Shown here one piece after another: positions 1 through 64,000 of a DNA stretch of 64,000 nucleotides. How positions within the stretch are numbered: position 1 is the stretch's first letter; each line of letters opens with the position of its first letter. Location of the stretch: NCBI GenBank assembly GCA_041665025.1, contig JBAYJP010000005.1, positions 11,056-75,055 of the forward strand. The letters run 5' to 3'. The position numbers and the translations under genes were made by a program. The notes under the pieces are model-generated. The model was given only the letters and a program-made list of their open reading frames with translations. It ran no database searches and was not told the DNA's origin. Origin of the DNA: Candidatus Magasanikiibacteriota bacterium (GTDB lineage Bacteria; Patescibacteriota; Patescibacteriia; Magasanikbacterales; UBA922).

Positions 1-1305
1 ACGGTTGAAATGTTTACGCCTCTCACCAAAATGAGCAAGCAAATTACGCATGCAGATCATATACCGTCATATGTACGTGAAGCATTTCGAGTTGCGCGTG
101 AAGAACGGCCAGGCGCAGTGCATTTGGAATTGCCCGAAGATGTCGCATCAGAAGAAACAAATTCTGAATTATATGAGCCACTGCATGCGCTTCGTCCTTC
201 TCCATATGTGGAGGCACTGCGTGTTGCTCAAGAACTCGTTCAATCATCAAAGCATCCTCTCATTCTCATTGGGGCAAGTGCAAATCGCAAACGAATTTCC
301 CAATATTTGACTGAGTTTATAAATAAAACAGGCATTCCTTTTGTAAATACACAAATGGGCAAAGGCGTGGTGGACGAACGCCATCCATTGTATTTGGGAA
401 CCGCTGCGTTATCCGAAGGTGATTATGTGCACTGTGCGATTGAGCATGCGGATCTTATTATCAATGTGGGCCATGATACGATAGAAAAGCCGCCGTTCAT
501 TATGCGGCGAGATGGGGCGCGCGTGATTCATTTTAATTTTTTTGCAGCCAAATGGGATAGCGTCTATTTCCCCCAGCATGAAGTGGTTGGCGATATTGGA
601 AATGGACTTGAATATATTACTCGGCATATTGTTCCTCAGACGCATTGGGACTTTTCATATTATCATACGATTAAGCAAGAGTTAGAAACGCATCTTTCGC
701 AGCGCATCGATAGTATGTCATTTCCGCTTATTCCACAGCGCATTATTGCAGATGTGCGTTCCACTGTGCCTGAAGATGGTATTGTAACGCTCGATAACGG
801 TATGTACAAAATTTGGTTTGCGCGAAATTATAAAACATACAAACCAAACACATTGCTTTTGGATAATGCCCTTGCGACTATGGGCGCAGGTCTTCCTTCG
901 GCTATGGTGGCAAAATTGTTACATCCTAATAAAAAAGTTATTTCAGTTGTAGGAGACGGAGGATTTATGATGAACTCGCAAGAACTGGAAACTGCCATTC
1001 GCCTGAAACTTGATTTAGTTATTTTGATTTTGGTAGACAATGCGTATGGCATGATACAGTGGAAACAACAGGCAGGAGGGTTTGCTGATTTTGGACTTGA
1101 ATTTGGCAATCCAGATTTTGTGAAATATGCGCAGAGTTATGGAGCACAGGGATATCGCGTTTCGCCAGAACAGAGTTTACATTATTTACTTGAAAAAACA
1201 TTGAATATACCAGGTGTGCATGTTATTGAAGTGCCAATCGATTATAGCGAAAATGTGAAGGTGTTTGGCGAAGAATTGAAGAATAAATTGTGTAAGTCCC
1301 AGTAA
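1..1305 (+). CDS. Thiamine-diphosphate enzyme, acetolactate-synthase-like. 5' partial; the frame is open to the window edge.
   Basis: C-terminal TPP-binding signature VVGDGGFMMNSQELETA...LVILILVDNAYGMIQW. Codons at 1-9 are in frame, so the gene starts upstream of the window. Confidence 0.7.
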   Translation, partial: TVEMFTPLTKMSKQITHADHIPSYVREAFRVAREERPGAVHLELPEDVASEETNSELYEPLHALRPSPYVEALRVAQELVQSSKHPLILIGASANRKRISQYLTEFINKTGIPFVNTQMGKGVVDERHPLYLGTAALSEGDYVHCAIEHADLIINVGHDTIEKPPFIMRRDGARVIHFNFFAAKWDSVYFPQHEVVGDIGNGLEYITRHIVPQTHWDFSYYHTIKQELETHLSQRIDSMSFPLIPQRIIADVRSTVPEDGIVTLDNGMYKIWFARNYKTYKPNTLLLDNALATMGAGLPSAMVAKLLHPNKKVISVVGDGGFMMNSQELETAIRLKLDLVILILVDNAYGMIQWKQQAGGFADFGLEFGNPDFVKYAQSYGAQGYRVSPEQSLHYLLEKTLNIPGVHVIEVPIDYSENVKVFGEELKNKLCKSQ

Positions 1306-1329
1306 GAGATTTATCATTTTAACAAGTGT

Positions 1330-2697
1330 ATGCCTATTGTATCCCACAATCCAACGACAGGAAAAGATATACAGTCATTTGAAGAACTTTCAATTGATGA
1401 AATTAACGCACGCATAGAATTATCACAGAGCGCATTTCAACATTGGCGTATTGTTTCGTTTGCAGAGCGTTCAGAAAAAATGCATACGCTTGCGACATTA
1501 TTACGTGAAAAAAAATATGAACTGGGTAAACTCGCAACTCTTGAAATGGGTAAGCCTATTACTCAAGCCGTGGGAGAAATAGAAAAATGCGCATGGGCAT
1601 GTGACTATTATGCAGACGATGCAGAGCATATGCTTGCACCCGAACATGTTTCTGCGGATTACGCAGAAAGTTATATACGTTTTGATCCTTTGGGAGTTAT
1701 ACTTGCGATAATGCCGTGGAATTTTCCGTATTGGCAGGTATTTCGGTTTGTAGCACCCGCGCTCATGGCAGGGAATGTTGGTCTGCTCAAACATGCATCA
1801 AATGTTCCCCAATGCGCGCGTGCTATTGAACATATAATTGAGGAAACGGGTTTTCCAAAAGGCGTATTTCAAACACTTCTGGTTGGTTCTGCGAAAGTTG
1901 AACATATTATCGCGCATGACTATGTGCAAGCAATTACGCTTACGGGAAGTGAACACGCAGGGTCTGTGTCTGCGTCGCAAGCCGCAAAGCTTATTAAAAA
2001 GTCGGTATTGGAATTGGGCGGTAGTGATCCATTTATTGTGTTATCTGATGCAGACATTGTGCGTACGTGTGAATTTGCGACAGCTGCGCGCTTGCAAAAC
2101 GCGGGACAAAGCTGTATTGCAGCCAAACGTTTTATCGTCGTTGAGGATCGTTACGACGAATTTATTCAAAATTATCGTGAACAATTTAGCCGATATATTG
2201 TTGGCGATCCTATGGACGAAAAAACTCAGCTTGGCCCTGTTGTTTCTCAGGCAAGTATAGAAGAATTGAAACGCCAGATTAACGAGAGTGTTTTGAAAGG
2301 CGCTGAAATCGTATACGGCGGAAAACAATTAGATAGAGCTGGTTATTTTTTTGAACCAACAATTGTTTCGCATGTAACCAAAGGAATGCCTTTGTATGAC
2401 GAGGAAGCATTTGGGCCAGTAAGTGCAGTGATCATTGTGCACGATGAAGAAAAAGCAATACAAGTAGCCAATGATACGCGTTTTGGTTTGGGAGCGTCTA
2501 TTTGGACAAAAGATATTGAAAAAGCACAAAAACTTGCATCTCATATTGAGGCAGGTAGTGTGTTTATTAATGGCATGGTAAAATCTGATCCCCGGCTTCC
2601 ATTTGGCGGAATAAAAAAATCTGGTTTTGGACGAGAATTATCACATTATGGAATAAAAGAATTTGTAAATGTAAAAACAGTGGTAGTAAATAAATGA
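1330..2697 (+). CDS. NAD(P)-dependent aldehyde dehydrogenase, succinate-semialdehyde dehydrogenase-like
   Basis: 455 aa. ALDH family motifs LELGGSDPFIV, catalytic Cys region QNAGQSCIAAKRF, and C-terminal PFGGIKKSGFGRE. TGA stop. Confidence 0.8.
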   Translation: MPIVSHNPTTGKDIQSFEELSIDEINARIELSQSAFQHWRIVSFAERSEKMHTLATLLREKKYELGKLATLEMGKPITQAVGEIEKCAWACDYYADDAEHMLAPEHVSADYAESYIRFDPLGVILAIMPWNFPYWQVFRFVAPALMAGNVGLLKHASNVPQCARAIEHIIEETGFPKGVFQTLLVGSAKVEHIIAHDYVQAITLTGSEHAGSVSASQAAKLIKKSVLELGGSDPFIVLSDADIVRTCEFATAARLQNAGQSCIAAKRFIVVEDRYDEFIQNYREQFSRYIVGDPMDEKTQLGPVVSQASIEELKRQINESVLKGAEIVYGGKQLDRAGYFFEPTIVSHVTKGMPLYDEEAFGPVSAVIIVHDEEKAIQVANDTRFGLGASIWTKDIEKAQKLASHIEAGSVFINGMVKSDPRLPFGGIKKSGFGRELSHYGIKEFVNVKTVVVNK

Positions 2698-2745
2698 TGT
2701 TTTGACAAATTAGATTATAATTTATACATTTGTTAATGATAAAAA

Positions 2746-2785
2746 AACAACCTCGATTGATTCGAGATTGTTTTTATTTTTCTTC
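2746..2785. terminator. Hairpin aacaacctcga-ttgat-tcgagattgtt flanked by an A-run on the left and a T-run on the right. Bidirectional terminator candidate.
   Basis: 11 bp stem with 1 mismatch and a 5 nt loop. TTTTTATTTTT follows on the plus strand and AAAAAAA precedes it, which is the T-run for the minus strand. Confidence 0.4.
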
Positions 2786-2846
2786 CGCCCTCACATTTCT
2801 CTACAAATATATTTATAAAGAAAGGGGATTGGTAGGGCGGGAGAGA

Positions 2847-3140
2847 CTACTTTCTCTGGCAGACGCGGGAGATGGACTCCCACGTGTTGACGAGGAAGCC
2901 CTTGAGGCTTCTCAGGACGTGGAACGTGTAGTTCCACGTGTCTACGAATAGGGTGGCGAGAGGGCCGCCGAGGAGCTCGGCGGCGCAGCCGAAGAAGATT
3001 CCCTCGATCAGGAGGGCGGCGGGGAATTCAAGGAGTCCGAAGACTCCTCGTCGTTCGCAGGCGACCGCCGTGTAATAGGCGGCGATCCCGAACAGCGTTG
3101 TGAGCGCTAAGAGCGCTCGGATTTTCGCTTTGCGTTCCAC
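2847..3140 (-). CDS. Small GC-rich hydrophobic protein, possibly GlsB/YeaQ/YmgE-like. GTG start.
   Basis: About 96 aa with two hydrophobic segments separated by ERRGVFG. Codons are strongly G/C-ending (GCC, CTC, ATC, GGC), unlike the flanking genes. An AGGAGT Shine-Dalgarno sits 4 nt before GTG at 3138-3140. The six-frame ORF is longer (2847..3191). Confidence 0.5.
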   Translation of the reverse strand: MERKAKIRALLALTTLFGIAAYYTAVACERRGVFGLLEFPAALLIEGIFFGCAAELLGGPLATLFVDTWNYTFHVLRSLKGFLVNTWESISRVCQRK

Positions 3141-3173
3141 GCAGACTCCTTTTTTGCCAGGGTTTGAGAAAAA

Positions 3174-3202
3174 ACAATACCAGAAAAACATGATATTGTC
3201 AA
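3174..3202 (-). promoter_or_regulatory. Sigma70-like promoter for the small GC-rich gene (TTGACA-17-TATTGT on the minus strand)
   Basis: Reverse complement of 3197-3202 is TTGACA and of 3174-3179 is TATTGT, with a 17 nt spacer. Lies 35 to 60 nt upstream of the GTG. Confidence 0.4.
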
Positions 3203-3257
3203 TGAGTGTATTACGGTCTGGACTTTTTATCAGTTTTTTTGCGTTTTGTTATAAACA

Positions 3258-3287
3258 AAAACCCGATCGCTTATTGCGACCGGGTTT
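3258..3287 (-). terminator. Hairpin aaacccgatcgc-ttatt-gcgaccgggttt. Terminator candidate for the minus gene 3323..3700.
   Basis: 11 bp stem with 1 mismatch, followed by a T-rich tract on the minus strand (the A-run at 3253-3260 on the plus strand). Confidence 0.45.
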
Positions 3288-3322
3288 AGTCTAGTATGGG
3301 TGATATGGCCATAGCATCATAA

Positions 3323-3700
3323 TTACATGTCTTCTGTTTCTTTTGGCGTGTATAGCGCGCCCCACGAAGCAAGGATTAACACAATAATACCGAGCACAAG
3401 CGTATTAATATAGGCTACACGATTATCTGTAAAGCCGAGTATAAAAGGCGATAGTACGAGCCATAATCCTATTACTGCATTTGTCCAGCTTGGCCACCGC
3501 ACCTTGGTTCCTTCTTCTGTTTCTCGTAGCGCTGAAAGAGCTATTACTGCTATACCGAAAATAATGCTATTCCACAAAGCTGAAGTTACTTCGGTAAAAC
3601 TGAGGATGAAAGGTGACAAAATTAACCATACGCCAGCGACAATATCTACGCCGCTTGTGGTTTTTACATACATCCTTTGTTGTTGCATGGTTGTTGGCAT
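3323..3700 (-). CDS. Small membrane protein with two LSPFIL(S/G)F repeats, SPW-repeat-like
   Basis: Start is proposed at MPTTMQQQ, preceded by GGGGGGTGA. Two repeated TM segments WLILSPFILSF and WLVLSPFILGF. The ORF upstream of this Met is AT-rich and low-complexity. Confidence 0.45.
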   Translation of the reverse strand: MPTTMQQQRMYVKTTSGVDIVAGVWLILSPFILSFTEVTSALWNSIIFGIAVIALSALRETEEGTKVRWPSWTNAVIGLWLVLSPFILGFTDNRVAYINTLVLGIIVLILASWGALYTPKETEDM

Positions 3701-4065
3701 ATTTTTCACCCCCCTTCTAGTTAGAATTGGGTTATAGAGGTAGTATGGCGTCTTTTTCAAAGGTGTCAAGCATACATTACTGTAGGTCATCATGATTATG
3801 GTATTATTAACATAATTAATAATGTGGATAACCATATTTGACCGTTATGAACAGATGCATTACACTACATAAGTTATGAAACAAGTAATGTTTAGACAAA
3901 ATAATAACAATAATAACAGTCCGATCGGCGGAATGTGTTTTCTTGTTGGATAACTCCAACACCAGTCAACCTCAACACACAACCCGCCGTCACCGGCGGG
4001 TTTAACTATTTTTATACGGAGATATGGAATGAATGAGAAACACTGAAAAAGAAAACAAAATTTAT

Positions 4066-4137
4066 TCCCGGGTAGTTGAGTGGTACAACACCTCGCTGTT
4101 AACGAGGATACCGTTGGTTCGAATCCAACCCCGGGAG
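4066..4137 (+). tRNA. tRNA-Asn (GTT)
   Basis: Manual cloverleaf fold. Acceptor TCCCGGG/CCCGGGA; anticodon stem CCTCG/CGAGG with loop CTGTTAA; T-arm GTTGG-TTCGAAT-CCAAC. Confidence 0.8.
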
Positions 4138-4235
4138 CGAGGAAAATTTTGAATTTACAAATTTACAATTTTTAAAATAATCTTTTAATCTTTCAATCTT
4201 TTAATCTTAAATTTTAATTTAATTCACTAAGAGCG

Positions 4236-4262
4236 TCAGACGTAGGAAAGATTCCTCGCTAC
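4236..4262. repeat. Copy of the short repeat TCATTCCGAGCG-TAGCGAGGAATC in reverse orientation, just upstream of glnA
   Basis: gattcctcgctacgctcggaatga is the reverse complement of tcattccgagcgtagcgaggaatc. Related copies lie at 12521-12556 and 12616-12638. Confidence 0.5.
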
Positions 4263-4282
4263 GCTCGGAATGAGAAAACTAT

Positions 4283-5623
4283 ATGCCCCATGCATACACC
4301 AAGGAGGAAGTTCTCTCGCTATGCGAGAAAGAACGAGTCAAGTTTGTAGATTTGCAGTTCACCGATTTACTCGGTCAACTCAAAGCGGTAACTATTCCTA
4401 TTGAAAAACTGGGAGAGGGAATAGATAGCAATGTGTGGTTTGATGGTTCTTCAATTGAAGGATTTGCGCGTATATCTGAGAGTGATATGTATTTGAAATT
4501 GGATCTTTATACGTTTGCCGTGTTGCCTTGGAGTAAAGAAAGTGTGAATGTAACCGCCCGTTTATTTTGTGATGTGTACAAGCCAAATGGCGAGCCGTAT
4601 GAAAGCGATCCGCGTTATATTTTGAAACAGCAGATTGCTCGGGCAGAACGTATGGGATATGTCTATTATTGCGGGCCAGAGTTGGAATTTTTTCTTTTGA
4701 AACGTGAAAATGGAAATATTGTGCCTATGCCGCATGACCACGCCGGGTATTTTGACCAGGCGACTGATGCGGCAACAGAAGTTCGCAAAGAAATGACCAA
4801 TGCATTGCAAGAACTTGGTATAGAGGTAGAAGCTTTGCATCATGAAGTGGCCGATGGCCAGCATGAAATAGATTTCAAATATGGCGATCCCCTTACAACC
4901 GCAGACAATGCAACCACATTCAAATATGCGCTCAAAATGATTGCAGCAAAACATGGGTTGCATGCGACGTTTATGCCGAAGCCATTTTTTGGAATTAATG
5001 GCTCGGGCATGCATGTGCATCAAAGTATCTTTACCGGAGGCAATAATGCATTTTATGATGCAAACGACGCGTATGGCTTGTCTGAATTAGCGCGATATTT
5101 TATTGCAGGCCAGCTCAAACATATCAAAGCCATGAATGCAGTTCTAAATCCGCTCGTAAACTCATACAAGAGATTAGTGGTAGGGTACGAAGCACCGGTG
5201 TATTTGTCATGGGGACAGACCAACCGCTCAGCACTTATCCGAGTTCCACGCATAAATCCAGCTCGGCCAAAGGCAACGCGAGCAGAACTTCGTTGTCCAG
5301 ACCCTTCGGCTAATCCTTATTTAGCATTTGCCGTCATGCTCGCCGCAGGGTTGGATGGCATAGAAAATAAACTCATGCCACCTACGGCAGTCGAAGAGAG
5401 CGTGTATGAATTTTCGGAGGAAGATATGAAGAACCGCGGTATTGAAACATTGCCCGCAGATTTGTATGGTTCACTTCGCGCTTTGGCAAAAGATGAATTA
5501 ATAAAGAATGTGTTGGGTGATGTCACTTACGCGAAATATTATGCCATCAAAATGAAAGAATGGGATGAATTTAGAATTTATGTAACGGATTGGGAGCGGG
5601 ATAGGTATTTGGGCGTGTATTAA
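4283..5623 (+). CDS. glnA: Glutamine synthetase type I
   Basis: 446 aa. Motifs GPELEFF, KPFFGINGSGMHVHQS and SWGQTNRSALIRVP. Confidence 0.9.
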   Translation: MPHAYTKEEVLSLCEKERVKFVDLQFTDLLGQLKAVTIPIEKLGEGIDSNVWFDGSSIEGFARISESDMYLKLDLYTFAVLPWSKESVNVTARLFCDVYKPNGEPYESDPRYILKQQIARAERMGYVYYCGPELEFFLLKRENGNIVPMPHDHAGYFDQATDAATEVRKEMTNALQELGIEVEALHHEVADGQHEIDFKYGDPLTTADNATTFKYALKMIAAKHGLHATFMPKPFFGINGSGMHVHQSIFTGGNNAFYDANDAYGLSELARYFIAGQLKHIKAMNAVLNPLVNSYKRLVVGYEAPVYLSWGQTNRSALIRVPRINPARPKATRAELRCPDPSANPYLAFAVMLAAGLDGIENKLMPPTAVEESVYEFSEEDMKNRGIETLPADLYGSLRALAKDELIKNVLGDVTYAKYYAIKMKEWDEFRIYVTDWERDRYLGVY

Positions 5624-5678
5624 GTTGAAATATATTGTCCGTTGGGGTACAATTCCATTATTATTTTTGTTTTAATGT

Positions 5679-5984
5679 ATGGGCGTAGAGGACAGTAGAG
5701 GGGATCAAATCGAAGTCTCAAAGGTAGGCGCAGGCATGATTACCATTCAGGACCCTTTGGGGAAAGAGCAGGTAGTTTTATCAGTAGCCAAAGTCACCTA
5801 TCGAGATGGGTCACAAAGATTTTGTCTTGATTCTCATTTTATGGGTTTGCAAATTAGTGCGGATACACACCGGGACCTGGAATATACGCTTATGGAAGCT
5901 CAAGGTATGTTGGCACAAGGAATTTCGGCGCGTGCGGTGGCGGAAGATCTCCAGGGGAGCGGAGTGACGTATTTAGCACAGTAA
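5679..5984 (+). CDS. Hypothetical protein of 101 aa, moderately GC-elevated
   Basis: Intact ORF with an ATG start and no recognisable motifs. Visually about 48-50% GC against about 40% in the neighbours. Confidence 0.35.
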   Translation: MGVEDSRGDQIEVSKVGAGMITIQDPLGKEQVVLSVAKVTYRDGSQRFCLDSHFMGLQISADTHRDLEYTLMEAQGMLAQGISARAVAEDLQGSGVTYLAQ

Positions 5985-6005
5985 TAACGAGAAAAAATCT
6001 ATTAT

Positions 6006-6040
6006 AAAAAATCCACTCCGAGGACCGAAGTGGATTTTTG
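6006..6040. terminator. Bidirectional terminator hairpin aatccact...agtggatt between convergent genes
   Basis: 8 bp stem aatccact/agtggatt with a GC-rich loop, an A-run before and a T-run after. Lies between the convergent genes 5679..5984 (+) and 6094..7176 (-). Confidence 0.4.
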
Positions 6041-6093
6041 TTCACATGTGGTGGACTTATTTTAATGTAGCAGTGAATGGAATTCTAACTGTA

Positions 6094-7176
6094 TTAACGT
6101 CTGTCTATCATAGGTCTCTCTTTTTCTGTACGCATTGCATGTAATATCTCGGTTTCTCTTATAACATCACCTTGTATTTCTCCACGTAAATTACCTTCGG
6201 CGAGCGCCCTCATTTCATCTCTATCATCAGTTCTACTCAAAATATAATTTGTTTTCATCATCAATTGCTGGAAATCAGGTACACCCCTCAAACGAATCCA
6301 ATCATTACTAGGTGGTTGATTCTCGTTATCAGCAAAAAATACCGTTTGGTCATGAGTTAAATCCCGCAGCATATGAAAGAACTTGCTTTCAGTAGTTAAT
6401 GGCGGGTCTTTGGGCAAATCATATAAAAGAATGGCATCTGCATCCCCACAGGCTTTCAATTTTGCTTCTATAGAACTCGCCAATTCTCCAGTAACTCGAA
6501 TGGGTACTATATTTTTTTGTTGCAAAGCATTAAAATGAAATTCTCCATCATCATGACGCAGTAATCTGTCCTCATCTACTTCAATACTACCAGCATTAAT
6601 TCTTGCTATAGGCTGTTCAGTAACCCCATCAAACGCATCTACATTACTTGCCGAATACTTACGTGCATGTGTACCCCGAAAGAGTTTTCCATGAAAACAG
6701 ACCGAGACTTCGTCAACAGGAGGAATTTCATTGCCTGAACGTGCTGCAACTTCAATTGCATCGAGCAAATTCCGCGGACCGTCAGAATCTTTCTCAGCAG
6801 CAGGGGTCATAGAGCCGGTAAATACAACAGGTCGCTTAAGCCCTTCCAATTGGTAACTCATCGCAGCAGCAGACGGACCCATGGTATCGGTACCAAAAAT
6901 TACCACAATTCCATCGTAATTTTGATGTGTTTCAGCAATGTTTTTAGCAAGTAGGTTATAGAATTCAAGATTAGCATCGGACGAGTCAATAAAACGACCA
7001 CCTGGCTTGAATTCCTCCCACTCCAAATTGTATGGGACATCCTGTAATTCAGGAATATTTTTTTGTAATTCTTCAAGTGTCCCTGGCTTTAAGCCTCCAT
7101 TTACAGAGGACGGTTTCATTCCTATCGTTCCTCCAGTATAGATTACGAGAATGTTCCTTTCATTTGGCTGTTTCAT
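6094..7176 (-). CDS. L-asparaginase family protein
   Basis: N-terminal ILVIYTGGTIGM (the asparaginase TGGTIAG motif) and a second conserved block GIVVIFGTDTM. 360 aa. Confidence 0.75.
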   Translation of the reverse strand: MKQPNERNILVIYTGGTIGMKPSSVNGGLKPGTLEELQKNIPELQDVPYNLEWEEFKPGGRFIDSSDANLEFYNLLAKNIAETHQNYDGIVVIFGTDTMGPSAAAMSYQLEGLKRPVVFTGSMTPAAEKDSDGPRNLLDAIEVAARSGNEIPPVDEVSVCFHGKLFRGTHARKYSASNVDAFDGVTEQPIARINAGSIEVDEDRLLRHDDGEFHFNALQQKNIVPIRVTGELASSIEAKLKACGDADAILLYDLPKDPPLTTESKFFHMLRDLTHDQTVFFADNENQPPSNDWIRLRGVPDFQQLMMKTNYILSRTDDRDEMRALAEGNLRGEIQGDVIRETEILHAMRTEKERPMIDRR

Positions 7177-7319
7177 AATAGGTCAGTTAATTAGACGTAT
7201 TTTACTAAATCTACAGTCTTTATGCAATCTATTTGTCATATCAAACTGGTATTTTTGGTTATAAATATTAAAGAGAGGTTATAATTTTTAAGTGATTTAA
7301 TATTATGGTTTTATTCATC

Positions 7320-7349
7320 TTGACACGCTGTGAAGTGGTGGAGTATAGT
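7320..7349 (+). promoter_or_regulatory. Sigma70-like promoter TTGACA-18-TATAGT upstream of the KGG stress protein gene
   Basis: TTGACA at 7320-7325, TATAGT at 7344-7349. Confidence 0.4.
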
Positions 7350-7377
7350 ATAAATGTATACCAAATAAGTATATTAT

Positions 7378-7647
7378 ATGAAAAAAGAAAAAAAACAGGG
7401 CTTTCTCAGCATGACGGTAAAACAACGTCAAGCCATTGCGCGCAAAGGAGGACAATCTGCCCATGCGACAGGCAAAGCTCATAAACTTACATTTGAAGAA
7501 CGAAGTAAAGGCGGACAAAAAAGTCAGGGTAATTTTAAGTATCGCCCCGAAGCGGCAAAAGAAGCAGGGAGAAAAGGGGGAAAAGCCCGAAAACGTAGAA
7601 AGATATTAAGTGAAAATTCACCATCGCCGGTCGGTTTAGTTGGTTAA
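7378..7647 (+). CDS. KGG-repeat general stress protein (YciG/Con-10-like)
   Basis: Repeated KGG motifs (ARKGGQSAHATGKAH, SKGGQKSQG, GRKGGKARK) in a small basic protein. The second Met at 7411 is an alternative start. Confidence 0.55.
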   Translation: MKKEKKQGFLSMTVKQRQAIARKGGQSAHATGKAHKLTFEERSKGGQKSQGNFKYRPEAAKEAGRKGGKARKRRKILSENSPSPVGLVG

Positions 7648-7816
7648 ATTATTTTTTACGTATGCTTTCTGTGGATAACTATTTTGCTTAACTCATTCAC
7701 AAAATGGTACTTTTGCACTCTTCAGAATGCTTGACCGTTTAGACAAGGCGTTTGTATACTCACAACGCCTGTTTTTATTATTTAATTTTTAAAACTAATT
7801 CTTTAACACATCCCCC

Positions 7817-9568
7817 ATGTTGTTACCCAAACGTCTCCTCTCGTTCTTTTTGGCTCTTTCACTTTTATTCACATTTTTCGGTAGTACGCTTGTATCTCCT
7901 GCAGTCGCATATGCAGCATCAAGCGTCTCTATGTCCCTCACTAGTAGTAATGCTCTTTTCGTCAATGAAACTAATTCACTCACTGTTTCAATGAAAGCAA
8001 ACAGTGCACTGCAAGACGCGCTTGTTGATTTCGAATTATACAATAGTTCAAATCAGCGAGTCGTTCAAAAAGTTTTTGAGCATGAAACTCTCGGGTTAAA
8101 TCAATCTCGTATATACACCCTTTCGTGGAAACCAACACAAACAGGCACGTATACATTGCGAACTGGTGTATTTACATCAAACTGGTCATCACTTATTCAA
8201 TGGGAAAATACAGCAGCAACATTTTCAGTGCAGGTTCGTCCTGTAGTAGCAACAACCGTGGCGCCTGCTTCTGCTGCAACAACCCAAGTGTGGTGGCCAT
8301 CTCAAAATGCGACCATATCAGGAGTACAACCATTTAAGGCTGTTCTTTCGGCTACGTCGCTTTCAGATTACCAGATGTATTGGCAGGTCGACGGCGGGCA
8401 GTTGAATTTTATGAACAATAGTTTAGTTGATGTTCCGCACAAAGAATCTCTGGTAAATGTATCGGGGTGGAATTGGAGAGGAAACGGCCCTTATACATTG
8501 AACTTTGTGGCAAAGAATGCAAGCGGTCAGACGATTGCACAAAAACAGGTAGCAATCTACATAGGCACATCTTCACAACAGACAGCGCCTGCGACACCTA
8601 CAACTCCTGTGGTAAATACAACCCAAACACAGACGACCCAAACAACAACTTCCCCTCCAACTCAAACATCTGCACCCGCACAAACTGCTACAGCGCCAAC
8701 CGCGACATCTGTTTCTGGTTTGTATGTAAATCCAAATTCTCCCGCATTGGTTCAAGCGCAACAATGGCAGAGTTCTCGTCCTGCTGATGCCGCACTTATG
8801 AAAAAAATTGGTGACCAGCCAAGCGCGCGATGGTTTGGAAACTGGAATGCCAATATATATACAGATGTAAAAAGTTATGTAGACGCTGCGGCAAGTGCTA
8901 ATGCGACTCCAGTACTTATTGCGTATAATATTCCTCAACGCGACTGCGGTGGATATTCTGCAGGTGGTAGTAATGATCCAGCCGTGTATCGCCAGTGGAT
9001 CACAGATATGGCGCGTGGTATTGGCAATAGAAGCGCAATGATTATTCTCGAACCAGATTCTGTTGCTTTGAATGATTGTCTTTCTTCCACTGACAAACAA
9101 ACTCGTTTTGGTTTGCTCTCGTACGCCGTGGATACACTCAAAGCAAATTCAAACGCACGCGTATATATTGATGCAGGACACTCAAGCTGGGTAGGCGCGC
9201 AAGATATGGCAAATCGTTTGACACAAGCAGGTATTGCACGCGCAAATGGTTTTGCGCTCAATGTGTCAAATTTTTATTCGACACAAGACAACGTGAATTA
9301 TGGAACGCAAGTCTCTCAATATCTTAATGGTAAACACTTTGTCGTGGATACGTCACGGAATGGACGCGGATCAAATGGCCAATGGTGCAATCCGTCTGAT
9401 AGAGCGCTTGGTGAAAAGCCAACACTTAGTACAGGCAATTCACTTGTTGATGGGTTCTTGTGGCTTAAGACTCCAGGTGAATCAGATGGCTCATGTAATG
9501 GTGGACCTTCGGCAGGGCAGTGGTGGCCTGAATATGCGCTTGGGTTAGCACAGAGATCATCATGGTAA
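7817..9568 (+). CDS. Secreted glycoside hydrolase family 6 (cellulase/cellobiohydrolase-like) with a signal peptide and N-terminal Ig-like and X domains
   Basis: Signal peptide, then an Ig-like domain, then domain X (GVQPFKAVLSATSLSDYQMYWQVDGGQLNFM...). A Thr/Gln/Pro linker follows. The GH6 catalytic domain carries YNIPQRDCGGYSAGG, ILEPDSVAL, YIDAGHSSW and FLWLKTPGESDG. Confidence 0.8.
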   Translation: MLLPKRLLSFFLALSLLFTFFGSTLVSPAVAYAASSVSMSLTSSNALFVNETNSLTVSMKANSALQDALVDFELYNSSNQRVVQKVFEHETLGLNQSRIYTLSWKPTQTGTYTLRTGVFTSNWSSLIQWENTAATFSVQVRPVVATTVAPASAATTQVWWPSQNATISGVQPFKAVLSATSLSDYQMYWQVDGGQLNFMNNSLVDVPHKESLVNVSGWNWRGNGPYTLNFVAKNASGQTIAQKQVAIYIGTSSQQTAPATPTTPVVNTTQTQTTQTTTSPPTQTSAPAQTATAPTATSVSGLYVNPNSPALVQAQQWQSSRPADAALMKKIGDQPSARWFGNWNANIYTDVKSYVDAAASANATPVLIAYNIPQRDCGGYSAGGSNDPAVYRQWITDMARGIGNRSAMIILEPDSVALNDCLSSTDKQTRFGLLSYAVDTLKANSNARVYIDAGHSSWVGAQDMANRLTQAGIARANGFALNVSNFYSTQDNVNYGTQVSQYLNGKHFVVDTSRNGRGSNGQWCNPSDRALGEKPTLSTGNSLVDGFLWLKTPGESDGSCNGGPSAGQWWPEYALGLAQRSSW

Positions 9569-9570
9569 AG

Positions 9571-9632
9571 AACACGTAACACGTAGCACATAGCATATGA
9601 GACACATAACTATAACATGTAACTCATAACTA
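9571..9632. repeat. Short tandem-like repeats of the CACGTAACACATAAC type in a 3' UTR
   Basis: aacacgtaacacgtagcacatagcat...cacataactataacatgtaactcataac. Similar to 13510-13562. Confidence 0.4.
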
Positions 9633-9660
9633 AACAGTCCCGAGATAGTCGGGACTGTTT
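9633..9660 (+). terminator. Rho-independent terminator (acagtcccga-gata-tcgggactgt)
   Basis: Perfect 10 bp stem with a tetraloop, followed by a T-rich tract (TTTAGTT). Confidence 0.5.
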
Positions 9661-9729
9661 AGTTAACAATTTGTTCACTTGACAATGGTTCACATGGTAA
9701 ACTATACTAAAATAGTATAAATATACTAT

Positions 9730-10920
9730 ATGCGCACATTATTATACAACATCAAGACAAGCGAACTAACACCAGGCGGTATACTGCGTCTGACGGCTGT
9801 TCCGATGCGTCCACGAGATAGGATGTATTATAAACCAGGACAGTACGCCATGATTGCGTATGAACTTTCAAAAGAATACCAAAAGTTTCATTCCTTTAGT
9901 ATCGTAAGCAGTCCGCTTGATGAACATATTTCGTTTGCTATCAAAGTGTCTGGTCCATTCACGCAGTCACTCGCGAGTTTACCTATAGGTTCTCTTATCG
10001 CAGTGCGTGGTCCATATGGCTCTTTTGTTTTGCGTGAACACGATACCAAAGATAGTGTACTTTTTGCTGCGGGTATTGGCATCACACCATTTGTGAGCAT
10101 GTTGAGGTACGCACATGAGACACAACAGCCTCAGAATATTCATTTATTATATAGTGTTCGATCGTCATGTGATGTTCCATTTATTGATATTATCAATCAT
10201 ATTGGAGAGGATAATTCGCGGATACGTCCAACCATTACTGTCACCGGAGGCGAAGATATTGTGCCCCATGGTTTTATAAAAGGAAGAGTTTCAAAAGAAC
10301 TTATTGAGTCCATAATTCCACGTTCCATTCATGCAACCCGATTTTATATATGTGGTCCATCAGTATTTATTCACGCTGTAGAAGATATGCTGACTGAGTT
10401 AGCTGTACGTCAAAAATATGTATATACCGAAGATTTTGTTCCTTCGGCACGCGTATTATGGAAACAGCCAGTACCGCTTGTAGCAAGTACGGCAGCTATT
10501 GCCGCGTCGGTTTTTGTTTTTTCCCTTGCCACAAATGCGCACGATGTCTCTGCGTTTGCAGATAAATCTTTCAATCGGCTTAATACAATATTTAATGCGA
10601 CAGATGTAAATGCCGCGGTTACTAAACAAAGAGAACAAGTGTTGTCACAAGAACAATATGAAACATACAGCGTGCCGCAAATTACCACAGTGCTCGTGCC
10701 AAGGCAGACGGCTGAGCAGATCAGTGTTATGGAACAAACAGTAGTGACAAAACAAGTGACTGCACAGCCGATACCGCAAGCAGCTCCGGCAGTTGTCCAA
10801 AATCCACCGCGCTCTACAAGTCTAGCACCTCAACAAGTTGCAACTCCTGCTCCCGCTGCTGTACAGCCAAAACCAGTCATCATGCCCACTCCGCCGCCTC
10901 CACGAACACAGGTGTCATAA
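9730..10920 (+). CDS. FNR-type FAD/NAD(P)-binding oxidoreductase module with a C-terminal TM anchor and a Pro/Gln-rich tail
   Basis: FAD-binding RxYS-like motif HSFSIVSSP and an NAD-binding motif. A TM segment AAIAASVFVFSLA near the C terminus is followed by a PQ-rich tail PAAVQPKPVIMPTPPPP. Confidence 0.6.
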   Translation: MRTLLYNIKTSELTPGGILRLTAVPMRPRDRMYYKPGQYAMIAYELSKEYQKFHSFSIVSSPLDEHISFAIKVSGPFTQSLASLPIGSLIAVRGPYGSFVLREHDTKDSVLFAAGIGITPFVSMLRYAHETQQPQNIHLLYSVRSSCDVPFIDIINHIGEDNSRIRPTITVTGGEDIVPHGFIKGRVSKELIESIIPRSIHATRFYICGPSVFIHAVEDMLTELAVRQKYVYTEDFVPSARVLWKQPVPLVASTAAIAASVFVFSLATNAHDVSAFADKSFNRLNTIFNATDVNAAVTKQREQVLSQEQYETYSVPQITTVLVPRQTAEQISVMEQTVVTKQVTAQPIPQAAPAVVQNPPRSTSLAPQQVATPAPAAVQPKPVIMPTPPPPRTQVS

Positions 10921-10995
10921 AAATTATTCTAACTTATACCAATTGTTCCAATTGGTCGAGACAAATATTAATTTCAAATAGATTAAGCCTTTATT

Positions 10996-11499
10996 ATGAG
11001 AAAAAAATATCTCCACATATACAGTTTTTTAGCAGTTTTTCTTATTGCTTTTTTTGCGTGTGCGCCGTCGTTATACGTGCATGCAGAAGATGAGGACGAG
11101 GCTTTCAAACAAGAAATAGAGCGTGTTCGTGAAGAACAAAAACAAGAGCTTGAAAGAGAGCGTGAAGAAGAAAAAAAAGAGGATGAGTACGAAGCAGAAA
11201 GAGAGGATGAATATGAAGATGAAGATTACTTTGAAGGGCCTCAACAAGTCCAGCCACAACCCGAACCTATTGTCGAGGAACAGCCGCTCGAACAACCAGT
11301 GGCACAACAACCAATTATGACTCAAGTAACTGAAACAGTCCCCACAACTCGCGTAGTTGAAAAGCCCGTAATACAAATGGTAGAACAATATCAAACAACG
11401 TATGTAACGCAATATAGAAAGACAAATAACTATATTGTGAGTGATGTAAATATGAATGGCGTAGTTGATCAATTTGAATTGATCGTGGCAGGTAGTTAG
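10996..11499 (+). CDS. Secreted highly acidic protein (Glu/Asp-rich) with a Pro/Gln linker
   Basis: Signal peptide MRKKYLHIYSFLAVFLIAFFACA; an EDEDE/EREREEEKKEDEYE low-complexity stretch; C-terminal DVNMNGVVDQFEL. Confidence 0.4.
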   Translation: MRKKYLHIYSFLAVFLIAFFACAPSLYVHAEDEDEAFKQEIERVREEQKQELEREREEEKKEDEYEAEREDEYEDEDYFEGPQQVQPQPEPIVEEQPLEQPVAQQPIMTQVTETVPTTRVVEKPVIQMVEQYQTTYVTQYRKTNNYIVSDVNMNGVVDQFELIVAGS

Positions 11500-11570
11500 T
11501 GTGGTATTGAGTAGTTTAGTTATCTAAAATTCTTTTAAAATTTTGAATTCCAAATTAAAAATTTACGAGT

Positions 11571-12539
11571 ATGTATTGGACATTCGGCTTTGATGCCTGG
11601 GATACAACGATTTCCGGCACGGTAGATGTCGGAGAAAAGTATGACGAATCGACGTTGGCTGATTTGGAACAGCAATTAAAAGCTGACGCAGAAATGTACG
11701 CGAAGATATGTTCACGTTTTGATAACGCAAGTGAGATATCGCAGTTGAATGAACAAACTGATAACGAAGTGGTTGTGAGTGAACGACTGTCTGATATGTT
11801 GGAAAAGGCGCAAAAGACCTATAGGGAGACACACGGCATATTTGACCCTACAATTTTGAAAGCTCTTGAACATAGTGGGTATGATAAAACATTTTTGAAT
11901 ATCTCTGATGATGATCCATCAACCCATATATACGAAAAACGTGATTTGATTGTGAGACAACACGCGGGACGTCCCCAGTTTAGTGAAATAAGACTACACA
12001 AAGATAAACACAGCGTATATATGCCGCTTGGCATGCGGATTGACCTTATGGGAATTGCAAAAGGGTATTGGGTAGATTATGCGGTTGAACAATTTTTTTC
12101 TGAATATCAATCATTGTGGCTTTCCGCAGGTGGAGATATATATGTGAAAGGCATGGATGAAAAACAAGAGCCGTGGAAAATTATAGTGCAAGATCCGTTT
12201 GACCTTTCAAATAATATCGGCTATTTTACGCATACAGCCAAAAAAGATTTTGGTGTTGCGACATCGGGTATTACGAAGCGCATGGGTATGAGTGGGGCAG
12301 GTAAATGGCATCATATTATTGATCCACGTACTGGCTTGCCATCAGAAAGTGATGTCGTATCAGCTACAGTTTGCGCGCCGAGTGTGGCAGATGCGGATGT
12401 GTATGCCAAGACTGCGGTTATACTCGGGTCTCACCAAGCGCATTTATTTTTTTTATCACGTCCGGAATGTGAGTATGTGCTTGTGGATGTGAATGGGCGA
12501 GTGTATTATTCTCAAAACTTGTCATTCCGAGCGACCTAA
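11571..12539 (+). CDS. apbE: FAD:protein FMN transferase (ApbE family)
   Basis: ApbE motifs IDLMGIAKGYWVDYA, LSAGGDIYVKG and GAGKWHHIIDPRTGLP. Confidence 0.8.
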   Translation: MYWTFGFDAWDTTISGTVDVGEKYDESTLADLEQQLKADAEMYAKICSRFDNASEISQLNEQTDNEVVVSERLSDMLEKAQKTYRETHGIFDPTILKALEHSGYDKTFLNISDDDPSTHIYEKRDLIVRQHAGRPQFSEIRLHKDKHSVYMPLGMRIDLMGIAKGYWVDYAVEQFFSEYQSLWLSAGGDIYVKGMDEKQEPWKIIVQDPFDLSNNIGYFTHTAKKDFGVATSGITKRMGMSGAGKWHHIIDPRTGLPSESDVVSATVCAPSVADADVYAKTAVILGSHQAHLFFLSRPECEYVLVDVNGRVYYSQNLSFRAT

Positions 12540-12640
12540 TGGAGTCGAGGAATCTCTTTTTAAATCACCGAGTGACGCATAGAAAAGGGATCCCTCGATT
12601 GCGCTCATTCGTCCCTCATTCGCTTCACTCGGCATGACAA
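12521..12640. repeat. Imperfect long inverted repeat built from two copies of the TCATTCCGAGCG...GAGGAATC motif family
   Basis: gtcattccgagcgacc...tcgaggaatc at the left; gatccctcga...cactcggcatgac at the right is its near reverse complement. Overlaps the apbE stop and fills the spacer to the next gene. Confidence 0.45.
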
Positions 12641-12650
12641 TTGTAAACAT

Positions 12651-13529
12651 ATGTTCAAGAAAAAAGAAACAATCTACGGAGTCGTCACATTATGTTTAGT
12701 CATTATATTTTCTTTGGTATTTTTTAATACAACAAAGGCACAAACTACATCTTCTATTTATGCTCAAGATCCAGATCCAAAAGATACAGATATAGATGGT
12801 CTCACTGATCAAGGAGAAAAGTATTTGTTTGGGACTGACCCAACTCTACCCGATACAGACGCAGATGGATACCTCGATGGCGCAGAAGTATTGTCACAGA
12901 CTGACCCACTTGATCCTATGAGTCCCGGCACGGTAGCACAAGTGAAGACAATACGTGAAGTTCCATGGCCATGGTACAGCGCCCGAGCCGCGGGGATTAT
13001 TAGTTATATTTTATTATTTTTTATTACGATATCTGGTATTGCATTGTCTACCGGGGCGCTTTATCGCGTGTTTGGACAAGTGTGGGGATGGCGCATGCAT
13101 CAGTGGATTGGGATTATGATGATGGTGAGTGTTGTCGGACATGTAGTCGCGCTTGGGCTTGATACATTTATGAGTTTTTCTCTTGCAGAACTTCTCATAC
13201 CATTTGCGACTGATTACAAGCCAGTGCTCATGGCCTCCGGCATTGTGAGTTTCTATTTTTTTCTCATACTTATTTCCACATCATTATTTGTGATTCAAAA
13301 AAAATACCGTTTGTGGAGATATTTTCATTATTTGTCATTTCCCATGTTTGCTGGAGCATTTGTACATAGTGTGCTCTTGGGTACCGATTCAAAAACGCTT
13401 ACGATGACGATAATGTATTGGGCTACGGCGATTATTGTAGGATTGTTTGTGATTTATCGGATTTTGTATCGGAAGATTCAAGGGAGAGTGTTTCATCAGC
13501 ATCTGGGGCACGTAACACATAACACATAA
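12651..13529 (+). CDS. Ferric-reductase-like bis-heme transmembrane domain protein with N-terminal TSP3-like calcium-binding repeats
   Basis: Signal/TM, then DPDPKDTDIDGLTDQGE...DTDADGYLDGAE (thrombospondin type 3-like Asp repeats). Six TM helices carry His pairs spaced 13 apart (RMHQW...VGHVV and YFHYL...FVHSV), as in NOX/MsrQ heme ligands. Confidence 0.6.
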   Translation: MFKKKETIYGVVTLCLVIIFSLVFFNTTKAQTTSSIYAQDPDPKDTDIDGLTDQGEKYLFGTDPTLPDTDADGYLDGAEVLSQTDPLDPMSPGTVAQVKTIREVPWPWYSARAAGIISYILLFFITISGIALSTGALYRVFGQVWGWRMHQWIGIMMMVSVVGHVVALGLDTFMSFSLAELLIPFATDYKPVLMASGIVSFYFFLILISTSLFVIQKKYRLWRYFHYLSFPMFAGAFVHSVLLGTDSKTLTMTIMYWATAIIVGLFVIYRILYRKIQGRVFHQHLGHVTHNT

Positions 13530-13562
13530 CAAAGTTCACGTAACACATAACAAAAATAGCTC
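13510..13562. repeat. CACGTAACACATAAC-type repeats overlapping the gene end and 3' UTR
   Basis: cacgtaacacataacacataac...cacgtaacacataac. Encodes the C-terminal HVTHNT residues and continues past the stop codon. Confidence 0.4.
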
Positions 13563-13655
13563 CGAAGAGGGGCTTTTATTGTGGTAAGATTTTTTATTAT
13601 AAACATTCTATTGTATAATGATATAGATTAATTTAGTACAGTTGTTTACCTCTAT

Positions 13656-14144
13656 ATGAATAATATTTTTGTATCACATAAAGGAGAGTTTCGCACACAT
13701 ATTGGCATTATGTTTGCGATTTTCATTTTGTTTTTGATCGGTGCGATAACGCTGTTTGCAAATTTTATGCACCGCAATAATATAAGAGAGTTTGAAGAAA
13801 AAGGAAAAGTATATACCGGCATAGTTACGGATAATTATTTTTTTCATACGCCTGAGGTTGGAACTCGAAGCAGTATAAGAACTCGATACATGATTTGTCT
13901 TAAGCCGACCGAACCTATAGAAAATTATGAGTTATTATGTTCGAGTGAATATATTTCGCGCTCATTGGCTCAGAAATACCCGGTAGGGTCCACTATATCG
14001 GGATATTTTCGAAATGATATTTATGAAATTTTGCTTATTCCGGGCATTGAAAGTTGGAGGGGAAACAAGATTTTTCAGTATCTTCCGTATGGATTTTTTG
14101 GTGTAGGCGTGGTACTTTTGTTGTATGCTAAGTTGAAGAAGTGA
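13656..14144 (+). CDS. Hypothetical membrane protein (N- and C-terminal TM helices, DUF3592-like architecture)
   Basis: 162 aa. TM at residues 15-35 and 140-158. A terminator hairpin acagctccggagaggggctgt plus T-run follows at 14183-14208. Confidence 0.4.
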   Translation: MNNIFVSHKGEFRTHIGIMFAIFILFLIGAITLFANFMHRNNIREFEEKGKVYTGIVTDNYFFHTPEVGTRSSIRTRYMICLKPTEPIENYELLCSSEYISRSLAQKYPVGSTISGYFRNDIYEILLIPGIESWRGNKIFQYLPYGFFGVGVVLLLYAKLKK

Positions 14145-14379
14145 ATGATATTGAAGATATTGGGATATTGGATATTAAAACAGCTCCGGAGAGGGGCTGT
14201 TTTTTGGTATTTTATTTCACTTAACTAGTAGTTATACTAAATATTTTTAAATATAATATAACTTTTTGTATATTATAGTAACAAAAACTCTCTCTACTAT
14301 ATACACATCCTCAGAACTTTTCAAATCGCAAATGTATGTGGATAATCAAAACAACCCGCCGCCTGGTGGGTTGTTGCTT

Positions 14380-14706
14380 TTATTTTTTAAGCTCGCATTT
14401 ACTCTCTACGCATGAGACATCATATGTGGGTGGCAGGCAAAAATAATCTGGACAAGCAATTGCGGCTGGATTATTTTTTCTGAAATTTTCTTCGCTTTCT
14501 CTTCCTTCTTTACTTATGGGAAATGTATTACACGTTAGACAAAATCCATGTAATTCATAAGATGTCGTGGTACAATCTTTGTCAGAATTACAGGATAGAT
14601 AATCAAATTGCTCTGCTGTATTTGTAGGATTATTGAGAGTTTTTTTCAGAGAACATCCGAGAGTAATGAATATCACAAGTGATGTAATGAGGAGTATTTT
14701 TTGCAT
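14380..14706 (-). CDS. Small Cys-rich lipoprotein
   Basis: Lipobox-like ITLGC after a hydrophobic signal; eight Cys in 108 aa. Confidence 0.4.
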   Translation of the reverse strand: MQKILLITSLVIFITLGCSLKKTLNNPTNTAEQFDYLSCNSDKDCTTTSYELHGFCLTCNTFPISKEGRESEENFRKNNPAAIACPDYFCLPPTYDVSCVESKCELKK

Positions 14707-14911
14707 ATATTTAAAATAAAAAATATGATATGAGTATACCTCAAGTTAAGTTTTTTTTCCACTTTTTAATTTATACGAAAACAATCCCGCTGGTTCGGGA
14801 TTGTCTGGGTTAAGAAACACCCTGGCTTTCATGCCATTGGTGTAGTGGTAAATAGTTGTTCGCAGTAAGCGGACCCCTCCCAACCTCTGGTTATAGGGGA
14901 GGAGTTGTTGG

Positions 14912-15742
14912 CTACTTCGCATTTACATCTGGCTGATGTATACCAAACGTATTTCCTTCAGTATCAATGAAATATCCTTGCCACGCCATGCCGGGAATTG
15001 CGTGCTTTGGCAGAGCAACAATACCTCCAGCTTTTTCTATTTTTTTAGCTGTTTCATCAAAGTCTCTGACAACTACGGTACAGACAAATGCGTTTGTTCC
15101 TTGTTGTGGGCCTGGGGCTGGAACAGGGCGTTGTAAAAGTCCTCCATCAATACCGTGAGATCCTGAACCCATCGGAGCAGTTACAATTCCCCAATATATA
15201 GGGTCGTCCATCAATTTCGGGAATTGCCATACAAATACATCGCCATAGAATTTCTTCGCGCGTTCTATGTCATCAGCTTGGATTTCAAAGTGTACGACGC
15301 GTTCAATTTTTTGATTTTTGTCGTAGCTTATCATCCAGTTGATGCCAAATTTATCTGTGCACATGCCAAAATATGATCCCCAAAATGCGTCTGCCATGGG
15401 CATGGTGTTTGTACCGCCTTCTGATAATTCTTGAAAGAATTTGTCTGCTTGTTCTCTGTTATCAGCTGTAACTGAAATAGAAATTGCATTACCGGTTCGT
15501 GATTTTTCTATTGATTCGGGCGTGTCACTTCCCATAAGAACACTATTGTTTCCAATAGGGAGCGCTACATGCATAATTTTCTCCCCTTCGTTTTCATTGA
15601 GTGACATGGCTTTTTGAGCTTCGGTCGGTGTATCTTTGAATCGTTGTATAAAGCCAAATTCATTGCCAAAGATTGATTTATAAAAGTTGAAGGCTTCTTC
15701 ACAGTTGTTGTCGAAGCTGAGATACGGGTTTAGTGCGGGCAT
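14912..15742 (-). CDS. VOC superfamily protein, tandem PhnB-like (3-demethylubiquinone-9 3-methyltransferase-domain) repeats
   Basis: N-terminal LNPYLSFDNNCEEAFNFYKSIFG and an internal repeat of the same fold. Confidence 0.55.
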   Translation of the reverse strand: MPALNPYLSFDNNCEEAFNFYKSIFGNEFGFIQRFKDTPTEAQKAMSLNENEGEKIMHVALPIGNNSVLMGSDTPESIEKSRTGNAISISVTADNREQADKFFQELSEGGTNTMPMADAFWGSYFGMCTDKFGINWMISYDKNQKIERVVHFEIQADDIERAKKFYGDVFVWQFPKLMDDPIYWGIVTAPMGSGSHGIDGGLLQRPVPAPGPQQGTNAFVCTVVVRDFDETAKKIEKAGGIVALPKHAIPGMAWQGYFIDTEGNTFGIHQPDVNAK

Positions 15743-15775
15743 ATTTTTAGAATTTAAAATTTTTAATTTTTAATA

Positions 15776-17170
15776 TTATGTATGTACAGGCACTTGCTTG
15801 ACATCAAGTTTGTTCAATTTATAAGTGATCCAAAAATATCCTACTATCGCGGACACAATGTTTCCCGCAACAAGAGATAACCAGACAGAGATAATGGGAA
15901 AATTAAATACATATGTCAATATATACGCAAGCGGAATCGCAATAATGACAAACCGTAAGAATACGATCCAAAATCCAGGCCATGATCTGCCAATTGCTTG
16001 AAACGCGCTTGCCTCAACAAGCGATGCGGCCAAAAATCCATAGGTCAATGCGACAGTCCACATATAATATGTGGCATATTGTGTTACGATCGGGTCAGTG
16101 GTAAATATGCCAATGACAAAGCGGGCAAACAGTGCCACGATAATACCGAGTGCTGTTGCACTAACAGATGCATACAAAAGTCCTTGGCGAAAAGATTGTT
16201 GTGAGCGTTCTAGGTTGCCTGCGCCGATATTTTGTCCCATCATAGCCATAGCGCCAAATCCAAATCCAACTGCGGGCAAAAACGCAAAAAATTCTACTCT
16301 AAACCCCAGACTAAACGCGACCGCTCCGGCTTCAAAAAATTTGGATGAAGTGATGACTGTCAGAGCAGCTACTCCTATAGGATATATGACTTGTGTTATT
16401 GATGCGGGTATTCCGATATCAAGAACTTTTTTTACTGACTGCCATTTGAATGACAAATTCGAAAAATGAAATCGTATTTTTCGTTTTACATTAGACAGCG
16501 AACGTAATGCTATTACAATAAAAACTGCTTGAGAAATAAGTGTCGCTATGGCGGCTCCGGAAATGCCGAGAGCTGGAATTCCTAGCCAACCAAATATCAG
16601 AATGGGATCGAGAATTGAGTTCACCAGTGTTGAAACTGCAAATAGTTTTGTTAACGTGAATGTGTCTCCTTGCGCGTTGAATGCAAACATGATGGTTGTT
16701 AATATGAAAAATAATATGGAGCCCGCTGCAGTAATAGTGAGATATTGACGGGCTGGTTCAAAAATGAGTCCATACGCGCCTGAAGCAACCAGGAGTTGGT
16801 TTCTAAATACGAGTGCGATAATGGTAAAAATAATTCCTGCAATAGCTGCGAGTACAAATGACTGTCCCAGTACGCGCTCTGCTTCAGGTATATTTTTTGC
16901 TCCAATATGCATGGACATGATAACGCCCGACCCAACCGTAATGCCAAAACCAAAAGATATCATGAGAAACAATGCAATTTGAGAAATACTCACCGCGGCT
17001 ATTGCCTCTGCTGATAATTTACTTACCCAATATGCATCTACGAGATTGTAAAGCGTATAGAAAAATATTGAGAGCATCATGGGCCATGCAAGAGACCAAA
17101 GTTGTTTGCGAATAGGGCCAGTTGTGAGATCCTGTTCGTGCATTTCAATTGTGGTAGTTTGTTCGGCCAT
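15776..17170 (-). CDS. MATE family efflux transporter
   Basis: 464 aa, 12 predicted TM helices. N-terminal GPIRKQLWSLAWPMMLSIFFYTLYNLVDAYWVSKL is typical of NorM/MATE. Confidence 0.8.
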   Translation of the reverse strand: MAEQTTTIEMHEQDLTTGPIRKQLWSLAWPMMLSIFFYTLYNLVDAYWVSKLSAEAIAAVSISQIALFLMISFGFGITVGSGVIMSMHIGAKNIPEAERVLGQSFVLAAIAGIIFTIIALVFRNQLLVASGAYGLIFEPARQYLTITAAGSILFFILTTIMFAFNAQGDTFTLTKLFAVSTLVNSILDPILIFGWLGIPALGISGAAIATLISQAVFIVIALRSLSNVKRKIRFHFSNLSFKWQSVKKVLDIGIPASITQVIYPIGVAALTVITSSKFFEAGAVAFSLGFRVEFFAFLPAVGFGFGAMAMMGQNIGAGNLERSQQSFRQGLLYASVSATALGIIVALFARFVIGIFTTDPIVTQYATYYMWTVALTYGFLAASLVEASAFQAIGRSWPGFWIVFLRFVIIAIPLAYILTYVFNFPIISVWLSLVAGNIVSAIVGYFWITYKLNKLDVKQVPVHT

Positions 17171-17190
17171 AGGGTACTGGTTTTATGACG

Positions 17191-17688
17191 TCATGTTTGT
17201 TTATATGCTTCTTGTAATTTTTTGATATCAATTTTTTTCATTTGGAGCATGGCTTGCATAACTCTGCCTGCTTTTTCTTTATCCTTATCTTGCAACATGT
17301 CGCCAAGAATAGTCGGGGTAACCTGCCATGATAGGCCGTACTTATCTTTGAGCCATCCACACTGCTCTGATTCTTTTACTGCGGAAAGTTTTTCCCAATA
17401 ATAATCTACCTCCTCTTGGTCTTTGCAAGCAATCATAAACGATACTGCCTCACTAAGTTTGAAAATGGGTCCGCCGTTTAGGGCAACGAATGTTTGTCCA
17501 TTTAGTTCAAATTCAACGGTTAAGACAGATCCTGCTGGTTGGCCAGAAACTTCAGCTGAGGATTCGTCATAATAGGAAATTTGTTTGATTTTTGATTGGT
17601 TATCTCGCGCAGAAAATATAGATACATAGAATGTGGCCGCTTCTTCTGCTTGGTTATGAAACCAGAGATGAGGAATTATGTTTTGCAT
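17191..17688 (-). CDS. VOC/PhnB-like protein
   Basis: IPHLWFHNQAEEAATFY...GQTFVALNGGP...CGWLKDKYGLSWQV. Confidence 0.6.
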   Translation of the reverse strand: MQNIIPHLWFHNQAEEAATFYVSIFSARDNQSKIKQISYYDESSAEVSGQPAGSVLTVEFELNGQTFVALNGGPIFKLSEAVSFMIACKDQEEVDYYWEKLSAVKESEQCGWLKDKYGLSWQVTPTILGDMLQDKDKEKAGRVMQAMLQMKKIDIKKLQEAYKQT

Positions 17689-17828
17689 ATAGTTTTAATT
17701 GTTAAACTCGAATATCGAAATTCTAAATAAATTCAAATTTTACAAATACTAATGTTCGAAATTATTTTGAACATTAAAATTTTTTGTTTGGATATTATTT
17801 TGAATTTCGTGTTTCGTATTTCGGATTT

Positions 17829-19550
17829 TTAATATACATTTATGCTTCTTGTCCCTTGAGCGATCACACTACCCTGTGCATTCTTTGCAATAAAGGTGAT
17901 ATTGTATGGTCCGGCACCTTTCCAGCCCCACAAACTCACGTCAACCAATGCTTCTTTGTGCGGATAATCTACGTTGCTATCTGCCATACTGTTTAATTGT
18001 CCGCCATCTACTTGCCAATACATAGTGTATTGGGATACGTCGAGACCTTCTACCATTGCCTTGAATGGTTGGACACCTGATGCCGTTATATCACTGCTCG
18101 GCCACCATATATTCACTGCTCCTGAAGAAGGTGGCGGAGTTGGAGGTGGCGTATTTTGGGTTACTGATATAGATGCCGTGTTTGCATTCCATAAATAATT
18201 TTGTGTCCAGTTACTATTGAATATGCCAATCACGACCGTGTATGATCCAGCTACTGTCGGCGTCCAGTTCATGTTGTATTGTTTTGTCTCACTTGCGATA
18301 AAAATTTGTTTGTCAAAAAATTGTTGGTGTATTTTAGTATTTGAACTGTCATATATCTCAACATCGATTATTGTATTGTTTATTGCGTCTCCAGTATTAG
18401 TGATACTCGCGCCAATTTGTATGGGTGTGTTTATTGTGGTCATGTTTGGTGTTGCGGAGACTGCCTGTGTAAAAGAAATTTTTGTTGGCGGGGGAGTAGG
18501 TGCCGTGCCTCCGGCGAACCATGTGCGCATGGTCGTTTCTGCTAATTTGTTTTGTGGCGTGAAGTCCATATCGCCTTGTCCGCCTGCATTTGGATTGCTA
18601 TTCCAGTCCCACAATTGTACACCAACCATGTAGTCATAATTATTCCAATATGAAAATAATGCTTCATACAGTCGTGATTGATTTCCTTCGTCAAATCCGC
18701 CTCCAGCCCAATAATTAAATGGTTCCCACTGAGCCCAGTTCATACTGCGATATCCAACTTCGGTAAACAAAATAGGTTTATTGTATGCATTACGTAAGTT
18801 TGCAATATCATTTTTATTTATGACGTCCCATTTTTGCGTATATGATTGTACTGACGTGTCGTTTGTCGTGAGGGGGAAATAGGCAGATATACCGACATAA
18901 TCCAACGCATCCCAAAATTTGATTCTATTTTTTTCATCGACCCATTGTCCTTGTGCGCCCCAGTTTGCGCTATATGTTAGTTTTCCGGAAAATACCGTCC
19001 GTGTATAGGCAATGAGGTCGCGCCAATTTTGCGTATTGCTCCCATTTGCATTGTCGGCTGACATATTGATAAGTTCTGCGCCAATGGTCATTTCTTCTAC
19101 ATTGTTTGACTGAGCCAGACTGGCATAATGGCCTAGTACTGTTTTGTAGTTGGCAAACCATCGCGCCCGATCTCCTGGATTTATATTGGCGCGCCACTGT
19201 CCGTCATCTGATTCCAAATGAATTTTTATATTTACTGCCATGCTTTTGCTATGAATATATTGAACACCGGCAGCTAGGGAACCGTCTGTGGGCGTATTCC
19301 AATCCCGGTATAAATCTGTCGTCCATACGTTTGCTTGTTTGTAGGGAATAATGAGTGTAATGTAGTTTGCATTTGCGTTTTTTGCATTGTCAATGGATTT
19401 TTTGAATGAATCGCTGCTAAAGTCTGTATTCCAGTTCGGGCGAATGGAAACACCTTTTTGCCAATTTGAAATAGCAGCCTTACTCATGAGAGGCACTGTA
19501 AGAAATATGGCAGTGATGAGTATATAAATTGTGTATTTTAGTTTGGTCAT
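17829..19550 (-). CDS. Secreted clan GH-A (TIM-barrel) glycoside hydrolase (mannanase/cellulase-like) with C-terminal Ig-like and X domains
   Basis: Start proposed at MTKLKYTIYILITAIFLTVPLMSKA (signal peptide). Candidate acid/base block IGAELIN and nucleophile block ILFTEVGY. The C-terminal X domain GVQPFKAMVEGLDVSQYTMYWQVDGGQLNSM is homologous to the N-terminal region of the GH6 protein at 7817. Confidence 0.55.
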   Translation of the reverse strand: MTKLKYTIYILITAIFLTVPLMSKAAISNWQKGVSIRPNWNTDFSSDSFKKSIDNAKNANANYITLIIPYKQANVWTTDLYRDWNTPTDGSLAAGVQYIHSKSMAVNIKIHLESDDGQWRANINPGDRARWFANYKTVLGHYASLAQSNNVEEMTIGAELINMSADNANGSNTQNWRDLIAYTRTVFSGKLTYSANWGAQGQWVDEKNRIKFWDALDYVGISAYFPLTTNDTSVQSYTQKWDVINKNDIANLRNAYNKPILFTEVGYRSMNWAQWEPFNYWAGGGFDEGNQSRLYEALFSYWNNYDYMVGVQLWDWNSNPNAGGQGDMDFTPQNKLAETTMRTWFAGGTAPTPPPTKISFTQAVSATPNMTTINTPIQIGASITNTGDAINNTIIDVEIYDSSNTKIHQQFFDKQIFIASETKQYNMNWTPTVAGSYTVVIGIFNSNWTQNYLWNANTASISVTQNTPPPTPPPSSGAVNIWWPSSDITASGVQPFKAMVEGLDVSQYTMYWQVDGGQLNSMADSNVDYPHKEALVDVSLWGWKGAGPYNITFIAKNAQGSVIAQGTRSINVY

Positions 19551-19564
19551 AAAATTTAAGTTAT

Positions 19565-19641
19565 CTAGGTTGGCTAAGTTGACTAAGTGTAAATTGTACA
19601 CATTTTTGAACTTAGGTACTTAGTTAACTTAGCCAACCTAG
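19565..19641. repeat. Perfect 16 bp inverted repeat CTAGGTTGGCTAAGTT ... AACTTAGCCAACCTAG between two genes of the polysaccharide cluster
   Basis: Arms at 19565-19580 and 19626-19641 with a 45 nt loop. Lies between the stop of the GT-C/GH8 gene and the start of the GH-A gene. Confidence 0.5.
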
Positions 19642-19650
19642 TAAACTCAG

Positions 19651-22245
19651 TTAGTTTTTCGTCAACTGTGTCTGCCACAAATTTGGCGTATTATTTGCAT
19701 ACAGCGCTGTGGCAAACCATGCCCAGTTTTGTGTGTAATAGTTTTTGTCATCGCCCCACTTGCCATTGTGGAACATAGACCAAAAATGATCGCTATATAT
19801 ATCTATTGATTTTTCCGATTGAGAAATATCGAGCGCCGAAAGTGCTCCTGCGTATGTGCTAATGTCATCAAAATTTGCCACAGGGGTTCCGTCTATTTTG
19901 TATCGAGCCTCAATAACATGATCTCTGTCCCATTGTTTGATATAAAATTTTGACACTTGCTCAAGATATGCTTTAGCTTCTGTACTTTCAAACCATTTGG
20001 CATCAAGGGCGAGCCGCCACATGAGACGGAATGCATCGTAGCCATAAATATCGGCGTCTTTTTTTACATGCTCGGCGCTTTCGTAATCTCCCAAGCTCGT
20101 AAGCAAAAACCAATTGGGCACCAGTCCAGTATTATTTTTAAATGTAGGCGATTGCTTTAGTTGAGCTAGTATCACGTACACATCTTCGGCAAGCGCATCC
20201 CAGTTATGGTTTTTATCTATCTGAGCAAATATTTTGTATGATGCCGGAGAAAAATATGATGGATTGATAAGATAACCCGTCTTTGTGTCAGCGCCAGACG
20301 TGAGATAGAGTGTACCATCTACTTCGATAACTCGATTTTCCCAAATACTGTCGAGTATTTCACGGGCGCGTTCCATATATATAGGATCTCCCCACTGCTT
20401 GTAGGCAAACAAAAGTGCAAGTGCGATATCCTCGTCCGCGTCAGTTGCAGTAGAGTAATCCAAAATTGCCTCCGTGCCAGTCGTATTTTTTCCATAGAGC
20501 CACGCGTAGAGTTTGTTACCAGGTAATTTCATGTTATCTTCGGACCAGGAAAATACGCGATCAAATGTTTTTTTGTCTCCCTGCCATACGGCACGTAATA
20601 GTGAATATGATTGTCCCTCAGAGGTTGTAATATTATCTGCTTTAGGATCAATTGTCTTTCCATCTCGCGTAATAAATTCCTTTTTGTATACTTCCCAGCT
20701 TTTCTGGATCACACCATCTTTATTATTTACTTCGCGTATTTCGACCGGGTATCCTTCATCTAAAATATCATAATTATTAAATCGTTTGATAACATGTGAA
20801 TTTTCATATGCTGTCTGCACGAGCGGCAGGGTATCATTGTAGATATTTATGGTAAGTGCTGGAGTAAATAGGAGGTAATCTATACGTTTCCAATCATTAT
20901 TTAAAACAGCGTATTGAACTTGCGGATCAGTGTCTGCTTTCCAATAATAATGTATATTTGTCTTCTCAATATCTTTGAGATTGGGATTTAAATCGACAAA
21001 TGGGTAGTTGTCAATGAGTGTTACTGAACGGGGATTCAAATTATCTTTTACCCATCCAACTGCCTGCACTTGGTTGTACGTTTGGTCAAGAGAAAAAATA
21101 TACCATTTTTGAGAAAGTTCAAAGACGAGTATCAGTGAAATGATTGAAAGTATTCCGAAACGTATAGGCATAAGTGCCACCGGATCTTTTTTCTTCACCC
21201 TTTCTATCACCTGATCTGATAGTAATGCGATACTTATAGAGAAAAGGGCCATGAGCGGTATGATATACCAGTCGAGAACTTGTCCTCTCAGTATAAAGAG
21301 TGTATAGGATAGGCTCATGAGTGCGATCAAAAAAGACCATTTTTTTCTAAATAATAGTACATGTATTATGCTTGCACCGGCTCCTAAAAATAAAAAGAAC
21401 GGCGCGTATGGTAGCCATGTGGTTTGCAATGAGTAGAGAAACGTACTGGTTGATTGCCGATTGATATGAAATCCAAGTGCCTCCATAAGGCTGACGTGGG
21501 GCTGTGTTCCTCCAAGCACTGTACCGCTTGGAAAAAATTCTCCTTTGAGGAGTGCAAATACGGGGTACATTGATATGGCAAGTGAAGCAATGCTTATCCA
21601 TACGACAATGGCAAAATGTTTATTATTTTTGTGTGCTTGCAGTGCGATAATGGCACTCATGCCGACGATAAAAGGGGCTGCGGATTCTTTGGTAAGCACG
21701 GCCATGGCAAACATTATCGCGCTTGCAATGATATATTTAAGACGCATAGGCTTGGTCAGAAGATAGAGCGACCACAAGAACCAAAACATCATAATATTAT
21801 CCAAAAGCACTCTACGATGGAGCATAACAGATAGTGGCGTTATGCTAAATAAGATTGCGGCTATGGCAGAAGGAAATTTTCGTCTTGTTATATTCCATGT
21901 TATGTTATATACAAAATACGTTGAGAAAATCTGTAATATTGCCACAAACAGTCGACCGGTATTTGCCGTCAGACCGCCCATAAAAAAGTCATTCCCCGTA
22001 AAGAAATTCCACAAGGCAATAAAGATCCACCCAAGCGGTGCGTGATCATACCAATAGGTGTATGAGGCCAGTTCGTGTTGGTTTATTACCGCCCAGGCCT
22101 GAGACATATACGTGCCCTCGTCTTCTCGATATGAAGGAAATCCAAACATGTTGGTCATATGCACAAAAGCTGACGCAAGAAGTATTGCTAGGAGTATCCA
22201 ATGTTCTTTGAGCCAGTTTGATTGTGCAATTTGTTCTTTGACCAT
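19651..22245 (-). CDS. Fusion protein: N-terminal GT-C-fold membrane glycosyltransferase (PMT/ArnT-like) plus C-terminal glycoside hydrolase family 8
   Basis: 864 aa. About 11 TM helices with a DE motif in the first loop (FPSYREDEGTYMSQAW), as in GT39/GT83. The C-terminal part has the GH8 proton-donor block TTSEGQSYSLL and the GH8 signature ATDADEDIALALLFAYKQW. Confidence 0.7.
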   Translation of the reverse strand: MVKEQIAQSNWLKEHWILLAILLASAFVHMTNMFGFPSYREDEGTYMSQAWAVINQHELASYTYWYDHAPLGWIFIALWNFFTGNDFFMGGLTANTGRLFVAILQIFSTYFVYNITWNITRRKFPSAIAAILFSITPLSVMLHRRVLLDNIMMFWFLWSLYLLTKPMRLKYIIASAIMFAMAVLTKESAAPFIVGMSAIIALQAHKNNKHFAIVVWISIASLAISMYPVFALLKGEFFPSGTVLGGTQPHVSLMEALGFHINRQSTSTFLYSLQTTWLPYAPFFLFLGAGASIIHVLLFRKKWSFLIALMSLSYTLFILRGQVLDWYIIPLMALFSISIALLSDQVIERVKKKDPVALMPIRFGILSIISLILVFELSQKWYIFSLDQTYNQVQAVGWVKDNLNPRSVTLIDNYPFVDLNPNLKDIEKTNIHYYWKADTDPQVQYAVLNNDWKRIDYLLFTPALTINIYNDTLPLVQTAYENSHVIKRFNNYDILDEGYPVEIREVNNKDGVIQKSWEVYKKEFITRDGKTIDPKADNITTSEGQSYSLLRAVWQGDKKTFDRVFSWSEDNMKLPGNKLYAWLYGKNTTGTEAILDYSTATDADEDIALALLFAYKQWGDPIYMERAREILDSIWENRVIEVDGTLYLTSGADTKTGYLINPSYFSPASYKIFAQIDKNHNWDALAEDVYVILAQLKQSPTFKNNTGLVPNWFLLTSLGDYESAEHVKKDADIYGYDAFRLMWRLALDAKWFESTEAKAYLEQVSKFYIKQWDRDHVIEARYKIDGTPVANFDDISTYAGALSALDISQSEKSIDIYSDHFWSMFHNGKWGDDKNYYTQNWAWFATALYANNTPNLWQTQLTKN

Positions 22246-22266
22246 ATGATTGAGGATTTTATTTTT

Positions 22267-24390
22267 TTATATTGACGTCGGGCTGGTTCGTTGGACTGCA
22301 CGATGTGCATTCACATGCGCTGTCTTTTCCCATGTATTTTTATGTCGCATTTCTCTCACTACTGCGCGCAGAGAAGAATAGCCGAGAATTATCTGGTAAG
22401 GTAAAAATGTGATAAGTAATTTAAACATGATCCAGCGTGGGTATTTCAAATTATATTTTTTGGTGAACTCGTATAATCCAATATTGAGAACAATAAAATT
22501 TATCACGAGCATATACAGAGGCAGTATAGACAGCAAAGTAACAAGTATGGGAAGCTTTACGGTAAATATCATGACTATCGACGCAATAATATATATGAAT
22601 AGAAATGCCTGAATTTCGGGCCAGATAAGCATGTATGCCACAAAAAATCTTTGTGAGATAAGCGGCAGGTTTTTCCATTCCTTTTTTTTAAATACTTGCA
22701 AGAATCCTTGATTCCATCTGGTACGTTGTTTGATAAAACTGCCTAATGTTTCGGGCGTTTCTTCCTGGGTCGCGTGAATTTCATCATAAATAATTCTAAT
22801 TTTTGCTCCCGCTGCGCTCAATTTGATCCCGATATCCGCATCTTCAGTGAGGCAATTCGCATCCCATCCTTCAATTTTATGCAGCCATTCACGTTTGAAA
22901 AATACGGTGTTGCCTCCGAGAGGTATGACATGACGTAGAGCAAAGAAATGGAGCACTGATTTAAACCAGAAAAAATATTCAAGAACATTTAAGGTCGAAA
23001 ACCAATTGGATCGGAAATTGATGAGCTGTACTCCAGATTGCACGACATCCGCGTCATCTCGTATCATGACGGTGTTTATCACTTGATAAATATCTGCATG
23101 CGGAGAATCCTCGGCATCAAACACACACACAATGTCGTGATGTGCGTATTCAAGGGCAAAATTAAGTTTGTCTGGTTTGTTTTTTGGTACGTAGGTAGGT
23201 ACAAGTAGCTGGATATTAGTTTTACCAAGCTCTTTAATTTTATGTTGTACAGCCTCTATCGTTTCGTGGTCATCAGATCTACATACGATAATAATCTCTG
23301 TAAGGTGTTCAGGATATTCTATCTGTGCGATTGCCTGCATAGTTTCTGCAATAACATTTTTTTCATGTAAAGCAGGTACAATGGCAGTAAATGAATAGAG
23401 CGGCGCATAAAAACTTTTTGGCGACTGATTTTGTTCAACGCGTGCAGGGTCGTCCCATGCAAACATCATGCCGGTTAGGGTAAATATACTTTGGATTACA
23501 ATAGCGACTGAGAGAAGTAGAAACAGCAAAATAAGAATATTAGATATTGTTGCAATATTGGCTGTTACGAGGTATATAGAGATTGCGGACAAAAGTATTA
23601 TGATGCCGGAGACTATATACCAGGCAAAGGGACTAAATCCAAGATATATTCGTTTAAGCCGTATGCGCAGGGCGTTATATATGAATTCAGATATATCATG
23701 GAATGACATTTTTGATTTGCCACTTGTACGTTCTTCAAAATGAATAGGCACCTCGACAATACGCGCATGGTTGCGTACTAATTCATCAAGCAATCTTATT
23801 TGAAAAGAAAAACCGCGCGCAGGAATAAAATTGAGAAACACTTTTTCAAGTGCTTCTGATTTAATTGCCTTAAATCCGCTTGTGCAGTCGTGTATGGGGT
23901 AAAGCCCCGCAAACCACCTTGCAATCAAGTTCGCAATTTTGCTATTGAGCCAGCGCATTGTAGACCACTGTGGGGGCAGACTTCCACCTTTGATATATCG
24001 AGACCCGAGTGCCACATCTGCGCCGAGTTCGAGTACCTGTAGCATAGGGGGAATATATTGTGGATTGTGAGAGAAGTCCGAATCCATTTGAATAATGGTA
24101 TCTGCCTTAAGAGCATTGAGTGCATAATTAAATCCTCGCTTATACGCAATACCCAATCCTTGTTTGTCTCCTTCAATAAGATGAATATTTTTTCGGGTCT
24201 TTCCGTATTGTTTCACAAGGTATGCCGTACCATCGGGGGAGTGGTCGTCTACTACGACAATATGTGTATCATATTTTTCATGTGGTATTAGTATTGATTT
24301 TATTTTTTTCATTAGGTCCACAATATTCCCACGTTCATTGTACGTAGGGATAATTATCGCAATAGTTTGTTTTTGTCTTGAACCGGGCAT
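22267..24390 (-). CDS. Tandem family-2 glycosyltransferase: N-terminal DPM-synthase-like GT2, TM region, then a processive beta-glycan synthase-like GT2 (D, DxD, TED, QRTRW)
   Basis: Domain 1: IIIPTYNERGNI...VVVDDHSPDGT...DSDFSH. Domain 2: IVPALHEKN...VFDAEDSP...CLTEDADIG...KQRTRWNQG. TM helices lie between the domains and after the second one. Confidence 0.7.
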   Translation of the reverse strand: MPGSRQKQTIAIIIPTYNERGNIVDLMKKIKSILIPHEKYDTHIVVVDDHSPDGTAYLVKQYGKTRKNIHLIEGDKQGLGIAYKRGFNYALNALKADTIIQMDSDFSHNPQYIPPMLQVLELGADVALGSRYIKGGSLPPQWSTMRWLNSKIANLIARWFAGLYPIHDCTSGFKAIKSEALEKVFLNFIPARGFSFQIRLLDELVRNHARIVEVPIHFEERTSGKSKMSFHDISEFIYNALRIRLKRIYLGFSPFAWYIVSGIIILLSAISIYLVTANIATISNILILLFLLLSVAIVIQSIFTLTGMMFAWDDPARVEQNQSPKSFYAPLYSFTAIVPALHEKNVIAETMQAIAQIEYPEHLTEIIIVCRSDDHETIEAVQHKIKELGKTNIQLLVPTYVPKNKPDKLNFALEYAHHDIVCVFDAEDSPHADIYQVINTVMIRDDADVVQSGVQLINFRSNWFSTLNVLEYFFWFKSVLHFFALRHVIPLGGNTVFFKREWLHKIEGWDANCLTEDADIGIKLSAAGAKIRIIYDEIHATQEETPETLGSFIKQRTRWNQGFLQVFKKKEWKNLPLISQRFFVAYMLIWPEIQAFLFIYIIASIVMIFTVKLPILVTLLSILPLYMLVINFIVLNIGLYEFTKKYNLKYPRWIMFKLLITFLPYQIILGYSSLRAVVREMRHKNTWEKTAHVNAHRAVQRTSPTSI

Positions 24391-24602
24391 ATAAGATACT
24401 GGATGATATATATCATACTAAATAAGTATGCTTTATATTCAGCATACTGCCTGCTCCTGCTCGTGTCAAATATTTTTTGCTTAATTTTATACAAACTTGT
24501 CCACAGAATTCACAATTTATACACAGTTAGTATGAATTTAAACTTGACATCAAATTTTTAGTTTATATTATACTAATATTAATAGGCCAGTTCACACGGC
24601 CG

Positions 24603-25661
24603 ATGCGAGGTAGAGACATGGTGTGGAGGGTGATACTTTCCACTATCATAGGAAAAGAAGAGGCCTCACAGTACGAAGTACTGAAAGTCTCTAATTCAGG
24701 GGTTAGTGGAACATGCGTAGTAATCGTCGCGGATCGTAGAACCGGCAAGCGGTATGCGGTCAAGTACGGTGAAAGTAAGGTTCCACTGACAGAACAGGCA
24801 CAAAACACCCGTCGGATGGCTGAGCTATTCGAGGATGTCAGAATACCTCGAATAGTTCTCTGCAGTCCTCAGCTCCTCATGATGGATGCTGTGGAAGGAG
24901 AGACATTGCAGGAAACAGTCGTGAAGGGGATTTACCCAGCTACGAGCCTCATAAAAATTTTTGAGGCAATACTTCGTGCATTTACGGCCGTGTGGAAAAA
25001 GACAGCACAGCCGTATGATGCGGGTGTGGAGCTCCGTCGTGACCCCAAAGGAAGAATTGAGCGTATATGCAGTAGCTTGTGTGAACACGTTTGTGTAGAC
25101 TTGTCTCTTTGTTCATTCAGGGAGACACCACTGTATGTCAATGGTGTACGCTGTGGTGAACTTGGAACAATGTTTCAGGAACTGACCACTGGCTACAAGC
25201 CTCCTCGCAACATAGTCGAATGTCATGGAGATCCAAATGCCGACAACATCATGATCGACAGCCACAAAGATTGGTGGCTTATCGACATGGAGTGGGCTGG
25301 CTTGCATGATTGGAGAATCATGATGAGCCAGCTCATAGGTTGGTGGATCTCGAATGCTACGTACCTCACGAATGGCACGCCTACATGTAGAGTCCGCAAT
25401 AATCGAATTGAGCTTGACTACCGCATCTCTATGCATCCCGTGGCACAGATGCTCATGGAGATAGCGTGGAGATATGCGGCAGAAGTGGCTCAATCTTTGG
25501 GTGAAGTTGACTGGGAAAGACAAATCCAGTATCAGCTCGGAACCCTCTTGCTGAGCCATGTACGGTTTGCGGAGCAAAGAAACCGCTCCGAATACCGTCT
25601 TGTTTTGCTCGGCGAGGCATTCAAGTTCCTCAACAGGGACGCCTGCCTTAGCCGGCCATAG
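24603..25661 (+). CDS. Aminoglycoside-phosphotransferase (APH)/protein-kinase-like fold phosphotransferase, moderately GC-elevated
   Basis: Catalytic loop ECHGDPNADNIMID (Brenner HGDxxxxN) and the DFG-equivalent WWLIDMEWAG. Judged by eye, about 50% GC against about 40% for the neighbours. Confidence 0.55.
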   Translation: MRGRDMVWRVILSTIIGKEEASQYEVLKVSNSGVSGTCVVIVADRRTGKRYAVKYGESKVPLTEQAQNTRRMAELFEDVRIPRIVLCSPQLLMMDAVEGETLQETVVKGIYPATSLIKIFEAILRAFTAVWKKTAQPYDAGVELRRDPKGRIERICSSLCEHVCVDLSLCSFRETPLYVNGVRCGELGTMFQELTTGYKPPRNIVECHGDPNADNIMIDSHKDWWLIDMEWAGLHDWRIMMSQLIGWWISNATYLTNGTPTCRVRNNRIELDYRISMHPVAQMLMEIAWRYAAEVAQSLGEVDWERQIQYQLGTLLLSHVRFAEQRNRSEYRLVLLGEAFKFLNRDACLSRP

Positions 25662-25703
25662 TTCTTGTGGCCGGTTTCATCATATGATATATAAAATATT
25701 TTT

Positions 25704-26690
25704 ATGACTAAAACTCTTTTGAAAAAAAATAAAAAAGACAAACAGCCTACAACAAGGGATATTAATAAACTTGTTAATTTTGTAAAAGATATATCAGGAC
25801 ATGTGAGAACTGAATTCGTTTCACATTACCAGACTGCCCAGTTGGGGATGTACAGTGGCACAATCGGCAAAGGCGGCGATTATACCAAGCAAGGCGATGC
25901 GCTGGTAGAGCAAATACTTGAGACAGCGTTTCACGAACATCTGGCATTGTACGGTATTACTAATGCGTTTATTATTTCCGAAGAACGCGGACAGTGGTTT
26001 GCAAATTCAATTTCACAGTATTCTGATGATGATATTTTTTGTATCATAGATCCACTCGATGGGTCTCATAATTTACGGCGTCATGAGACGCCCAAACCCC
26101 ATATTTCTTTTTGCATTGGATGTGGGTATGTACAGGATTTATTTTTACAGGGAAATTTTGATGCTGTCGCTGTTGGACTTGTCGAAGATATGTTCTATGC
26201 GGATCAGTATGTGGGTATTCGAGGCCACGGAAGTTTTTTAAATGGCGTGACTATACACGGTTCACCGTTAGACAAACTTGAGGACTCTGTCATAGGAATG
26301 AGTTTAGATCATAAAGGAGAAAAGCTTGGAAAGATGTTTGACTCAGGAATGATGGACATATTGAAACACACAAGTTCTCAGCGTCGTCTAGGATCAACCG
26401 CACTTGATCTATGCCAGGTCGCAACTGGTGATTATGATGCTCACGTAAGCCTAAGTGGTGGTGTGAAGATTCATGATATCGCTGCAGCCCAACTTATCCT
26501 GCGCGAAGCAGGCTGTGTTATTTCGCTGAGAGAGGACAATTCGTCGTGGAGGAAAATAGATGATGTGGTTTCCCTGCTAAAAGACTATGTGCATGGTGGA
26601 GATGCAAGTGTTAGTTCTATGAAATTTCAACTTGTGGCATCAGGAAATAAGGATATTCATCAAAAAGTCATCAGTTTAATAGAAGCCTAA
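25704..26690 (+). CDS. Inositol monophosphatase / fructose-1,6-bisphosphatase family protein
   Basis: FIISEERG, IIDPLDGSHN and KIHDIAAAQLILREAG motifs. Confidence 0.7.
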   Translation: MTKTLLKKNKKDKQPTTRDINKLVNFVKDISGHVRTEFVSHYQTAQLGMYSGTIGKGGDYTKQGDALVEQILETAFHEHLALYGITNAFIISEERGQWFANSISQYSDDDIFCIIDPLDGSHNLRRHETPKPHISFCIGCGYVQDLFLQGNFDAVAVGLVEDMFYADQYVGIRGHGSFLNGVTIHGSPLDKLEDSVIGMSLDHKGEKLGKMFDSGMMDILKHTSSQRRLGSTALDLCQVATGDYDAHVSLSGGVKIHDIAAAQLILREAGCVISLREDNSSWRKIDDVVSLLKDYVHGGDASVSSMKFQLVASGNKDIHQKVISLIEA

Positions 26691-26736
26691 AAAACGAGTT
26701 TTCCACAGGAACTGTAGAAAAATATTTGACCCCAGA

Positions 26737-26800
26737 CACAAATAGGCAGGCTTACTTTTGTTTCACCTGTCCTATTTGTAGTGGGGCAGGCATTTTTTTA
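26737..26800 (+). terminator. Imperfect 21 bp palindrome (ccccagacacaaataggcagg ... cctgtcctatttgtagtgggg) followed by a T-run
   Basis: Follows the stop of the IMPase gene; ATTTTTTAG lies after the right arm. Confidence 0.4.
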
Positions 26801-26830
26801 GTCACGTGTGGATAACTGTCGAAAAATAAT

Positions 26831-26874
26831 TGACAAAAATATATGCATATTATATGCTTATTTATGCATAAAAT
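26831..26874 (+). promoter_or_regulatory. Promoter TTGACA-17-TATGCT overlapped by the palindromes ATATGCATAT and TTTATGCATAAA (candidate TrmB autoregulatory operators)
   Basis: Located immediately upstream of the TrmB-like regulator start at 26875. Confidence 0.35.
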
Positions 26875-27651
26875 ATGCAATTAGATACTTTTAAAAAATT
26901 AGGATTTTCTGACAAGGGTGCCAGTATATACGTGGCACTTTTGAGTTTAGGACCTAGTTCTGTGCGTAAATTAGCTGAATTTTGTGGCTTGAATAGGGGG
27001 ACGACGTATGATACCCTGAAATGGTTGCAATCAGAAGGGGTAGTAGAGTTCTATCAAAAGGATGCGAAACAGTATTTTGTAGCAGAAAATCCAGAAAAAC
27101 TGCTTGATATTGTGAAAAAACGTGATGAGGAGTTGCACGAAGCACAAAAAGAGGTGAGCCGGATGATACCTGAATTGCTCGCACTTCATAACAAAGGAGG
27201 CGAGCGCCCAGTTGCCAGATATTATCAAAAGGAAGAATTAAAAGAAATTTTGGAGGATGTACTCCACGTGTGCGAAGAAACGGATGAGAAAAAATACCAA
27301 ATTTATTCAACTGAGGAAATTAGAGAATGTTTGTATAAAGATTTTCCTACATTTAGTGATGTACGTGTTTCAAAAGGCATCCGTGTTCAGGTTATTGCGA
27401 TTGGTGAAGGCGGAGAACTGAGAGGGCTTGACGAACGCAAATGGCTTGACCCCCTCCACCCTTTGGGTACCTCCCCCCATAAGGGGGAGGGACACACTGC
27501 GCCGTCTGCAACGTACATTATTATTTATCCAGGCAAGACCGCGTATATTTCTCTTGACGCAAAAGCCGAGCCAGTAGGCGTGGTGATTGAAAATCAAGGA
27601 GTGTATGAAACACAGAAGTTAATTTTTGATAATTTGTGGAATAGCTTATAA
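26875..27651 (+). CDS. TrmB family sugar-responsive transcriptional regulator
   Basis: N-terminal wHTH DTFKKLGFSDKGASIYVALLSLGPSSVRKLAEFCGLNRGTTYDTLKWL. Confidence 0.65.
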   Translation: MQLDTFKKLGFSDKGASIYVALLSLGPSSVRKLAEFCGLNRGTTYDTLKWLQSEGVVEFYQKDAKQYFVAENPEKLLDIVKKRDEELHEAQKEVSRMIPELLALHNKGGERPVARYYQKEELKEILEDVLHVCEETDEKKYQIYSTEEIRECLYKDFPTFSDVRVSKGIRVQVIAIGEGGELRGLDERKWLDPLHPLGTSPHKGEGHTAPSATYIIIYPGKTAYISLDAKAEPVGVVIENQGVYETQKLIFDNLWNSL

Positions 27652-27655
27652 ATTT

Positions 27656-28303
27656 ATGTTTAATTACGTATTTATAGATTTTGACAAAACCATTTTTGAC
27701 TGTTTTCAGTTTGAACAAGACATGTGGAAGGTAGCAGAAGAGCGAAAAATTTCGAAGAAAGATTATATAGAAACATATAGACAAGCGATTCATTCGCGAA
27801 CAAAAGATGTATATGATTATACGTTTGAAGGACACATACAGCTTTTGGAATTGAGAGGGTATCATAATCTCGACGGCATGCTGGATGCGTGGGATACATT
27901 GTTGAAAAATAACTATTTGTTTGAGGGTGTTGAAGCATTACTTGGATTTTTGCAGAAAAATTCAAAACATCTGATATTGTTGACTGCGGGGAATAAAAGT
28001 TTTCAGATGAAAAAGATTTCTAGTGCGCCTATACAAATATTTTTTGAAGAAATTGTTGTTTTGGACGGGCATAAGGAAATATATTTGTCTGGTTTGAATA
28101 CACATTTTGGCGGCAGTCTATTCATCAATGATAGCATGAGAGAAAATAATATATTAAAACAAACATTTCCTGATTTAACTATCGTCGTAAGATTTGAGAG
28201 TCGTGATGAACATAACTATACAGAAGAACAGATGAAAGAGTTTGGCGCGCTGTATTTTGTGTCATTGAAAGATATGCTTGAGCATTTTAAACAAATTACA
28301 TAA
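27656..28303 (+). CDS. HAD superfamily hydrolase
   Basis: Motif I FIDFDKT immediately after the proposed ATG at 27656. The six-frame ORF starts earlier and overlaps the upstream gene. Confidence 0.55.
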   Translation: MFNYVFIDFDKTIFDCFQFEQDMWKVAEERKISKKDYIETYRQAIHSRTKDVYDYTFEGHIQLLELRGYHNLDGMLDAWDTLLKNNYLFEGVEALLGFLQKNSKHLILLTAGNKSFQMKKISSAPIQIFFEEIVVLDGHKEIYLSGLNTHFGGSLFINDSMRENNILKQTFPDLTIVVRFESRDEHNYTEEQMKEFGALYFVSLKDMLEHFKQIT

Positions 28304-28334
28304 TATATCAATATTTTTTTTAATCTTGTCGCGT

Positions 28335-29492
28335 ATGAAAGCGCTTATATACGATGCAACAAAAGGGCCTTGGTCGCAAACACGCGGATTTTGGATGTCT
28401 GAAATAGAAAATCCTGTACTTGGGGCGCAAGAAAAAGAGCATGTGATAGTAAAAATGAAATATGCGGGTTTTTGTGGAAGCGACCGTGGGATCTGGTCGC
28501 GCGTTTCGTTTGGAGAAATGATAGAATCATCTTTGCGTACAGAGGGCAAGAGCCAGAGAACTATTGGGCATGAGCTTTTGGGAGAAATAGTAGAAATCGG
28601 CGCAGATGTACAAGAAAAATATAGTTTGCGTATAGGTGATATTGTTTCAGCAGAATCCCACATAACATGTGGCACCTGTTATCAATGCGCGCACGGAGAT
28701 AAACATGTATGTGCAGATGATATTATTATTGGTATTGCCAAAGATGGATGTTTTGCAGAGTATGTGAAATTACCGGCAAAAATTATGTGGAAAACAGATG
28801 TTTCAAAAATTGATCCGCGCATTGGAGCGATTCAAGAGCCGTTTGGCAATGCCGTGCACGCGTGTACGCAAGTTGATTTGAAAGATAAAACAGTCGCTGT
28901 CTTTGGAAGCGGTGCAATTGGCTCGCTCGTTATCATGGTTGCCAAAGGGATGGGGGCAAAAAAAATCATTGCAATAGATACAAGCGACGACAAACTTGAT
29001 ATGGCGCGCGCGGTGGGCGCAGATGAGACCGTTACACTAAACATATCGCCCTTGTCTGACGCAAAACCATGGCAACATAATATATCGGTAACTAAACGTA
29101 TCAAAGAATTGACCAATGGCGTAGGCGTTGATGTGGCTATGGATATGGCAGGTCCGAACGCAAGCGTAAATAACGCAATTCAGTCAGTGCGTCGCGGAGG
29201 GCATGTTGTGTTATTTGGCCTCAAGTCTGGAGATTTTGTCATAGAAAATTTTGAGACTATGATCCGCAATGGCGTACAGATTCACAGTGTTATTGGTCGG
29301 CAAATTTGGGAAACATGGGAGACGACAAAGAAATTGCTTGAAGATCCAGCAACTGGGATTCAAGAAAAAATAAAAAAATATGTGATGAAAGATTTTGAAG
29401 GATCAGTTGTAAAGTTTCATGAATTTGAAAGGGAGAGTTTTGAGGAAAAGATGAAGGAGTATCCGAAGTTGATATTTGATTTTTTGAATTAA
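28335..29492 (+). CDS. tdh: L-threonine 3-dehydrogenase (zinc ADH family)
   Basis: MKALIYD...YAGFCGSDRGIW...GHELLGEIVEIG; zinc ligands CGTCYQCAHGDKHVC; directly followed by kbl. Confidence 0.7.
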   Translation: MKALIYDATKGPWSQTRGFWMSEIENPVLGAQEKEHVIVKMKYAGFCGSDRGIWSRVSFGEMIESSLRTEGKSQRTIGHELLGEIVEIGADVQEKYSLRIGDIVSAESHITCGTCYQCAHGDKHVCADDIIIGIAKDGCFAEYVKLPAKIMWKTDVSKIDPRIGAIQEPFGNAVHACTQVDLKDKTVAVFGSGAIGSLVIMVAKGMGAKKIIAIDTSDDKLDMARAVGADETVTLNISPLSDAKPWQHNISVTKRIKELTNGVGVDVAMDMAGPNASVNNAIQSVRRGGHVVLFGLKSGDFVIENFETMIRNGVQIHSVIGRQIWETWETTKKLLEDPATGIQEKIKKYVMKDFEGSVVKFHEFERESFEEKMKEYPKLIFDFLN

Positions 29493-29589
29493 TAGAACGC
29501 GAATAGAACGAATTAAACTAATCAAAACTAATTCGTTCGGATTCGTCGGATTTGTTTAATCAGTGTTCCATTATTATATGTATCTAAAA

Positions 29590-30765
29590 ATGAAAGAGCT
29601 CTTACAAGGAGAACTAAGCAAAATCAAAGAAGCAGGTTTTTCCAAAGATGAACGTATTTTGGAAACTCCACAAGGTGTTGAAATAGTAACAAACGGGAAA
29701 AAAGTTTTGAATTTTTGCGCAAATAATTATTTAGGATTGGCAAATCATCCAGAAGTAGTACAGGCTGCGCATGACGCACTTGATACCTGGGGATATGGCA
29801 TGAGTTCAGTTCGTTTTATTTGTGGAACCCAGCAACAGCATAAAGATTTAGAAAAGAAAATCAGTACATTTTTGGGAACCGAAGACACTATATTATATTC
29901 ATCATGTTTTGACGCAAATGGTGGATTGTTTGAAACGCTTCTTACTGATCAAGACGCGATTATTTCTGATCAATTGAATCATGCATCCATTATTGATGGG
30001 GTGCGACTATGTAAGGCAGAGCGTTTTAGATACGCGCATAGTAACATGGAAGAACTGGAAACTATTTTGAAACAAACGCAAGTAAAAAGATTTCGTATGA
30101 TTGTGACTGATGGCGTGTTTAGTATGGATGGTGACACGGCTAATTTAAAAGGCATTTGTGATTTAGCAGAAAAATATGACGCTATTGTTGTAGTGGATGA
30201 CTCACACGCAACGGGATTTGTAGGCGAACATGGCAAGGGATCTGCGGAATATTGTGGTGTCGAAGGCCGGGTAGATATTATTACGTCAACTCTTGGTAAA
30301 GCACTTGGGGGAGCCAGTGGAGGGTTCACTTCTGGACGAAAGGAAATTATTGATTATCTCCGTCAGCGATCTCGCACCTATTTGTTTTCAAATACACTGG
30401 CGCCTGTTATTGTGGGTACGTCACTTAAAGTATTTGATTTGCTTTCAACAACGGCCAGTTCGCTTGCAAAACTCCGTGAAAATACTACATACTTCAGACA
30501 AAAAATGTCAGAAGCAGGGTTTGAACTCCATGGAGTAGATCATCCAATTGTTCCTGTCATGCTCTATGACGCAAAAGTTGCAAAAGAGTTAGCTACCAAA
30601 TTACTTGATGAAGGAATATATGTAATTGCGTTTAGTTATCCGGTTGTGCCTGAAGGACAAGCACGTATTCGGGTGCAGATTTCGGCGGCACATGAGCGTG
30701 AACATTTAGATACGTGTATTGAGGCGTTTAAGAAGATTGGGAAAGAAATGGGGATATTGAAATAA
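29590..30765 (+). CDS. kbl: 2-amino-3-ketobutyrate CoA ligase (glycine C-acetyltransferase)
   Basis: [33 protein letters not shown] and PLP-lysine [13 protein letters not shown]. Confidence 0.8.
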
Positions 30766-30799
30766 TATTAGAAAAATATTAAACAAATATTAAATATTT

Positions 30800-31819
30800 A
30801 TGTCACGTCAATTTTTGACCGGTCACGAAGTCGTGGTACAGGCATGTATAGACGCAGGTGCTACACATATGTTTGGTTACCCGATAACTCCTGGCACAGA
30901 AATACTTACCGGGTGGATCAAGCGCGCGCAAGAAAATAAAAATATGCACTATTTGCAAACTGAAGATGAAATAGCTGCAGGATTTATGGTTGCAGGAGCT
31001 ATTATGGCAGGTGAAAAGGCATTTACGGCAACAGCGGGACCTGGTACGACACTCATGCAAGATGCCATGAGCATGGCAGATGGTATGCGACTGCCATTTG
31101 TCGTCATTGTGGGACAGCGTGGTGGACCAAGTTCGGGCACAGTTATTTATTCTCAACAAGAAGTGAATCTTGCTATTCATGGGGGAAATGGTGAGGGTTT
31201 ACGGCTCGTATATTCACCATCTGATGTGAAAGAGCTGTATTGTGTTACACGACTTGCATTTAACAATGCGTGGAAATACAGATTTCCAAATGTTGTGTTG
31301 ACTGATGGATATTTGTTGAAAACAAAACAAGGTGTTGAGCTTGATACTGATATTGAAAATATTGAGGCAACTCCTTTGGTTTCGGATAAGACACAAAAAA
31401 ATATTAGAAATATTTATACGTTTGAAGAAGAATTGTATGAAGAGTTGGGCAAGCAGAAAGAAGATTTTGATGCGATGGCAAAAGAAGTCATAAAGTTTGA
31501 AAGTTATAAAGTTGAAAGCTGCGAAGAACTGATTGTAGCCCACGGTATTGTTGGAGCGGCGGCGAAGGATGCTGTTGATGAATTGCAAAAACAAGGTAAG
31601 AAAGTCGGATTGTTTCGGCCGATCACGTTAAGTCCGTTCCCAAAAGAGGAATTAAATAAATTAGCACAGAATGTTAAACGAATTGTTATTGTAGAATCTA
31701 GTTTGGGTCAGTTGCGAGATTTGGTAAAACAGAATTTGGAGGTTGATGTGAAGATCGAGGGATTGTATAAGCCCGCCGTCGGAATAGAAACCGAAGAAAT
31801 TGTGAAAATGTTCAGGTAA
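30800..31819 (+). CDS. 2-oxoacid:ferredoxin oxidoreductase alpha subunit
   Basis: LTGHEVVVQACIDAGATHMFGYPITPGTEIL...ATAGPGTTLMQDAMSMA. Confidence 0.65.
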   Translation: MSRQFLTGHEVVVQACIDAGATHMFGYPITPGTEILTGWIKRAQENKNMHYLQTEDEIAAGFMVAGAIMAGEKAFTATAGPGTTLMQDAMSMADGMRLPFVVIVGQRGGPSSGTVIYSQQEVNLAIHGGNGEGLRLVYSPSDVKELYCVTRLAFNNAWKYRFPNVVLTDGYLLKTKQGVELDTDIENIEATPLVSDKTQKNIRNIYTFEEELYEELGKQKEDFDAMAKEVIKFESYKVESCEELIVAHGIVGAAAKDAVDELQKQGKKVGLFRPITLSPFPKEELNKLAQNVKRIVIVESSLGQLRDLVKQNLEVDVKIEGLYKPAVGIETEEIVKMFR

Positions 31820-31835
31820 TACGTATCAAATTATT

Positions 31836-33062
31836 ATGTCTGAAAACAAAAATATTTTAGGAGATTTACAACACATTAGAGAAATTGCAAATTTTAGACG
31901 TGAACAAGGTCATTTGCCAACTCATATAAGAAGATCAAAAGAGGAAATGCACCAAGTCAATAGAATTGGAAAAATAAGAAGGCGGTTTAAAGATGGAACC
32001 TTGCCCGATATAGTTCAGAAGAGAGTTGAAGGAGTTGGCGTACGATTAGAACCTGGAAGAGAACGGGAAGAAAATATTAGAGATAGAGTCAAAGCATACA
32101 AATTGTTTGTAAAGAAAACCGGCCGTAAACCTTCTGAATTATCTGATGATCCAAACGAAAGGAAGCTGTCTGATTTTATTAGAAGACTTCGATTGGGATA
32201 CCGAAATGAACAAAGACAAGATGCAGGAGAAGATATTGTAGGCTGTGCTAAACTTCCTGAAGATAGAAAGGATGTTGTTTTAAAAGCAGGTATCATATTA
32301 GAACCTTCAAAAGAACGAGAACGATTATTTGAGGAGGATTTACAAGCAGTTGTGGATTGGAGAGTTGAACACAAAAAATTACCAAGCCAGTATTCATCCC
32401 ATAAGAGAGAAAAATATTTAGCAAGCCGTTTACGTGTTTGGAGATGTTCTTATGCAAACATGAAAGTTCTTGATTCTGGAGAAGTGCCAAGTTCTCATAA
32501 TCGTTTGTCACCGGATAAAATGAAGTTGTTAGAAGATAACGGACTTATTGTCAAAAAGGAAAAGGATTTTTATAACAAAGCAGATGAAGTCCTAGGCTTT
32601 CTAAAGATTCATGGTCGGCTTCCAAGTAGCAATTGGAAAAACGTTTATGGAAGAGAGAGACAGTTAGGTCAACAAATATCGCGTTGGAGACTTGGCTATC
32701 TTGAGGAGGTAAGAAGGTTGTCGGGGAATCCTATGAAAACAAGACGTAGGTTGATGACCAATCATTTGAAATTTCTTGTTGAGAAGGGTGTATTATCTGA
32801 TGATTTTCATCTGATTGAACTTCTAAGTAACAGACGGATGGTTAGACCTATTTCAGAAAGAGACAGTATGATTTGTTTCCCGAAAAAGACAGAGATGAGT
32901 ACCCACCAATGTGGGAAAGATTATATGAATGCTAATGCACTTATGTCTAAAGATGACGTATGTTTTGGGTGTAGGCAAGGTGGCGCCATCCGTGATGGTA
33001 TCGCTAGTAGTCAAGAATTTACACGAGGTAAGAGAACCAAACTAGGAATTATTGATAAATAA
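31836..33062 (+). CDS. Basic Arg/Lys-rich protein with about four helicase-associated (HA)-domain-like repeats and a C-terminal Cys/His cluster, inserted between the alpha and beta genes
   Basis: Repeats such as FRREQGHLPTHIRRSK...; FVKKTGRKPSELSDDPNERKLSDFIRRLRLGY; FLKIHGRLPSSNWKNVYGRERQLGQQISRWRLGY. C terminus CFPKKTEMSTHQCGKD...DDVCFGC. Arg is encoded mainly by AGA/AGG, unlike the flanking genes, which use CGN. Confidence 0.5.
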   Translation: MSENKNILGDLQHIREIANFRREQGHLPTHIRRSKEEMHQVNRIGKIRRRFKDGTLPDIVQKRVEGVGVRLEPGREREENIRDRVKAYKLFVKKTGRKPSELSDDPNERKLSDFIRRLRLGYRNEQRQDAGEDIVGCAKLPEDRKDVVLKAGIILEPSKERERLFEEDLQAVVDWRVEHKKLPSQYSSHKREKYLASRLRVWRCSYANMKVLDSGEVPSSHNRLSPDKMKLLEDNGLIVKKEKDFYNKADEVLGFLKIHGRLPSSNWKNVYGRERQLGQQISRWRLGYLEEVRRLSGNPMKTRRRLMTNHLKFLVEKGVLSDDFHLIELLSNRRMVRPISERDSMICFPKKTEMSTHQCGKDYMNANALMSKDDVCFGCRQGGAIRDGIASSQEFTRGKRTKLGIIDK

Positions 33063-33067
33063 AATAT

Positions 33068-33739
33068 ATGAGTCATTTTTCAAAATTCTGTCCAGGCTGT
33101 GGTCAACCCGTTATATTGCAGACGCTCTATCGCATTTTGCAAGAATTAAAATTGGAAGAAAAAGCAGTACTTGGTTTGGATATTGGATGTGCTCTTTTGG
33201 CATGGGATTTTTTGGCAATTAATACCTTCCAAACCCATCATGGACGCGTAACTCCAACTATGGTTGGATTCAAACGCGCCAATCCAAACGCACTTACATT
33301 TGCATATACCGGAGATGGTGGAGCATACGCGATCGGGTTACAAAGTATTTTACACGCGGCTTTACGCAATGATCCCGTTACGGTGATTGTTTCAAACAAT
33401 ATCGTGTATGGTATGACCGGGGGCCAAACCAGTCCGACTACAGTGAAAGGGCAAAAAACTGACACGTCTCCATTGGGCAATGAGCAGGAACCATTTTTTG
33501 GTCCTGAATTATTACGAACTATAAATAAAAAAGTATATATTGCGCGTACTGCTATGAATGATATAAAACAGCTGAAAGAATATTTAACAAAAGCGATTGA
33601 AGCACAACAGCAAGGTAATTTTTCATTAGTTGAAGTATTAAGTTTTTGTCCAACGAACTGGAAGACAAAAGGAATTGAAACAAATAAATTTTTGGAAGAG
33701 AGGTTGAAGCCAGTATTTGTGACCGGAGAAATATTATAA
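33068..33739 (+). CDS. 2-oxoacid:ferredoxin oxidoreductase beta subunit (TPP-binding)
   Basis: FCPGCGQP N terminus; TGDGGAYAIG...VIVSNNIVYGMTGGQTS. Confidence 0.7.
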   Translation: MSHFSKFCPGCGQPVILQTLYRILQELKLEEKAVLGLDIGCALLAWDFLAINTFQTHHGRVTPTMVGFKRANPNALTFAYTGDGGAYAIGLQSILHAALRNDPVTVIVSNNIVYGMTGGQTSPTTVKGQKTDTSPLGNEQEPFFGPELLRTINKKVYIARTAMNDIKQLKEYLTKAIEAQQQGNFSLVEVLSFCPTNWKTKGIETNKFLEERLKPVFVTGEIL

Positions 33740-33749
33740 ATACTAGATA

Positions 33750-34253
33750 TTGAATATTATGATATTAAAAATTTTATTATCTGGCGACGGAGGTCAGGGA
33801 ATACAATTTATGTCAGATGTGATTTGCAAAGCGGCCTTTGAAAAAGAATGGTTTGTTTCTCATATTCCGAATTATGGTTTGGAACAGCGCGGCGGAATTT
33901 CACTCGCATTTATTCAAATTGCGGACAAAGAAATTGCTTACCCACGCTTTACGAAACCCGATATTATGGCTGTGTTGTCTCATCAGGCGCATGAACGGGT
34001 TAAACAATTTGTAAATGATGAATGCAAAATGCTAAATATCGATAATTACGAAGAAATATTGAAAGAACAAAAAGTCCCCGTGCAAAGTTACAATATTTTC
34101 TTTCTGGGATTATTAGCAAATTTCTTGGAAGAGGAAAATATTTGTAAAAAGGAAGATATTTTTAAGTTGATTGAAAAGAAGTTGAGTGTAAAACCGGGGT
34201 GGGAGGAGAATAAACGAGTATGGGAATTTTCAATTTCAAATTTCAAATTTTGA
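33750..34253 (+). CDS. 2-oxoacid:ferredoxin oxidoreductase gamma subunit
   Basis: ILLSGDGGQGIQFMSDVICKAA...EQRGGISLAFIQIADKEI. Confidence 0.7.
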   Translation: MNIMILKILLSGDGGQGIQFMSDVICKAAFEKEWFVSHIPNYGLEQRGGISLAFIQIADKEIAYPRFTKPDIMAVLSHQAHERVKQFVNDECKMLNIDNYEEILKEQKVPVQSYNIFFLGLLANFLEEENICKKEDIFKLIEKKLSVKPGWEENKRVWEFSISNFKF

Positions 34254-34344
34254 AACAATTTTAAATTATAAAATTTATAAATCGTCCTAGACCCGGACCT
34301 GGAGGGTTTTGAAATTCAAAATTAAAAATTATAAATTTAAATCT
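34225..34344. repeat. AT-rich intergenic repeat family, copy A (ATTTCAAATTTTGAAACAATTTTAAATTATAAAATTTATAAAT ... ATTAAAAATTATAAATTT)
   Basis: Shares long near-identical stretches with 37523-37607 and 41095-41215. Ends at the glmS start. Confidence 0.5.
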
Positions 34345-36186
34345 ATGTGCGGAATAGTCGGTTATATTGGCAACAAACAAGCATTACCCATTCTTATTCA
34401 AGGATTGCGTCGTTTAGAATATCGCGGATATGACAGCGCGGGCGTTGCAGTGATCAATGATCAACAAACAACGAACGACGAACAAATTCAACGCGTTCGG
34501 GCGGTGGGGAAAATAGATATGTTAGCAGAGAAGGTAAAAGATGCCGGTATTTCCGGTAGCATAGGAATTGCCCATACGCGCTGGGCAACTCATGGTGGGG
34601 TAACCGAAGAAAATGCCCACCCGCATTTTGGATGTGACGGAAAATTGGTTATTGCCCATAACGGCATAGTTGAAAATTATCGTGAACTAAAAGAGGCAAT
34701 GGAAGGCAAACATTCATTTACGTCAGAGACTGATACAGAAATCTTGGCGCACCTCATTGAGTCACACTATCATGGTGATCTACGGCAGGCAGTTGAAACA
34801 GCGTTATCCCATGTGCGCGGTACGTATGGGCTTGTGGTTATGCATGCTGATCATCCAGGCACTATTATTGCTGCTCGTCTAGGCAGCCCGTTAGTTATCG
34901 GAATCGGAGACGATGAACATTTTATTGCAAGCGACGCAACACCTATGCTTGCATACACAAAAAAGGTTGTATTTTTGGATGATGGCGATATTGCAGAAAT
35001 TCACAAAGATAGTTTTGTCACCTATGATTTAAAAGATAAAATAATTACTAAACATATAGAAGAAATTGAATGGGATGACGAACAAGCCCAGAAACAAGGA
35101 TATGATCATTTTATGCTCAAAGAAATCTTTGATCAGCCGACCGTTTTTGAAGATGCGATTCGCGGGCGCTACAATATTGATGAGGGGACCGCACATTTGG
35201 GCGGCCTCAATATGAATGATGAGGAAATGAGAAGAGTACATCGTATTGTGCTTATTGCATGTGGTACGGCGTCATATGCAGCAATGGTAGGAAAATATGC
35301 ATTTGAACGTCTGGCAGGAATTCCTACAGAAGTAGATGTGGCAAGCGAATTTCGTTACCGTGATCCTATTATTGACAGTAATACCTTGGTATTTGCTATT
35401 TCACAATCGGGCGAGACACAAGATACCTTGGCTGCGGTGCGTGAAGCAAAACGAAAAGGCGCCTTTGTTCGTGGTATTGTAAACGTCATTGGTTCAACTA
35501 TTGCTCGTGAGACAGATGGCGGTACCTATATTCATGCTGGCCCAGAATTGGCTGTAGCTTCTACCAAAGCATATACCAATATGGTTGCTATCATGATTTT
35601 GTATGCCATTCAATTTGGACGTCTAAAACGTATTACGCTTGCAACCGGACAGCGTTTGATCCACGCCCTGCTCGAAATTCCAGAAAAAATGAATATGATT
35701 TTTGAACAAAATGAACATATAAAAAATCTTGCAGAAAAATATAAAGATTATAAAGATTTCTTGTTTCTTGGACGCGGTATCAATTATCCTGTCGCGCTTG
35801 AGGGTTCGCATAAGCTAAAAGAGATCTCATACATTCATAGTGAGGCTTATCCAGCAGGAGAAATGAAGCACGGAGTTAACGCTCTTCTGGCTCCAGATTT
35901 TCCTATATTTGCCATTATGGCCAAAGATCAATTGTATGACAAAATGAGAAGCAATATTGAAGAGGTTCGCGCGCGCAAATCGCCCATCATATTGCTTGCA
36001 ACACAAGGAGATGAAAAGGCAACAGAACTTGCCAAAGATATCATCTATGTACCCGATACTATGGAACTCCTCGAACCATTACTTAATACTATTCCTTTGC
36101 AGTTATTTGCGTATCACGTTGCAGTCTTATTGGGCAGGGACGTAGATAGACCGAGGAATCTTGCTAAGAGTGTGACGGTAGAATAG
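34345..36186 (+). CDS. glmS: Glutamine--fructose-6-phosphate aminotransferase
   Basis: Start MCGIVGYIG (Cys2 nucleophile); two SIS domains; C-terminal PLQLFAYHVAVLLGRDVDRPRNLAKSVTVE. Confidence 0.9.
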   Translation: MCGIVGYIGNKQALPILIQGLRRLEYRGYDSAGVAVINDQQTTNDEQIQRVRAVGKIDMLAEKVKDAGISGSIGIAHTRWATHGGVTEENAHPHFGCDGKLVIAHNGIVENYRELKEAMEGKHSFTSETDTEILAHLIESHYHGDLRQAVETALSHVRGTYGLVVMHADHPGTIIAARLGSPLVIGIGDDEHFIASDATPMLAYTKKVVFLDDGDIAEIHKDSFVTYDLKDKIITKHIEEIEWDDEQAQKQGYDHFMLKEIFDQPTVFEDAIRGRYNIDEGTAHLGGLNMNDEEMRRVHRIVLIACGTASYAAMVGKYAFERLAGIPTEVDVASEFRYRDPIIDSNTLVFAISQSGETQDTLAAVREAKRKGAFVRGIVNVIGSTIARETDGGTYIHAGPELAVASTKAYTNMVAIMILYAIQFGRLKRITLATGQRLIHALLEIPEKMNMIFEQNEHIKNLAEKYKDYKDFLFLGRGINYPVALEGSHKLKEISYIHSEAYPAGEMKHGVNALLAPDFPIFAIMAKDQLYDKMRSNIEEVRARKSPIILLATQGDEKATELAKDIIYVPDTMELLEPLLNTIPLQLFAYHVAVLLGRDVDRPRNLAKSVTVE

Positions 36187-36207
36187 TTATTAATTCAAAA
36201 TTATTGT

Positions 36208-36876
36208 ATGAAGTACAAAGCCGTTATCTACGATATGGATGGATTACTTATTGATAGTATGATTCATTGGATGCATTCTGATGATCGATTTTATAAACCG
36301 CGTGGAGTTACTTTGACACCGGACTTAATAAAATTTTTGACCGGAAAAAGTTTGCGTGAAAATATGACCTGGCTCAAAGAAGAATATAAACTGGAAGAAA
36401 GTGTAGAAGAACTCATAGTGGAACGTGCGAGAACTACTGACAACATCTATACTGATCTTACTACTGATATGCCCGGGGCGACACGGCTTATCAAACGGCT
36501 TAAACGAGAAGGTTTTAAACAGGCCATTGCCTCTGGCTCAATGTATGAGCGTATTAAGCTGGTGGTTCAGCGTTTTGGTTGGGATATATATTTGGACAAA
36601 CTAATTTCAGCTGACCATGTACAGGATAAAGGAAAGCCAGATCCAGGAATATTTTTACATGCTGCAAAACAATTAGATATTCACCCTGCAGACTGTATAG
36701 TATTCGAAGATGCAGAAAATGGCGTGGTGGCCGCAAAACGTGCAGGCATGACGTGCATTGCAGCGCTAGATAAGCGCTGGAGTTTTGGAGATTTTAGCCA
36801 GGCAGATTTGATTGTTGAGTCTTTGGAAGATAAGAGAATTTTTGATTTTCTAGAATTATCATATGGACAAAATTAA
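36208..36876 (+). CDS. HAD superfamily hydrolase (phosphatase), tandem paralog 1
   Basis: Motif I VIYDMDGLLIDS; C terminus ALDKRWSFGDFSQADLIVESL. Confidence 0.65.
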   Translation: MKYKAVIYDMDGLLIDSMIHWMHSDDRFYKPRGVTLTPDLIKFLTGKSLRENMTWLKEEYKLEESVEELIVERARTTDNIYTDLTTDMPGATRLIKRLKREGFKQAIASGSMYERIKLVVQRFGWDIYLDKLISADHVQDKGKPDPGIFLHAAKQLDIHPADCIVFEDAENGVVAAKRAGMTCIAALDKRWSFGDFSQADLIVESLEDKRIFDFLELSYGQN

Positions 36877-37522
36877 AGCAGTTATATTTGACATGGATGG
36901 AGTGATGGTAGACAGTGAAATCCATTGGCCGGAAGTTGAAAAAGATATATGGCCACAATTTGGAATTAAATTCACACCTGAATTCAAACAAGCAATTGTT
37001 GGAATTAACAGAAAAGATGCGCTGGCTTATGTCAAACAAACATACGGAGTTGAAATTCCCATGGAGGATATAAATGTCATGTACAATGCTGTAGGAGAAA
37101 CGGTCTATAAAGTAAAGTCAAATTTGATGCCTGGAGTTAGAACCTTGATATTGGCATGTAAAAATTTTGGATTTGATTTGGCTATTGCAAGTTCGTCTCC
37201 CTTGGAATGGATAGAAATGGTTTTAGAGAAATTCGACTTAAAATCGTATTTTAAAACTGTCTGTTCCACCACTAGTATGAATGTGCCAGGCAAACCTGAT
37301 CCCGCTATCTATAGTATTACTATGAGACAGCTTGGATTAGAACCTAGCAGTGTAATTATAGTAGAGGATTCTGTTGTTGGAGTTAAATCAGGGAAGGCGA
37401 GTGGTGCCCGTGTAATAGCAGTCCCGGATAAACGCTGGAGTTTTGGAGATTTTAGTCAGGCGGATTTAGTTGTAGAGTCCTTGCAAGATAAAAAGATGTA
37501 TACTTTTTTGGGAATATCATAG
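36863..37522 (+). CDS. HAD superfamily hydrolase (phosphatase), tandem paralog 2
   Basis: VIFDMDGVMVDSE; C terminus VPDKRWSFGDFSQADLVVESL. 14 nt overlap with paralog 1. Confidence 0.65.
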   Translation: MDKIKAVIFDMDGVMVDSEIHWPEVEKDIWPQFGIKFTPEFKQAIVGINRKDALAYVKQTYGVEIPMEDINVMYNAVGETVYKVKSNLMPGVRTLILACKNFGFDLAIASSSPLEWIEMVLEKFDLKSYFKTVCSTTSMNVPGKPDPAIYSITMRQLGLEPSSVIIVEDSVVGVKSGKASGARVIAVPDKRWSFGDFSQADLVVESLQDKKMYTFLGIS

Positions 37523-37607
37523 TCAATTTCGAATTTTGAATTTCAAATTTTGAAATAATTCTAAATTGTTTATAAATTTAAAATTTGAAATTAAAAATTT
37601 ACATACT
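37523..37607. repeat. AT-rich intergenic repeat family, copy B
   Basis: CAATTTCGAATTTTGAATTTCAAATTTTGAAATAATT...ATAAATTTAAAATTTGAAATTAAAAATTTACA. Ends at the start of the next gene. Confidence 0.5.
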
Positions 37608-38588
37608 ATGTCACAAACAAAAAAACGTGTTGTTGTTATTGGTGGAGGAAATGGTAGTGCCGTCAGTCTCGTGGCGCTCAAACAATTTAGCCAGGAATAT
37701 GAACTCTCGGCAGTTATTTCTATGCTTGATTCAGGATATTCCTCCGGTTCTTTACGAAGAGAATTTGGCGTATTGCCATCAGGTGATATTTTGCGTGCCG
37801 TATTGGCTCTTTCAAAATATGATTATCCTTTGCTCAAACAAATCTTTAATCGTAATAGATTGCACAGTCTAACATCACTTAATGAAAAACTAAAAGTTGG
37901 AAGAGGGGCAAGTTTAGGGAATTTATTTTTGACATTTACCGCGTTGCAAGAAAAAGATTTTGTGCGTGCTGTCCGCGCGCTTGAAGAGGCTGTTGAATCT
38001 ATCGGACATGCATATCCTTCGACCCTGGAGCAAGGAGATTTGGTTGTAACACTCGACAACGGAGATGTTATTCGAGGAGAAGGCAATATAGATGAACCTA
38101 CGTATAATCGTACATTGAAAATTGTAGAGGCACATGTTGAACCAGAGGTTTCTGTGTATCAGGAGGCCGCGGCTGTAATGAGAGAGGCCGATGCTATTGT
38201 GATGGGGCCGGGTGATGTATATACGAGCATTATCTCTTCCTTATTATCCAAAGGTACACAAGAGGCAATTGTAGAGTCTAAGGCCAAACTTATTTATATT
38301 GCGGGGAATGCATACCACATTGAGGGAGAAACTGGTCCGACAACTTTGAGTGGGTCGGTGGAAGCTGTTAGTTCCCATGTTCCGCGTAAGTTGGATTATG
38401 TTATTTATAACAACCATGAGTTAAGCGATACACAAAAAACATATTACCAAGAGCGAAAATGGGGATTGCTTACATTTGATCAAGATAATGTGCATGGTCC
38501 AAAGGTTATAACAGGGGATTTTGAACGGTTTGGTGGGGGATTGTGTCCAGACAAATTGGGTGGTATCTTGCATACGTTAATTTCTTAA
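37608..38588 (+). CDS. YvcK/CofD-family (gluconeogenesis factor / 2-phospho-L-lactate transferase-like) protein
   Basis: MSQTKKRVVVIGGGNGSAVSL N terminus. The true start is an internal Met of the six-frame ORF. Confidence 0.65.
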   Translation: MSQTKKRVVVIGGGNGSAVSLVALKQFSQEYELSAVISMLDSGYSSGSLRREFGVLPSGDILRAVLALSKYDYPLLKQIFNRNRLHSLTSLNEKLKVGRGASLGNLFLTFTALQEKDFVRAVRALEEAVESIGHAYPSTLEQGDLVVTLDNGDVIRGEGNIDEPTYNRTLKIVEAHVEPEVSVYQEAAAVMREADAIVMGPGDVYTSIISSLLSKGTQEAIVESKAKLIYIAGNAYHIEGETGPTTLSGSVEAVSSHVPRKLDYVIYNNHELSDTQKTYYQERKWGLLTFDQDNVHGPKVITGDFERFGGGLCPDKLGGILHTLIS

Positions 38589-38600
38589 TATCTTTATTAT

Positions 38601-38933
38601 ATGGAAATCAAAAAACATGAAAAAATGGATGCGTATGCAATAAAGTTTACTGTCGAAGAAAATGGTAAATTGCTTGGGAGATCCTATTTGTATATTATAT
38701 TTAATGAATTGCATCACGAGCCATATGGTCTTTTGGAGGATGTATTTGTAGAACAAGAGGCACGAGGCAGAGGTATTGGTACTATATTGCTTGATGCAGT
38801 TATCAAAGAGGCAAAAGAGAAAAAATGTTATAAACTTATTGCAACGAGTCGTCATTCACGCGAACATGTGCATGAGTGGTATAAAAAAACCGGGTTCAAA
38901 GAACATGGAATAGAATTTCGTATGGATTTATAA
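38601..38933 (+). CDS. GNAT family N-acetyltransferase (small)
   Basis: Acetyl-CoA binding region VFVEQEARGRGIGTILLDAVIKEAKEKKCYKLIA. Confidence 0.6.
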   Translation: MEIKKHEKMDAYAIKFTVEENGKLLGRSYLYIIFNELHHEPYGLLEDVFVEQEARGRGIGTILLDAVIKEAKEKKCYKLIATSRHSREHVHEWYKKTGFKEHGIEFRMDL

Positions 38934-38948
38934 TCTAATTTAAGGCGT

Positions 38949-39371
38949 ATGTGGTATTCTTTTTCTCTCTATGTTGTTGGTTTGGTTGTCTTTTGGTATG
39001 CAATCATATTTCTTATTAGTAAATTGAGCGGATGGAACGCTATAGCTGAGTATTTTCCGTCATCAAGCATTGGACAGACGCCTATATCTTCAAAAAAATT
39101 TCAAAGTATAAAAATAGGCATGTCGAATTATAGCGGAGTTGTATATTTTCATATTTTTCCTGAAGGGCTTAATATGAAAGTCATCACGTTATTCAAGCCA
39201 GGCCATAACCCCATTCTTATACCTTGGCGCGAATTGGTTGTAGAAGAAAATCAGGGCTATTTAAAAAATATGTATCGTTTCAGTTTTCAGTCTTTGGCCA
39301 AGAAGTCTTTTTTCACACCGCGAACGCTCGGTGAGTGGATTGTAGAGCACAAAAAGAAACACAGCTCATAA
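38949..39371 (+). CDS. Hypothetical membrane protein
   Basis: N-terminal TM helix; no motif recognised. Confidence 0.3.
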   Translation: MWYSFSLYVVGLVVFWYAIIFLISKLSGWNAIAEYFPSSSIGQTPISSKKFQSIKIGMSNYSGVVYFHIFPEGLNMKVITLFKPGHNPILIPWRELVVEENQGYLKNMYRFSFQSLAKKSFFTPRTLGEWIVEHKKKHSS

Positions 39372-39372
39372 T

Positions 39373-40701
39373 ATGCTTCAGCAAATTCTCGATCTTCACA
39401 TACACTCCAAATATTCCCGAGCATGCTCGAAGGATTTGGAATTGCCTCATATTGCACAAGCGTGCATGGTGCGGGGTATTGATATTGTCGCGACAGGAGA
39501 TTTTACGCATCCAAAGTGGTTTGATCATATAAAAGAAAGTTTGGCAGAAGATAATGAAGGAATTTACAAACTAAGGGGAACACGGAACAGGGAACAGAGA
39601 ACAGGGAATGTTAGATTTATTATTGGGACAGAATTGTCTTGTATCAAAAAACACAAAGAAAAGACGAGAAGAATTCATCATTGTATATTCGCGCCCAGTA
39701 TTGAAGTCGCGGAAAAATTTAATAGCAGGCTTGGAAATATGGGTTTTAACCTCAGATCCGACGGTCGTCCCATATTAGGTCTTACTTCAAAACAGTTGTT
39801 GGAGATAATGCTCGAGACAGATGAGCGCATGGTCATGATCCCTGCACACGCCTGGACCCCCTGGTTTGGCATATTTGGCTCAAAAGGGGGCTATAGCTCA
39901 CTTGAGGAGGCGTTTGAGGAATTAACGCCGTATATCACTGCTATAGAAACAGGTCTGTCTTCGGATCCAGTGATGAATTGGAGGTGGTCTGCGCTTGATA
40001 CTATTACTCTTGTTTCAAATTCAGACGCACATAGTTGTGCCAAATTAGGCCGTGAGGCAAATGTGATGCAGTTCGATAGTGAAAAAGAAATAACGTATGC
40101 GAACATTTTTAAGATAATCAAAGAAAGTAGCCATATGAAGTTACGTGATAGAGATCATGCGGTTAATAAATTTTTATATACGATTGAATTTTATCCAGAA
40201 GAAGGAAAATATCATTATGATGGGCATCGTGATTGTAAGTTTAGTTGTTCACCGGAGGAAACAAAAAAGTATAACGGTGTATGTCCTAAGTGTAAAAAAC
40301 CGTTGACTATAGGAGTTGAAAATCGTGTGCATGAGTTATCTGATAGAACGACAGAAGAAGCACATGCGTTGAGTAATAAAAAGATTCCGTACAAGAGTCT
40401 AGTTCCACTTCCCGAAATTATTGCTGATGTTTTGGAGTGCGGAGTGAATACGAAACAAGTAAAAGAGATATATGATGGTTTAATCAAAAAAATTGGAAAT
40501 GAATTTCATATTTTGATTTCATCATCTATTGACGAGATAGAAAAAGCAAGCTCAAAAGATGTGGTACGTGCTATTGAAAGAGTGCGTAGCGGACATATAT
40601 ATGTACAGCCCGGGTATGATGGAGAATTCGGAGTGGTAAAAGTTTTTCAAGAGCATGAAGATAGGGGAAAGCCACGACAAATAGGGCTAGAATTAGATTA
40701 A
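39373..40701 (+). CDS. PHP-domain metal-dependent phosphoesterase with an internal C4 zinc ribbon
   Basis: PHP motif LDLHIHSKYSRACS; later HAWTPWFG and SDAHS; CSPEETKKYNGVCPKCKK zinc ribbon. Confidence 0.55.
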   Translation: MLQQILDLHIHSKYSRACSKDLELPHIAQACMVRGIDIVATGDFTHPKWFDHIKESLAEDNEGIYKLRGTRNREQRTGNVRFIIGTELSCIKKHKEKTRRIHHCIFAPSIEVAEKFNSRLGNMGFNLRSDGRPILGLTSKQLLEIMLETDERMVMIPAHAWTPWFGIFGSKGGYSSLEEAFEELTPYITAIETGLSSDPVMNWRWSALDTITLVSNSDAHSCAKLGREANVMQFDSEKEITYANIFKIIKESSHMKLRDRDHAVNKFLYTIEFYPEEGKYHYDGHRDCKFSCSPEETKKYNGVCPKCKKPLTIGVENRVHELSDRTTEEAHALSNKKIPYKSLVPLPEIIADVLECGVNTKQVKEIYDGLIKKIGNEFHILISSSIDEIEKASSKDVVRAIERVRSGHIYVQPGYDGEFGVVKVFQEHEDRGKPRQIGLELD

Positions 40702-40707
40702 AAAACA

Positions 40708-40738
40708 TCCCGACTGAGTCGGGATGTTTTTATAGGAT
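40708..40738 (+). terminator. Rho-independent terminator (catcccgac-tga-gtcgggatg plus T-run)
   Basis: 9 bp stem followed by TTTTTAT. Confidence 0.55.
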
Positions 40739-40746
40739 GTCAGCAA

Positions 40747-40866
40747 TTATTTGCGGCGAGCTGCTTTTCTCTTTTTCTTTGGAGCTGCCTTGCGTTTTGC
40801 TGGTTTTTTTGCAACTTTGCGTTTTGCTACACGCTTCTTTGTTGCTTTCTTTCTTTTGACTGGCAT
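40747..40866 (-). CDS. Very small Lys/Ala/Arg-rich basic protein (histone H1-like / nucleic-acid-binding)
   Basis: MPVKRKKATKKRVAKRKVAKKPAKRKAAPKKKRKAARRK, 39 aa. AAGGAGG lies upstream of the proposed ATG. The longer six-frame ORF upstream has no SD. Confidence 0.4.
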   Translation of the reverse strand: MPVKRKKATKKRVAKRKVAKKPAKRKAAPKKKRKAARRK

Positions 40867-41094
40867 AATAATATATTTACCTCCTTGATGAATAAAAATT
40901 TGTATCCAATTAGGTCTGATGTGACCATGGTACACACCAACGATCACGTGGATACACTATATTTTTACACGACAAGCATCGATGTAAAAATTTTTTTGTA
41001 AAAATATTTCTGATATTTTTACTTCGACCTTTATATATGTAGTTAGTATAGTTTGTTTTTGACTTTTTTTAAATATCAATGCAAGTGAAACTGT

Positions 41095-41215
41095 GTATAA
41101 CTTTTTTAATTTAAAATTTATAATTTTAAATTTTGAAACAATTTTTAATTATAAAATTTTTAAATTGTTTTAAAATTATAAATTTGAAATTAAAAATTAA
41201 TAATACACAACAAAA
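41095..41215. repeat. AT-rich intergenic repeat family, copy C
   Basis: AAATTTTGAAACAATTTTTAATTATAAAATTTTTAAAT...ATTATAAATTTGAAATTAAAAATTAATAA. Near-identical to copy A and copy B segments. Confidence 0.5.
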
Positions 41216-41279
41216 TATTTTTATAAATCATCATGACACATATTAAATAAAAAAGACCATATTGTGCATGATCTGTTTG

Positions 41280-41351
41280 TGCCCTCGCCAGGAATTGAAC
41301 CTGGATTTCCAGCTTCGGAGGCTAGCGTCATATCCGTTAAACTACGAGGGC
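41280..41351 (-). tRNA. tRNA-Arg (CCG)
   Basis: Manual fold of the reverse complement. Acceptor GCCCTCG/CGAGGGC; anticodon stem CTAGC/GCTGG with loop CTCCGAA; T-arm CCAGG-TTCAATT-CCTGG. Confidence 0.75.
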
Positions 41352-41353
41352 AA

Positions 41354-41420
41354 ATGAAAATCCCAAATCTCAATTTTCAAATCCAAATGGAATTTGTCTC
41401 TTGAAATTTGGGATTTTCAT
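41354..41420. repeat. Perfect 15 bp inverted repeat ATGAAAATCCCAAAT ... ATTTGGGATTTTCAT between the two tRNA genes
   Basis: Arms at 41354-41368 and 41406-41420 with a 37 nt loop. Confidence 0.5.
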
Positions 41421-41427
41421 AATAAAG

Positions 41428-41501
41428 TGGGCATGGATGGACTTGAACCGTCGACATCCACCTTATAAGGGTGGCGCTCTAACCAACTGAGCTACATGCC
41501 C
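41428..41501 (-). tRNA. tRNA-Ile with a TAT (UAU) anticodon
   Basis: Reverse complement GGGCATGTAGCTCAGTTGGTTAGAGCGCCACCCTTATAAGGTGG...GGTTCAAGTCC...CATGCCCA. Ile-type D-arm; anticodon loop CTTATAA. One C-A mismatch in the T-stem. Confidence 0.7.
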
Positions 41502-41529
41502 AAAACACACAAATTATAGCAGGTTCACC

Positions 41530-41557
41530 TTGATTTTTCAAGTATCTTTGGTATACT
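41530..41557 (+). promoter_or_regulatory. Candidate promoter TTGATT-16-TATACT for the pseudouridine synthase/gmk operon
   Basis: -10 element lies 10 nt before the ATG at 41568. Confidence 0.3.
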
Positions 41558-41567
41558 CCTCATACTT

Positions 41568-42554
41568 ATGAATAAAAAAGCGAAAACATACAAAGTAAAA
41601 GAAAAAGACGCAGGGAAACGGCTTGATGTCTTTTTGGTTGAACAGCTTTCTTTAAGTCGTTCAAAAGTAAAAAAAATGAGTGATGCTCATTTGTTTTTGA
41701 TAAATAACAGAGAACCTCGAAAGGCAGGAGATACACTCCGTACTGGAGATATGGTTTCTGTGAAAAATGCGACAAGCAGTGCGGACGTTTTGTCGTTGAA
41801 GGGTAATAAAGGACCAAAGTCAAAAGACCCAAAAATTAAAGTGATAGCAGAAGCCAAAGATTATGTTGTTATTGATAAGCCGCACGGCCTCCTCGTGCAT
41901 CCAACAGAGGCAGGAGAATCTTCGACACTTACCTCGTGGTTGGTAAAGAAATATCCTGAAATTAAAAAAGTGGGGGATAACCCCGATCAACGTCCAGGCA
42001 TCGTACATCGCCTAGATAAAGAGGCATCCGGCCTACTCGTGGTCGCGCGCAATCAAAAAATGTTTGACTGCCTAAAAAGACAATTTCAAGAAAGAACAAT
42101 TGAAAAAATGTATTGTGTACTCGTATATGGAAATGTAAAGACAGATCATGGTTTTATTGATTTTGATATCGATCGAGGTAAAGATGGAAAAATGGTGTCC
42201 CGTCCGAAAATTGACAAACTTAAGGTAAAAAATGTTTTAAAAATTCAGGAAGGCAAAGAAGCGCTTACTGAATTTTTCGTCGTAAAACGTTTTAAACGTT
42301 TTACCCTGCTCGAAATTAAGATACACACCGGACGCACGCATCAAATTCGTGTTCATATGTTTGCCTTCAATCATCCAGTAGTAGGTGATATGCTGTATTA
42401 TAATAAAAAGCTCACGAAAAAGGGAGACCGAGCGTTAGATAGATTGTTCTTACATGCCGAGAAACTAGGTTTTGATGATGTGCAGGGCGTTCGTGTGCAT
42501 TTTGAAAGTCCAATTTCCTACGATCTGAACTCATTTTTGAATGAATTAGTCTAA
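41568..42554 (+). CDS. RluA-family 23S rRNA pseudouridine synthase (RluD/RluC-like) with an S4 domain
   Basis: Catalytic motif HRLDKEASGLLVVARN; N-terminal S4-like GKRLDVFLVEQL. Confidence 0.8.
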   Translation: MNKKAKTYKVKEKDAGKRLDVFLVEQLSLSRSKVKKMSDAHLFLINNREPRKAGDTLRTGDMVSVKNATSSADVLSLKGNKGPKSKDPKIKVIAEAKDYVVIDKPHGLLVHPTEAGESSTLTSWLVKKYPEIKKVGDNPDQRPGIVHRLDKEASGLLVVARNQKMFDCLKRQFQERTIEKMYCVLVYGNVKTDHGFIDFDIDRGKDGKMVSRPKIDKLKVKNVLKIQEGKEALTEFFVVKRFKRFTLLEIKIHTGRTHQIRVHMFAFNHPVVGDMLYYNKKLTKKGDRALDRLFLHAEKLGFDDVQGVRVHFESPISYDLNSFLNELV

Positions 42555-42558
42555 TGGT

Positions 42559-43149
42559 ATGAAATACAAAAAAGTAGTTGTCATATCAGGTCCAACAGGA
42601 AGCGGTGAAAGCACTATTACGAATGCCGTTATTAAACGTTTCCCTCATTTTAAGCGTCTAGTCACCGCGACAACACGCAAGCCGAGGCTAAAAGAAAAAG
42701 ATCGCGTTGATTACTATTTTTTTTCCAAAGAGACATTTCTTGAAGAGGTTGATAAGGGAACTATTATTGAATATACATACATTAAAAATAGAGATAGTTA
42801 TTATGGGACCTATAAGCCAGACCTCGATGACAAAATAGACAAAGGATATGTGGTCATTGTAAACGTGGATGGCGTGGGTGTTGATTTTTATAAACGCAAA
42901 TATCATGCCACAGCTATTTTTATCAAACCCGGGTCGCTTGATGACTTGCGCAATCGTATCCAAAAGAGGGATCCGAGTATTGATCCAGGGGAGGTCGAAC
43001 ATAGAATAGAAAACGCGCAGTCGGAAATAAAAAACGAGGAAAAATTTTATGATTATATTGTGTACAATGAAGAAGGGAAGCTCCACGAAGCGGTGGAAGA
43101 GATTGTAGGCGTTTTGAAGAAGGAAAATTATGAACTCGACCCTGCCTAG
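42559..43149 (+). CDS. gmk: Guanylate kinase
   Basis: P-loop ISGPTGSGES; TTRKPRLKEKDRVDYYFFSKETF...YGT. Confidence 0.8.
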   Translation: MKYKKVVVISGPTGSGESTITNAVIKRFPHFKRLVTATTRKPRLKEKDRVDYYFFSKETFLEEVDKGTIIEYTYIKNRDSYYGTYKPDLDDKIDKGYVVIVNVDGVGVDFYKRKYHATAIFIKPGSLDDLRNRIQKRDPSIDPGEVEHRIENAQSEIKNEEKFYDYIVYNEEGKLHEAVEEIVGVLKKENYELDPA

Positions 43150-43301
43150 GCAGGGATTGACAAAATATGTTGTCTGAGGTAGGATATGGGCACTTTCCTT
43201 AGATAAATTTTGAATTTTAACACAGATGATGTTGGGATAGATTTCCAGTCTACCACTAGACCCATAGGAACACCCAACCTCTCATAATATATATACTATA
43301 T

Positions 43302-43634
43302 ATGTCAGAAGATATTCGCCTTGGCTTGAAACCAGGCATGGTGGTGAAAGTCCATCAAAAAATTAAAGAATTGAATACAAAAGGAGAAGAAAAAGAGCGC
43401 ATACAGTTGTACGAAGGCATGATTATCGCTATCAAACACGGTGGTGAACCGGGAGCTACCGTCACCGTACGTAAAGTTTCTGAAGGTATTGGTGTTGAAA
43501 AAATTTTTCCTATCCATTCACCAGTCGTCGCAAAAATTGAGCTCGTCCGACAGATGAAAGTAAAACAATCACGTCCATATTATATCAGGACATACAAGAA
43601 AAAGTTGAAAGAGGTTAAAAAAGAAGTTAAGTAA
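43302..43634 (+). CDS. rplS: 50S ribosomal protein L19
   Basis: VRKVSEGIGVEKIFPIHSP and the overall L19 pattern. 110 aa. Confidence 0.85.
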   Translation: MSEDIRLGLKPGMVVKVHQKIKELNTKGEEKERIQLYEGMIIAIKHGGEPGATVTVRKVSEGIGVEKIFPIHSPVVAKIELVRQMKVKQSRPYYIRTYKKKLKEVKKEVK

Positions 43635-43658
43635 GATACCAACTACAAAATAGTACGA

Positions 43659-43711
43659 CCTGCCTGCCGGCAGGCAGGAATTACGAAATAAAAACCGCCG
43701 AAAGGCGGTTT
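43659..43711. terminator. Two hairpins between convergent genes: the 20 bp palindrome cctgcctgccggcaggcagg, and aaaaccgcc-gaaa-ggcggtttt. Bidirectional terminator.
   Basis: The second hairpin is flanked by an A-run and a T-run. Lies between rplS (+) and uvrA (-). Confidence 0.5.
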
Positions 43712-43735
43712 TATGTATAGGATTTGTGATTTGTG

Positions 43736-46567
43736 TTATGTGTGCATTTGCTTTAGATATTGCCCTGTATAACTATTCTTCACTTTTACTACATCAGCAG
43801 GTACTCCTTGTGCAACAACTTCTCCTCCGTGTTTTCCTCCTTCTGGCCCGAGGTCAATAATCCAGTCAGAAGATTTTATGATGTCTAAATTGTGTTCAAT
43901 AATCAATACGGTATTTCCTTTGTCGACGAGTTGATTTAGCACGAGTAAAAGTTTTTTAATATCTTCAAAATGAAGGCCGGTGCTTGGTTCATCTAGAATA
44001 TACAATGTTTTGCCTGTTGATCTCCGAGAAAGTTCTGTAGCAAGTTTGATGCGCTGTGCTTCTCCTCCAGATAATGTGGTTGCAGATTGGCCTAGTTTTA
44101 CGTAACCCAAGCCTACGTTGCGCAGGATTTGAAGTTTTTCAATGATATTTTGTTTGCCTTGGAAGAATTTATGTGCTTCTTCGACAGTCATGTTGAGTAC
44201 GTCTGCAATATTTTTTTCTTTGTAATGAATCTCAAGGACATCTTTGGTATAGCGCGTGCCATGGCATTCACTACACTCTACAAATACGTCATTGAGGAAA
44301 TGCATGGGGATCGTGACAAACCCATCGCCGCCGCATGCTTCACAACGTCCATCGCCTTTTACATTAAAACTAAATGTGCCTGCAGCATATCCGCGTAATT
44401 TTGCTTCAGGGAGTTCTGCAAATAGATCACGAATAAGCGTAAAAAGTCCTGTGTAGGTTGCGGGATTACTCCGTGGAGTTCGTCCTATTGGCGTTTGGTC
44501 AATGGTAATGACTTTATCAATATTACTTAATCCTTTTATCGTCTTATGCTGACCAGGCTCTGCTTTTGCGTGATAGAATTTTTTTGCTAGGGCTTTACTT
44601 AATATATCTAATATAAGAGTGGACTTGCCTGAGCCAGATACACCCGTAATACTCACGAGCTTTCCGAGCGGAATAGAAACGTCAATATTTTTGAGGTTAT
44701 GTGCTTTGGCCCCAACAATGAGGATATCTTTTCCGTTTCCTTTGCGCGGTTTTGTTGTGGGTTTAATTTGTTCTTTTCCAGTCAAATATTTTCCCGTCAA
44801 TGATTCAGATGATTTTTTTATTTGGGCTGGGGATCCTGCGGCCATGATTTTTCCACCATATTCTCCGGCGCCTGGGCCAATATCAATAATATAATCAGCT
44901 TCCTCCATGATATGTTTGTCATGTTCAACAACAATAATCGTGTTGCCACTATCGCGAAGTTTTTTTAGTGTGGTAATGAGTTGCTGGTTATCTTTGGTAT
45001 GCAGACCAATCGACGGTTCGTCAAGAATATAAATAAGGCCAGACAAACCGGCAGATAGCTGTGTTGAAAGACGAACACGCTGTGCTTCTCCTCCAGATAG
45101 CGTATTGAGCGAACGATCAAGTGTAATATATGAAAGTCCCACATTAATAAGATACGAAAGTCTGCGTGTCAGTTCTTGAGCAATGGGTTGTATTATGTCG
45201 CGTTGAGTTTGTGTGAGCGTTTTTGAAGATGTTGAGTCTGTATGTGTTATTTCTGTGAATAGCTTGCGTGATTCTTCCACGCTCATCTCTACCACGTCTG
45301 CGATAGAATAATCTACAATTTTAATAAACAAGTTATCTTCTTTGAGTCTTTTTTTCTTGCAGACCGAACACACTTTTTCTTGCATGTATTGTTCTATTTC
45401 TTTTTTAATATAATCTGACTTTGTTTCTAGATATCGATTTGTTAAATTTGGTATGACTCCCTCATAATTTATTTTTTTTCCTTGAATCACATATTCTTGT
45501 CCATCGGTGCCATATAATATGATGTTCATGACCGATTGAGGAAGAGTCTCGACAGCGACATCAGTGCTAAAATTGTGTGCACGCGCCACCTCAGATACAA
45601 TGTCTTGATACATTTGTTGATTTCCTGTTAGACGCGTCCATGGTTGTATAGCTCCTTCTGCCAAGGTTAGTTTTGAATTAGGAATAACTAGCTCAGGATC
45701 AACTTCAAGCGTTTTGCCTAAGCCGGTGCATCGCGGGCATGCGCCATAGGGACTGTTGAAACTAAATGACCGTGGCTCTATGGGAGAAAATATTTTATGG
45801 CAAGAGCTGCAGACTGGAGTTTGGGAGTACGAATATTCTTCACCTGTCTCTTCATCCTTAAGTTTGATAAATCCGTTTCCTAAATCAAGCGCCTTTTCTA
45901 TCAAAGATGTTAATTCGTTTGCCTTTATCGTATTTAATTTTCCTATGACAATATCAATATCATAGGTATGTTCTGAGTTGAATGCATATGAAATAAGCTG
46001 TTTTATATCAAATAAAACACCATTGATATGGACGCTGCGATAACCAGATCGTTCAATTTGCATTTTTATTTCTTTTGGACGGACATGCACGTGGTGGACA
46101 AGAGGTGATAACAAAAGCAGATTTTTTTGGTTTTTCGTACGTTTTCTTATTTCCTCAACAATTTCTCCCGGTGAATGAGAAAATACTTTTATATTACACA
46201 CCGGGCACCATTGAATGCCTACTCGTGCAAAAAGTAAACGCAAATAATCATAAATTTCTGTTGCCGTGCCAACAGTTGATCGTGGATTTTGATTTATGGT
46301 CCGCTGGTTGATGGCAATAGTTGGTGAGAGCCCTTGGATATCATCGACTTCTGGTTTGTCTTGAATATCCATAAATTGCCGTGCGTATGCGTTTAAGCTT
46401 TCTGCATACCTTCGCTGTCCTTCGGCATAAATAGTATCAAACGCTAAAGAGGACTTTCCTGATCCGGAAAGTCCTGTAATAACTACGAGTTTGTTTTTGG
46501 GTATTTCGAGCGTGACATTTTTGAGATTATGCACGCGCGCATTAATGATTTTTATGGTGTCGTTCAT
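43736..46567 (-). CDS. uvrA: Excinuclease ABC subunit A
   Basis: Start at [17 protein letters not shown]. Two ABC ATPase modules with [10 protein letters not shown] / [10 protein letters not shown]; zinc fingers CPRC...C. Confidence 0.9.
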
Positions 46568-46584
46568 AGAAAATATTAGTTTTT

Positions 46585-48048
46585 TCAATTTCCTTTTTCA
46601 ATTGGTACTCTTTTTATGGTAAGTGACCCGGAATTATCTGATGGCCATGTGTTTTCTATTTCCAATGTTTTATTAATGACGTTTTCATTGAATAAAACTC
46701 GTAAATATACACCTCTTCTCAATTTTTCAAGAGGAATATAATTTTGCCAGCCAACCATATCCCATGTGCCGACGAGTGCTTGTTTACTATCTTTGCTCAT
46801 ACCAATCCAATAGCGCGCGTCATCAACTCCATTATTTTTTTCCCCAATTTCTCCATACCCCCAAAAACCAACCAGTTTTTTATCTTTAGGACACCATTCG
46901 CTCGATAGTGCCGCGTCACTTTGTGTTGCATCTATGAGTCTTGGAAATTTGAACATCTGAGGTTTAAATGTTTCTCGTTTACTACTTTGCAGAGGTACTG
47001 CCTCATTGGCATTCCCATATCCGTTTCTGAATGTGCCCGGATAAAATTTTCCTTGGCTATCCACACATGCACCTACTAATCCAAATACATCTTTATCGAG
47101 CCAATTCGTCTTGTCTTCAAGTACATTAGCAATATAGGCGACCAGCGGAACATCTATAAGCGTATCTTGCCACATAGAGCCTACGCCGAGGTGTAAAATG
47201 AGTTGTGCATCTTGGCACACCATTTCTGCTTGTTCTGCGGGGCTAGGGGCACATACTTTTCCGCTCTCGCATGCGCTTCCACGACATGTTTGGTTGCCCG
47301 TGTCATACACAAAATAATAATCACCGCATGGGGCGCTGAGACCTGTCTCGCCCTCAAATTTGGCGGTTTTCAACAGTTCTGCACGCTGTTGATCGGACAT
47401 GGTCAGCAAGTCCTTTTGTTTGTATGCAAACGCAACAGTTGTACTGGTGTCAATCATTTCATCGCAGTATGGTGGTACAAGCCCCAATTGATTAATGGCC
47501 CAGATTTGAGGAAGTCGTAGATTGACTAGATAGGGGTTGAGAAGTTTTAAAAGAATATACGAAAATGAAAGAAGTACAAGCCCCACTATCGCGTTTGAAA
47601 TTCTACCTTTTGCTTTTGTTATTGTTTCAGAATTTCCTGCAGATAGCGACCATTGTGCGCCGGCGGTAACAACCATGAAAACAGCAATAATTGTCGCAGC
47701 CATAAAGCCGTATCTTTGGACATATACAATAAATTCACCAATATGAGCGAATTTTGTTTTTCCACCAAAAGAAATGCTTGTTTCAGTTTGTCCAGCCGGC
47801 AAACAAAAACCTAGTTTTTTGCCCGCAGTATCTTCCGTGCCTCCGCATGCTTTTTTTGCATCGTCATGTTCCGATGCGTAATAAACACCGTCTATTGCTA
47901 TTTTTTCATCATTATTTACAAATGGCAATCTATAATTTATACATTCTTGTTCTGTCCAACAACGCTGGTCTACTTGAGCGCTGACTGAAAAAAATGGTGT
48001 AAACAACACACCTGCGATGATAACGGAGAAGATGGCTTTTTTAAACAT
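46585..48048 (-). CDS. Cys-rich secreted/membrane protein of unknown function
   Basis: Signal peptide, two central TM helices, about 20 Cys in the extracytoplasmic parts. No motif recognised. Confidence 0.35.
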
Positions 48049-48131
48049 AGTAAAATGATGAATGCAAAATGACGAATTAAATTGATTTGCTGTAAAGACT
48101 TTTTACCTATCTTTTTATCATTCGACATTTA

Positions 48132-48869
48132 TCATTTAGCATTGTTAAGATGTTTTACGATAATTTCATCCCACTGTTCTTTTGTTTTTACGCCTTCAAT
48201 TACTTCACCATTTACAATATTTGTGGGAGTGCCGCGCAGTTTGAGTGTCTGGCTATCCAAGAGATCCTGATCAATTACCTTTTTGAATGTCTTATTAGTA
48301 AAACAGGTATTGAATTTTTGTATATCCACACCAATTTGTCCTGCACTATTGAACAGAGACGTGTCATCAAGTTGTTTTGTCTTGAAGAGTATATCGGCAT
48401 ATTCCCAAAATTTTCCTTGTTCATTGGCACACATGCTTGTGAGGGCAGCACTTTGTGCATGCTCGTGGATGCTCTCTAGGGGCATGTGTTTGAACACAAT
48501 TCGTATGACCGGTTGGTACGTGGTCATAAGATATGATATAACCTCTTGCTGTTCTTGGCTATAGGGGCATTCAAAATCAGAGAAAGAAATAATAGTGATA
48601 GGTGCGTCTGCAGTACCGTATGTCGGATTGTTTTCATGTATAAAAAGTTCGGGCTGTACTACCGGATCTGGTGCACCGGTGTCGTCTGAGATGGACGAAA
48701 ATTTTTCTTCAAATTTTTGAGTAATTTCTGTTATTTTTTGCCGGGTTCCAAACTTAAATTGCCATGAGTAAAATATGAAAAAAGCAATAAATAGGCATAT
48801 AATTCCGACTGTTACGACACCTAAAATTATGAAAAATATTTTCCAAAATGCGGGGTGTCTTGTAGACAT
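48132..48869 (-). CDS. Membrane-anchored DsbA-like thioredoxin-fold protein with a CPYS active site
   Basis: N-terminal TM; FSDFECPYSQE (CxxS variant of the DsbA CPHC); cis-Pro region GTPTNIVNGE. Confidence 0.55.
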   Translation of the reverse strand: MSTRHPAFWKIFFIILGVVTVGIICLFIAFFIFYSWQFKFGTRQKITEITQKFEEKFSSISDDTGAPDPVVQPELFIHENNPTYGTADAPITIISFSDFECPYSQEQQEVISYLMTTYQPVIRIVFKHMPLESIHEHAQSAALTSMCANEQGKFWEYADILFKTKQLDDTSLFNSAGQIGVDIQKFNTCFTNKTFKKVIDQDLLDSQTLKLRGTPTNIVNGEVIEGVKTKEQWDEIIVKHLNNAK

Positions 48870-48955
48870 AGTATTTTTGAAGAATAACGGTGATAGTATA
48901 GCATATTTTCTTCATTGTCAACAGTGTTAGCTGATGTGCGAAGACCTATATATTG

Positions 48956-48984
48956 TTGACAAGCAGACCTTGTCGTGTTATAGT
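48956..48984 (+). promoter_or_regulatory. Sigma70-like promoter TTGACA-17-TATAGT upstream of secG, with flanking 8 bp inverted repeats TTGTCAACA/TGTTGACAA
   Basis: TTGACA at 48956-48961, TATAGT at 48979-48984. Confidence 0.4.
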
Positions 48985-49040
48985 TGATGCGTTCTATTTG
49001 TATAGTAGAGGTGGGGAGGTAAACTTAATTTTATTATTTT

Positions 49041-49259
49041 ATGCTGTTAAAAGTTATTTCTATTGCGCAAATTATCATCGCAATTTTGCTTAGTATAAGC
49101 ATTTTGCTTCAACAAAAGGGCTCAGGGATAGGTTCAGCCTTTGGAGGCTCAAGCACCATATTTACCACTCGCCGGGGAGTTGATAAGGTGTTGTTTAATG
49201 CGACAATCGTTCTCACCTCTCTTTTTCTAGGATCAGCTCTTCTCAATGTTATTCTCTAG
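49041..49259 (+). CDS. secG: Preprotein translocase subunit SecG
   Basis: 72 aa, two TM helices, LLQQKGSGIGSAFGGSS signature. Confidence 0.7.
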   Translation: MLLKVISIAQIIIAILLSISILLQQKGSGIGSAFGGSSTIFTTRRGVDKVLFNATIVLTSLFLGSALLNVIL

Positions 49260-49308
49260 TTTTTTAGTTATACCATTTTTTGTCAGCTAATTAATTGTAT
49301 TAGTTTTT

Positions 49309-51303
49309 GTGTTTTCTTCTATCTGGAACGTAGTCACTTCTTTAGCAAAAAAATTGCGCATGCGTCGTGTAGAAACATCTCACGATGATACCGTACTTGT
49401 ACGGCATGCCCGCAAGAAAAAAATACCTTCTTTAGGTCAGTTTTTTCATATATCTTTGATATTATCTCGAACCGAGAGAATACTCTTTGTGTGTGCAGGT
49501 ATTCTTTTTTTGGCTGGTTTTTTGTGGGGTGTATATAATCTCACTGGTAGGTATCGTACAGAGGTCCCTGCAGTAGGCGGTTCATACACTGAAGGAGTTA
49601 TTGGCGCACCCCAGCTTATCAATCCATTATTCTCCATGCTGAATGATGTGGATCGAGATTTGGTTTCTCTCATATATTCTGGTCTACTCAGATACGATAG
49701 CAAACATAGACTTGTTCCCGATCTAGCTTCCTCATATGAAATAAGTGAGGATAAAAAAATTTACACATTCAAATTAAAAAAAGATGTTGTGTGGCACGAC
49801 GAGAAACCATTTACCGCACGTGATGTTGTTTTTACGTTTGAGTTGTTGCAAGACACACAAGTAAATAGTCCACTGGCATTGGGGTTTCAGGGAGTCACTG
49901 TTGCCGCGCCTGATGCAGAGACAGTCATCTTTACGTTACCAGAACCATTTTCACCGTTTCTTTCAAATCTGACCCTTGGCGTTTTGCCTGAACATATTTG
50001 GTCGTCTATCCCTGCAGATCAGGTGCGCCTCGCAAAACGCAATTTGCAGCCGGTCGGCACTGGACCGTACCTGTTTACTCGTTTGGTAAAAGATGGTGCG
50101 GGGCTAATTCATCGCGTTGAACTGGGAAGATTTGAAAAATTTTATCGTACGCCCGCTTTTGTTAAAGATTTTGCTTTCGAATATTTTAGCGACTATGAAA
50201 GTCCTTTGGGAGTTATTTCTGCGTTACGTGAACAGACCGTTCAGGGTATTAGTTTTGTACCGTTTGCTTTAAAAAATAAAGTCGAACGCAAACATGTAGT
50301 TTCCTACACACTCCATATACCTCAATATTCAGCGTTGTTTTTTAATTTAAAAAGCAGTCGCGTTTCTTCTGTTGACACACGATTGGCTCTTTATCATGCA
50401 TTAGATAGAGAACGTATTATACGCGATGTTCTTGATCGCGAAGCTACGGTGCTCAATGGTCCGGTCTTGGAAGGACAGCCGGGTTATGACGCTGCTTTGG
50501 GCATGCAAGAATTTTCTTCTGATAAAGCAAATGAACTTTTTGATAAAACATTTGATCGTGTGACAGCGGATGAATATCGCACATTGCTTAGGGACGAACG
50601 TCTTAAAGAGCGTTTGCCTGCAGAAACAGTATCGACAGCTTCTGTTACATCGACAGAACAAATTACTACCACAACTACAACAGTTGATAATTCTGCTCTC
50701 GAGTTGCAGATAGATTCTGAATTGGACAAAGAACTTAATCCAGCCCAATTGTTTTATCGTTTTCCTAAAAAAGGTGACAAAACAGACATCATCGAATTAA
50801 AATTAGTTACGGCGGCTACGCCTGAGTATGCCAAGGCTGCAGAAATAATAGCAGGGTACTGGCAAGATATTGGTATTAAAGTAAGTGTTAAATTGGTGGA
50901 TTCAAAAGATTTGTCTCGAGAGGTACTCAAGGGGCGTGACTATGATGTACTTTTGTATGGTGTTATCTTGGGTGATGATTTTGACCAGTATCCCTTTTGG
51001 CATTCAACACAAATTTCGTATCCGGGATTAAATTTATCTGGTTATGTAAATCGCAAGGTTGATGATTTGCTTAAAAAGATGCGTGAAACTCAAGTAGAAG
51101 ATGAAATTGTTGCATCGAGTAAAGAATTTCAACAAACACTTCTCAATGATGTACCGGCTATTTTTCTTTATACGCCAACATACACGTATGTTTTGTCCGA
51201 TATGATAAAAGGGATTGATGTTGATCGTATTGGCAGGCCGTCAGATCGCTTTGCTAATGTAGCTGAGTGGTATATCAAGACAAAAAATGAGTGGAAGTTT
51301 TAG
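49309..51303 (+). CDS. ABC transporter substrate-binding protein, family 5 (oligopeptide/dipeptide-binding-like), with an N-terminal TM anchor
   Basis: TM ILFVCAGILFLAGFLWGV, then SYTEGVIGAPQLINPLF and the overall SBP_bac_5 pattern. The start codon is uncertain. Confidence 0.65.
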   Translation: MFSSIWNVVTSLAKKLRMRRVETSHDDTVLVRHARKKKIPSLGQFFHISLILSRTERILFVCAGILFLAGFLWGVYNLTGRYRTEVPAVGGSYTEGVIGAPQLINPLFSMLNDVDRDLVSLIYSGLLRYDSKHRLVPDLASSYEISEDKKIYTFKLKKDVVWHDEKPFTARDVVFTFELLQDTQVNSPLALGFQGVTVAAPDAETVIFTLPEPFSPFLSNLTLGVLPEHIWSSIPADQVRLAKRNLQPVGTGPYLFTRLVKDGAGLIHRVELGRFEKFYRTPAFVKDFAFEYFSDYESPLGVISALREQTVQGISFVPFALKNKVERKHVVSYTLHIPQYSALFFNLKSSRVSSVDTRLALYHALDRERIIRDVLDREATVLNGPVLEGQPGYDAALGMQEFSSDKANELFDKTFDRVTADEYRTLLRDERLKERLPAETVSTASVTSTEQITTTTTTVDNSALELQIDSELDKELNPAQLFYRFPKKGDKTDIIELKLVTAATPEYAKAAEIIAGYWQDIGIKVSVKLVDSKDLSREVLKGRDYDVLLYGVILGDDFDQYPFWHSTQISYPGLNLSGYVNRKVDDLLKKMRETQVEDEIVASSKEFQQTLLNDVPAIFLYTPTYTYVLSDMIKGIDVDRIGRPSDRFANVAEWYIKTKNEWKF

Positions 51304-51375
51304 CCTTGATTTAGACAGAGTCGTATTCAGTCTAAATCAATTTTTAATTCTGTTTTAATCAATGCTAAACTTTTA

Positions 51376-51457
51376 GCCGATGTGGTGAAATTGGTATACA
51401 CGTACGCTTCAGGTGCGTATGTCGAAAGACGTGTGGGTTCGAGTCCCACCATCGGCA
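51376..51457 (+). tRNA. tRNA-Leu (CAG), class II with a long variable arm
   Basis: Acceptor GCCGATG/CATCGGC; anticodon stem TACGC/GCGTA with loop TTCAGGT; variable arm TGTCGAAAGACGT; T-arm GTGGG-TTCGAGT-CCCAC; followed by a T-run. Confidence 0.8.
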
Positions 51458-51549
51458 CTTTTTTTTCTTCAATTAATTATTAACGTTACTTCATATCGGA
51501 AGGGGAGGCCTCTAGTGTCTTCTTGCTGTATATGTGGTTTAAACATACA

Positions 51550-53401
51550 TATGGATACTATTACTTCATTTGCACCAAAGCCAGTTGTTGTTTCTAAAAC
51601 ACCTGGATCTTTTGTGCAGCGCAGAAATCCTTCTCGGGGAGGGACATTTGTAAAACAAAATAAGAGACAACAACAGGGTGGCGGATATTATAACCGCAAT
51701 AAACGAGCGCCTCAGACCGCATCATTTGGCGATGCATCACCTCGTCTTCGCATTATTCCATTGGGCGGTTGTGAGGAAGTCGGTCGAAACATGACGCTGT
51801 TTGAATATGGAGATGACATTGTCATTCTCGATATGGGCATTCAGTTTCCCGAAGAGGATATGCCCGGTATTGACTATATTATCCCTAATACCAAATATTT
51901 AGTGGGTAAAGAAAGCCATATACGCGGTGTTGTGTTTAGTCATGGACACCTCGACCATATTGGAGCAGCTCCCATATTGCTTGAAAAGTTGGGCAATCCT
52001 CCCATCGCAGGCCGCGATCTTACCCTTGCGCTTATAAAGCACAAACAGGAAGATTACAAAAAGAACTCATCCAAAAAACTCAAAATGATGCGCATAAAGA
52101 CGGTGCAAGATGTTATTAGACTGGGAAGATTTACCATTAAGTTTTTTCAAGTCGAACATTCAATTATGGATGCCGTGGGAGTAATTTTGGAAACGCCTGC
52201 AGCCACCGTGATTCATCCCGGTGATTGGACGCTTGATCGAGACGCTTCTGGCAAGCCGACTCTTGATTACAATTCTCTTTCGAAGTTGCGCAGGCCTACG
52301 GTGCTTATGCTCGAAAGTTTGGGTGCAACAAATGAAAAACGGTCAGGGACCTATGAAGATATGTATCATAATTTGCAGGAAGCCATGATGACTGCTCCGG
52401 GACGTGTTATTATTGGAACTTTTTCTTCTCAGCTTGAACGCATCAAATGGGTGCTCGACGCGGCTCAAAAGCTTGGCAAAAAAGTTGCGCTTGATGGGTA
52501 TAGTATGCGGATTAATGTTGAAATCGCAAAAGAGCTTGGCTATATTACGGTGAAGAAGGATATGCTTATTGACGTGCGTGAAGTTGAGAAATATCCTGAA
52601 AATAAAATTGTTGTTGTTTGTACCGGTGCTCAGGGAGAAGAAAACGCTGTGCTTATGAGAATTGTGAACGGACAGCATAAATACATTGATTTGAAAAAGA
52701 GCGACACCGTCATATTTTCTTCCTCAGTTATCCCGGGCAATGAGCGTTCTATTCAGAGACTTAAAGACAATATGTATCGCCGATGTGATAATGTGATACA
52801 TGGTGAGCTTATGGATGTGCATGTAAGCGGGCATGCGACACGCGAAGATATTACCGATATGCTCAATCAGATAAAGCCGACATATTTTATTCCGGTATAT
52901 GCGAATCATTATTTTTTGAAAGAAGCTCAAAAACTTGCAATAAAAAATGGTTTTCCTGTTGATAGAATTTTTGTGCCAGATAATGGGACGGTGATCGAAG
53001 TAGACAATAAAGGAGCACAAGTCCTGCCAAAGAAGATCGTGAGCGACTATGTATTTGTCGATGGGCTTGGGGTGAGTGATACACAAAACATTGTGCTTCG
53101 CGATCGCCAGGTACTTGCCGGAGATGGCATGGTCGTTGTCATTGCAACCGTTGACTCGAAGAAGGGCACGCTCATTCAAAATCCAGACATCATATCTCGC
53201 GGATTTGTATTTTTGAAAGATAACAAAGAGCTTATTGAAGATATAAGGCACAAAGTAAAACATTTGGTCATTCAATCAGACCCATTGTCTTGGGCAGACA
53301 CAAATCAAATAAAAAATGATATTCGTGAAAAGATAGGCCAGTTTATTTTTAGTAAGACTGAGAAGAGACCAATGATATTGCCCGTGGTGATTGAAGTATA
53401 A
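51550..53401 (+). CDS. rnj: Ribonuclease J with a basic N-terminal extension
   Basis: RIIPLGGCEEVGRNMTLFEYGDDIVILDMG and HGHLDHIGA (metallo-beta-lactamase fold), beta-CASP and C-terminal domains. The six-frame ORF start at 51413 overlaps the tRNA and is rejected. Confidence 0.8.
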
Positions 53402-53416
53402 TAATCTTAATTTTTG

Positions 53417-53447
53417 ATTATCCACAGTCTGGATTGACTGTGGATTT
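53417..53447 (+). terminator. Rho-independent terminator (atccacagt-ctggattg-actgtggat plus T8)
   Basis: 9 bp stem followed by TTTTTTTT. Contains a TTATCCACA 9-mer. Confidence 0.5.
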
Positions 53448-53536
53448 TTTTTGTGATAGAGTATTCATGTACTGGTACATCGGTACACAATAGTTGAAAG
53501 TTATAATGTTTATACATTCAAAAGTCAAAAAACTGT

Positions 53537-53833
53537 ATGGGTTTTGTCCAGAATAAAAAAGAACTTCTACAGATTTTATCGGGGATAAAAGATATTTCTT
53601 TAATGGAAAATTTTTTGAATGATTTGTTAACCCCTGCTGAAATAAAGGATATTGTAATGCGTTTGCAAATTGTTAAACTGTTGCATCAAGGCGTAACCCA
53701 GCGCGAAGTAGCAAAGAAACTCGGAGTGAGCATTTCAAAAGTAGAGCGGGGTGCGCGTGAATTGTTGGATAAAAAAGGAGGATTTGCGAAAATATTCCGT
53801 CTTCGTCCCACTAGGCGGGACTACGCCGGATAA
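53537..53833 (+). CDS. TrpR-related YerC/YecD-family DNA-binding protein
   Basis: LTPAEIKDIVMRLQIVKLLHQGVTQREVAKKLGVSISKVERG HTH typical of YerC/YecD. Confidence 0.55.
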   Translation: MGFVQNKKELLQILSGIKDISLMENFLNDLLTPAEIKDIVMRLQIVKLLHQGVTQREVAKKLGVSISKVERGARELLDKKGGFAKIFRLRPTRRDYAG

Positions 53834-53952
53834 ATTGGATATTTTTATGTATCGTAATATGTGTATACTATCTCGTGTCTGGCGATGGGCTTCTAGAGAT
53901 TAGCAAGCCCGATTTTGAGTTAGTATTATTTTAACTGCATCGGGTTTGCCCG

Positions 53953-55302
53953 ATGTTTTTGTATTTAGTCTTAATCGTAATCCTTATGAACAACTACCAC
54001 ATCAAACTTACAGAAAAAGATATCCCAGAGTCATATTTGAATCTTTCATATTATCTAGACAAATACTACGGCAAACTTCCTGATCCCCCGTTGCATCCGG
54101 GTACAAAACAACCTGCTGGCCCGCAAGATTTGTCCCCCATATTTCCGATGGGCGTGATTATGCAAGAAGTAAGCTTGGACGAGTTTATTCCTATCCCCGA
54201 CGAAGTGCGTGAATTATACAAAATGTTTCGTCCGTCTCCGCTTATTCGCGCGTATAGATTGGAAAAAGAATTGGACACGCCGGCGCATATCTATTACAAA
54301 TACGAAGGCGGCAATGCAACTGGTAGCCATAAATTAAATAGTGCTTTAGCCCAAGCATATTACAATAAGCAGGAAGGTGTTGAGACAATCGTGACTGAAA
54401 CGGGGGCAGGGCAGTGGGGTTCTGCGTTAAGCATCGCGTGCCATTATTTTGGGCTCAAGTGCAAAGTATTTATGGTGCGTATTTCATACGAGCAGAAGCC
54501 ATATCGTAAAGTGATTATGAAGATGTATGGATCAGACGTCTATTCAAGCCCTTCAATTCAAACAGAATATGGTCGTAAAGTTTTGGAACATGATCCAGAG
54601 ACGCCCGGTAGTCTTGGTATAGCTATTAGTGAAGCGCTCGAGCTTGCAGTACAAGATGAAAAAACAAAATACGCGCTTGGCAGTGTACTTAATCATGTCT
54701 TGCTTCATCAAACAGTAATTGGACAAGAAGCAAAAAAACAAATGGAACTTGCAGGAGAATATCCAGATATGGTAATCGGATGCTGTGGAGGAGGAAGCAA
54801 TTTCGCAGGCATTGCATTTCCATTTATTGCAGATACATTGTCTGGTGTGGAGACAAGCACTCGCTTTATTGGCGTAGAGCCGGTATCGTGTCCGTCGCTT
54901 ACCAAGGGAGAATACAAATACGATTTTGGTGATACTGCACAAATGACCCCACTTCTCAAAATGAAAACGTTAGGTTCGGATTTTATTCCAAGTAAGATTC
55001 ATGCAGGCGGACTTCGCTATCATGGTATGGCACCGCTTGTTTCGTTTTTGCATGAAGAAAAATTTATCGAAGCGCGCGCGTATGATCAATTGGAAGTATT
55101 TGAAGCAGGTACGCAGTTTGCGCGCACTGAAGGAATTATCCCGGCTCCGGAATCATCGCATGCAATAAAAGCAGCAATAGATGAGGCGATGAAGTGCAAA
55201 GAGAGCGGGGAAGAAAAAGTTATATTGTTTAATTTATCAGGGAATGGATTACTTGATTTGCAGGGATATGATGATTACTTAGCGGGGAAGTTGAGGAATT
55301 AA
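53953..55302 (+). CDS. TrpB-like PLP-dependent enzyme (tryptophan synthase beta-2 type)
   Basis: Long TrpB2-type N terminus. [11 protein letters not shown] is the PLP-lysine region and [16 protein letters not shown] the glycine-rich loop. Confidence 0.75.
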
Positions 55303-55304
55303 AA

Positions 55305-55330
55305 AACAACCTCGCTTTTGCAAGGTTGTC
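55305..55330. terminator. Hairpin caacct-cgcttttgca-aggttg preceded by an A-run. Shares the AAAAACAACCTCG left flank with the hairpin at 2746.
   Basis: T-run on the minus strand; lies 70 nt past the stop of the small GC-rich gene. Confidence 0.4.
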
Positions 55331-55399
55331 GTTCTTTCCTCTGTTTCCTGTAATCAAGAAACAAAGGAATGGAAGCTGGGAGGTAGGTCATTCCCCAGC

Positions 55400-55576
55400 T
55401 TAGCTCCGCTCGGGGGTGCGGAACAGGCGCCACTCGAGGATGGCGCCGACGATGCCAAAGGCAATGGCGCCGAGGATGGCACCAGGCTTGCCTTCGCCCG
55501 GTCCCACGAGTGTGGACAGCGCGGCGCCAGCAAAGGCACCGGCTACCGCCAAGTGGGAAGTAATCAGACCTTCCAC
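55400..55576 (-). CDS. GlsB/YeaQ/YmgE-like small membrane protein (Transgly_assoc-like), GC-rich with a GTG start
   Basis: VEGLITSHLAVAGAFAGAALSTLVGPGEGKPGAILGAIAFGIVGAILEW matches the YeaQ pattern PGKDGGG...ILGIVGA..GGW. AAGGAGG lies 6 nt before the GTG. Codons are strongly G/C-ending. Confidence 0.5.
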   Translation of the reverse strand: MEGLITSHLAVAGAFAGAALSTLVGPGEGKPGAILGAIAFGIVGAILEWRLFRTPERS

Positions 55577-55684
55577 GGTTTTCCTCCTTTCCGTGGAAGA
55601 ACACACTCGTTACTAAGCGGGATGTCCGTTTTTCACATGTGTGTTGTTGATAGTCTATACGTTTATAGATCTCTAGTCAAAGAT

Positions 55685-56077
55685 ATGAAAATAATATTAT
55701 TGGATATTTCACAACTCAAAACTCACGAAAAAACTTCTCCCAAACGTGTTAGAAAGGTTGTTGAATTGATCAAAAAGAAAGGCCAATTTATAAAGCCAAT
55801 TATTGTTGAAAAAAATACACATGTTATTCTCGATGGCCATCACCGTATCGAAGCATTAAAAAAATTAGGATACACAAGAGCGCCGTGTTTTTTGGTTGAT
55901 TATATGGATGATGAAGTGAGGGTTTATTTGAGAAGAAAAGATTTGCCCATGAATTTGATCAAGCAATTTATTTTGAGCGTTGCGTTGACTGATAATTCTT
56001 TTGAAAGGAAGACGACAAGACATTATATTCCGGATAGGAGAGGAAAGATACATGTGGCATTAGAGAAGTTGTTATGA
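55685..56077 (+). CDS. ParB/Srx-like nuclease-domain protein (small)
   Basis: MKIILLDISQLKTHEKTSPKRV...IILDGHHRIEALKKLGY. Start at the ATG at 55685. The six-frame ORF extends upstream through the antisense strand of the GC island. Confidence 0.5.
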   Translation: MKIILLDISQLKTHEKTSPKRVRKVVELIKKKGQFIKPIIVEKNTHVILDGHHRIEALKKLGYTRAPCFLVDYMDDEVRVYLRRKDLPMNLIKQFILSVALTDNSFERKTTRHYIPDRRGKIHVALEKLL

Positions 56078-56168
56078 ATTACAAAGATAAAATAATATGA
56101 ACCCATTTGTTTCTCTCTTGTATTTTTTTGCTTAGTTAACTACAATTAAAGCGCGAAGGACAAAATGT

Positions 56169-57407
56169 ATGAAATTATCAAAATTATTAATGGCTATCTG
56201 TATAAGCGCAATTTTCACCCTGGGCATTTTTGGTTTGCATCTGTCTGCTCCAAGCGTGATAAATAATTTTTCAGCAGATAGCAACCGGATTTCGGATGCC
56301 TTCGCAAAAGACATGTATGCATACCACCAAACAAACCCGGAGTTTGCCAGGCGCATAGTTACTTCTTCATTGATTGAAACAGTTCATGTGGTATGTGGCT
56401 TAGATTATGCCTACAGCTTTGTATGGGTAAATTTTAGTTTGTTATTTTTGTGCGGAATTATTTTGTATTATCTTGCGCGAAGTTTTTCACTGTCACATCG
56501 CACCTCACTTTTGACCGTTGCCTTATTTTATACAAGTTTTACTATTTTGTTTGCTTTTTTTGCAGATATTTTCAGCTACGACGACCCGCTGCAATATGTA
56601 TGTATATTCTTGACTATGCTTGCGCTATCGCATAGACAATGGTTTTTTGCTTCATGCGCGTGGTTTGTTGCAGTGTTTGCTCGCGAGACCTCAGTTTTAC
56701 TCATTCCCGGTTTGTTATTGTTATTTTGGTCCTCGCATATTACTCAAGAGTTGCCTCTAAGAAAAAAAATAATATATTTTGCTTTGACTTTTGGAGTTCC
56801 TATTGCGATGTATGTAGGACTTATATATATGTATTTGAGCCATATCAATTTTCTTGAAATGAGTTCGCAGTATTTCCAAAATGAACGCTGGTCGCATGTT
56901 GCTTTTAATTTTGGAAGTCTTCAACAAAGCAGTGAAACCATTATCTCGTTATTTCTGGCAAGTGGAATTATTGTCTACGCACTGTATCACTATATTGTCT
57001 CAGGTTTATCTACAGCTTTTGACAAAAAAGTCTTGCTTGCTTTTCTCATTACCAGCGCAATAAATATACCTCTTGTGTTGCTTGGAGCTCGGGCACGGGA
57101 AGTGCGGTTATTCGCATTTCCTCTTGTATTTATGTGGCCTTTTGCAGGTTGGTATGTGAGTAGGGTTCTCAAGGTTTTTCCGTTTAAAGAATATGTGGAA
57201 AGCTGGCGCAAGAGAGAACACCTCATTTCAAATACTATATTTTTAGTCTTTGGCCTCGTATTAATAGGTGTAGCGTACTTATTTTCTTGGTATGTATATC
57301 AACCGATTAGCAGTGCCGGCATATATTTTCAGATGTATATTTTTGTCCTCTTAGTGTTCGTGATTATTTATGAGCTCATTACTTTTCAGGTTAGAAGTGA
57401 TGTGTAG
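56169..57407 (+). CDS. Polytopic integral membrane protein of unknown function (possible GT-C/polymerase-like)
   Basis: At least 10 TM helices; no diagnostic motif. Confidence 0.35.
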   Translation: MKLSKLLMAICISAIFTLGIFGLHLSAPSVINNFSADSNRISDAFAKDMYAYHQTNPEFARRIVTSSLIETVHVVCGLDYAYSFVWVNFSLLFLCGIILYYLARSFSLSHRTSLLTVALFYTSFTILFAFFADIFSYDDPLQYVCIFLTMLALSHRQWFFASCAWFVAVFARETSVLLIPGLLLLFWSSHITQELPLRKKIIYFALTFGVPIAMYVGLIYMYLSHINFLEMSSQYFQNERWSHVAFNFGSLQQSSETIISLFLASGIIVYALYHYIVSGLSTAFDKKVLLAFLITSAINIPLVLLGARAREVRLFAFPLVFMWPFAGWYVSRVLKVFPFKEYVESWRKREHLISNTIFLVFGLVLIGVAYLFSWYVYQPISSAGIYFQMYIFVLLVFVIIYELITFQVRSDV

Positions 57408-57471
57408 TTTGCCTCTTGTTTTTATAGTCGAGTTTAGATACAATTTAAGTATAATTATTAAAAATTGAGTT

Positions 57472-57972
57472 ATGGCGAGACATTCTGAACTTAGGTTGGT
57501 ACCTCCACTGTCTGAAGATGAACGTAGTCCTGCTTTGCGTGTTATAAAAAAAGAGAGTAGGTTAAACTCTAAAGAGTTGGATGAATATAAGGAACCAAGT
57601 GAAAGAGAAAAAGAAGTTAGCAAGACAAAAAATAGAATCCTTGGTTGCCTTCAGCGCAAGGATGTTGATGGCTTGGTTTCGAATTTGGTTAAGCTGGACA
57701 AATTATTTGTAGGTCGAGATGAAACCATGCTTAGTAATAGTTCTGATGTTCTCAGATCTCAAGTAATAGGTTTTTTCGATAGTATTAAATTCCAGCAAAC
57801 ATTAAAAAATTATCATCTAGAATTGAAAATACAAATGTGTGAGGGGCAAATGGAATTGTTGCTTGGTGAAAATAAAAATGCAGGAAGTAAATTACCTGCT
57901 CAAATTATGTTAATGCAAGAAGGAAATACAGAAATATATATGGGGTCTAAAACATTAGAAACAGAAGATTAA
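57472..57972 (+). CDS. Hypothetical protein
   Basis: ORF only. Confidence 0.3.
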   Translation: MARHSELRLVPPLSEDERSPALRVIKKESRLNSKELDEYKEPSEREKEVSKTKNRILGCLQRKDVDGLVSNLVKLDKLFVGRDETMLSNSSDVLRSQVIGFFDSIKFQQTLKNYHLELKIQMCEGQMELLLGENKNAGSKLPAQIMLMQEGNTEIYMGSKTLETED

Positions 57973-57986
57973 CATAAGTTATGTAT

Positions 57987-59135
57987 ATGTCCAAAAAACA
58001 AATAATTGTCTCAGGTATTCAACCAACGGGCAATCTTCATATTGGAAATTATCTAGGCGCAGTGAAAAATTGGGTAGAACTGCAAAATTCTGGGAAATAT
58101 CAGATGTATATTTTTATTGCAGATTATCATTCACTCACGGGCAATATGAAGCCCAAAGAGCGCCGCGCACAGATTATGCGTACAGCCGCAGAACTTTTGG
58201 CAGCCGGAATTGATCCAGAGAAGACAGTTTTTTGGGTACAGTCTCATGTGCCAGAGCACACTGAATTGGCGTGGGTGTTTAACAGTATAACTCCAATAGG
58301 TGAATTAAAAAGGATGACACAGTTTAAGGATAAGGCAGGTATTAGCGATTATGAGGAAGTAATTGATGAAATTTATAAATATGAAAAAAATAGATTGATT
58401 TTAACTATACTTGCTGAGAGGATGGAAAAAAATAGTGTAAAATATAAGCAACAGAGAGACAAGGCGAAGGAACTTTTGAAAACTATTGAGAAATTAATAA
58501 TTCGGGAAGAGAACAAAGCAAATACCGGTCTTTTAACTTATCCTATTCTGCAAGCCGCAGATATTTTACTGTATCATGGCGAGATGGTACCTGTTGGCCA
58601 AGATCAAATTCAACATGTTGAACTAACTCGTGATGTCGCTCGATGGTTTAATAATCGATATAGCGATTATTTTCCTGAGACAAAACACCTTCTTACTCAC
58701 ATACCAAAAGTCATGAGTTTGGTTGAACCGCATAAAAAGATGAGCAAGAGTTTGGGTGCTGATCATGTGATAGAGCTTGCTGACGAGCCGAGTGTAATTG
58801 AGAAAAAACTCAAAAAAGCAGTGACTGCAACTGAAGGCGGAGGAGAAGCACCAGGCGTTGTTAATTTATTATCGTTATTAAAAGAATTCGGAAACAAAAA
58901 AGTTCATGATGAATTTGTAAAAGCAGAAAAAGATGGAACTATTCGTTATGGCGATTTGAAAAAAGTGCTTGGAGAATCAATTTCAACATATTTTGCAGAC
59001 TTTAGAAGTCGTCGAGCTGAATTGCTTGATAATCATGGTGAACTTGCAGAGATTCTTGGCAAAGGTGCGCAAAAAGCGCAACTAGTTGCGTCGAAGACAA
59101 TGGAAGATGTGAGAGGATTGATAGGAGTAAGATAA
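57987..59135 (+). CDS. trpS: Tryptophan--tRNA ligase with an insertion of about 50 aa
   Basis: HIGH-type QPTGNLHIGNY, YPILQAADIL and KMSKS. An extra segment lies between KDKAG and GLLTYP. Confidence 0.85.
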   Translation: MSKKQIIVSGIQPTGNLHIGNYLGAVKNWVELQNSGKYQMYIFIADYHSLTGNMKPKERRAQIMRTAAELLAAGIDPEKTVFWVQSHVPEHTELAWVFNSITPIGELKRMTQFKDKAGISDYEEVIDEIYKYEKNRLILTILAERMEKNSVKYKQQRDKAKELLKTIEKLIIREENKANTGLLTYPILQAADILLYHGEMVPVGQDQIQHVELTRDVARWFNNRYSDYFPETKHLLTHIPKVMSLVEPHKKMSKSLGADHVIELADEPSVIEKKLKKAVTATEGGGEAPGVVNLLSLLKEFGNKKVHDEFVKAEKDGTIRYGDLKKVLGESISTYFADFRSRRAELLDNHGELAEILGKGAQKAQLVASKTMEDVRGLIGVR

Positions 59136-59165
59136 GCGGATCACATAGCCTAATCAGATAATTTT

Positions 59166-60206
59166 ATGGGACCACAAGAATTTCCCCGTCCTTCTTTTGT
59201 AAAAGAGGGTGTAAAGGTTTCTCCCCTTTTGGAAAATAAAAGATTTGGGGAAGGCAGTTTTGCAGTGGTTGCTAGGCTAGAAAATTTGCCAGAAGAAGTG
59301 CGTGAACACGTCCCAGATGGCTATGTAGTAAAATACTATAAAAATACTGAATTTGATCGTAATTGGGGACAAAGTATTTTTTCTTATGATCGAGAAATAG
59401 GTTATGGTTCAAATGTTTTATTAGATACAGATCTTCAGACATTTTGTACCGATGCATTGATGTTAGCAAGAATTAAAGGTAGTGTTCCGACTGTTGATCA
59501 ACTGCGGGAATATGCCATGGATCGTGGGTTTAAGCTTCAGGAATATCAAATTAGGCAGGCGTGGAAGGTTGTGAGGAGTTATTCGCTATCTGGTATTGCC
59601 AAGAGACTGCAAGATCGTCATGAGTGTGTCAAAGAATTTTTTTCTGATGTTTCTCCAGAATTAGTTGTTCCAACAAAATTTTTAGTAGGTGAAACTTCAG
59701 GAAATCAGAAAAGATTATTTGAAATACAGCCCAATATTCCTGGACGATGTAAATTTTCTATGCCTGATAAATTAAATTTTATAATTTTATGCGTGGGTAA
59801 ACATTATGATCGCCAACGATTAGCAGACACAGAAGGACTAGATGAAAAACATTTTTCAGAAGAAAATCTAAGTCGCATTTTAGAAGAGTCTAGTGTCTCG
59901 GTAGCCAACGAAATCCGGAGGTCTTTCCCCCACGAATCACATGTGATCAAAGAAGAGCTAGAAAGAGTTATGAATAAAGCACCCGACTTTGTATTGGCAC
60001 ATGGCCAGATACCTTATGATATATTTTTTTTAAGTAACATGCTGATTACGAGAAAAGGACCGCGCATTATTGATACAAATTTAGCTGTCCCAAATTTTCC
60101 AGAGGACGAGGGTGTTCATCTGTCTCCGTCTCCCAAACTTGCTGAATATACTTACAACCAAAGCATCCTTTTTTGGAAAAAAGTAGCAGAAAAATTACCC
60201 GGGTAG
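59166..60206 (+). CDS. Hypothetical protein with protein-kinase-like motifs (atypical kinase fold?)
   Basis: Gly-rich loop-like KRFGEGSFAVV and YVVKYYK; later HGQIPYDIFFLSN and IIDTNLA. Weak. Confidence 0.3.
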   Translation: MGPQEFPRPSFVKEGVKVSPLLENKRFGEGSFAVVARLENLPEEVREHVPDGYVVKYYKNTEFDRNWGQSIFSYDREIGYGSNVLLDTDLQTFCTDALMLARIKGSVPTVDQLREYAMDRGFKLQEYQIRQAWKVVRSYSLSGIAKRLQDRHECVKEFFSDVSPELVVPTKFLVGETSGNQKRLFEIQPNIPGRCKFSMPDKLNFIILCVGKHYDRQRLADTEGLDEKHFSEENLSRILEESSVSVANEIRRSFPHESHVIKEELERVMNKAPDFVLAHGQIPYDIFFLSNMLITRKGPRIIDTNLAVPNFPEDEGVHLSPSPKLAEYTYNQSILFWKKVAEKLPG

Positions 60207-60210
60207 GTCT

Positions 60211-61533
60211 ATGAAAAAATCATTATTACCTCTTTTCATTATCTTCAATCTTCTTATTATTTTTTACTTCTGGTTTGTCGGATCAGGAGATCTCATTCTT
60301 TCAGGAAATACAGAACAAATATTATTATCGCTCGGCAGACTATCCGGCTTGTTGGCCGTATTTTTTGTATTACTACAGCTTATCCTTATTGGTCGGCTCA
60401 GTTGGGTTGAATGCGTATTTGGTATGGATAAATTATCGCGTCTGCATCATTGGAATGGCATTATTGCATTTGGATTTATTATTACTCACCCTATTTTACT
60501 CGGACTTTCATACGCACGATTCAATGAGGTCTCTTTTTTTCAGCAGTTAGTCGACTTTACATTCAGATGGGAAGAAGTGGGGGGTGCAGTTTTAGGAACG
60601 TTATTATTTGCCGTCATTGTCATTTCATCTATGGTAGCGGGACTGCGCAAAGTGAAATATGAATTTTGGTTTTGGGTTCATTTTACTGTGTATCTTGCAA
60701 TTTTGCTTGTGTTTGAACATGAGATAGAAGTTGGGGGAGATTTTGTAGGACAACCACTATTTGTGGCGTATTGGTATGCACTATACGCGTTTGCAATTGG
60801 AAATTTGGTGTTATTTAGATTTGTGCGTCCTGCATATTATTTTTATACACATCGTTTTTACGTTGATAAAGTGGTGCGTGAAACAGCAAGTACGGTTTCT
60901 ATTTATATAAAGGGAAGGAAAATGGATCAATTTAAAATTGAAGCCGGGCAATTCATGATTTTTCGTTTTCTAGATGCAAAACGATGGTGGCAAGCGCATC
61001 CTTTTTCGCTGTCATGCGCGCCAAATGATGAATACCTGCGCATTACCGTAAAAAATGTAGGTGACTTTACGTCAGAAATTTCTGGAGTCAAGGTGGGAAC
61101 TCCTGTTTTAGTTGATGGGCCTCATGGCATATTTACTAAAAAAGTTGCACGTAGCAATAAACTATTGTTTGTTGCTGGAGGTGTAGGGATAACGCCCATT
61201 CGGTCGCTTGTTGAACAGATGGCGCAAGAAAAAAGAGAGCTCACCCTAGTTTATTCAAATAAATATAGTAGTGACATTGTCTTTTTTAGCGAACTTGAAT
61301 TGCTTGCCGAGCAGTATCATTTTGAGTTGTATCATGTGCTAAGTGATGATCACGCATGGCAAGGACTCAAAGGAAGGATACATATTGATATGCTTAAACA
61401 GTTGGTGAATGATGTGGATGAACGAGATGTGTATGTATGTGGCCCTCCTGCCATGATGGAAAGTGTCATTAACATATTACAAAAGATGTTTGTTTCAAAG
61501 CAGAGAATTCATTTTGAAAAATTTTCTTTGTAA
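60211..61533 (+). CDS. NOX/ferric-reductase family protein (bis-heme TM domain plus FAD plus NAD(P)H domains), bacterial NADPH-oxidase-like
   Basis: TM His pairs LHHW...ITHP and VHF...EHE spaced 13-14 apart; FAD motif HPFSLS; NAD motifs GGVGITP and CGPPAM. Confidence 0.7.
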   Translation: MKKSLLPLFIIFNLLIIFYFWFVGSGDLILSGNTEQILLSLGRLSGLLAVFFVLLQLILIGRLSWVECVFGMDKLSRLHHWNGIIAFGFIITHPILLGLSYARFNEVSFFQQLVDFTFRWEEVGGAVLGTLLFAVIVISSMVAGLRKVKYEFWFWVHFTVYLAILLVFEHEIEVGGDFVGQPLFVAYWYALYAFAIGNLVLFRFVRPAYYFYTHRFYVDKVVRETASTVSIYIKGRKMDQFKIEAGQFMIFRFLDAKRWWQAHPFSLSCAPNDEYLRITVKNVGDFTSEISGVKVGTPVLVDGPHGIFTKKVARSNKLLFVAGGVGITPIRSLVEQMAQEKRELTLVYSNKYSSDIVFFSELELLAEQYHFELYHVLSDDHAWQGLKGRIHIDMLKQLVNDVDERDVYVCGPPAMMESVINILQKMFVSKQRIHFEKFSL

Positions 61534-61726
61534 CCCTTTCCGTTTTGGTACGGAGTAAAACTTATTAGACATCACATCGCTTGACTTTGCTCACGAGTAT
61601 TTCTATACTCGTCACATGAAATCCCCCATTTCATACTTCTATCTCACTTTTCTAAAAAATAAATAGCAAAAACCCTATCCGGGTTTTTTGTTTTTTTAAT
61701 TTATTTATACATTATCTTATCCCCAT

Positions 61727-64000
61727 ATGGCCATACGGAAAAAAGTTTTACCCCTATTTCTTTTTTCTATTTTATTTTTTTCATTAATTCCTTTTGTATC
61801 AGCCGACGCTCTCACATACGGATTTAAAGTGCAATCATGTACGCAAGATGTTGACGGAGCCTATTTTGTGGTGAATGGAAAAAGTTTGGTCATGAAAAAT
61901 GGATGTACAACAGGGACGAGCCAGATATATGGAATTGAATATACATGTCTCAGCAACACGCGTCTGAAAGTCGAATGGACAGACGAGTGTCCGGTCCAGA
62001 CTCCGGAACCTGAGCCATCTCCCGAACCTACACCCGAACCAACTCCAGCTCCTGCACCCACTCCGACGACAACACCAACACCAGAACCTACGCCAACACC
62101 CACTCAATCACAAGAAGAATATTTGTCTTTGCCGCAATATAGCAGTTTTTATGTGAGCGGTTCATCACAAGTAGTAAATGACACAGGATTTAATATTAGA
62201 AATGGGTGGGGCAATATTGAGCTCCGGTTAGATTATTCTCCCGCATTAAATTTTCAAACATACGAGTATCTTCAATTTACTATTGATTACAATCTTCAAT
62301 CAGGCACATCTGTTTCAGCGCAGACTATTAAACAGCCAACTGAATTGTATACCATGAGCGGATGGGGAAGTGCTCTAGAATCTACGCGGTATCTTTTGCC
62401 TGCAGAGACTACAAGTGGCAATGAGGTCACTGTCCGAGTTCCACTTCAGAGCCTCGTTTCAAGCGGATATAATTCAGCGTACATTAACCATTTATTTTTG
62501 AGATTTTATCCCAACGGAGGTCCAGCCAATATTGACGTAGTACTAAAAGATGTGAAATTAGTCCGTACCATTACGGTGCCGACCCCGGTTCCTGAACCAA
62601 CACCAGAACCTACACCAGTACCTACTCCAATTCCAGAACCTGAACCAACACCAACACCAACACCGGAGCCTGTCCCAGAACCAGAACCACTTCCTGCAAA
62701 TGCCATGGTTATTGACGCAACACAGACAAAAGTCCCGTATGTTGACCGTGGAGTCCTCGGTGGTAATTCAATGAACGATCGAGCATGGGATTATAATTTC
62801 GATATATTTACAGAACTTGGAGGTAATGCACAACCTGTAGGGAATAATCTTAATCGTCCTTTGTGGCGCATGCACATGTGGGACACGGGCGTTCATAAAA
62901 ATTATTGGATGTATGGACAAGGTTTCGGCCGTATGACTGATGGACTGTATAACCCCATGATTCCTCAGACAGATAATGGTCAGACAGTAAGTACGTATAG
63001 CTGGCAATTACAAAAACCAATGAAGGACATGCAAGTTCAATATCCGAGTGGCGAAACAACACAAAATTATTATGAAGTAGAATGGTTTGATCGTTCAGCG
63101 ACATTATCCGAAAAATTTAATCGACATGCTGTTAGTTACACCAAAAAGTCTGGCTCCACGACGCAAATTCATATCATTTCGAATCGAGAACAAACCGGTG
63201 TTACTACATTCCCTGAGCATGGCAGGTATACTCGTTTTGATTTCAAGTTATCTTCTGATGTTCAATACGCCGTGAATAGCGCCGCGCTTATTGGTAAGTC
63301 AAATCAATTTCAGATGGTACTTCGACCTGACAGAAAGTTTGAAATCCGTTTTGGAAATCAAACTGTTGTTTCTTCAGAGGTAGTTGAATTTGACCGATGG
63401 TATGGAATTGAAATATTAACTGATAATACTTCAAAAGTATGGGTTGATGGACAGATGATTGGACAAATAACATTATCATCGCTTGATATCACGCCAAGTG
63501 GTAGGTCAACAGATGTTCGATTTGGCACATTACTTAAGGATTGGGCACAAGATCCTACATTGAATGCGGAAACACAGCGTCAGGATTCATACAAATTCAA
63601 GATTGATGAACTTATGCTTGGTACATCATATTTTGGGACTAATCCTGATATGCCTCTTGATCAGACATTTGCAAATAAATACAAAAACGGAGTGATTGTG
63701 TGGCATAGTTTTGATAACAACATCATGACACTTGATGATTATGGTCAAATGGCAGAAAAAATGAACGCAGAATTGCTGTTACAACTTCCGTCTCCAAAAG
63801 AAACAACCTACGGGTCGCAATCAAATACGTGGACAGGGTTTTTCAAAGATTTATACAGCGTTGAAGGGCTGACCGCAATGATTAAATATATGGTCGGAAC
63901 GCCAGACGCAGACTATGTACAAAAAGTTGAAGAATTGAAACAAGCTGGATGGCCAGTTAATGTTGCCCAGTACAATTATGCAAACTTGCGTGCCAGTCGT
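61727..64000 (+). CDS. Large secreted multidomain protein with two Pro/Thr/Glu linkers (3' partial; runs off the window)
   Basis: Manual translation from the ATG at 61727 stays open to 64000 and is absent from the ORF track because no stop is reached. It has a signal peptide and the linkers PEPEPSPEPTPEPTPAPAPTPTTTPTPEPTPTPT and PTPVPEPTPEPTPVPTPIPEPEPTPTPTPEPVPEPEP. Confidence 0.55.
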   Translation, partial: MAIRKKVLPLFLFSILFFSLIPFVSADALTYGFKVQSCTQDVDGAYFVVNGKSLVMKNGCTTGTSQIYGIEYTCLSNTRLKVEWTDECPVQTPEPEPSPEPTPEPTPAPAPTPTTTPTPEPTPTPTQSQEEYLSLPQYSSFYVSGSSQVVNDTGFNIRNGWGNIELRLDYSPALNFQTYEYLQFTIDYNLQSGTSVSAQTIKQPTELYTMSGWGSALESTRYLLPAETTSGNEVTVRVPLQSLVSSGYNSAYINHLFLRFYPNGGPANIDVVLKDVKLVRTITVPTPVPEPTPEPTPVPTPIPEPEPTPTPTPEPVPEPEPLPANAMVIDATQTKVPYVDRGVLGGNSMNDRAWDYNFDIFTELGGNAQPVGNNLNRPLWRMHMWDTGVHKNYWMYGQGFGRMTDGLYNPMIPQTDNGQTVSTYSWQLQKPMKDMQVQYPSGETTQNYYEVEWFDRSATLSEKFNRHAVSYTKKSGSTTQIHIISNREQTGVTTFPEHGRYTRFDFKLSSDVQYAVNSAALIGKSNQFQMVLRPDRKFEIRFGNQTVVSSEVVEFDRWYGIEILTDNTSKVWVDGQMIGQITLSSLDITPSGRSTDVRFGTLLKDWAQDPTLNAETQRQDSYKFKIDELMLGTSYFGTNPDMPLDQTFANKYKNGVIVWHSFDNNIMTLDDYGQMAEKMNAELLLQLPSPKETTYGSQSNTWTGFFKDLYSVEGLTAMIKYMVGTPDADYVQKVEELKQAGWPVNVAQYNYANLRASR

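What the first reader, a model, noticed from the sequence alone, without database searches (positions are those of the whole stretch)
55305..55606. Second GC-rich cassette: GlsB/YeaQ/YmgE-like 58 aa membrane protein (copy 2)
The architecture matches copy 1: terminator hairpin on the left, GC-rich ORF on the minus strand, AAGGAGG 6 nt before a GTG. The protein LAVAGAFAGAALSTLVGPGEGKPGAILGAIAFGIVGAILEW matches the YeaQ/YmgE stress-protein pattern. Two copies of a foreign-codon stress-membrane-protein cassette, each placed right after a housekeeping gene terminator (the aldehyde dehydrogenase and trpB2), suggest a small mobile unit without any recognisable transposase, or a recent lateral import.
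Basis: partly seen in the sequence, partly recalled or inferred. Interest (0 to 1): 0.65.

Follow-up and report, generated by a model that had tools for sequence, protein, structure and literature searches.

The report
Foreign GC-rich orphan small membrane gene
A ~340-base, GC-rich piece of foreign-looking DNA carrying a self-contained gene for a 58-residue two-helix membrane peptide has been inserted into a conserved tryptophan-salvage gene junction of a Candidatus Magasanikbacteria (CPR) genome. It is an orphan with no detectable relatives. It is not a YeaQ/YmgE protein, and it is not a second copy of the other GC-rich island in the window.

Summary
The sequence observation holds. Window 55370-55615 reaches 70% GC in a 39.7% GC window. 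On the minus strand, AAGGAGG sits 6 nt before a GTG that opens a 58-codon ORF (55400-55576) encoding exactly the quoted peptide.

Transgly_assoc scores 10.2 bits against a cutoff of 25.3. "Copy 1" (2847-3140, 97 aa) shares no protein or DNA similarity beyond a terminator hairpin.

"Recent lateral import" is supported. Third-position GC is 0.73, against 0.29-0.40 in host genes. The gene has a canonical Shine-Dalgarno site and a GTG start in a genome whose genes almost never have a Shine-Dalgarno site. Two relatives (L081, 92% TrpB2 identity; L002) have trpB2 abutting the ParB-N/SerK-like gene with no island. The whole ~343 nt (55306-~55648), terminator included, is therefore a lineage-specific insertion.

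The protein is an orphan in searches of 5.8 billion clusters, 1.84 billion representatives, GTDB genomes, metagenome and viral contigs. It is predicted to be a Gly/Ala-rich helical hairpin.

Function is inferred only. Most likely it is a small oligomerising inner-membrane protein, possibly toxin-like given the start codon buried in a -14.7 kcal/mol hairpin. Interest is modest.

The parts
55306..55648 (-). Lineage-specific inserted segment (~343 nt) between the trpB2 stop codon and the remnant of the native spacer upstream of the ParB-N/SerK-like gene.
   Evidence: Homology with relative L081 ends at window 55305. L081 has only 42 nt between trpB2 and the ParB-like ATG. L002 has the two genes abutting. 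The right boundary is approximate: it rests on weak similarity of window GATAGTCTATACG... to the L081 spacer.
55305..55330 (.). Bidirectional intrinsic-terminator hairpin. On the minus strand it reads GACAACCTTGCAAAAGCGAGGTTGTT followed by TTTTAATT.
   Evidence: Found by the terminator scan with 11 pairs. Folding energy is -16.9 kcal/mol. It is absent from L081 and L002. It aligns with the island-1 terminator over 42 nt, score 31 against 14.5 +/- 2.2 in shuffles.
55336..55369 (.). AT-rich imperfect hairpin in the 3' untranslated spacer (TTCCTCTGTTTCCTG / CAAGAAACAAAGGAA).
   Evidence: Inverted repeat I1: 15-nt arms, 87% complementary. Function unknown.
55373..55401 (-). GC-rich hairpin (AAGCTGGG / CCCAGCTT) overlapping the TAA stop codon.
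   Evidence: Inverted repeat I15. Folding energy is -12.6 kcal/mol.
55400..55576 (-). ORF with GTG start, 58 codons and TAA stop. It encodes an orphan two-helix Gly/Ala-rich membrane peptide.
   Evidence: Translation is. GC1/2/3 are 0.70/0.56/0.73, G at codon position 1 is 0.47 and C at position 3 is 0.49. It is the only hydrophobic frame of the six. AlphaFold2 gives helix 2-23, loop, helix 31-53 at pLDDT 73.7. NCBI annotates it as hypothetical protein WCW16_04810.
55583..55589 (-). Shine-Dalgarno sequence AAGGAGG, 6 nt upstream of the GTG.
   Evidence: Only 2 of 46 long host ORFs have even a 4-mer Shine-Dalgarno core at the start of the longest ORF.
55570..55599 (-). Perfect 9-10 bp hairpin (CUUCCACGG / CCGUGGAAG). 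The Shine-Dalgarno sequence sits in the 12-nt loop and the GUG start codon sits inside the 3' arm.
   Evidence: Inverted repeat I10. Folding energy is -14.7 kcal/mol. It is present in both the MFE and the centroid fold.
55652..55680 (-). Candidate sigma-70-like promoter (TTGACT, 17 nt, TAGACT) for the small gene. This is weak evidence.
   Evidence: Consensus scan, 9 of 12 matches. The scan found 2 sites in the region against 0.8 expected.

Best explanation
Window 55306-~55648 is a lineage-specific insertion of compositionally foreign DNA. It carries one self-contained, monocistronic minus-strand gene.

Gene layout, 5' to 3' on the minus strand:
- a weak promoter-like site;
- a ~70-nt leader;
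- AAGGAGG;
- a GTG start and 58 codons;
- a stop codon embedded in a GC hairpin;
- a ~70-nt AT-rich spacer;
- a bidirectional intrinsic terminator.

The insertion landed in the otherwise tightly conserved trpB2 | ParB-N/SerK-like junction of a Candidatus Magasanikbacteria genome. It splits what is a contiguous gene string in relatives.

The product is an orphan small membrane protein. Two Gly/Ala-rich transmembrane helices (about residues 2-23 and 31-53) are joined by a GPGEGKPG turn and followed by a basic tail (RLFRTPERS). The helices carry small-xxx-small motifs.

Inferred mechanism:
- The peptide inserts as a helical hairpin with both ends in the cytoplasm.
- It self-associates through its glycine/alanine faces and acts in the membrane as a small oligomer that changes membrane properties or permeability.
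- Translation is probably held low, because the start codon is paired in a -14.7 kcal/mol hairpin.

Shown: composition, architecture, the insertion, orphan status and the predicted helical hairpin.
Inferred: expression, topology, oligomerisation, biological role and donor.
For: Composition and signals:
- The GC island reaches 0.70 against 0.397 for the window.
- GC3 is 0.73 and C3 is 0.49, against host values of 0.29-0.40 and 0.13. Codon choices are GCC/GGC/ATC/CTC where the host uses GCA/GGA/ATT/TTA.
- AAGGAGG lies 6 nt before a GTG. Among 46 long host ORFs, only 2 have a Shine-Dalgarno core at the longest-ORF start.
- Only this frame gives a hydrophobic product: mean hydropathy is +0.64 and the best 19-residue window is 1.82. 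All other frames are negative in mean hydropathy.
- G at codon position 1 is 0.47.
- AlphaFold2 predicts a helix-loop-helix at pLDDT 73.7.

Empty sites in relatives:
- L081 (TrpB2 C-terminus 92% identical, ParB-like protein 80%) has a 42-nt spacer, and homology stops at window 55305.
- L002 has trpR-trpB2-parB-like-trpS contiguous.

Assembly: the sequence is 100% identical in a 440-kb ENA contig and in a Logan contig.

Orphan status: only self-hits in the searches, and nothing.

Horizontal transfer into Patescibacteria from diverse phyla is documented (PMC12455944).
Against: - No homologue exists, so purifying selection on the ORF cannot be tested, and no donor can be named despite searches of very large databases.
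- The ORF length itself is uninformative in 65-70% GC DNA.
- The GC periodicity of this island is weak (0.70/0.56/0.73), unlike island 1 (0.58/0.45/0.80).
- The flanking terminator is host-like in style and AT-rich. That is odd for a freshly imported fragment and may mean the cassette has resided in, or moved within, related CPR genomes.
- The host rarely uses Shine-Dalgarno sites and the start codon is occluded, so expression is uncertain.
- The promoter call is weak.
Confidence: 0.6

Rival explanations
1. Type I toxin-like selfish module. The 58-aa hydrophobic peptide is a membrane-damaging toxin whose mRNA is kept translationally silent by structure. It would be countered by an antisense transcript, for example read-through from convergent trpB2 or an unrecognised sRNA. 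Such a compact locus can insert in intergenic DNA without mobility genes.
For: - The ORF is small (<60 aa), hydrophobic and has a charged C-terminal tail.
- Presence/absence differs between close relatives.
- The mRNA is strongly structured: z = -4.98 on the minus strand.
- The start codon is buried in a perfect 9-10 bp hairpin of -14.7 kcal/mol.
- A 9-nt leader-to-coding pairing exists, ACGAGUGUG/CACACUCGU (I9).
- The gene is convergent with trpB2, so leaky termination would give antisense RNA.
Against: - No antisense promoter or terminator was found on the plus strand.
- The protein has two helices rather than the usual single helix of type I toxins.
- There are no tandem duplicates and no match to any known toxin family.
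- Much of the folding energy can be explained by repeated GGCGCC (Gly-Ala) palindromes (D1/I17/I18).
- The plus strand also folds well, z = -2.94.
Confidence: 0.15
2. Inert captured DNA. A random ~250-bp fragment from a high-GC community member was integrated by illegitimate recombination, for example after DNA uptake. It is not expressed as a functional protein, and the ORF is a relic or a by-product of low stop-codon density.
For: - Four of six frames are open across the island.
- No homologue exists anywhere.
- The host mostly lacks Shine-Dalgarno-led initiation.
- The start codon is occluded.
- A second, unrelated GC-rich orphan island with the same codon bias exists at 2847-3140.
Against: - A random fragment would rarely carry a 7-nt perfect Shine-Dalgarno sequence at the optimal 6-nt spacing from a start codon that opens the only hydrophobic frame, with a stop inside a hairpin, a downstream terminator and an upstream promoter-like site.
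- Both islands show the same complete gene architecture.
Confidence: 0.15
3. Structured non-coding RNA. A GC-rich long intergenic region in an AT-rich genome is a classic signature of structured ncRNA. On this reading the ORF is incidental.
For: - The intergenic region is 382 nt with GC up to 0.70 in a 40% GC genome.
- The minus-strand fold has z = -4.98 and no shuffle folds as well.
Against: - No Rfam family matches at the gathering score, nor convincingly at E<=10.
- No homologous sequences exist to test covariation.
- Codon-position signals (G1 0.47, C3 0.49), the Shine-Dalgarno plus GTG, and a clean two-helix hydrophobic product favour coding.
- Fold stability is partly explained by palindromic GGCGCC codon pairs.
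Confidence: 0.07
4. Assembly chimera or contamination. GC-rich reads from another organism were mis-joined into the MAG contig.
For: The source is a MAG, and the composition switches abruptly.
Against: - The same 1001 bases, including both junctions, are 100% identical in the ENA MEGAHIT contig k141_138385 (440 kb). 990 of them are identical in a Logan contig from run SRR6484324.
- The island sits exactly in an intergenic space with matching gene signals.
- The two assemblies may derive from the same reads, so this is assembler independence, not sample independence.
Confidence: 0.03

Closest known systems
GlsB/YeaQ/YmgE family (Pfam Transgly_assoc PF04226; NCBIfam PRK10457)
   Same: It is a small, Gly-rich, hydrophobic membrane protein with GxxxG-like spacing.
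   Different: It fails the family models: 10.2 bits against 25.3, and 15.6 against 129. It has two predicted helices in 58 aa, and the PRK10457 model is 82 positions long. From my own knowledge, YeaQ/YmgE proteins have three helices in about 82-84 aa. The resemblance is compositional.
Glycine-zipper small membrane domains (Gly-zipper_YMGG PF13441, Gly-zipper_Omp PF13488, Rick_17kDa_Anti PF05433; YiaD/SlyB-type)
   Same: It has a helix-turn-helix hairpin of Gly/Ala-rich helices. These families give the best generic matches, over residues 11-47.
   Different: All matches are below threshold: 14.5, 12.0 and 8.9 bits against 28.9, 25 and 24.2. There is no lipoprotein signal and no OmpA-type partner domain.
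DUF6223 (PF19733)
   Same: This is the top Pfam hit, aligning both helices.
   Different: It scores 15.2 bits (18.6 with the unlikely 68-aa start) against 27.4. The profile is 98 positions and only its C-terminal half aligns. No independent support.
Type I toxin-antitoxin toxins (Hok, TxpA, Fst, Ldr classes)
   Same: The locus is a compact intergenic module whose presence varies between relatives. The peptide is hydrophobic and under 60 aa, and the mRNA is structured with an occluded translation start.
   Different: No antisense RNA gene was identified. The peptide has two helices instead of one. There is no sequence-family match. It has foreign GC-rich codon usage.
Integron gene cassettes
   Same: It is a short, single-ORF, orphan unit of foreign composition with no mobility gene of its own.
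   Different: No attC-like R''/R' core sites occur in or around either island. No integrase or cassette array is present. The unit carries its own terminator and a promoter-like site.

Membership tests
GlsB/YeaQ/YmgE (Transgly_assoc, PF04226) | Scores at or above the Pfam gathering threshold for PF04226 | tested here: not met
   10.2 bits, E 0.91, against a cutoff of 25.3
GlsB/YeaQ/YmgE (Transgly_assoc, PF04226) | Matches the NCBIfam model aligned here (PRK10457, 82 positions), which I take to be the YeaQ/YmgE-type model | tested here: not met
   15.6 bits against a cutoff of 129
GlsB/YeaQ/YmgE (Transgly_assoc, PF04226) | About 80 aa with three transmembrane helices (from general knowledge of YeaQ/YmgE) | tested here: not met
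   58 aa; AlphaFold2 gives two helices, 2-23 and 31-53
Glycine zipper 2TM / YMGG-like (PF05433, PF13441, PF13488) | Scores at or above the Pfam gathering thresholds | tested here: not met
   8.9, 14.5 and 12.0 bits against 24.2, 28.9 and 25
Glycine zipper 2TM / YMGG-like (PF05433, PF13441, PF13488) | Two Gly-rich helices with (G/A)xxx(G/A) repeats forming a hairpin | tested here: met
   The motifs GAFAGAA and GAILGAIAFGIVGA are read directly; the hairpin model is. This is a shared architecture, not evidence of homology.
   BLASTP finds no alignment at E<=100
   The 3' terminator hairpins align over 42 nt: 14 nt are identical, score 31 against shuffles of 14.5 +/- 2.2. The 5' regions are unrelated: 1694 of 2000 shuffles score as well. 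The same outer stem occurs in a host gene's terminator at 14350. No empty site was found for island 1.
Type I toxin-antitoxin | Small hydrophobic toxin ORF in an intergenic region | tested here: met
Type I toxin-antitoxin | Cis- or trans-encoded antisense RNA antitoxin | tested here: inconclusive
   No plus-strand promoter or terminator was detected across the ORF. The promoter rules of this phylum are unknown, and no transcript data are available.
Type I toxin-antitoxin | Toxicity on expression | not testable with these tools
   Needs an experiment.
Integron gene cassette | attC site with an RYYYAAC ... GTTRRRY core | tested here: not met
   0 matches within 55150-55800 or 2600-3400 on either strand
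Known structured RNA families (Rfam 15) | Covariance-model match at the gathering score | tested here: not met
   The window contains only 4 tRNAs. The best sub-threshold hit that lies inside the GC island is 15.1 bits against 125.8; the higher sub-threshold scores (21 bits against 43-60) fall on the AT-rich terminator flank.

The most novel reading that the evidence does not exclude
The two islands may belong to an unrecognised kind of autonomous micro-cassette. Each has a promoter-like site, a strong Shine-Dalgarno sequence, a GTG start, a small transmembrane ORF with C3-rich foreign codons, and a host-style terminator, in roughly 350-450 bp. Such cassettes would be captured by CPR bacteria into operon junctions without any recombinase gene. 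They could be toxin-like addiction modules or membrane peptides taken from a high-GC host or neighbour. Their GC richness would be maintained rather than merely not yet eroded.
Probability: 0.1. Interest if true: 0.6.

Novelty: new member of a known kind. Interest (0 to 1): 0.3.

Why it matters
If real and expressed, this shows that ultra-small CPR genomes can pick up and keep tiny single-gene units of clearly foreign composition, even inside a conserved operon junction (trpB2 | ParB-N/SerK-like gene) and with no mobility gene. Gene callers can also miss such units: the annotations on record for the ENA and Logan contigs list no gene here, whereas NCBI's annotation does. The codon usage and Shine-Dalgarno signature could be used to search for donors or physical partners of the organism. 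Beyond that it is one more orphan small membrane protein. Nothing here bears on a long-standing open question.

Tried and rejected
- YeaQ/YmgE membership: rejected by Pfam and NCBIfam scores.
- "Copy of island 1": rejected by BLASTP, MAFFT and blastn.
- Homologue and donor searches, all empty apart from self-hits: word-indexed search of 5.8 billion clusters; exhaustive phmmer over 1.84 billion representatives; back-translated pattern scans of GTDB genomes, JGI metagenomes and IMG/VR (island 1); blastn against plasmids and phages; PHROGs, PADLOC and PDB sequences.
- The two phmmer hits at E~1e-4 (P0004, P0005) are translations of tandem repeats whose score comes from 5 repeated stretches. I treat them as not homologous.
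- Known ncRNA: nothing in Rfam.
- Target-site duplication: the 12-nt near-repeat TTACTTAGCGGG/TTACTAAGCGGG (D8) is at the level expected by chance (about 0.4 expected in 600 nt, my estimate).
- Terminal inverted repeats: only a 6-mer, AACAAC/GTTGTT, which is not significant.
- Integron attC sites: none.
- Empty site for island 1: the 75%-identical aldehyde dehydrogenase relative (L082) has a different downstream context, so there is no answer.
- A third island: none in the 7.5 kb beyond the window end.
- Exact-product look-ups of the small protein and of the long-ORF TrpB2 found nothing, because the gene calls on record differ.

Full report
**What is there**

The window averages 39.7% GC and contains only two sharp GC-rich islands, at 2821-3170 and 55311-55640 (peaks 0.67 and 0.70 in 150-nt windows). 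The island in question lies in the 382-nt space between the stop of a TrpB2-type tryptophan synthase beta gene (53953-55302, plus strand) and the ATG (55685) of a 130-aa ParB-N-domain protein.

On the minus strand, AAGGAGG (55589-55583) is followed after 6 nt by a GTG (55576-55574). This opens a 58-codon frame ending in TAA at 55402-55400. NCBI's annotation of the source MAG calls the same 58-aa protein: MFA6427728.1, WCW16_04810, Candidatus Magasanikbacteria bacterium.

**Is it a gene?**

ORF length alone proves nothing, because four of the six frames are open across the island. The following evidence favours coding:

- A perfect 7-nt Shine-Dalgarno sequence sits at ideal spacing.
- This is the only frame of six whose product is hydrophobic. 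Its mean hydropathy is +0.64 and its best 19-residue window is 1.82; all other frames have negative means.
- G makes up 47% of first codon positions and C makes up 49% of third positions.
- The stop codon sits in a GC hairpin (-12.6 kcal/mol), followed about 70 nt later by a strong terminator (-16.9 kcal/mol).
- AlphaFold2, run without an alignment, gives helix 2-23, a 7-residue turn and helix 31-53 at mean pLDDT 73.7.

The RNA folds better than shuffles on the minus strand (z = -4.98) but also on the plus strand (z = -2.94). Repeated GGCGCC (Gly-Ala) palindromes explain much of this. Rfam gives nothing. I therefore rate a non-coding RNA as unlikely, though it is not excluded.

**Foreignness**

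Third-position GC is 0.73, against 0.29-0.40 in eight neighbouring host genes. The gene uses GCC, GGC, ATC and CTC, where the host uses GCA, GGA/GGT, ATT and TTA/CTT/TTG.

Only 2 of 46 long host ORFs have even a 4-nt Shine-Dalgarno core before the start of the longest ORF. A few alternative starts do have one, for example GGAGGA-9-ATG at 7134. Otherwise, the strong Shine-Dalgarno hexamers that precede an independent intergenic ORF are those of the two GC islands, plus one AAGGAGGT about 13 nt before an ATG near 40886 that I did not follow up.

**It is an insertion**

- A metagenome contig from a close relative (L081, Ga0172379_10011709) has a TrpB2 C-terminus 92% identical and a ParB-like protein 80% identical. 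Only 42 nt separate the two genes there. DNA homology with the window stops at 55305, right after the shared TAAAAA.
- A more distant Patescibacteria genome (L002) has trpR-trpB2-parB-like-trpS contiguous.
- A Saccharibacteria contig (L067) has the ParB-like gene abutting trpB2 on the other side.

About 343 nt (55306 to roughly 55648) are therefore new in this lineage. That includes the "trpB2 terminator", which belongs to the insert rather than to the housekeeping gene.

The 1001 bases tested around the island, with both junctions, are 100% identical in the 440-kb ENA MEGAHIT contig, and 990 of them are identical in a Logan contig. This argues against an assembler artefact. The reads may, however, be the same.

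**Family membership**

All family models are far below threshold:

| Model | Score (bits) | Cutoff (bits) |
|---|---|---|
| Transgly_assoc (PF04226) | 10.2 | 25.3 |
| Gly-zipper_YMGG (PF13441) | 14.5 | 28.9 |
| DUF6223 (PF19733) | 15.2 | 27.4 |
| NCBIfam PRK10457 | 15.6 | 129 |

The similarity to YeaQ/YmgE is compositional: Gly/Ala-rich helices.

Searches for relatives returned only the protein itself:

- 5.8 billion clusters;
- an exhaustive phmmer over 1.84 billion representatives, where the two E~1e-4 hits are translated tandem repeats;
- GTDB genomes, JGI metagenomes and IMG/VR;
- plasmids and phages;
- PHROGs, PADLOC and PDB.

It is an orphan.

**Relation to "copy 1"**

Island 1 (ORF 2847-3140, minus strand, AAGGAG then GTG, 97 aa, GC1/2/3 of 0.58/0.45/0.80) is also an orphan. 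It shares the C-rich third-position bias (0.56).

The two proteins show no alignment at all. The DNA is unrelated, and so are the 5' regions.

The one shared element is the terminator hairpin. Fourteen nt (AAAAAACAACCTCG, at 2742 and 55301) are identical within a 42-nt alignment that no shuffle out of 2000 reached. A terminator with the same outer stem (AACAACC...GGTTGTT) serves an ordinary AT-rich host gene at 14350-14375.

I read this as the host's terminator style, not a mobile-element end. It remains odd that a host-style terminator is part of the inserted segment.

No target-site duplication, terminal inverted repeats or attC-like sites were found. The islands are therefore two independent, similarly built imports, possibly from donors with similar codon usage. 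They are not two copies of one cassette.

**How it probably works (inference)**

- The peptide would insert as a helical hairpin. The basic tail and the N-terminus would face the cytoplasm.
- It would pack or oligomerise through its small-xxx-small faces.
- The leader forms a perfect 9-10 bp hairpin (-14.7 kcal/mol). The hairpin displays the Shine-Dalgarno sequence in its loop but pairs the GUG, which suggests restrained translation.
- Together with the variable presence of the locus among relatives, this resembles type I toxin loci. I found no antisense gene, and two helices are atypical for that class.

| Explanation | My rating |
|---|---|
| Expressed accessory membrane protein of foreign origin | ~0.6 |
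| Type I toxin-like module | ~0.15 |
| Inert captured DNA | ~0.15 |
| Non-coding RNA | ~0.07 |
| Assembly chimera | ~0.03 |

**Verdict**

The family assignment and the "second copy" idea are not. Horizontal transfer into Patescibacteria is documented (PMC12455944), and orphan small membrane genes are common, so this is a new member of a known kind. Interest is modest (0.3). Its main value is as a clean example of a tiny foreign gene splitting a conserved operon junction in a CPR genome.

Noticed in passing
window 53537-59135; L002 5641-8698; L067 5621-7305; L081 1-843: A conserved CPR gene string: a TrpR-like repressor (53537-53833), TrpB2 (53953-55302), a 130-aa ParB-N protein (55685-56077) and TrpRS (57981-59135). 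The best NCBIfam hits of the ParB-N protein are the N-terminal part of ADP-dependent L-serine kinase SerK (74.7 bits, partial) and SbnI. The ParB-like gene abuts trpB2 in three other Patescibacteria contigs. TrpB2 enzymes are reported to use O-phospho-L-serine (Busch et al. 2014, cited in PMC11917138). The small ParB-N protein could therefore be the serine kinase that feeds TrpB2 in an indole-salvage route. It covers only positions 16-98 of the 244-position SerK model.
   Followed up: partly
window 2825-3145 (ORF 2847-3140, minus strand): This is the other GC-rich island. AAGGAG lies 5-6 nt before a GTG, and the 97-aa hydrophobic product is an orphan (NCBI calls a 114-aa version, WCW16_04555). 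GC1/2/3 are 0.58/0.45/0.80 and C3 is 0.56. It is unrelated in sequence to the 58-aa protein but built the same way, with a related terminator hairpin about 75 nt after the stop. No empty site was found in relatives.
   Followed up: partly
whole window (46 long ORFs): Host genes almost never have a Shine-Dalgarno motif upstream of the longest-ORF start (2 of 46). Exceptions using alternative starts include GGAGGA-9-ATG at 7134 (minus strand) and AAGGAGGT about 13 nt before an ATG near 40886 (minus strand). True start sites were not verified.
   Followed up: partly
window 14350-14375, 2743-2775, 55305-55330: Three bidirectional terminators share the outer stem (A)ACAAYC...GRTTGT(T). One of them belongs to an ordinary AT-rich host gene (14380-14706, minus strand). 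This may be a genome-specific terminator 'dialect' or a small dispersed hairpin family.
   Followed up: partly
window 56169-57972: Two genes without family matches lie between the ParB-like gene and trpS: a 412-aa multi-pass membrane protein and a 166-aa protein. They are absent from that position in L002, where trpS follows directly. This is a second lineage-specific difference in the same cluster.
   Followed up: no
window ~61727-64000 (L086 11517-14777): A large plus-strand gene (1086 aa in the ENA annotation, ASD1_dom) runs off the window end. It has low-complexity stretches that read as GVGSG repeats on the opposite strand, and these account for the mild GC peak at 61941-62120.
   Followed up: no
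window 3323-3835 (minus strand): An SPW-repeat membrane protein (PF03779, 88 bits) lies convergent with the island-1 side of the 626-nt intergenic region.
   Followed up: no

Follow-up and report, generated by a model that had tools for sequence, protein, structure and literature searches.

Does a kinase-like protein encoded four nucleotides upstream of a NOX-like oxidoreductase act as its regulator, or do the two genes simply lie side by side? The question is raised by a locus in a 64,000-nucleotide stretch of DNA from the MAG of a Candidatus Magasanikiibacteriota bacterium, a member of the CPR/Patescibacteria (the window, by which we mean that whole stretch), where an earlier note had singled out as notable the pairing of a putative regulatory kinase with a reactive-oxygen-generating or ferric-reducing enzyme. 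The locus holds the following features, PKL standing for protein-kinase-like:

57981..59135, + strand: trpS, tryptophan--tRNA ligase (NCBIfam TIGR00233, E 3.8e-86)
59166..60206, + strand: PKL-fold protein of 346 aa, in no curated family (AF2, Foldseek, family alignment)
60211..61533, + strand: single-chain NOX/FRE-type enzyme of 440 aa (Pfam PF01794 + PF08022 + PF00175)
61668..61688, + strand: terminator-like hairpin and T-run, 3' of the NOX gene (consensus scan)

Both open reading frames lie where the earlier note had placed them, downstream of trpS, with 30 nt between the end of trpS and the start of the PKL gene and a gap of 4 nt (TAG GTCT ATG) between the PKL and NOX genes. A consensus scan found no terminator-like site in either gap, and the hairpin at 61668..61688 probably ends a co-directional trpS–PKL–NOX transcription unit. 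The PKL gene is probably co-transcribed with its neighbours, the shared strand and 4-nt spacing making co-transcription likely in this genome, perhaps with translational coupling, and therefore leaving room for a local functional link between PKL and NOX. Its GC content of 0.378, against 0.377 in both trpS and the NOX gene, rules out a recent foreign insertion on grounds of composition.

The downstream gene encodes what is, to judge from its sequence, a complete SpNOX-type enzyme of the NOX/FRE family, and an ordinary one of known type. Pfam models match in the order PF01794-PF08022-PF00175, which places a membrane domain (Ferric_reduct, aa 46-167, E 1.5e-12) ahead of a C-terminal FAD/NAD region made up of FAD_binding_8 (E 1.7e-11) and NAD_binding_1 (E 7e-23), the last of these being a generic FNR model that outscores the NOX-specific PF08030 (E 7e-5). 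Kyte-Doolittle peaks fall at about residues 5-23, 37-55, 84-102, 127-145 and 183-201, with the His-bearing segment 150-170 as the sixth. The residues expected to bind heme, flavin and nucleotide are encoded as follows:

60445..60720, + strand: four heme-ligand His codons (H79 60445-60447, H93 60487-60489, H157 60679-60681, H170 60718-60720)
60997..61011, + strand: FAD motif HPFSL, aa 263-267 (Hajjar et al. 2017 regular expression)
61180..61197, + strand: NAD(P)H motif GVGITP, aa 324-329 (regular-expression match)
61438..61530, + strand: CGP motif (aa 410-412) to the C-terminal E436-K-F438-S-L (conservation)

The histidines form two pairs, H79-x13-H93 and H157-x12-H170, and none of the four varies among 28 homologues, so that the loss of heme ligands which the earlier note had named as counter-evidence is not seen. 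The same homologues keep H263, P264, F265 and S266 of the FAD motif without exception, as they do G324 and G326 of the NAD(P)H motif (I327, T328 and P329 being at least 90% conserved) and C410, G411, P412, E436 and F438 towards the C-terminus. The x13 spacing in TM3 is that of NOX2, in contrast to x12 in SpNOX. Published criteria for the NOX/FRE family comprise an H[PSA]F[TS][LIMV] FAD motif, His-x12/14-His pairs in TM3 and TM5 separated by 20 aa or more, and 3-7 predicted TM helices before a C-terminal FAD/NAD dehydrogenase region (PMC5676040), and the 440-aa protein has the FAD motif, NAD(P)H motif, bis-His pairs and TM count of the Hajjar et al. 2017 scheme.

The earlier note's description of NOX/FRE hallmarks in one chain, comparable to SpNOX, is borne out by the Pfam domains, the His pairs and the three motifs, and also by the best PDB match, which is SpNOX of Streptococcus pneumoniae (8qt6/8qq7, E 3.6e-19 with phmmer) in an alignment that spans aa 129-429 only and is of low identity by eye; together, the motif matches and this match lie far above chance. 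The heme histidines of SpNOX are H69/H82 (x12) in TM3 and H129/H142 in TM5 (PMC11031084), and the TM5 pair aligns with H157/H170. As in SpNOX and the prokaryotic NOX/FRE subgroup, a single chain with six predicted TM helices carries TM3/TM5 bis-His heme sites, HPF[ST], GxGxxP and CGP motifs and a C-terminal Phe placed near the flavin, with short extracellular loops and no regulatory domains; unlike SpNOX, the 440-aa protein comes from a Patescibacteria lineage. F438 is likely the FAD-stacking aromatic residue, by analogy with F397 of SpNOX (PMC11031084). There is also a likeness to MsrQ and the two-component FRD systems, including the 'MsrQ-like' flavinylation-associated clusters of Meheust et al. 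2021 (PMC8238504), in that a PF01794 di-heme TM domain would carry outwards the electrons that a cytoplasmic NAD(P)H-flavin reductase supplies, the difference being that the 440-aa protein is fused to its own FAD/NAD domain and that no ApbE, FMN-binding or MsrP partner is encoded close to it. At 9730-13529 of the window, where the earlier note had placed a second, split NOX-like set, there is indeed a split locus of this MsrQ/FRD type, with ApbE.

By homology, then, cytoplasmic NAD(P)H would reduce an FAD flanked by HPFS and the C-terminal F438, and electrons would cross the membrane by two hemes, the inner one held by H79/H157 and the outer by H93/H170, to reach an acceptor on the far side; candidates for the physiological acceptor are O2, Fe(III) and a partner protein. 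SpNOX, the characterised homologue, uses O2 as acceptor and yields superoxide. Little changes in the view of the NOX-like enzyme, which is one of thousands of uniform, already auto-annotated Patescibacteria homologues: at least 1990 proteins share its architecture, mostly from Patescibacteria and about 440 aa long, under the NCBI name "ferredoxin reductase family protein". That a di-heme NAD(P)H oxidoreductase is so widespread in reduced, largely fermentative Patescibacteria symbionts has drawn scant explicit comment in the literature.

The upstream protein is a different matter, being a compact and highly divergent addition to the protein-kinase-like superfamily that every curated model misses. 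The 346-aa sequence has no match in Pfam, NCBIfam or PDB, and the kinase-fold HMM check that the earlier note had proposed for 59166..60206 detects nothing at E <= 1 (Pkinase, APH, RIO1, Kdo, HipA_C, CotH and others), the kinase fold being seen instead in structure prediction. Two AF2 models are of high confidence, with a pLDDT of 92.9 (the 346-aa protein, pTM 0.91) and 90.3, and the best 50 Foldseek matches in the PDB are all kinases or APH, with probabilities of 0.96-1.00 and a best E of 5.7e-4, at weak TM-scores of 0.3-0.43. Eukaryotic-type protein kinases rank above the APHs in these matches, which include APH(2''), APH(4), APH(9) and YihE. A profile of the family searched against PDB sequences finds StkP (E 0.016), whose HRDLKPQN...DFG aligns with the PKL catalytic segment, and this alignment and the Foldseek matches answer the concern that the motifs might align to no kinase fold at all. 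As modelled, the 346-aa protein is a member of a new, divergent family of the protein-kinase-like fold. Its putative catalytic residues are encoded here:

59331..59333, + strand: codon of K56, the beta3 'VAIK'-type lysine (motif YVVKxY; K in 40 of 41 members, strand 53-58 predicted)
60012..60080, + strand: catalytic-loop and Mg-binding-loop equivalent, P283-x-D285-x5-N291-MLIT-xx-G298-x-R300-I-I-D303-T-N305

D285, N291, G298 and D303 are each present in 40 of the 41 members and N305 in 39. The earlier claim of a kinase-like protein holds to the extent that a kinase-like fold (AF2 and Foldseek) carries an intact set of catalytic residues, and the motifs on which it was based fared unequally: 'IID' holds D303, the 'G-loop' keeps only G30 in a degenerate Gly-rich loop (G30 conserved in 37/41, G28 in 15/41), and 'HGQ' (H279-Q281) is not the catalytic loop, its His occurring in 1/41, the true equivalent being P283-x-D285-x5-N291. 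To judge from these residues, the protein most likely works as an ATP-dependent phosphotransferase, in which the ATP phosphates would be held by K56, D285 would serve as catalytic base, and Mg2+ would be bound by N291 and D303. We infer this competence with some reserve because of the degenerate Gly-rich loop and because no Glu between K56 and beta4 reaches the 90% conservation expected of an alphaC Glu, the alphaC-like helix carrying A145, L148 and R151.

What sets the predicted fold apart is its minimal C-lobe. It has helices before the catalytic loop, but the 40-43 or so residues after D303 form a loop of about 19 residues and a single helix (323-343 in the AF2 model), and the activation segment (DFG...APE) and the substrate-binding alphaF-alphaI part of the C-lobe are absent from the model. 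A helical bundle before the catalytic loop and a short post-DFG region are features of the APH/choline-kinase topology. The PKL topology appears closer to APH/choline-kinase or RIO-type atypical kinases than to Hanks-type regulatory kinases, which favours a small-molecule or other non-canonical substrate. With the RIO/Bud32 and APH/choline-kinase types PKL shares a bilobal fold, the beta3 Lys, a catalytic Asp...Asn loop and a metal-binding Asp, together with the lack of an activation segment and the short stretch past the DFG-equivalent; it differs from them in that none of their HMMs matches it and no His precedes the catalytic Asp. Besides its minimal C-lobe, PKL has an unusual catalytic signature, a D-x5-N spacing one residue longer than in StkP and 'DTN' in place of DFG. 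Peculiar to the family are also an N-terminal F-x-R-P-x-F motif and, inserted between beta3 and the alphaC-like helix, some 70 aa of variable, helical sequence.

The family is small, fast-evolving and patchy, and has so far been seen in Patescibacteria-type contigs. An exhaustive HMMER search of 1.84 billion proteins gave 47 representatives, and the profile found 3 proteins in a 5.8-billion-protein collection, adding nothing. Searched for at the DNA level with a degenerate pattern for N-x3-T-x2-G-x-R-x2-DTN, genomes gave two true PKL loci among eight matches, metagenomes gave one locus (L001) again and nothing else, and viral sequences no real PKL locus. Across 41 members, Pfam makes a single match, to RIO1 (E 0.01), with no family common to more than one member. 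PADLOC and PHROGs have no match for PKL, three further members, the genes that relatives carry in its place or the upstream 166-aa gene, and so give no sign that the family came from a defence system or a phage.

Is the pairing with NOX kept elsewhere? We compared 10 independent PKL contexts, the window included, mostly on short contigs, and with PKL and NOX profiles run over all fetched loci the two genes co-occur in the window only: none of the other nine PKL loci has a NOX gene in its flanks, and no PKL gene is found at the three other NOX loci (L008, L009/10 and L011/12). Related Magasanikbacteria keep a backbone of trpB2 – trpS – [variable slot] – NOX. In the closest relative (L008; NOX 77% and TrpRS 84% identical) the slot holds an unrelated 223-aa gene, in another genome (L011/12) it is empty, with trpS followed directly by NOX, and in L009 it holds three unrelated genes. 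DNA homology to L008 by blastn is absent across 59115-60209, ending exactly at the borders of the PKL gene. The 223-aa gene of L008 and the 318-aa and 153-aa genes of L009 were also tried as diverged PKL homologues and are not homologous. Two genes that stand together in this genome alone hardly suggest an oxidase under kinase control, and the notable pair of the earlier note finds no backing in the comparison: the adjacency is most likely incidental, and we consider it probable that the locus holds two functionally independent neighbours, an SpNOX-type oxidoreductase and a PKL in a variable slot, with no dedicated NOX regulator.

Against that stands the reading from which the question arose, in which PKL would be a dedicated regulator that phosphorylates NOX or a partner and so switches ROS production or ferric reduction as a two-gene module. 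The intact catalytic residues speak for it, as do the shared strand, the 4-nt gap and the missing terminator, with a weak thematic echo in family members that lie near desulfoferrodoxin and superoxide dismutase. Yet apart from the solitary adjacency and the unrelated or missing slot genes of the relatives, the NOX family is so much larger than the 47 representatives of PKL that NOX generally functions without it, SpNOX is constitutively active (PMC11031084), and regulatory kinases have an activation segment and a substrate-docking lobe that are missing from PKL. We regard this reading as very unlikely, and a bacterial NOX under kinase regulation, the headline idea, is as things stand without support. 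The nine other PKL loci point in several directions, their neighbours being SemiSWEET/M23, T5orf172, LutA/LutB, TrmD, AspRS, NUDIX/HD/hydrolase, WecG/GluRS, CBU_0592 and SOD. A superoxide-related gene is adjacent or one gene off in three of the ten loci (NOX in the window, desulfoferrodoxin in L003, Fe/Mn SOD in L024), which for such rare genes exceeds expectation and counts against an incidental adjacency, the category being post hoc.

An aminoacyl-tRNA synthetase likewise lies immediately beside PKL and co-directionally in 3/10 independent loci: TrpRS in the window, AspRS in L007 and, in L026 as well as in L019, which is closely related to it, GluRS. On this basis PKL might act on the translation apparatus, either phosphorylating the neighbouring synthetase in the style of HipA/GltX and HipT/TrpS or serving as a RIO/Bud32-like ATPase on tRNA or the ribosome, and its partner in the window would be TrpRS, not NOX. 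In L006 PKL lies next to TrmD, and in L016/L022 the third gene upstream encodes a CsaA-like tRNA-binding protein; the patchy and fast-evolving family behaves as accessory or toxin genes do, and one member makes the RIO1 match. HipA/HipT too combine a divergent kinase-like fold with a patchy distribution, and GltX and TrpS are known targets of HipA-family kinases (PMC6581861, PMC7029023). On the other side, translation genes make up a large share of small CPR genomes, the synthetase adjacency has a p of about 0.01-0.02 by a rough, post hoc estimate, and PKL matches neither HipA_C and Couple_hipA nor toxin-antitoxin or defence models. All-against-all BLASTP of the neighbours found no recurrent small partner of the HipB/HipS or other antitoxin-like kind outside one closely related subclade. 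To our knowledge, the genes of HipA toxins do not usually neighbour those of their targets, and we know of no AspRS among the targets of that family. We take the HipA/HipT likeness as a lead, with no claim of membership, and an action on translation as quite unlikely. Another possibility, that PKL is a sugar or metabolite kinase for cell-envelope polymer synthesis with synthetases, NOX and other neighbours incidental, we hold to be unlikely; it draws on a WecG/TagA-type glycosyltransferase directly upstream, or nearly so, in a single subclade (L019, L023, L026), UppS near PKL in L026 and L003, M23 peptidases in L001 and L026, NUDIX domains upstream in two subclades, and the APH/choline-kinase-like topology and APH-type fold matches, but Foldseek places eukaryotic-type protein kinases over APHs and the APH, Choline_kinase and Kdo HMMs do not match. 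The WecG linkage is moreover confined to closely related contigs and may be simple synteny: L019, although labelled 'Gammaproteobacteria', has a ClpB 89% identical to that of the Magasanikbacteria MAG of L026, and is thus neither independent nor a non-CPR context. There is, finally, a rather small chance that PKL is a Patescibacteria-specific accessory kinase family, inserted tightly and co-directionally in housekeeping operons and acting on the neighbour's product, whether through HipA/HipT-like control of synthetases or in superoxide handling, in which case the target in the window may be TrpRS or NOX. If PKL did act on neighbouring synthetases or redox enzymes, it would add a new mechanism, regulatory or toxin-like, to those of CPR bacteria.

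A minor observation concerns trpS itself, where alignment with the TrpRS of L008 and L011 shows about 54 inserted residues, K/E-rich and lineage-specific, in the TrpRS of the window (DNA ~58338-58532), and blastn homology to L008 breaks at 58338-58532 within the gene.

The earlier note placed a NOX-like enzyme directly downstream of trpS and a kinase-like protein, and the ORF positions that it gave, with the 4-nt gap, match our calls exactly:

57981-59135 (+), trpS
59166-60206 (+), gene for the protein-kinase-like protein (PKL), 346 aa
60211-61533 (+), NOX gene, 440 aa, starting 4 nt past the PKL stop
61668-61688 (+), terminator-like hairpin 3' of the NOX gene (terminator scan)

The same scan finds no terminator-like hairpin in the two short gaps (trpS/PKL and PKL/NOX), which, together with the hairpin after NOX, makes co-transcription of the three genes likely. 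As PKL and NOX are each 100% identical to a protein encoded on a 440-kb contig of a Candidatus Magasanikbacteria MAG (PKL to WCW16_04835, annotated as hypothetical; NOX to a 'ferredoxin reductase family protein'), the window, with a GC content of ~38-42%, is CPR/Patescibacteria DNA. In the TrpRS, a K/E-rich stretch of ~54 aa is inserted just after the MTQFKDK motif (window 58338-58532, within trpS); close relatives, whose identity outside this stretch is 84% and 74%, lack it.

The assignment of the 440-aa protein to the NOX/FRE family is borne out. Pfam recognizes Ferric_reduct (aa 46-167, E 1.5e-12), FAD_binding_8 (E 1.7e-11) and NAD_binding_1 (E 7e-23), the NOX-specific NAD_binding_6 reaching only E 7e-5, and the protein passes all the sequence filters of Hajjar et al. 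2017, which define bacterial NOX (PMC5676040), with HPFSL at aa 263, GVGITP at aa 324, the His pairs H79-x13-H93 and H157-x12-H170, and six hydrophobic segments. Aligned with 27 homologues (44-77% identity), the four histidines, H263-P-F-S266, G323/G324/G326, C410-G-P412, E436 and F438 are invariant. The likeness to SpNOX, the Streptococcus pneumoniae NADPH oxidase, also holds, its full-length structures 8qt6, 8qta and 8qq7 being the nearest solved relatives in a PDB sequence search (E 3.6e-19 to 2e-18), with NOX2 and NOX5 matching much more weakly. In SpNOX the heme pairs are H69/H129 and H82/H142, and F397 stacks on FAD; the enzyme is constitutively active, and its authors call its physiological function and acceptor unknown (PMC11031084). 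By homology, electrons would pass from NAD(P)H through FAD, the heme at H79/H157 and the heme at H93/H170 to an external acceptor. The family comprises at least 1990 proteins at E < 1e-20; the best 120 homologues all fall within 403-477 aa and share the three Pfam domains, and those named are nearly all from Patescibacteria, where the annotation is either 'ferredoxin reductase family protein' or 'predicted ferric reductase'. Given so large and uniform a family, already annotated in Patescibacteria, the gene is an ordinary representative of a known type.

PKL is a different matter. Searched directly, it has no match in Pfam or NCBIfam, where kinase-family models had been proposed as a check, nor among PDB sequences, and an exhaustive HMMER search of 1.84 billion representatives yields just 47 family proteins at E <= 1e-3, 89-430 aa long; the members looked up form clusters of one or two and come mostly from short contigs. 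In a 41-sequence alignment, near-invariant positions are G30, V35, V54, K56, Y58, A145, L148, R151, F159, P164, E186, Q188, D285, N291, G298, D303 and N305, with K56, D285, N291 and D303 each kept in 40 of the 41 members. An alignment to a kinase fold was obtained with the family profile, which picks the Ser/Thr kinase StkP among PDB sequences (E 0.016), setting the segment P-x-D-x5-N-L-x-x-T-x-x-G-x-R-I-I-D-T-N against a 23-letter StkP segment. From this alignment, D285, N291 and D303 are the equivalents of the catalytic Asp, the loop Asn and the DFG Asp, PKL having one extra residue between the first two relative to StkP. Of the motifs originally proposed, 'IID' was correctly read, whereas the 'G-loop' is degenerate and 'HGQ' is neither conserved (H279 in 1/41) nor catalytic.

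At the level of fold, the kinase-like call stands for this unannotated and divergent family. AF2 models of PKL (from the 41-sequence alignment; pLDDT 92.9, pTM 0.91) and of P0016, a compact 264-aa member (pLDDT 90.3), were compared with the PDB by Foldseek. All 50 best matches of P0016 have a kinase fold, among them JAK2, PKR, PknB, GCN2, p38, SRPK, PknG and several APHs, as do the best 50 of PKL except a SARS-CoV-2 polymerase complex at rank 38. The matches have a best E of 5.7e-4 and probabilities of up to 1.00; TM-scores of only 0.3-0.43 place the family at a distance from every solved structure. In the PKL model, helices form a bundle ahead of the catalytic loop, and D303 is followed by just a loop and a single helix, with neither an activation segment nor an alphaF-alphaI lobe, a topology that we take to be closer to atypical kinases of the RIO/Bud32 or APH/choline-kinase type than to Hanks-type regulatory kinases. 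PKL is probably an active phosphotransferase of a new, divergent protein-kinase-like family.

Whether its pairing with NOX is meaningful was judged from nine further independent PKL loci (ten with the window):

L001, SemiSWEET, then an M23-like protein, beside PKL
L002, T5orf172/MUG113 protein beside PKL
L003-5, PKL between LutA (CCG) and LutB (LUD + 4Fe-4S), desulfoferrodoxin after
L006, TrmD upstream
L007, RecO and AspRS upstream
L016 (= L022), CsaA-like tRNA-binding protein, NUDIX and HD upstream; alpha/beta hydrolase and histidine phosphatase downstream
L026-28 and the closely related L019, order UppS, NUDIX-WecG, PKL, GluRS, M23
L023, order WecG, CBU_0592, PKL
L024/25, convergent Fe/Mn SOD 13 nt from PKL

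A profile search finds a NOX gene in none of the nine, and loci of NOX relatives differ in what lies between trpS and NOX:

Window, 59136-60210, PKL
L008 (NOX 77%, TrpRS 84% identical), 2226-2897, an unrelated 223-aa gene
L009/10, 844-2641 (L009), genes of 318, 108 and 153 aa, none PKL-related
L011/L012 (Magasanikbacteria GW2011_GWC2_37_14; TrpR, TrpB-like, trpS, NOX), 5888-6000 (L011), empty

The proposed pairing of a regulatory kinase with NOX is therefore not supported: with PKL loci lacking NOX and NOX loci of relatives lacking PKL, the adjacency is specific to this genome, and the NOX family generally works without PKL. The trpS-NOX interval is a variable slot in a conserved Magasanikbacteria backbone; at the DNA level, the window and L008 are homologous through trpS and NOX up to the borders of the PKL gene, whose composition is like that of its neighbours. 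None of the slot genes matches a family model in the libraries searched, except the 108-aa gene, with weak precomputed EamA/Multi_Drug_Res matches.

PKL genes are typically co-directional with their neighbours, separated by very short gaps and embedded in housekeeping operons, another case being L003-L005 (JGI metagenome contigs), where the operon is of lactate-utilisation type and the gaps are 42 nt and 14 nt. An aaRS is the immediate neighbour in 3/10 independent loci (TrpRS, AspRS, GluRS), and in 3/10 a gene related to superoxide (NOX, desulfoferrodoxin, SOD) lies next to PKL or one gene away; both associations were spotted post hoc in this small sample (10 loci) and are put forward as hypotheses. 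HipA-family kinases phosphorylate GltX and TrpS (PMC6581861, PMC7029023). Counting against this lead, no HipA model detects PKL, its neighbours include no recurring antitoxin-like partner, and PADLOC and PHROGs give no matches. L019 (CAZXML010000001.1), labelled 'uncultured Gammaproteobacteria bacterium', shares its gene order with the Magasanikbacteria MAG L026 (ClpB 89%, WecG 60%, GluRS 74% identical); the contig is probably of CPR origin and mislabelled or misbinned.

Upstream of trpS lie two further gene pairs:

53953-56077, TrpB-like (TrpB2-type) PLP enzyme (NCBIfam NF009057, E 1.6e-213), then a 174-aa ParB-N-like protein
56169-57972, 412-aa multi-TM protein, then a 166-aa protein, between the TrpB-like gene and trpS

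The 174-aa protein matches the N-terminal part of the ADP-dependent L-serine kinase SerK (E 7e-21) and SbnI (E 5e-6). Some TrpB2 enzymes use O-phosphoserine; if this one does, the 174-aa protein could be a serine kinase feeding Trp synthase in the trpS cluster. The 412-aa protein weakly matches the cell-surface glycopolymer formation family NF046093 (E 5e-4), the 166-aa protein has no family match, and both genes are missing at the corresponding L011 position.

The second, split ferric-reductase-like (FRD) set noted at 9730-13529 is real, and comprises:

FNR-like FAD/NAD reductase of 396 aa, with a single TM anchor and a tail rich in P and Q
167-aa acidic protein, secreted or anchored
ApbE (flavin transferase)
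TSP3-repeat and ferric-reductase TM protein, His pairs H150/H164 and H226/H239

A search of its neighbours for the flavinylation motif [ST]GA[ST] was negative; the set is similar to the 'MsrQ-like' flavinylation-associated clusters described by Meheust et al. 2021 (PMC8238504). At the end of the window, minus-strand low-complexity 'GVGSG' ORFs at 61700-64000 are the mirror image of a plus-strand frame:

61700-64000 (+), open frame, uninterrupted from 61700 and running past the window end, likely start a few codons in

The N-terminus that it encodes is signal-peptide-like, and two linkers in the product are rich in Pro, Thr and Glu.
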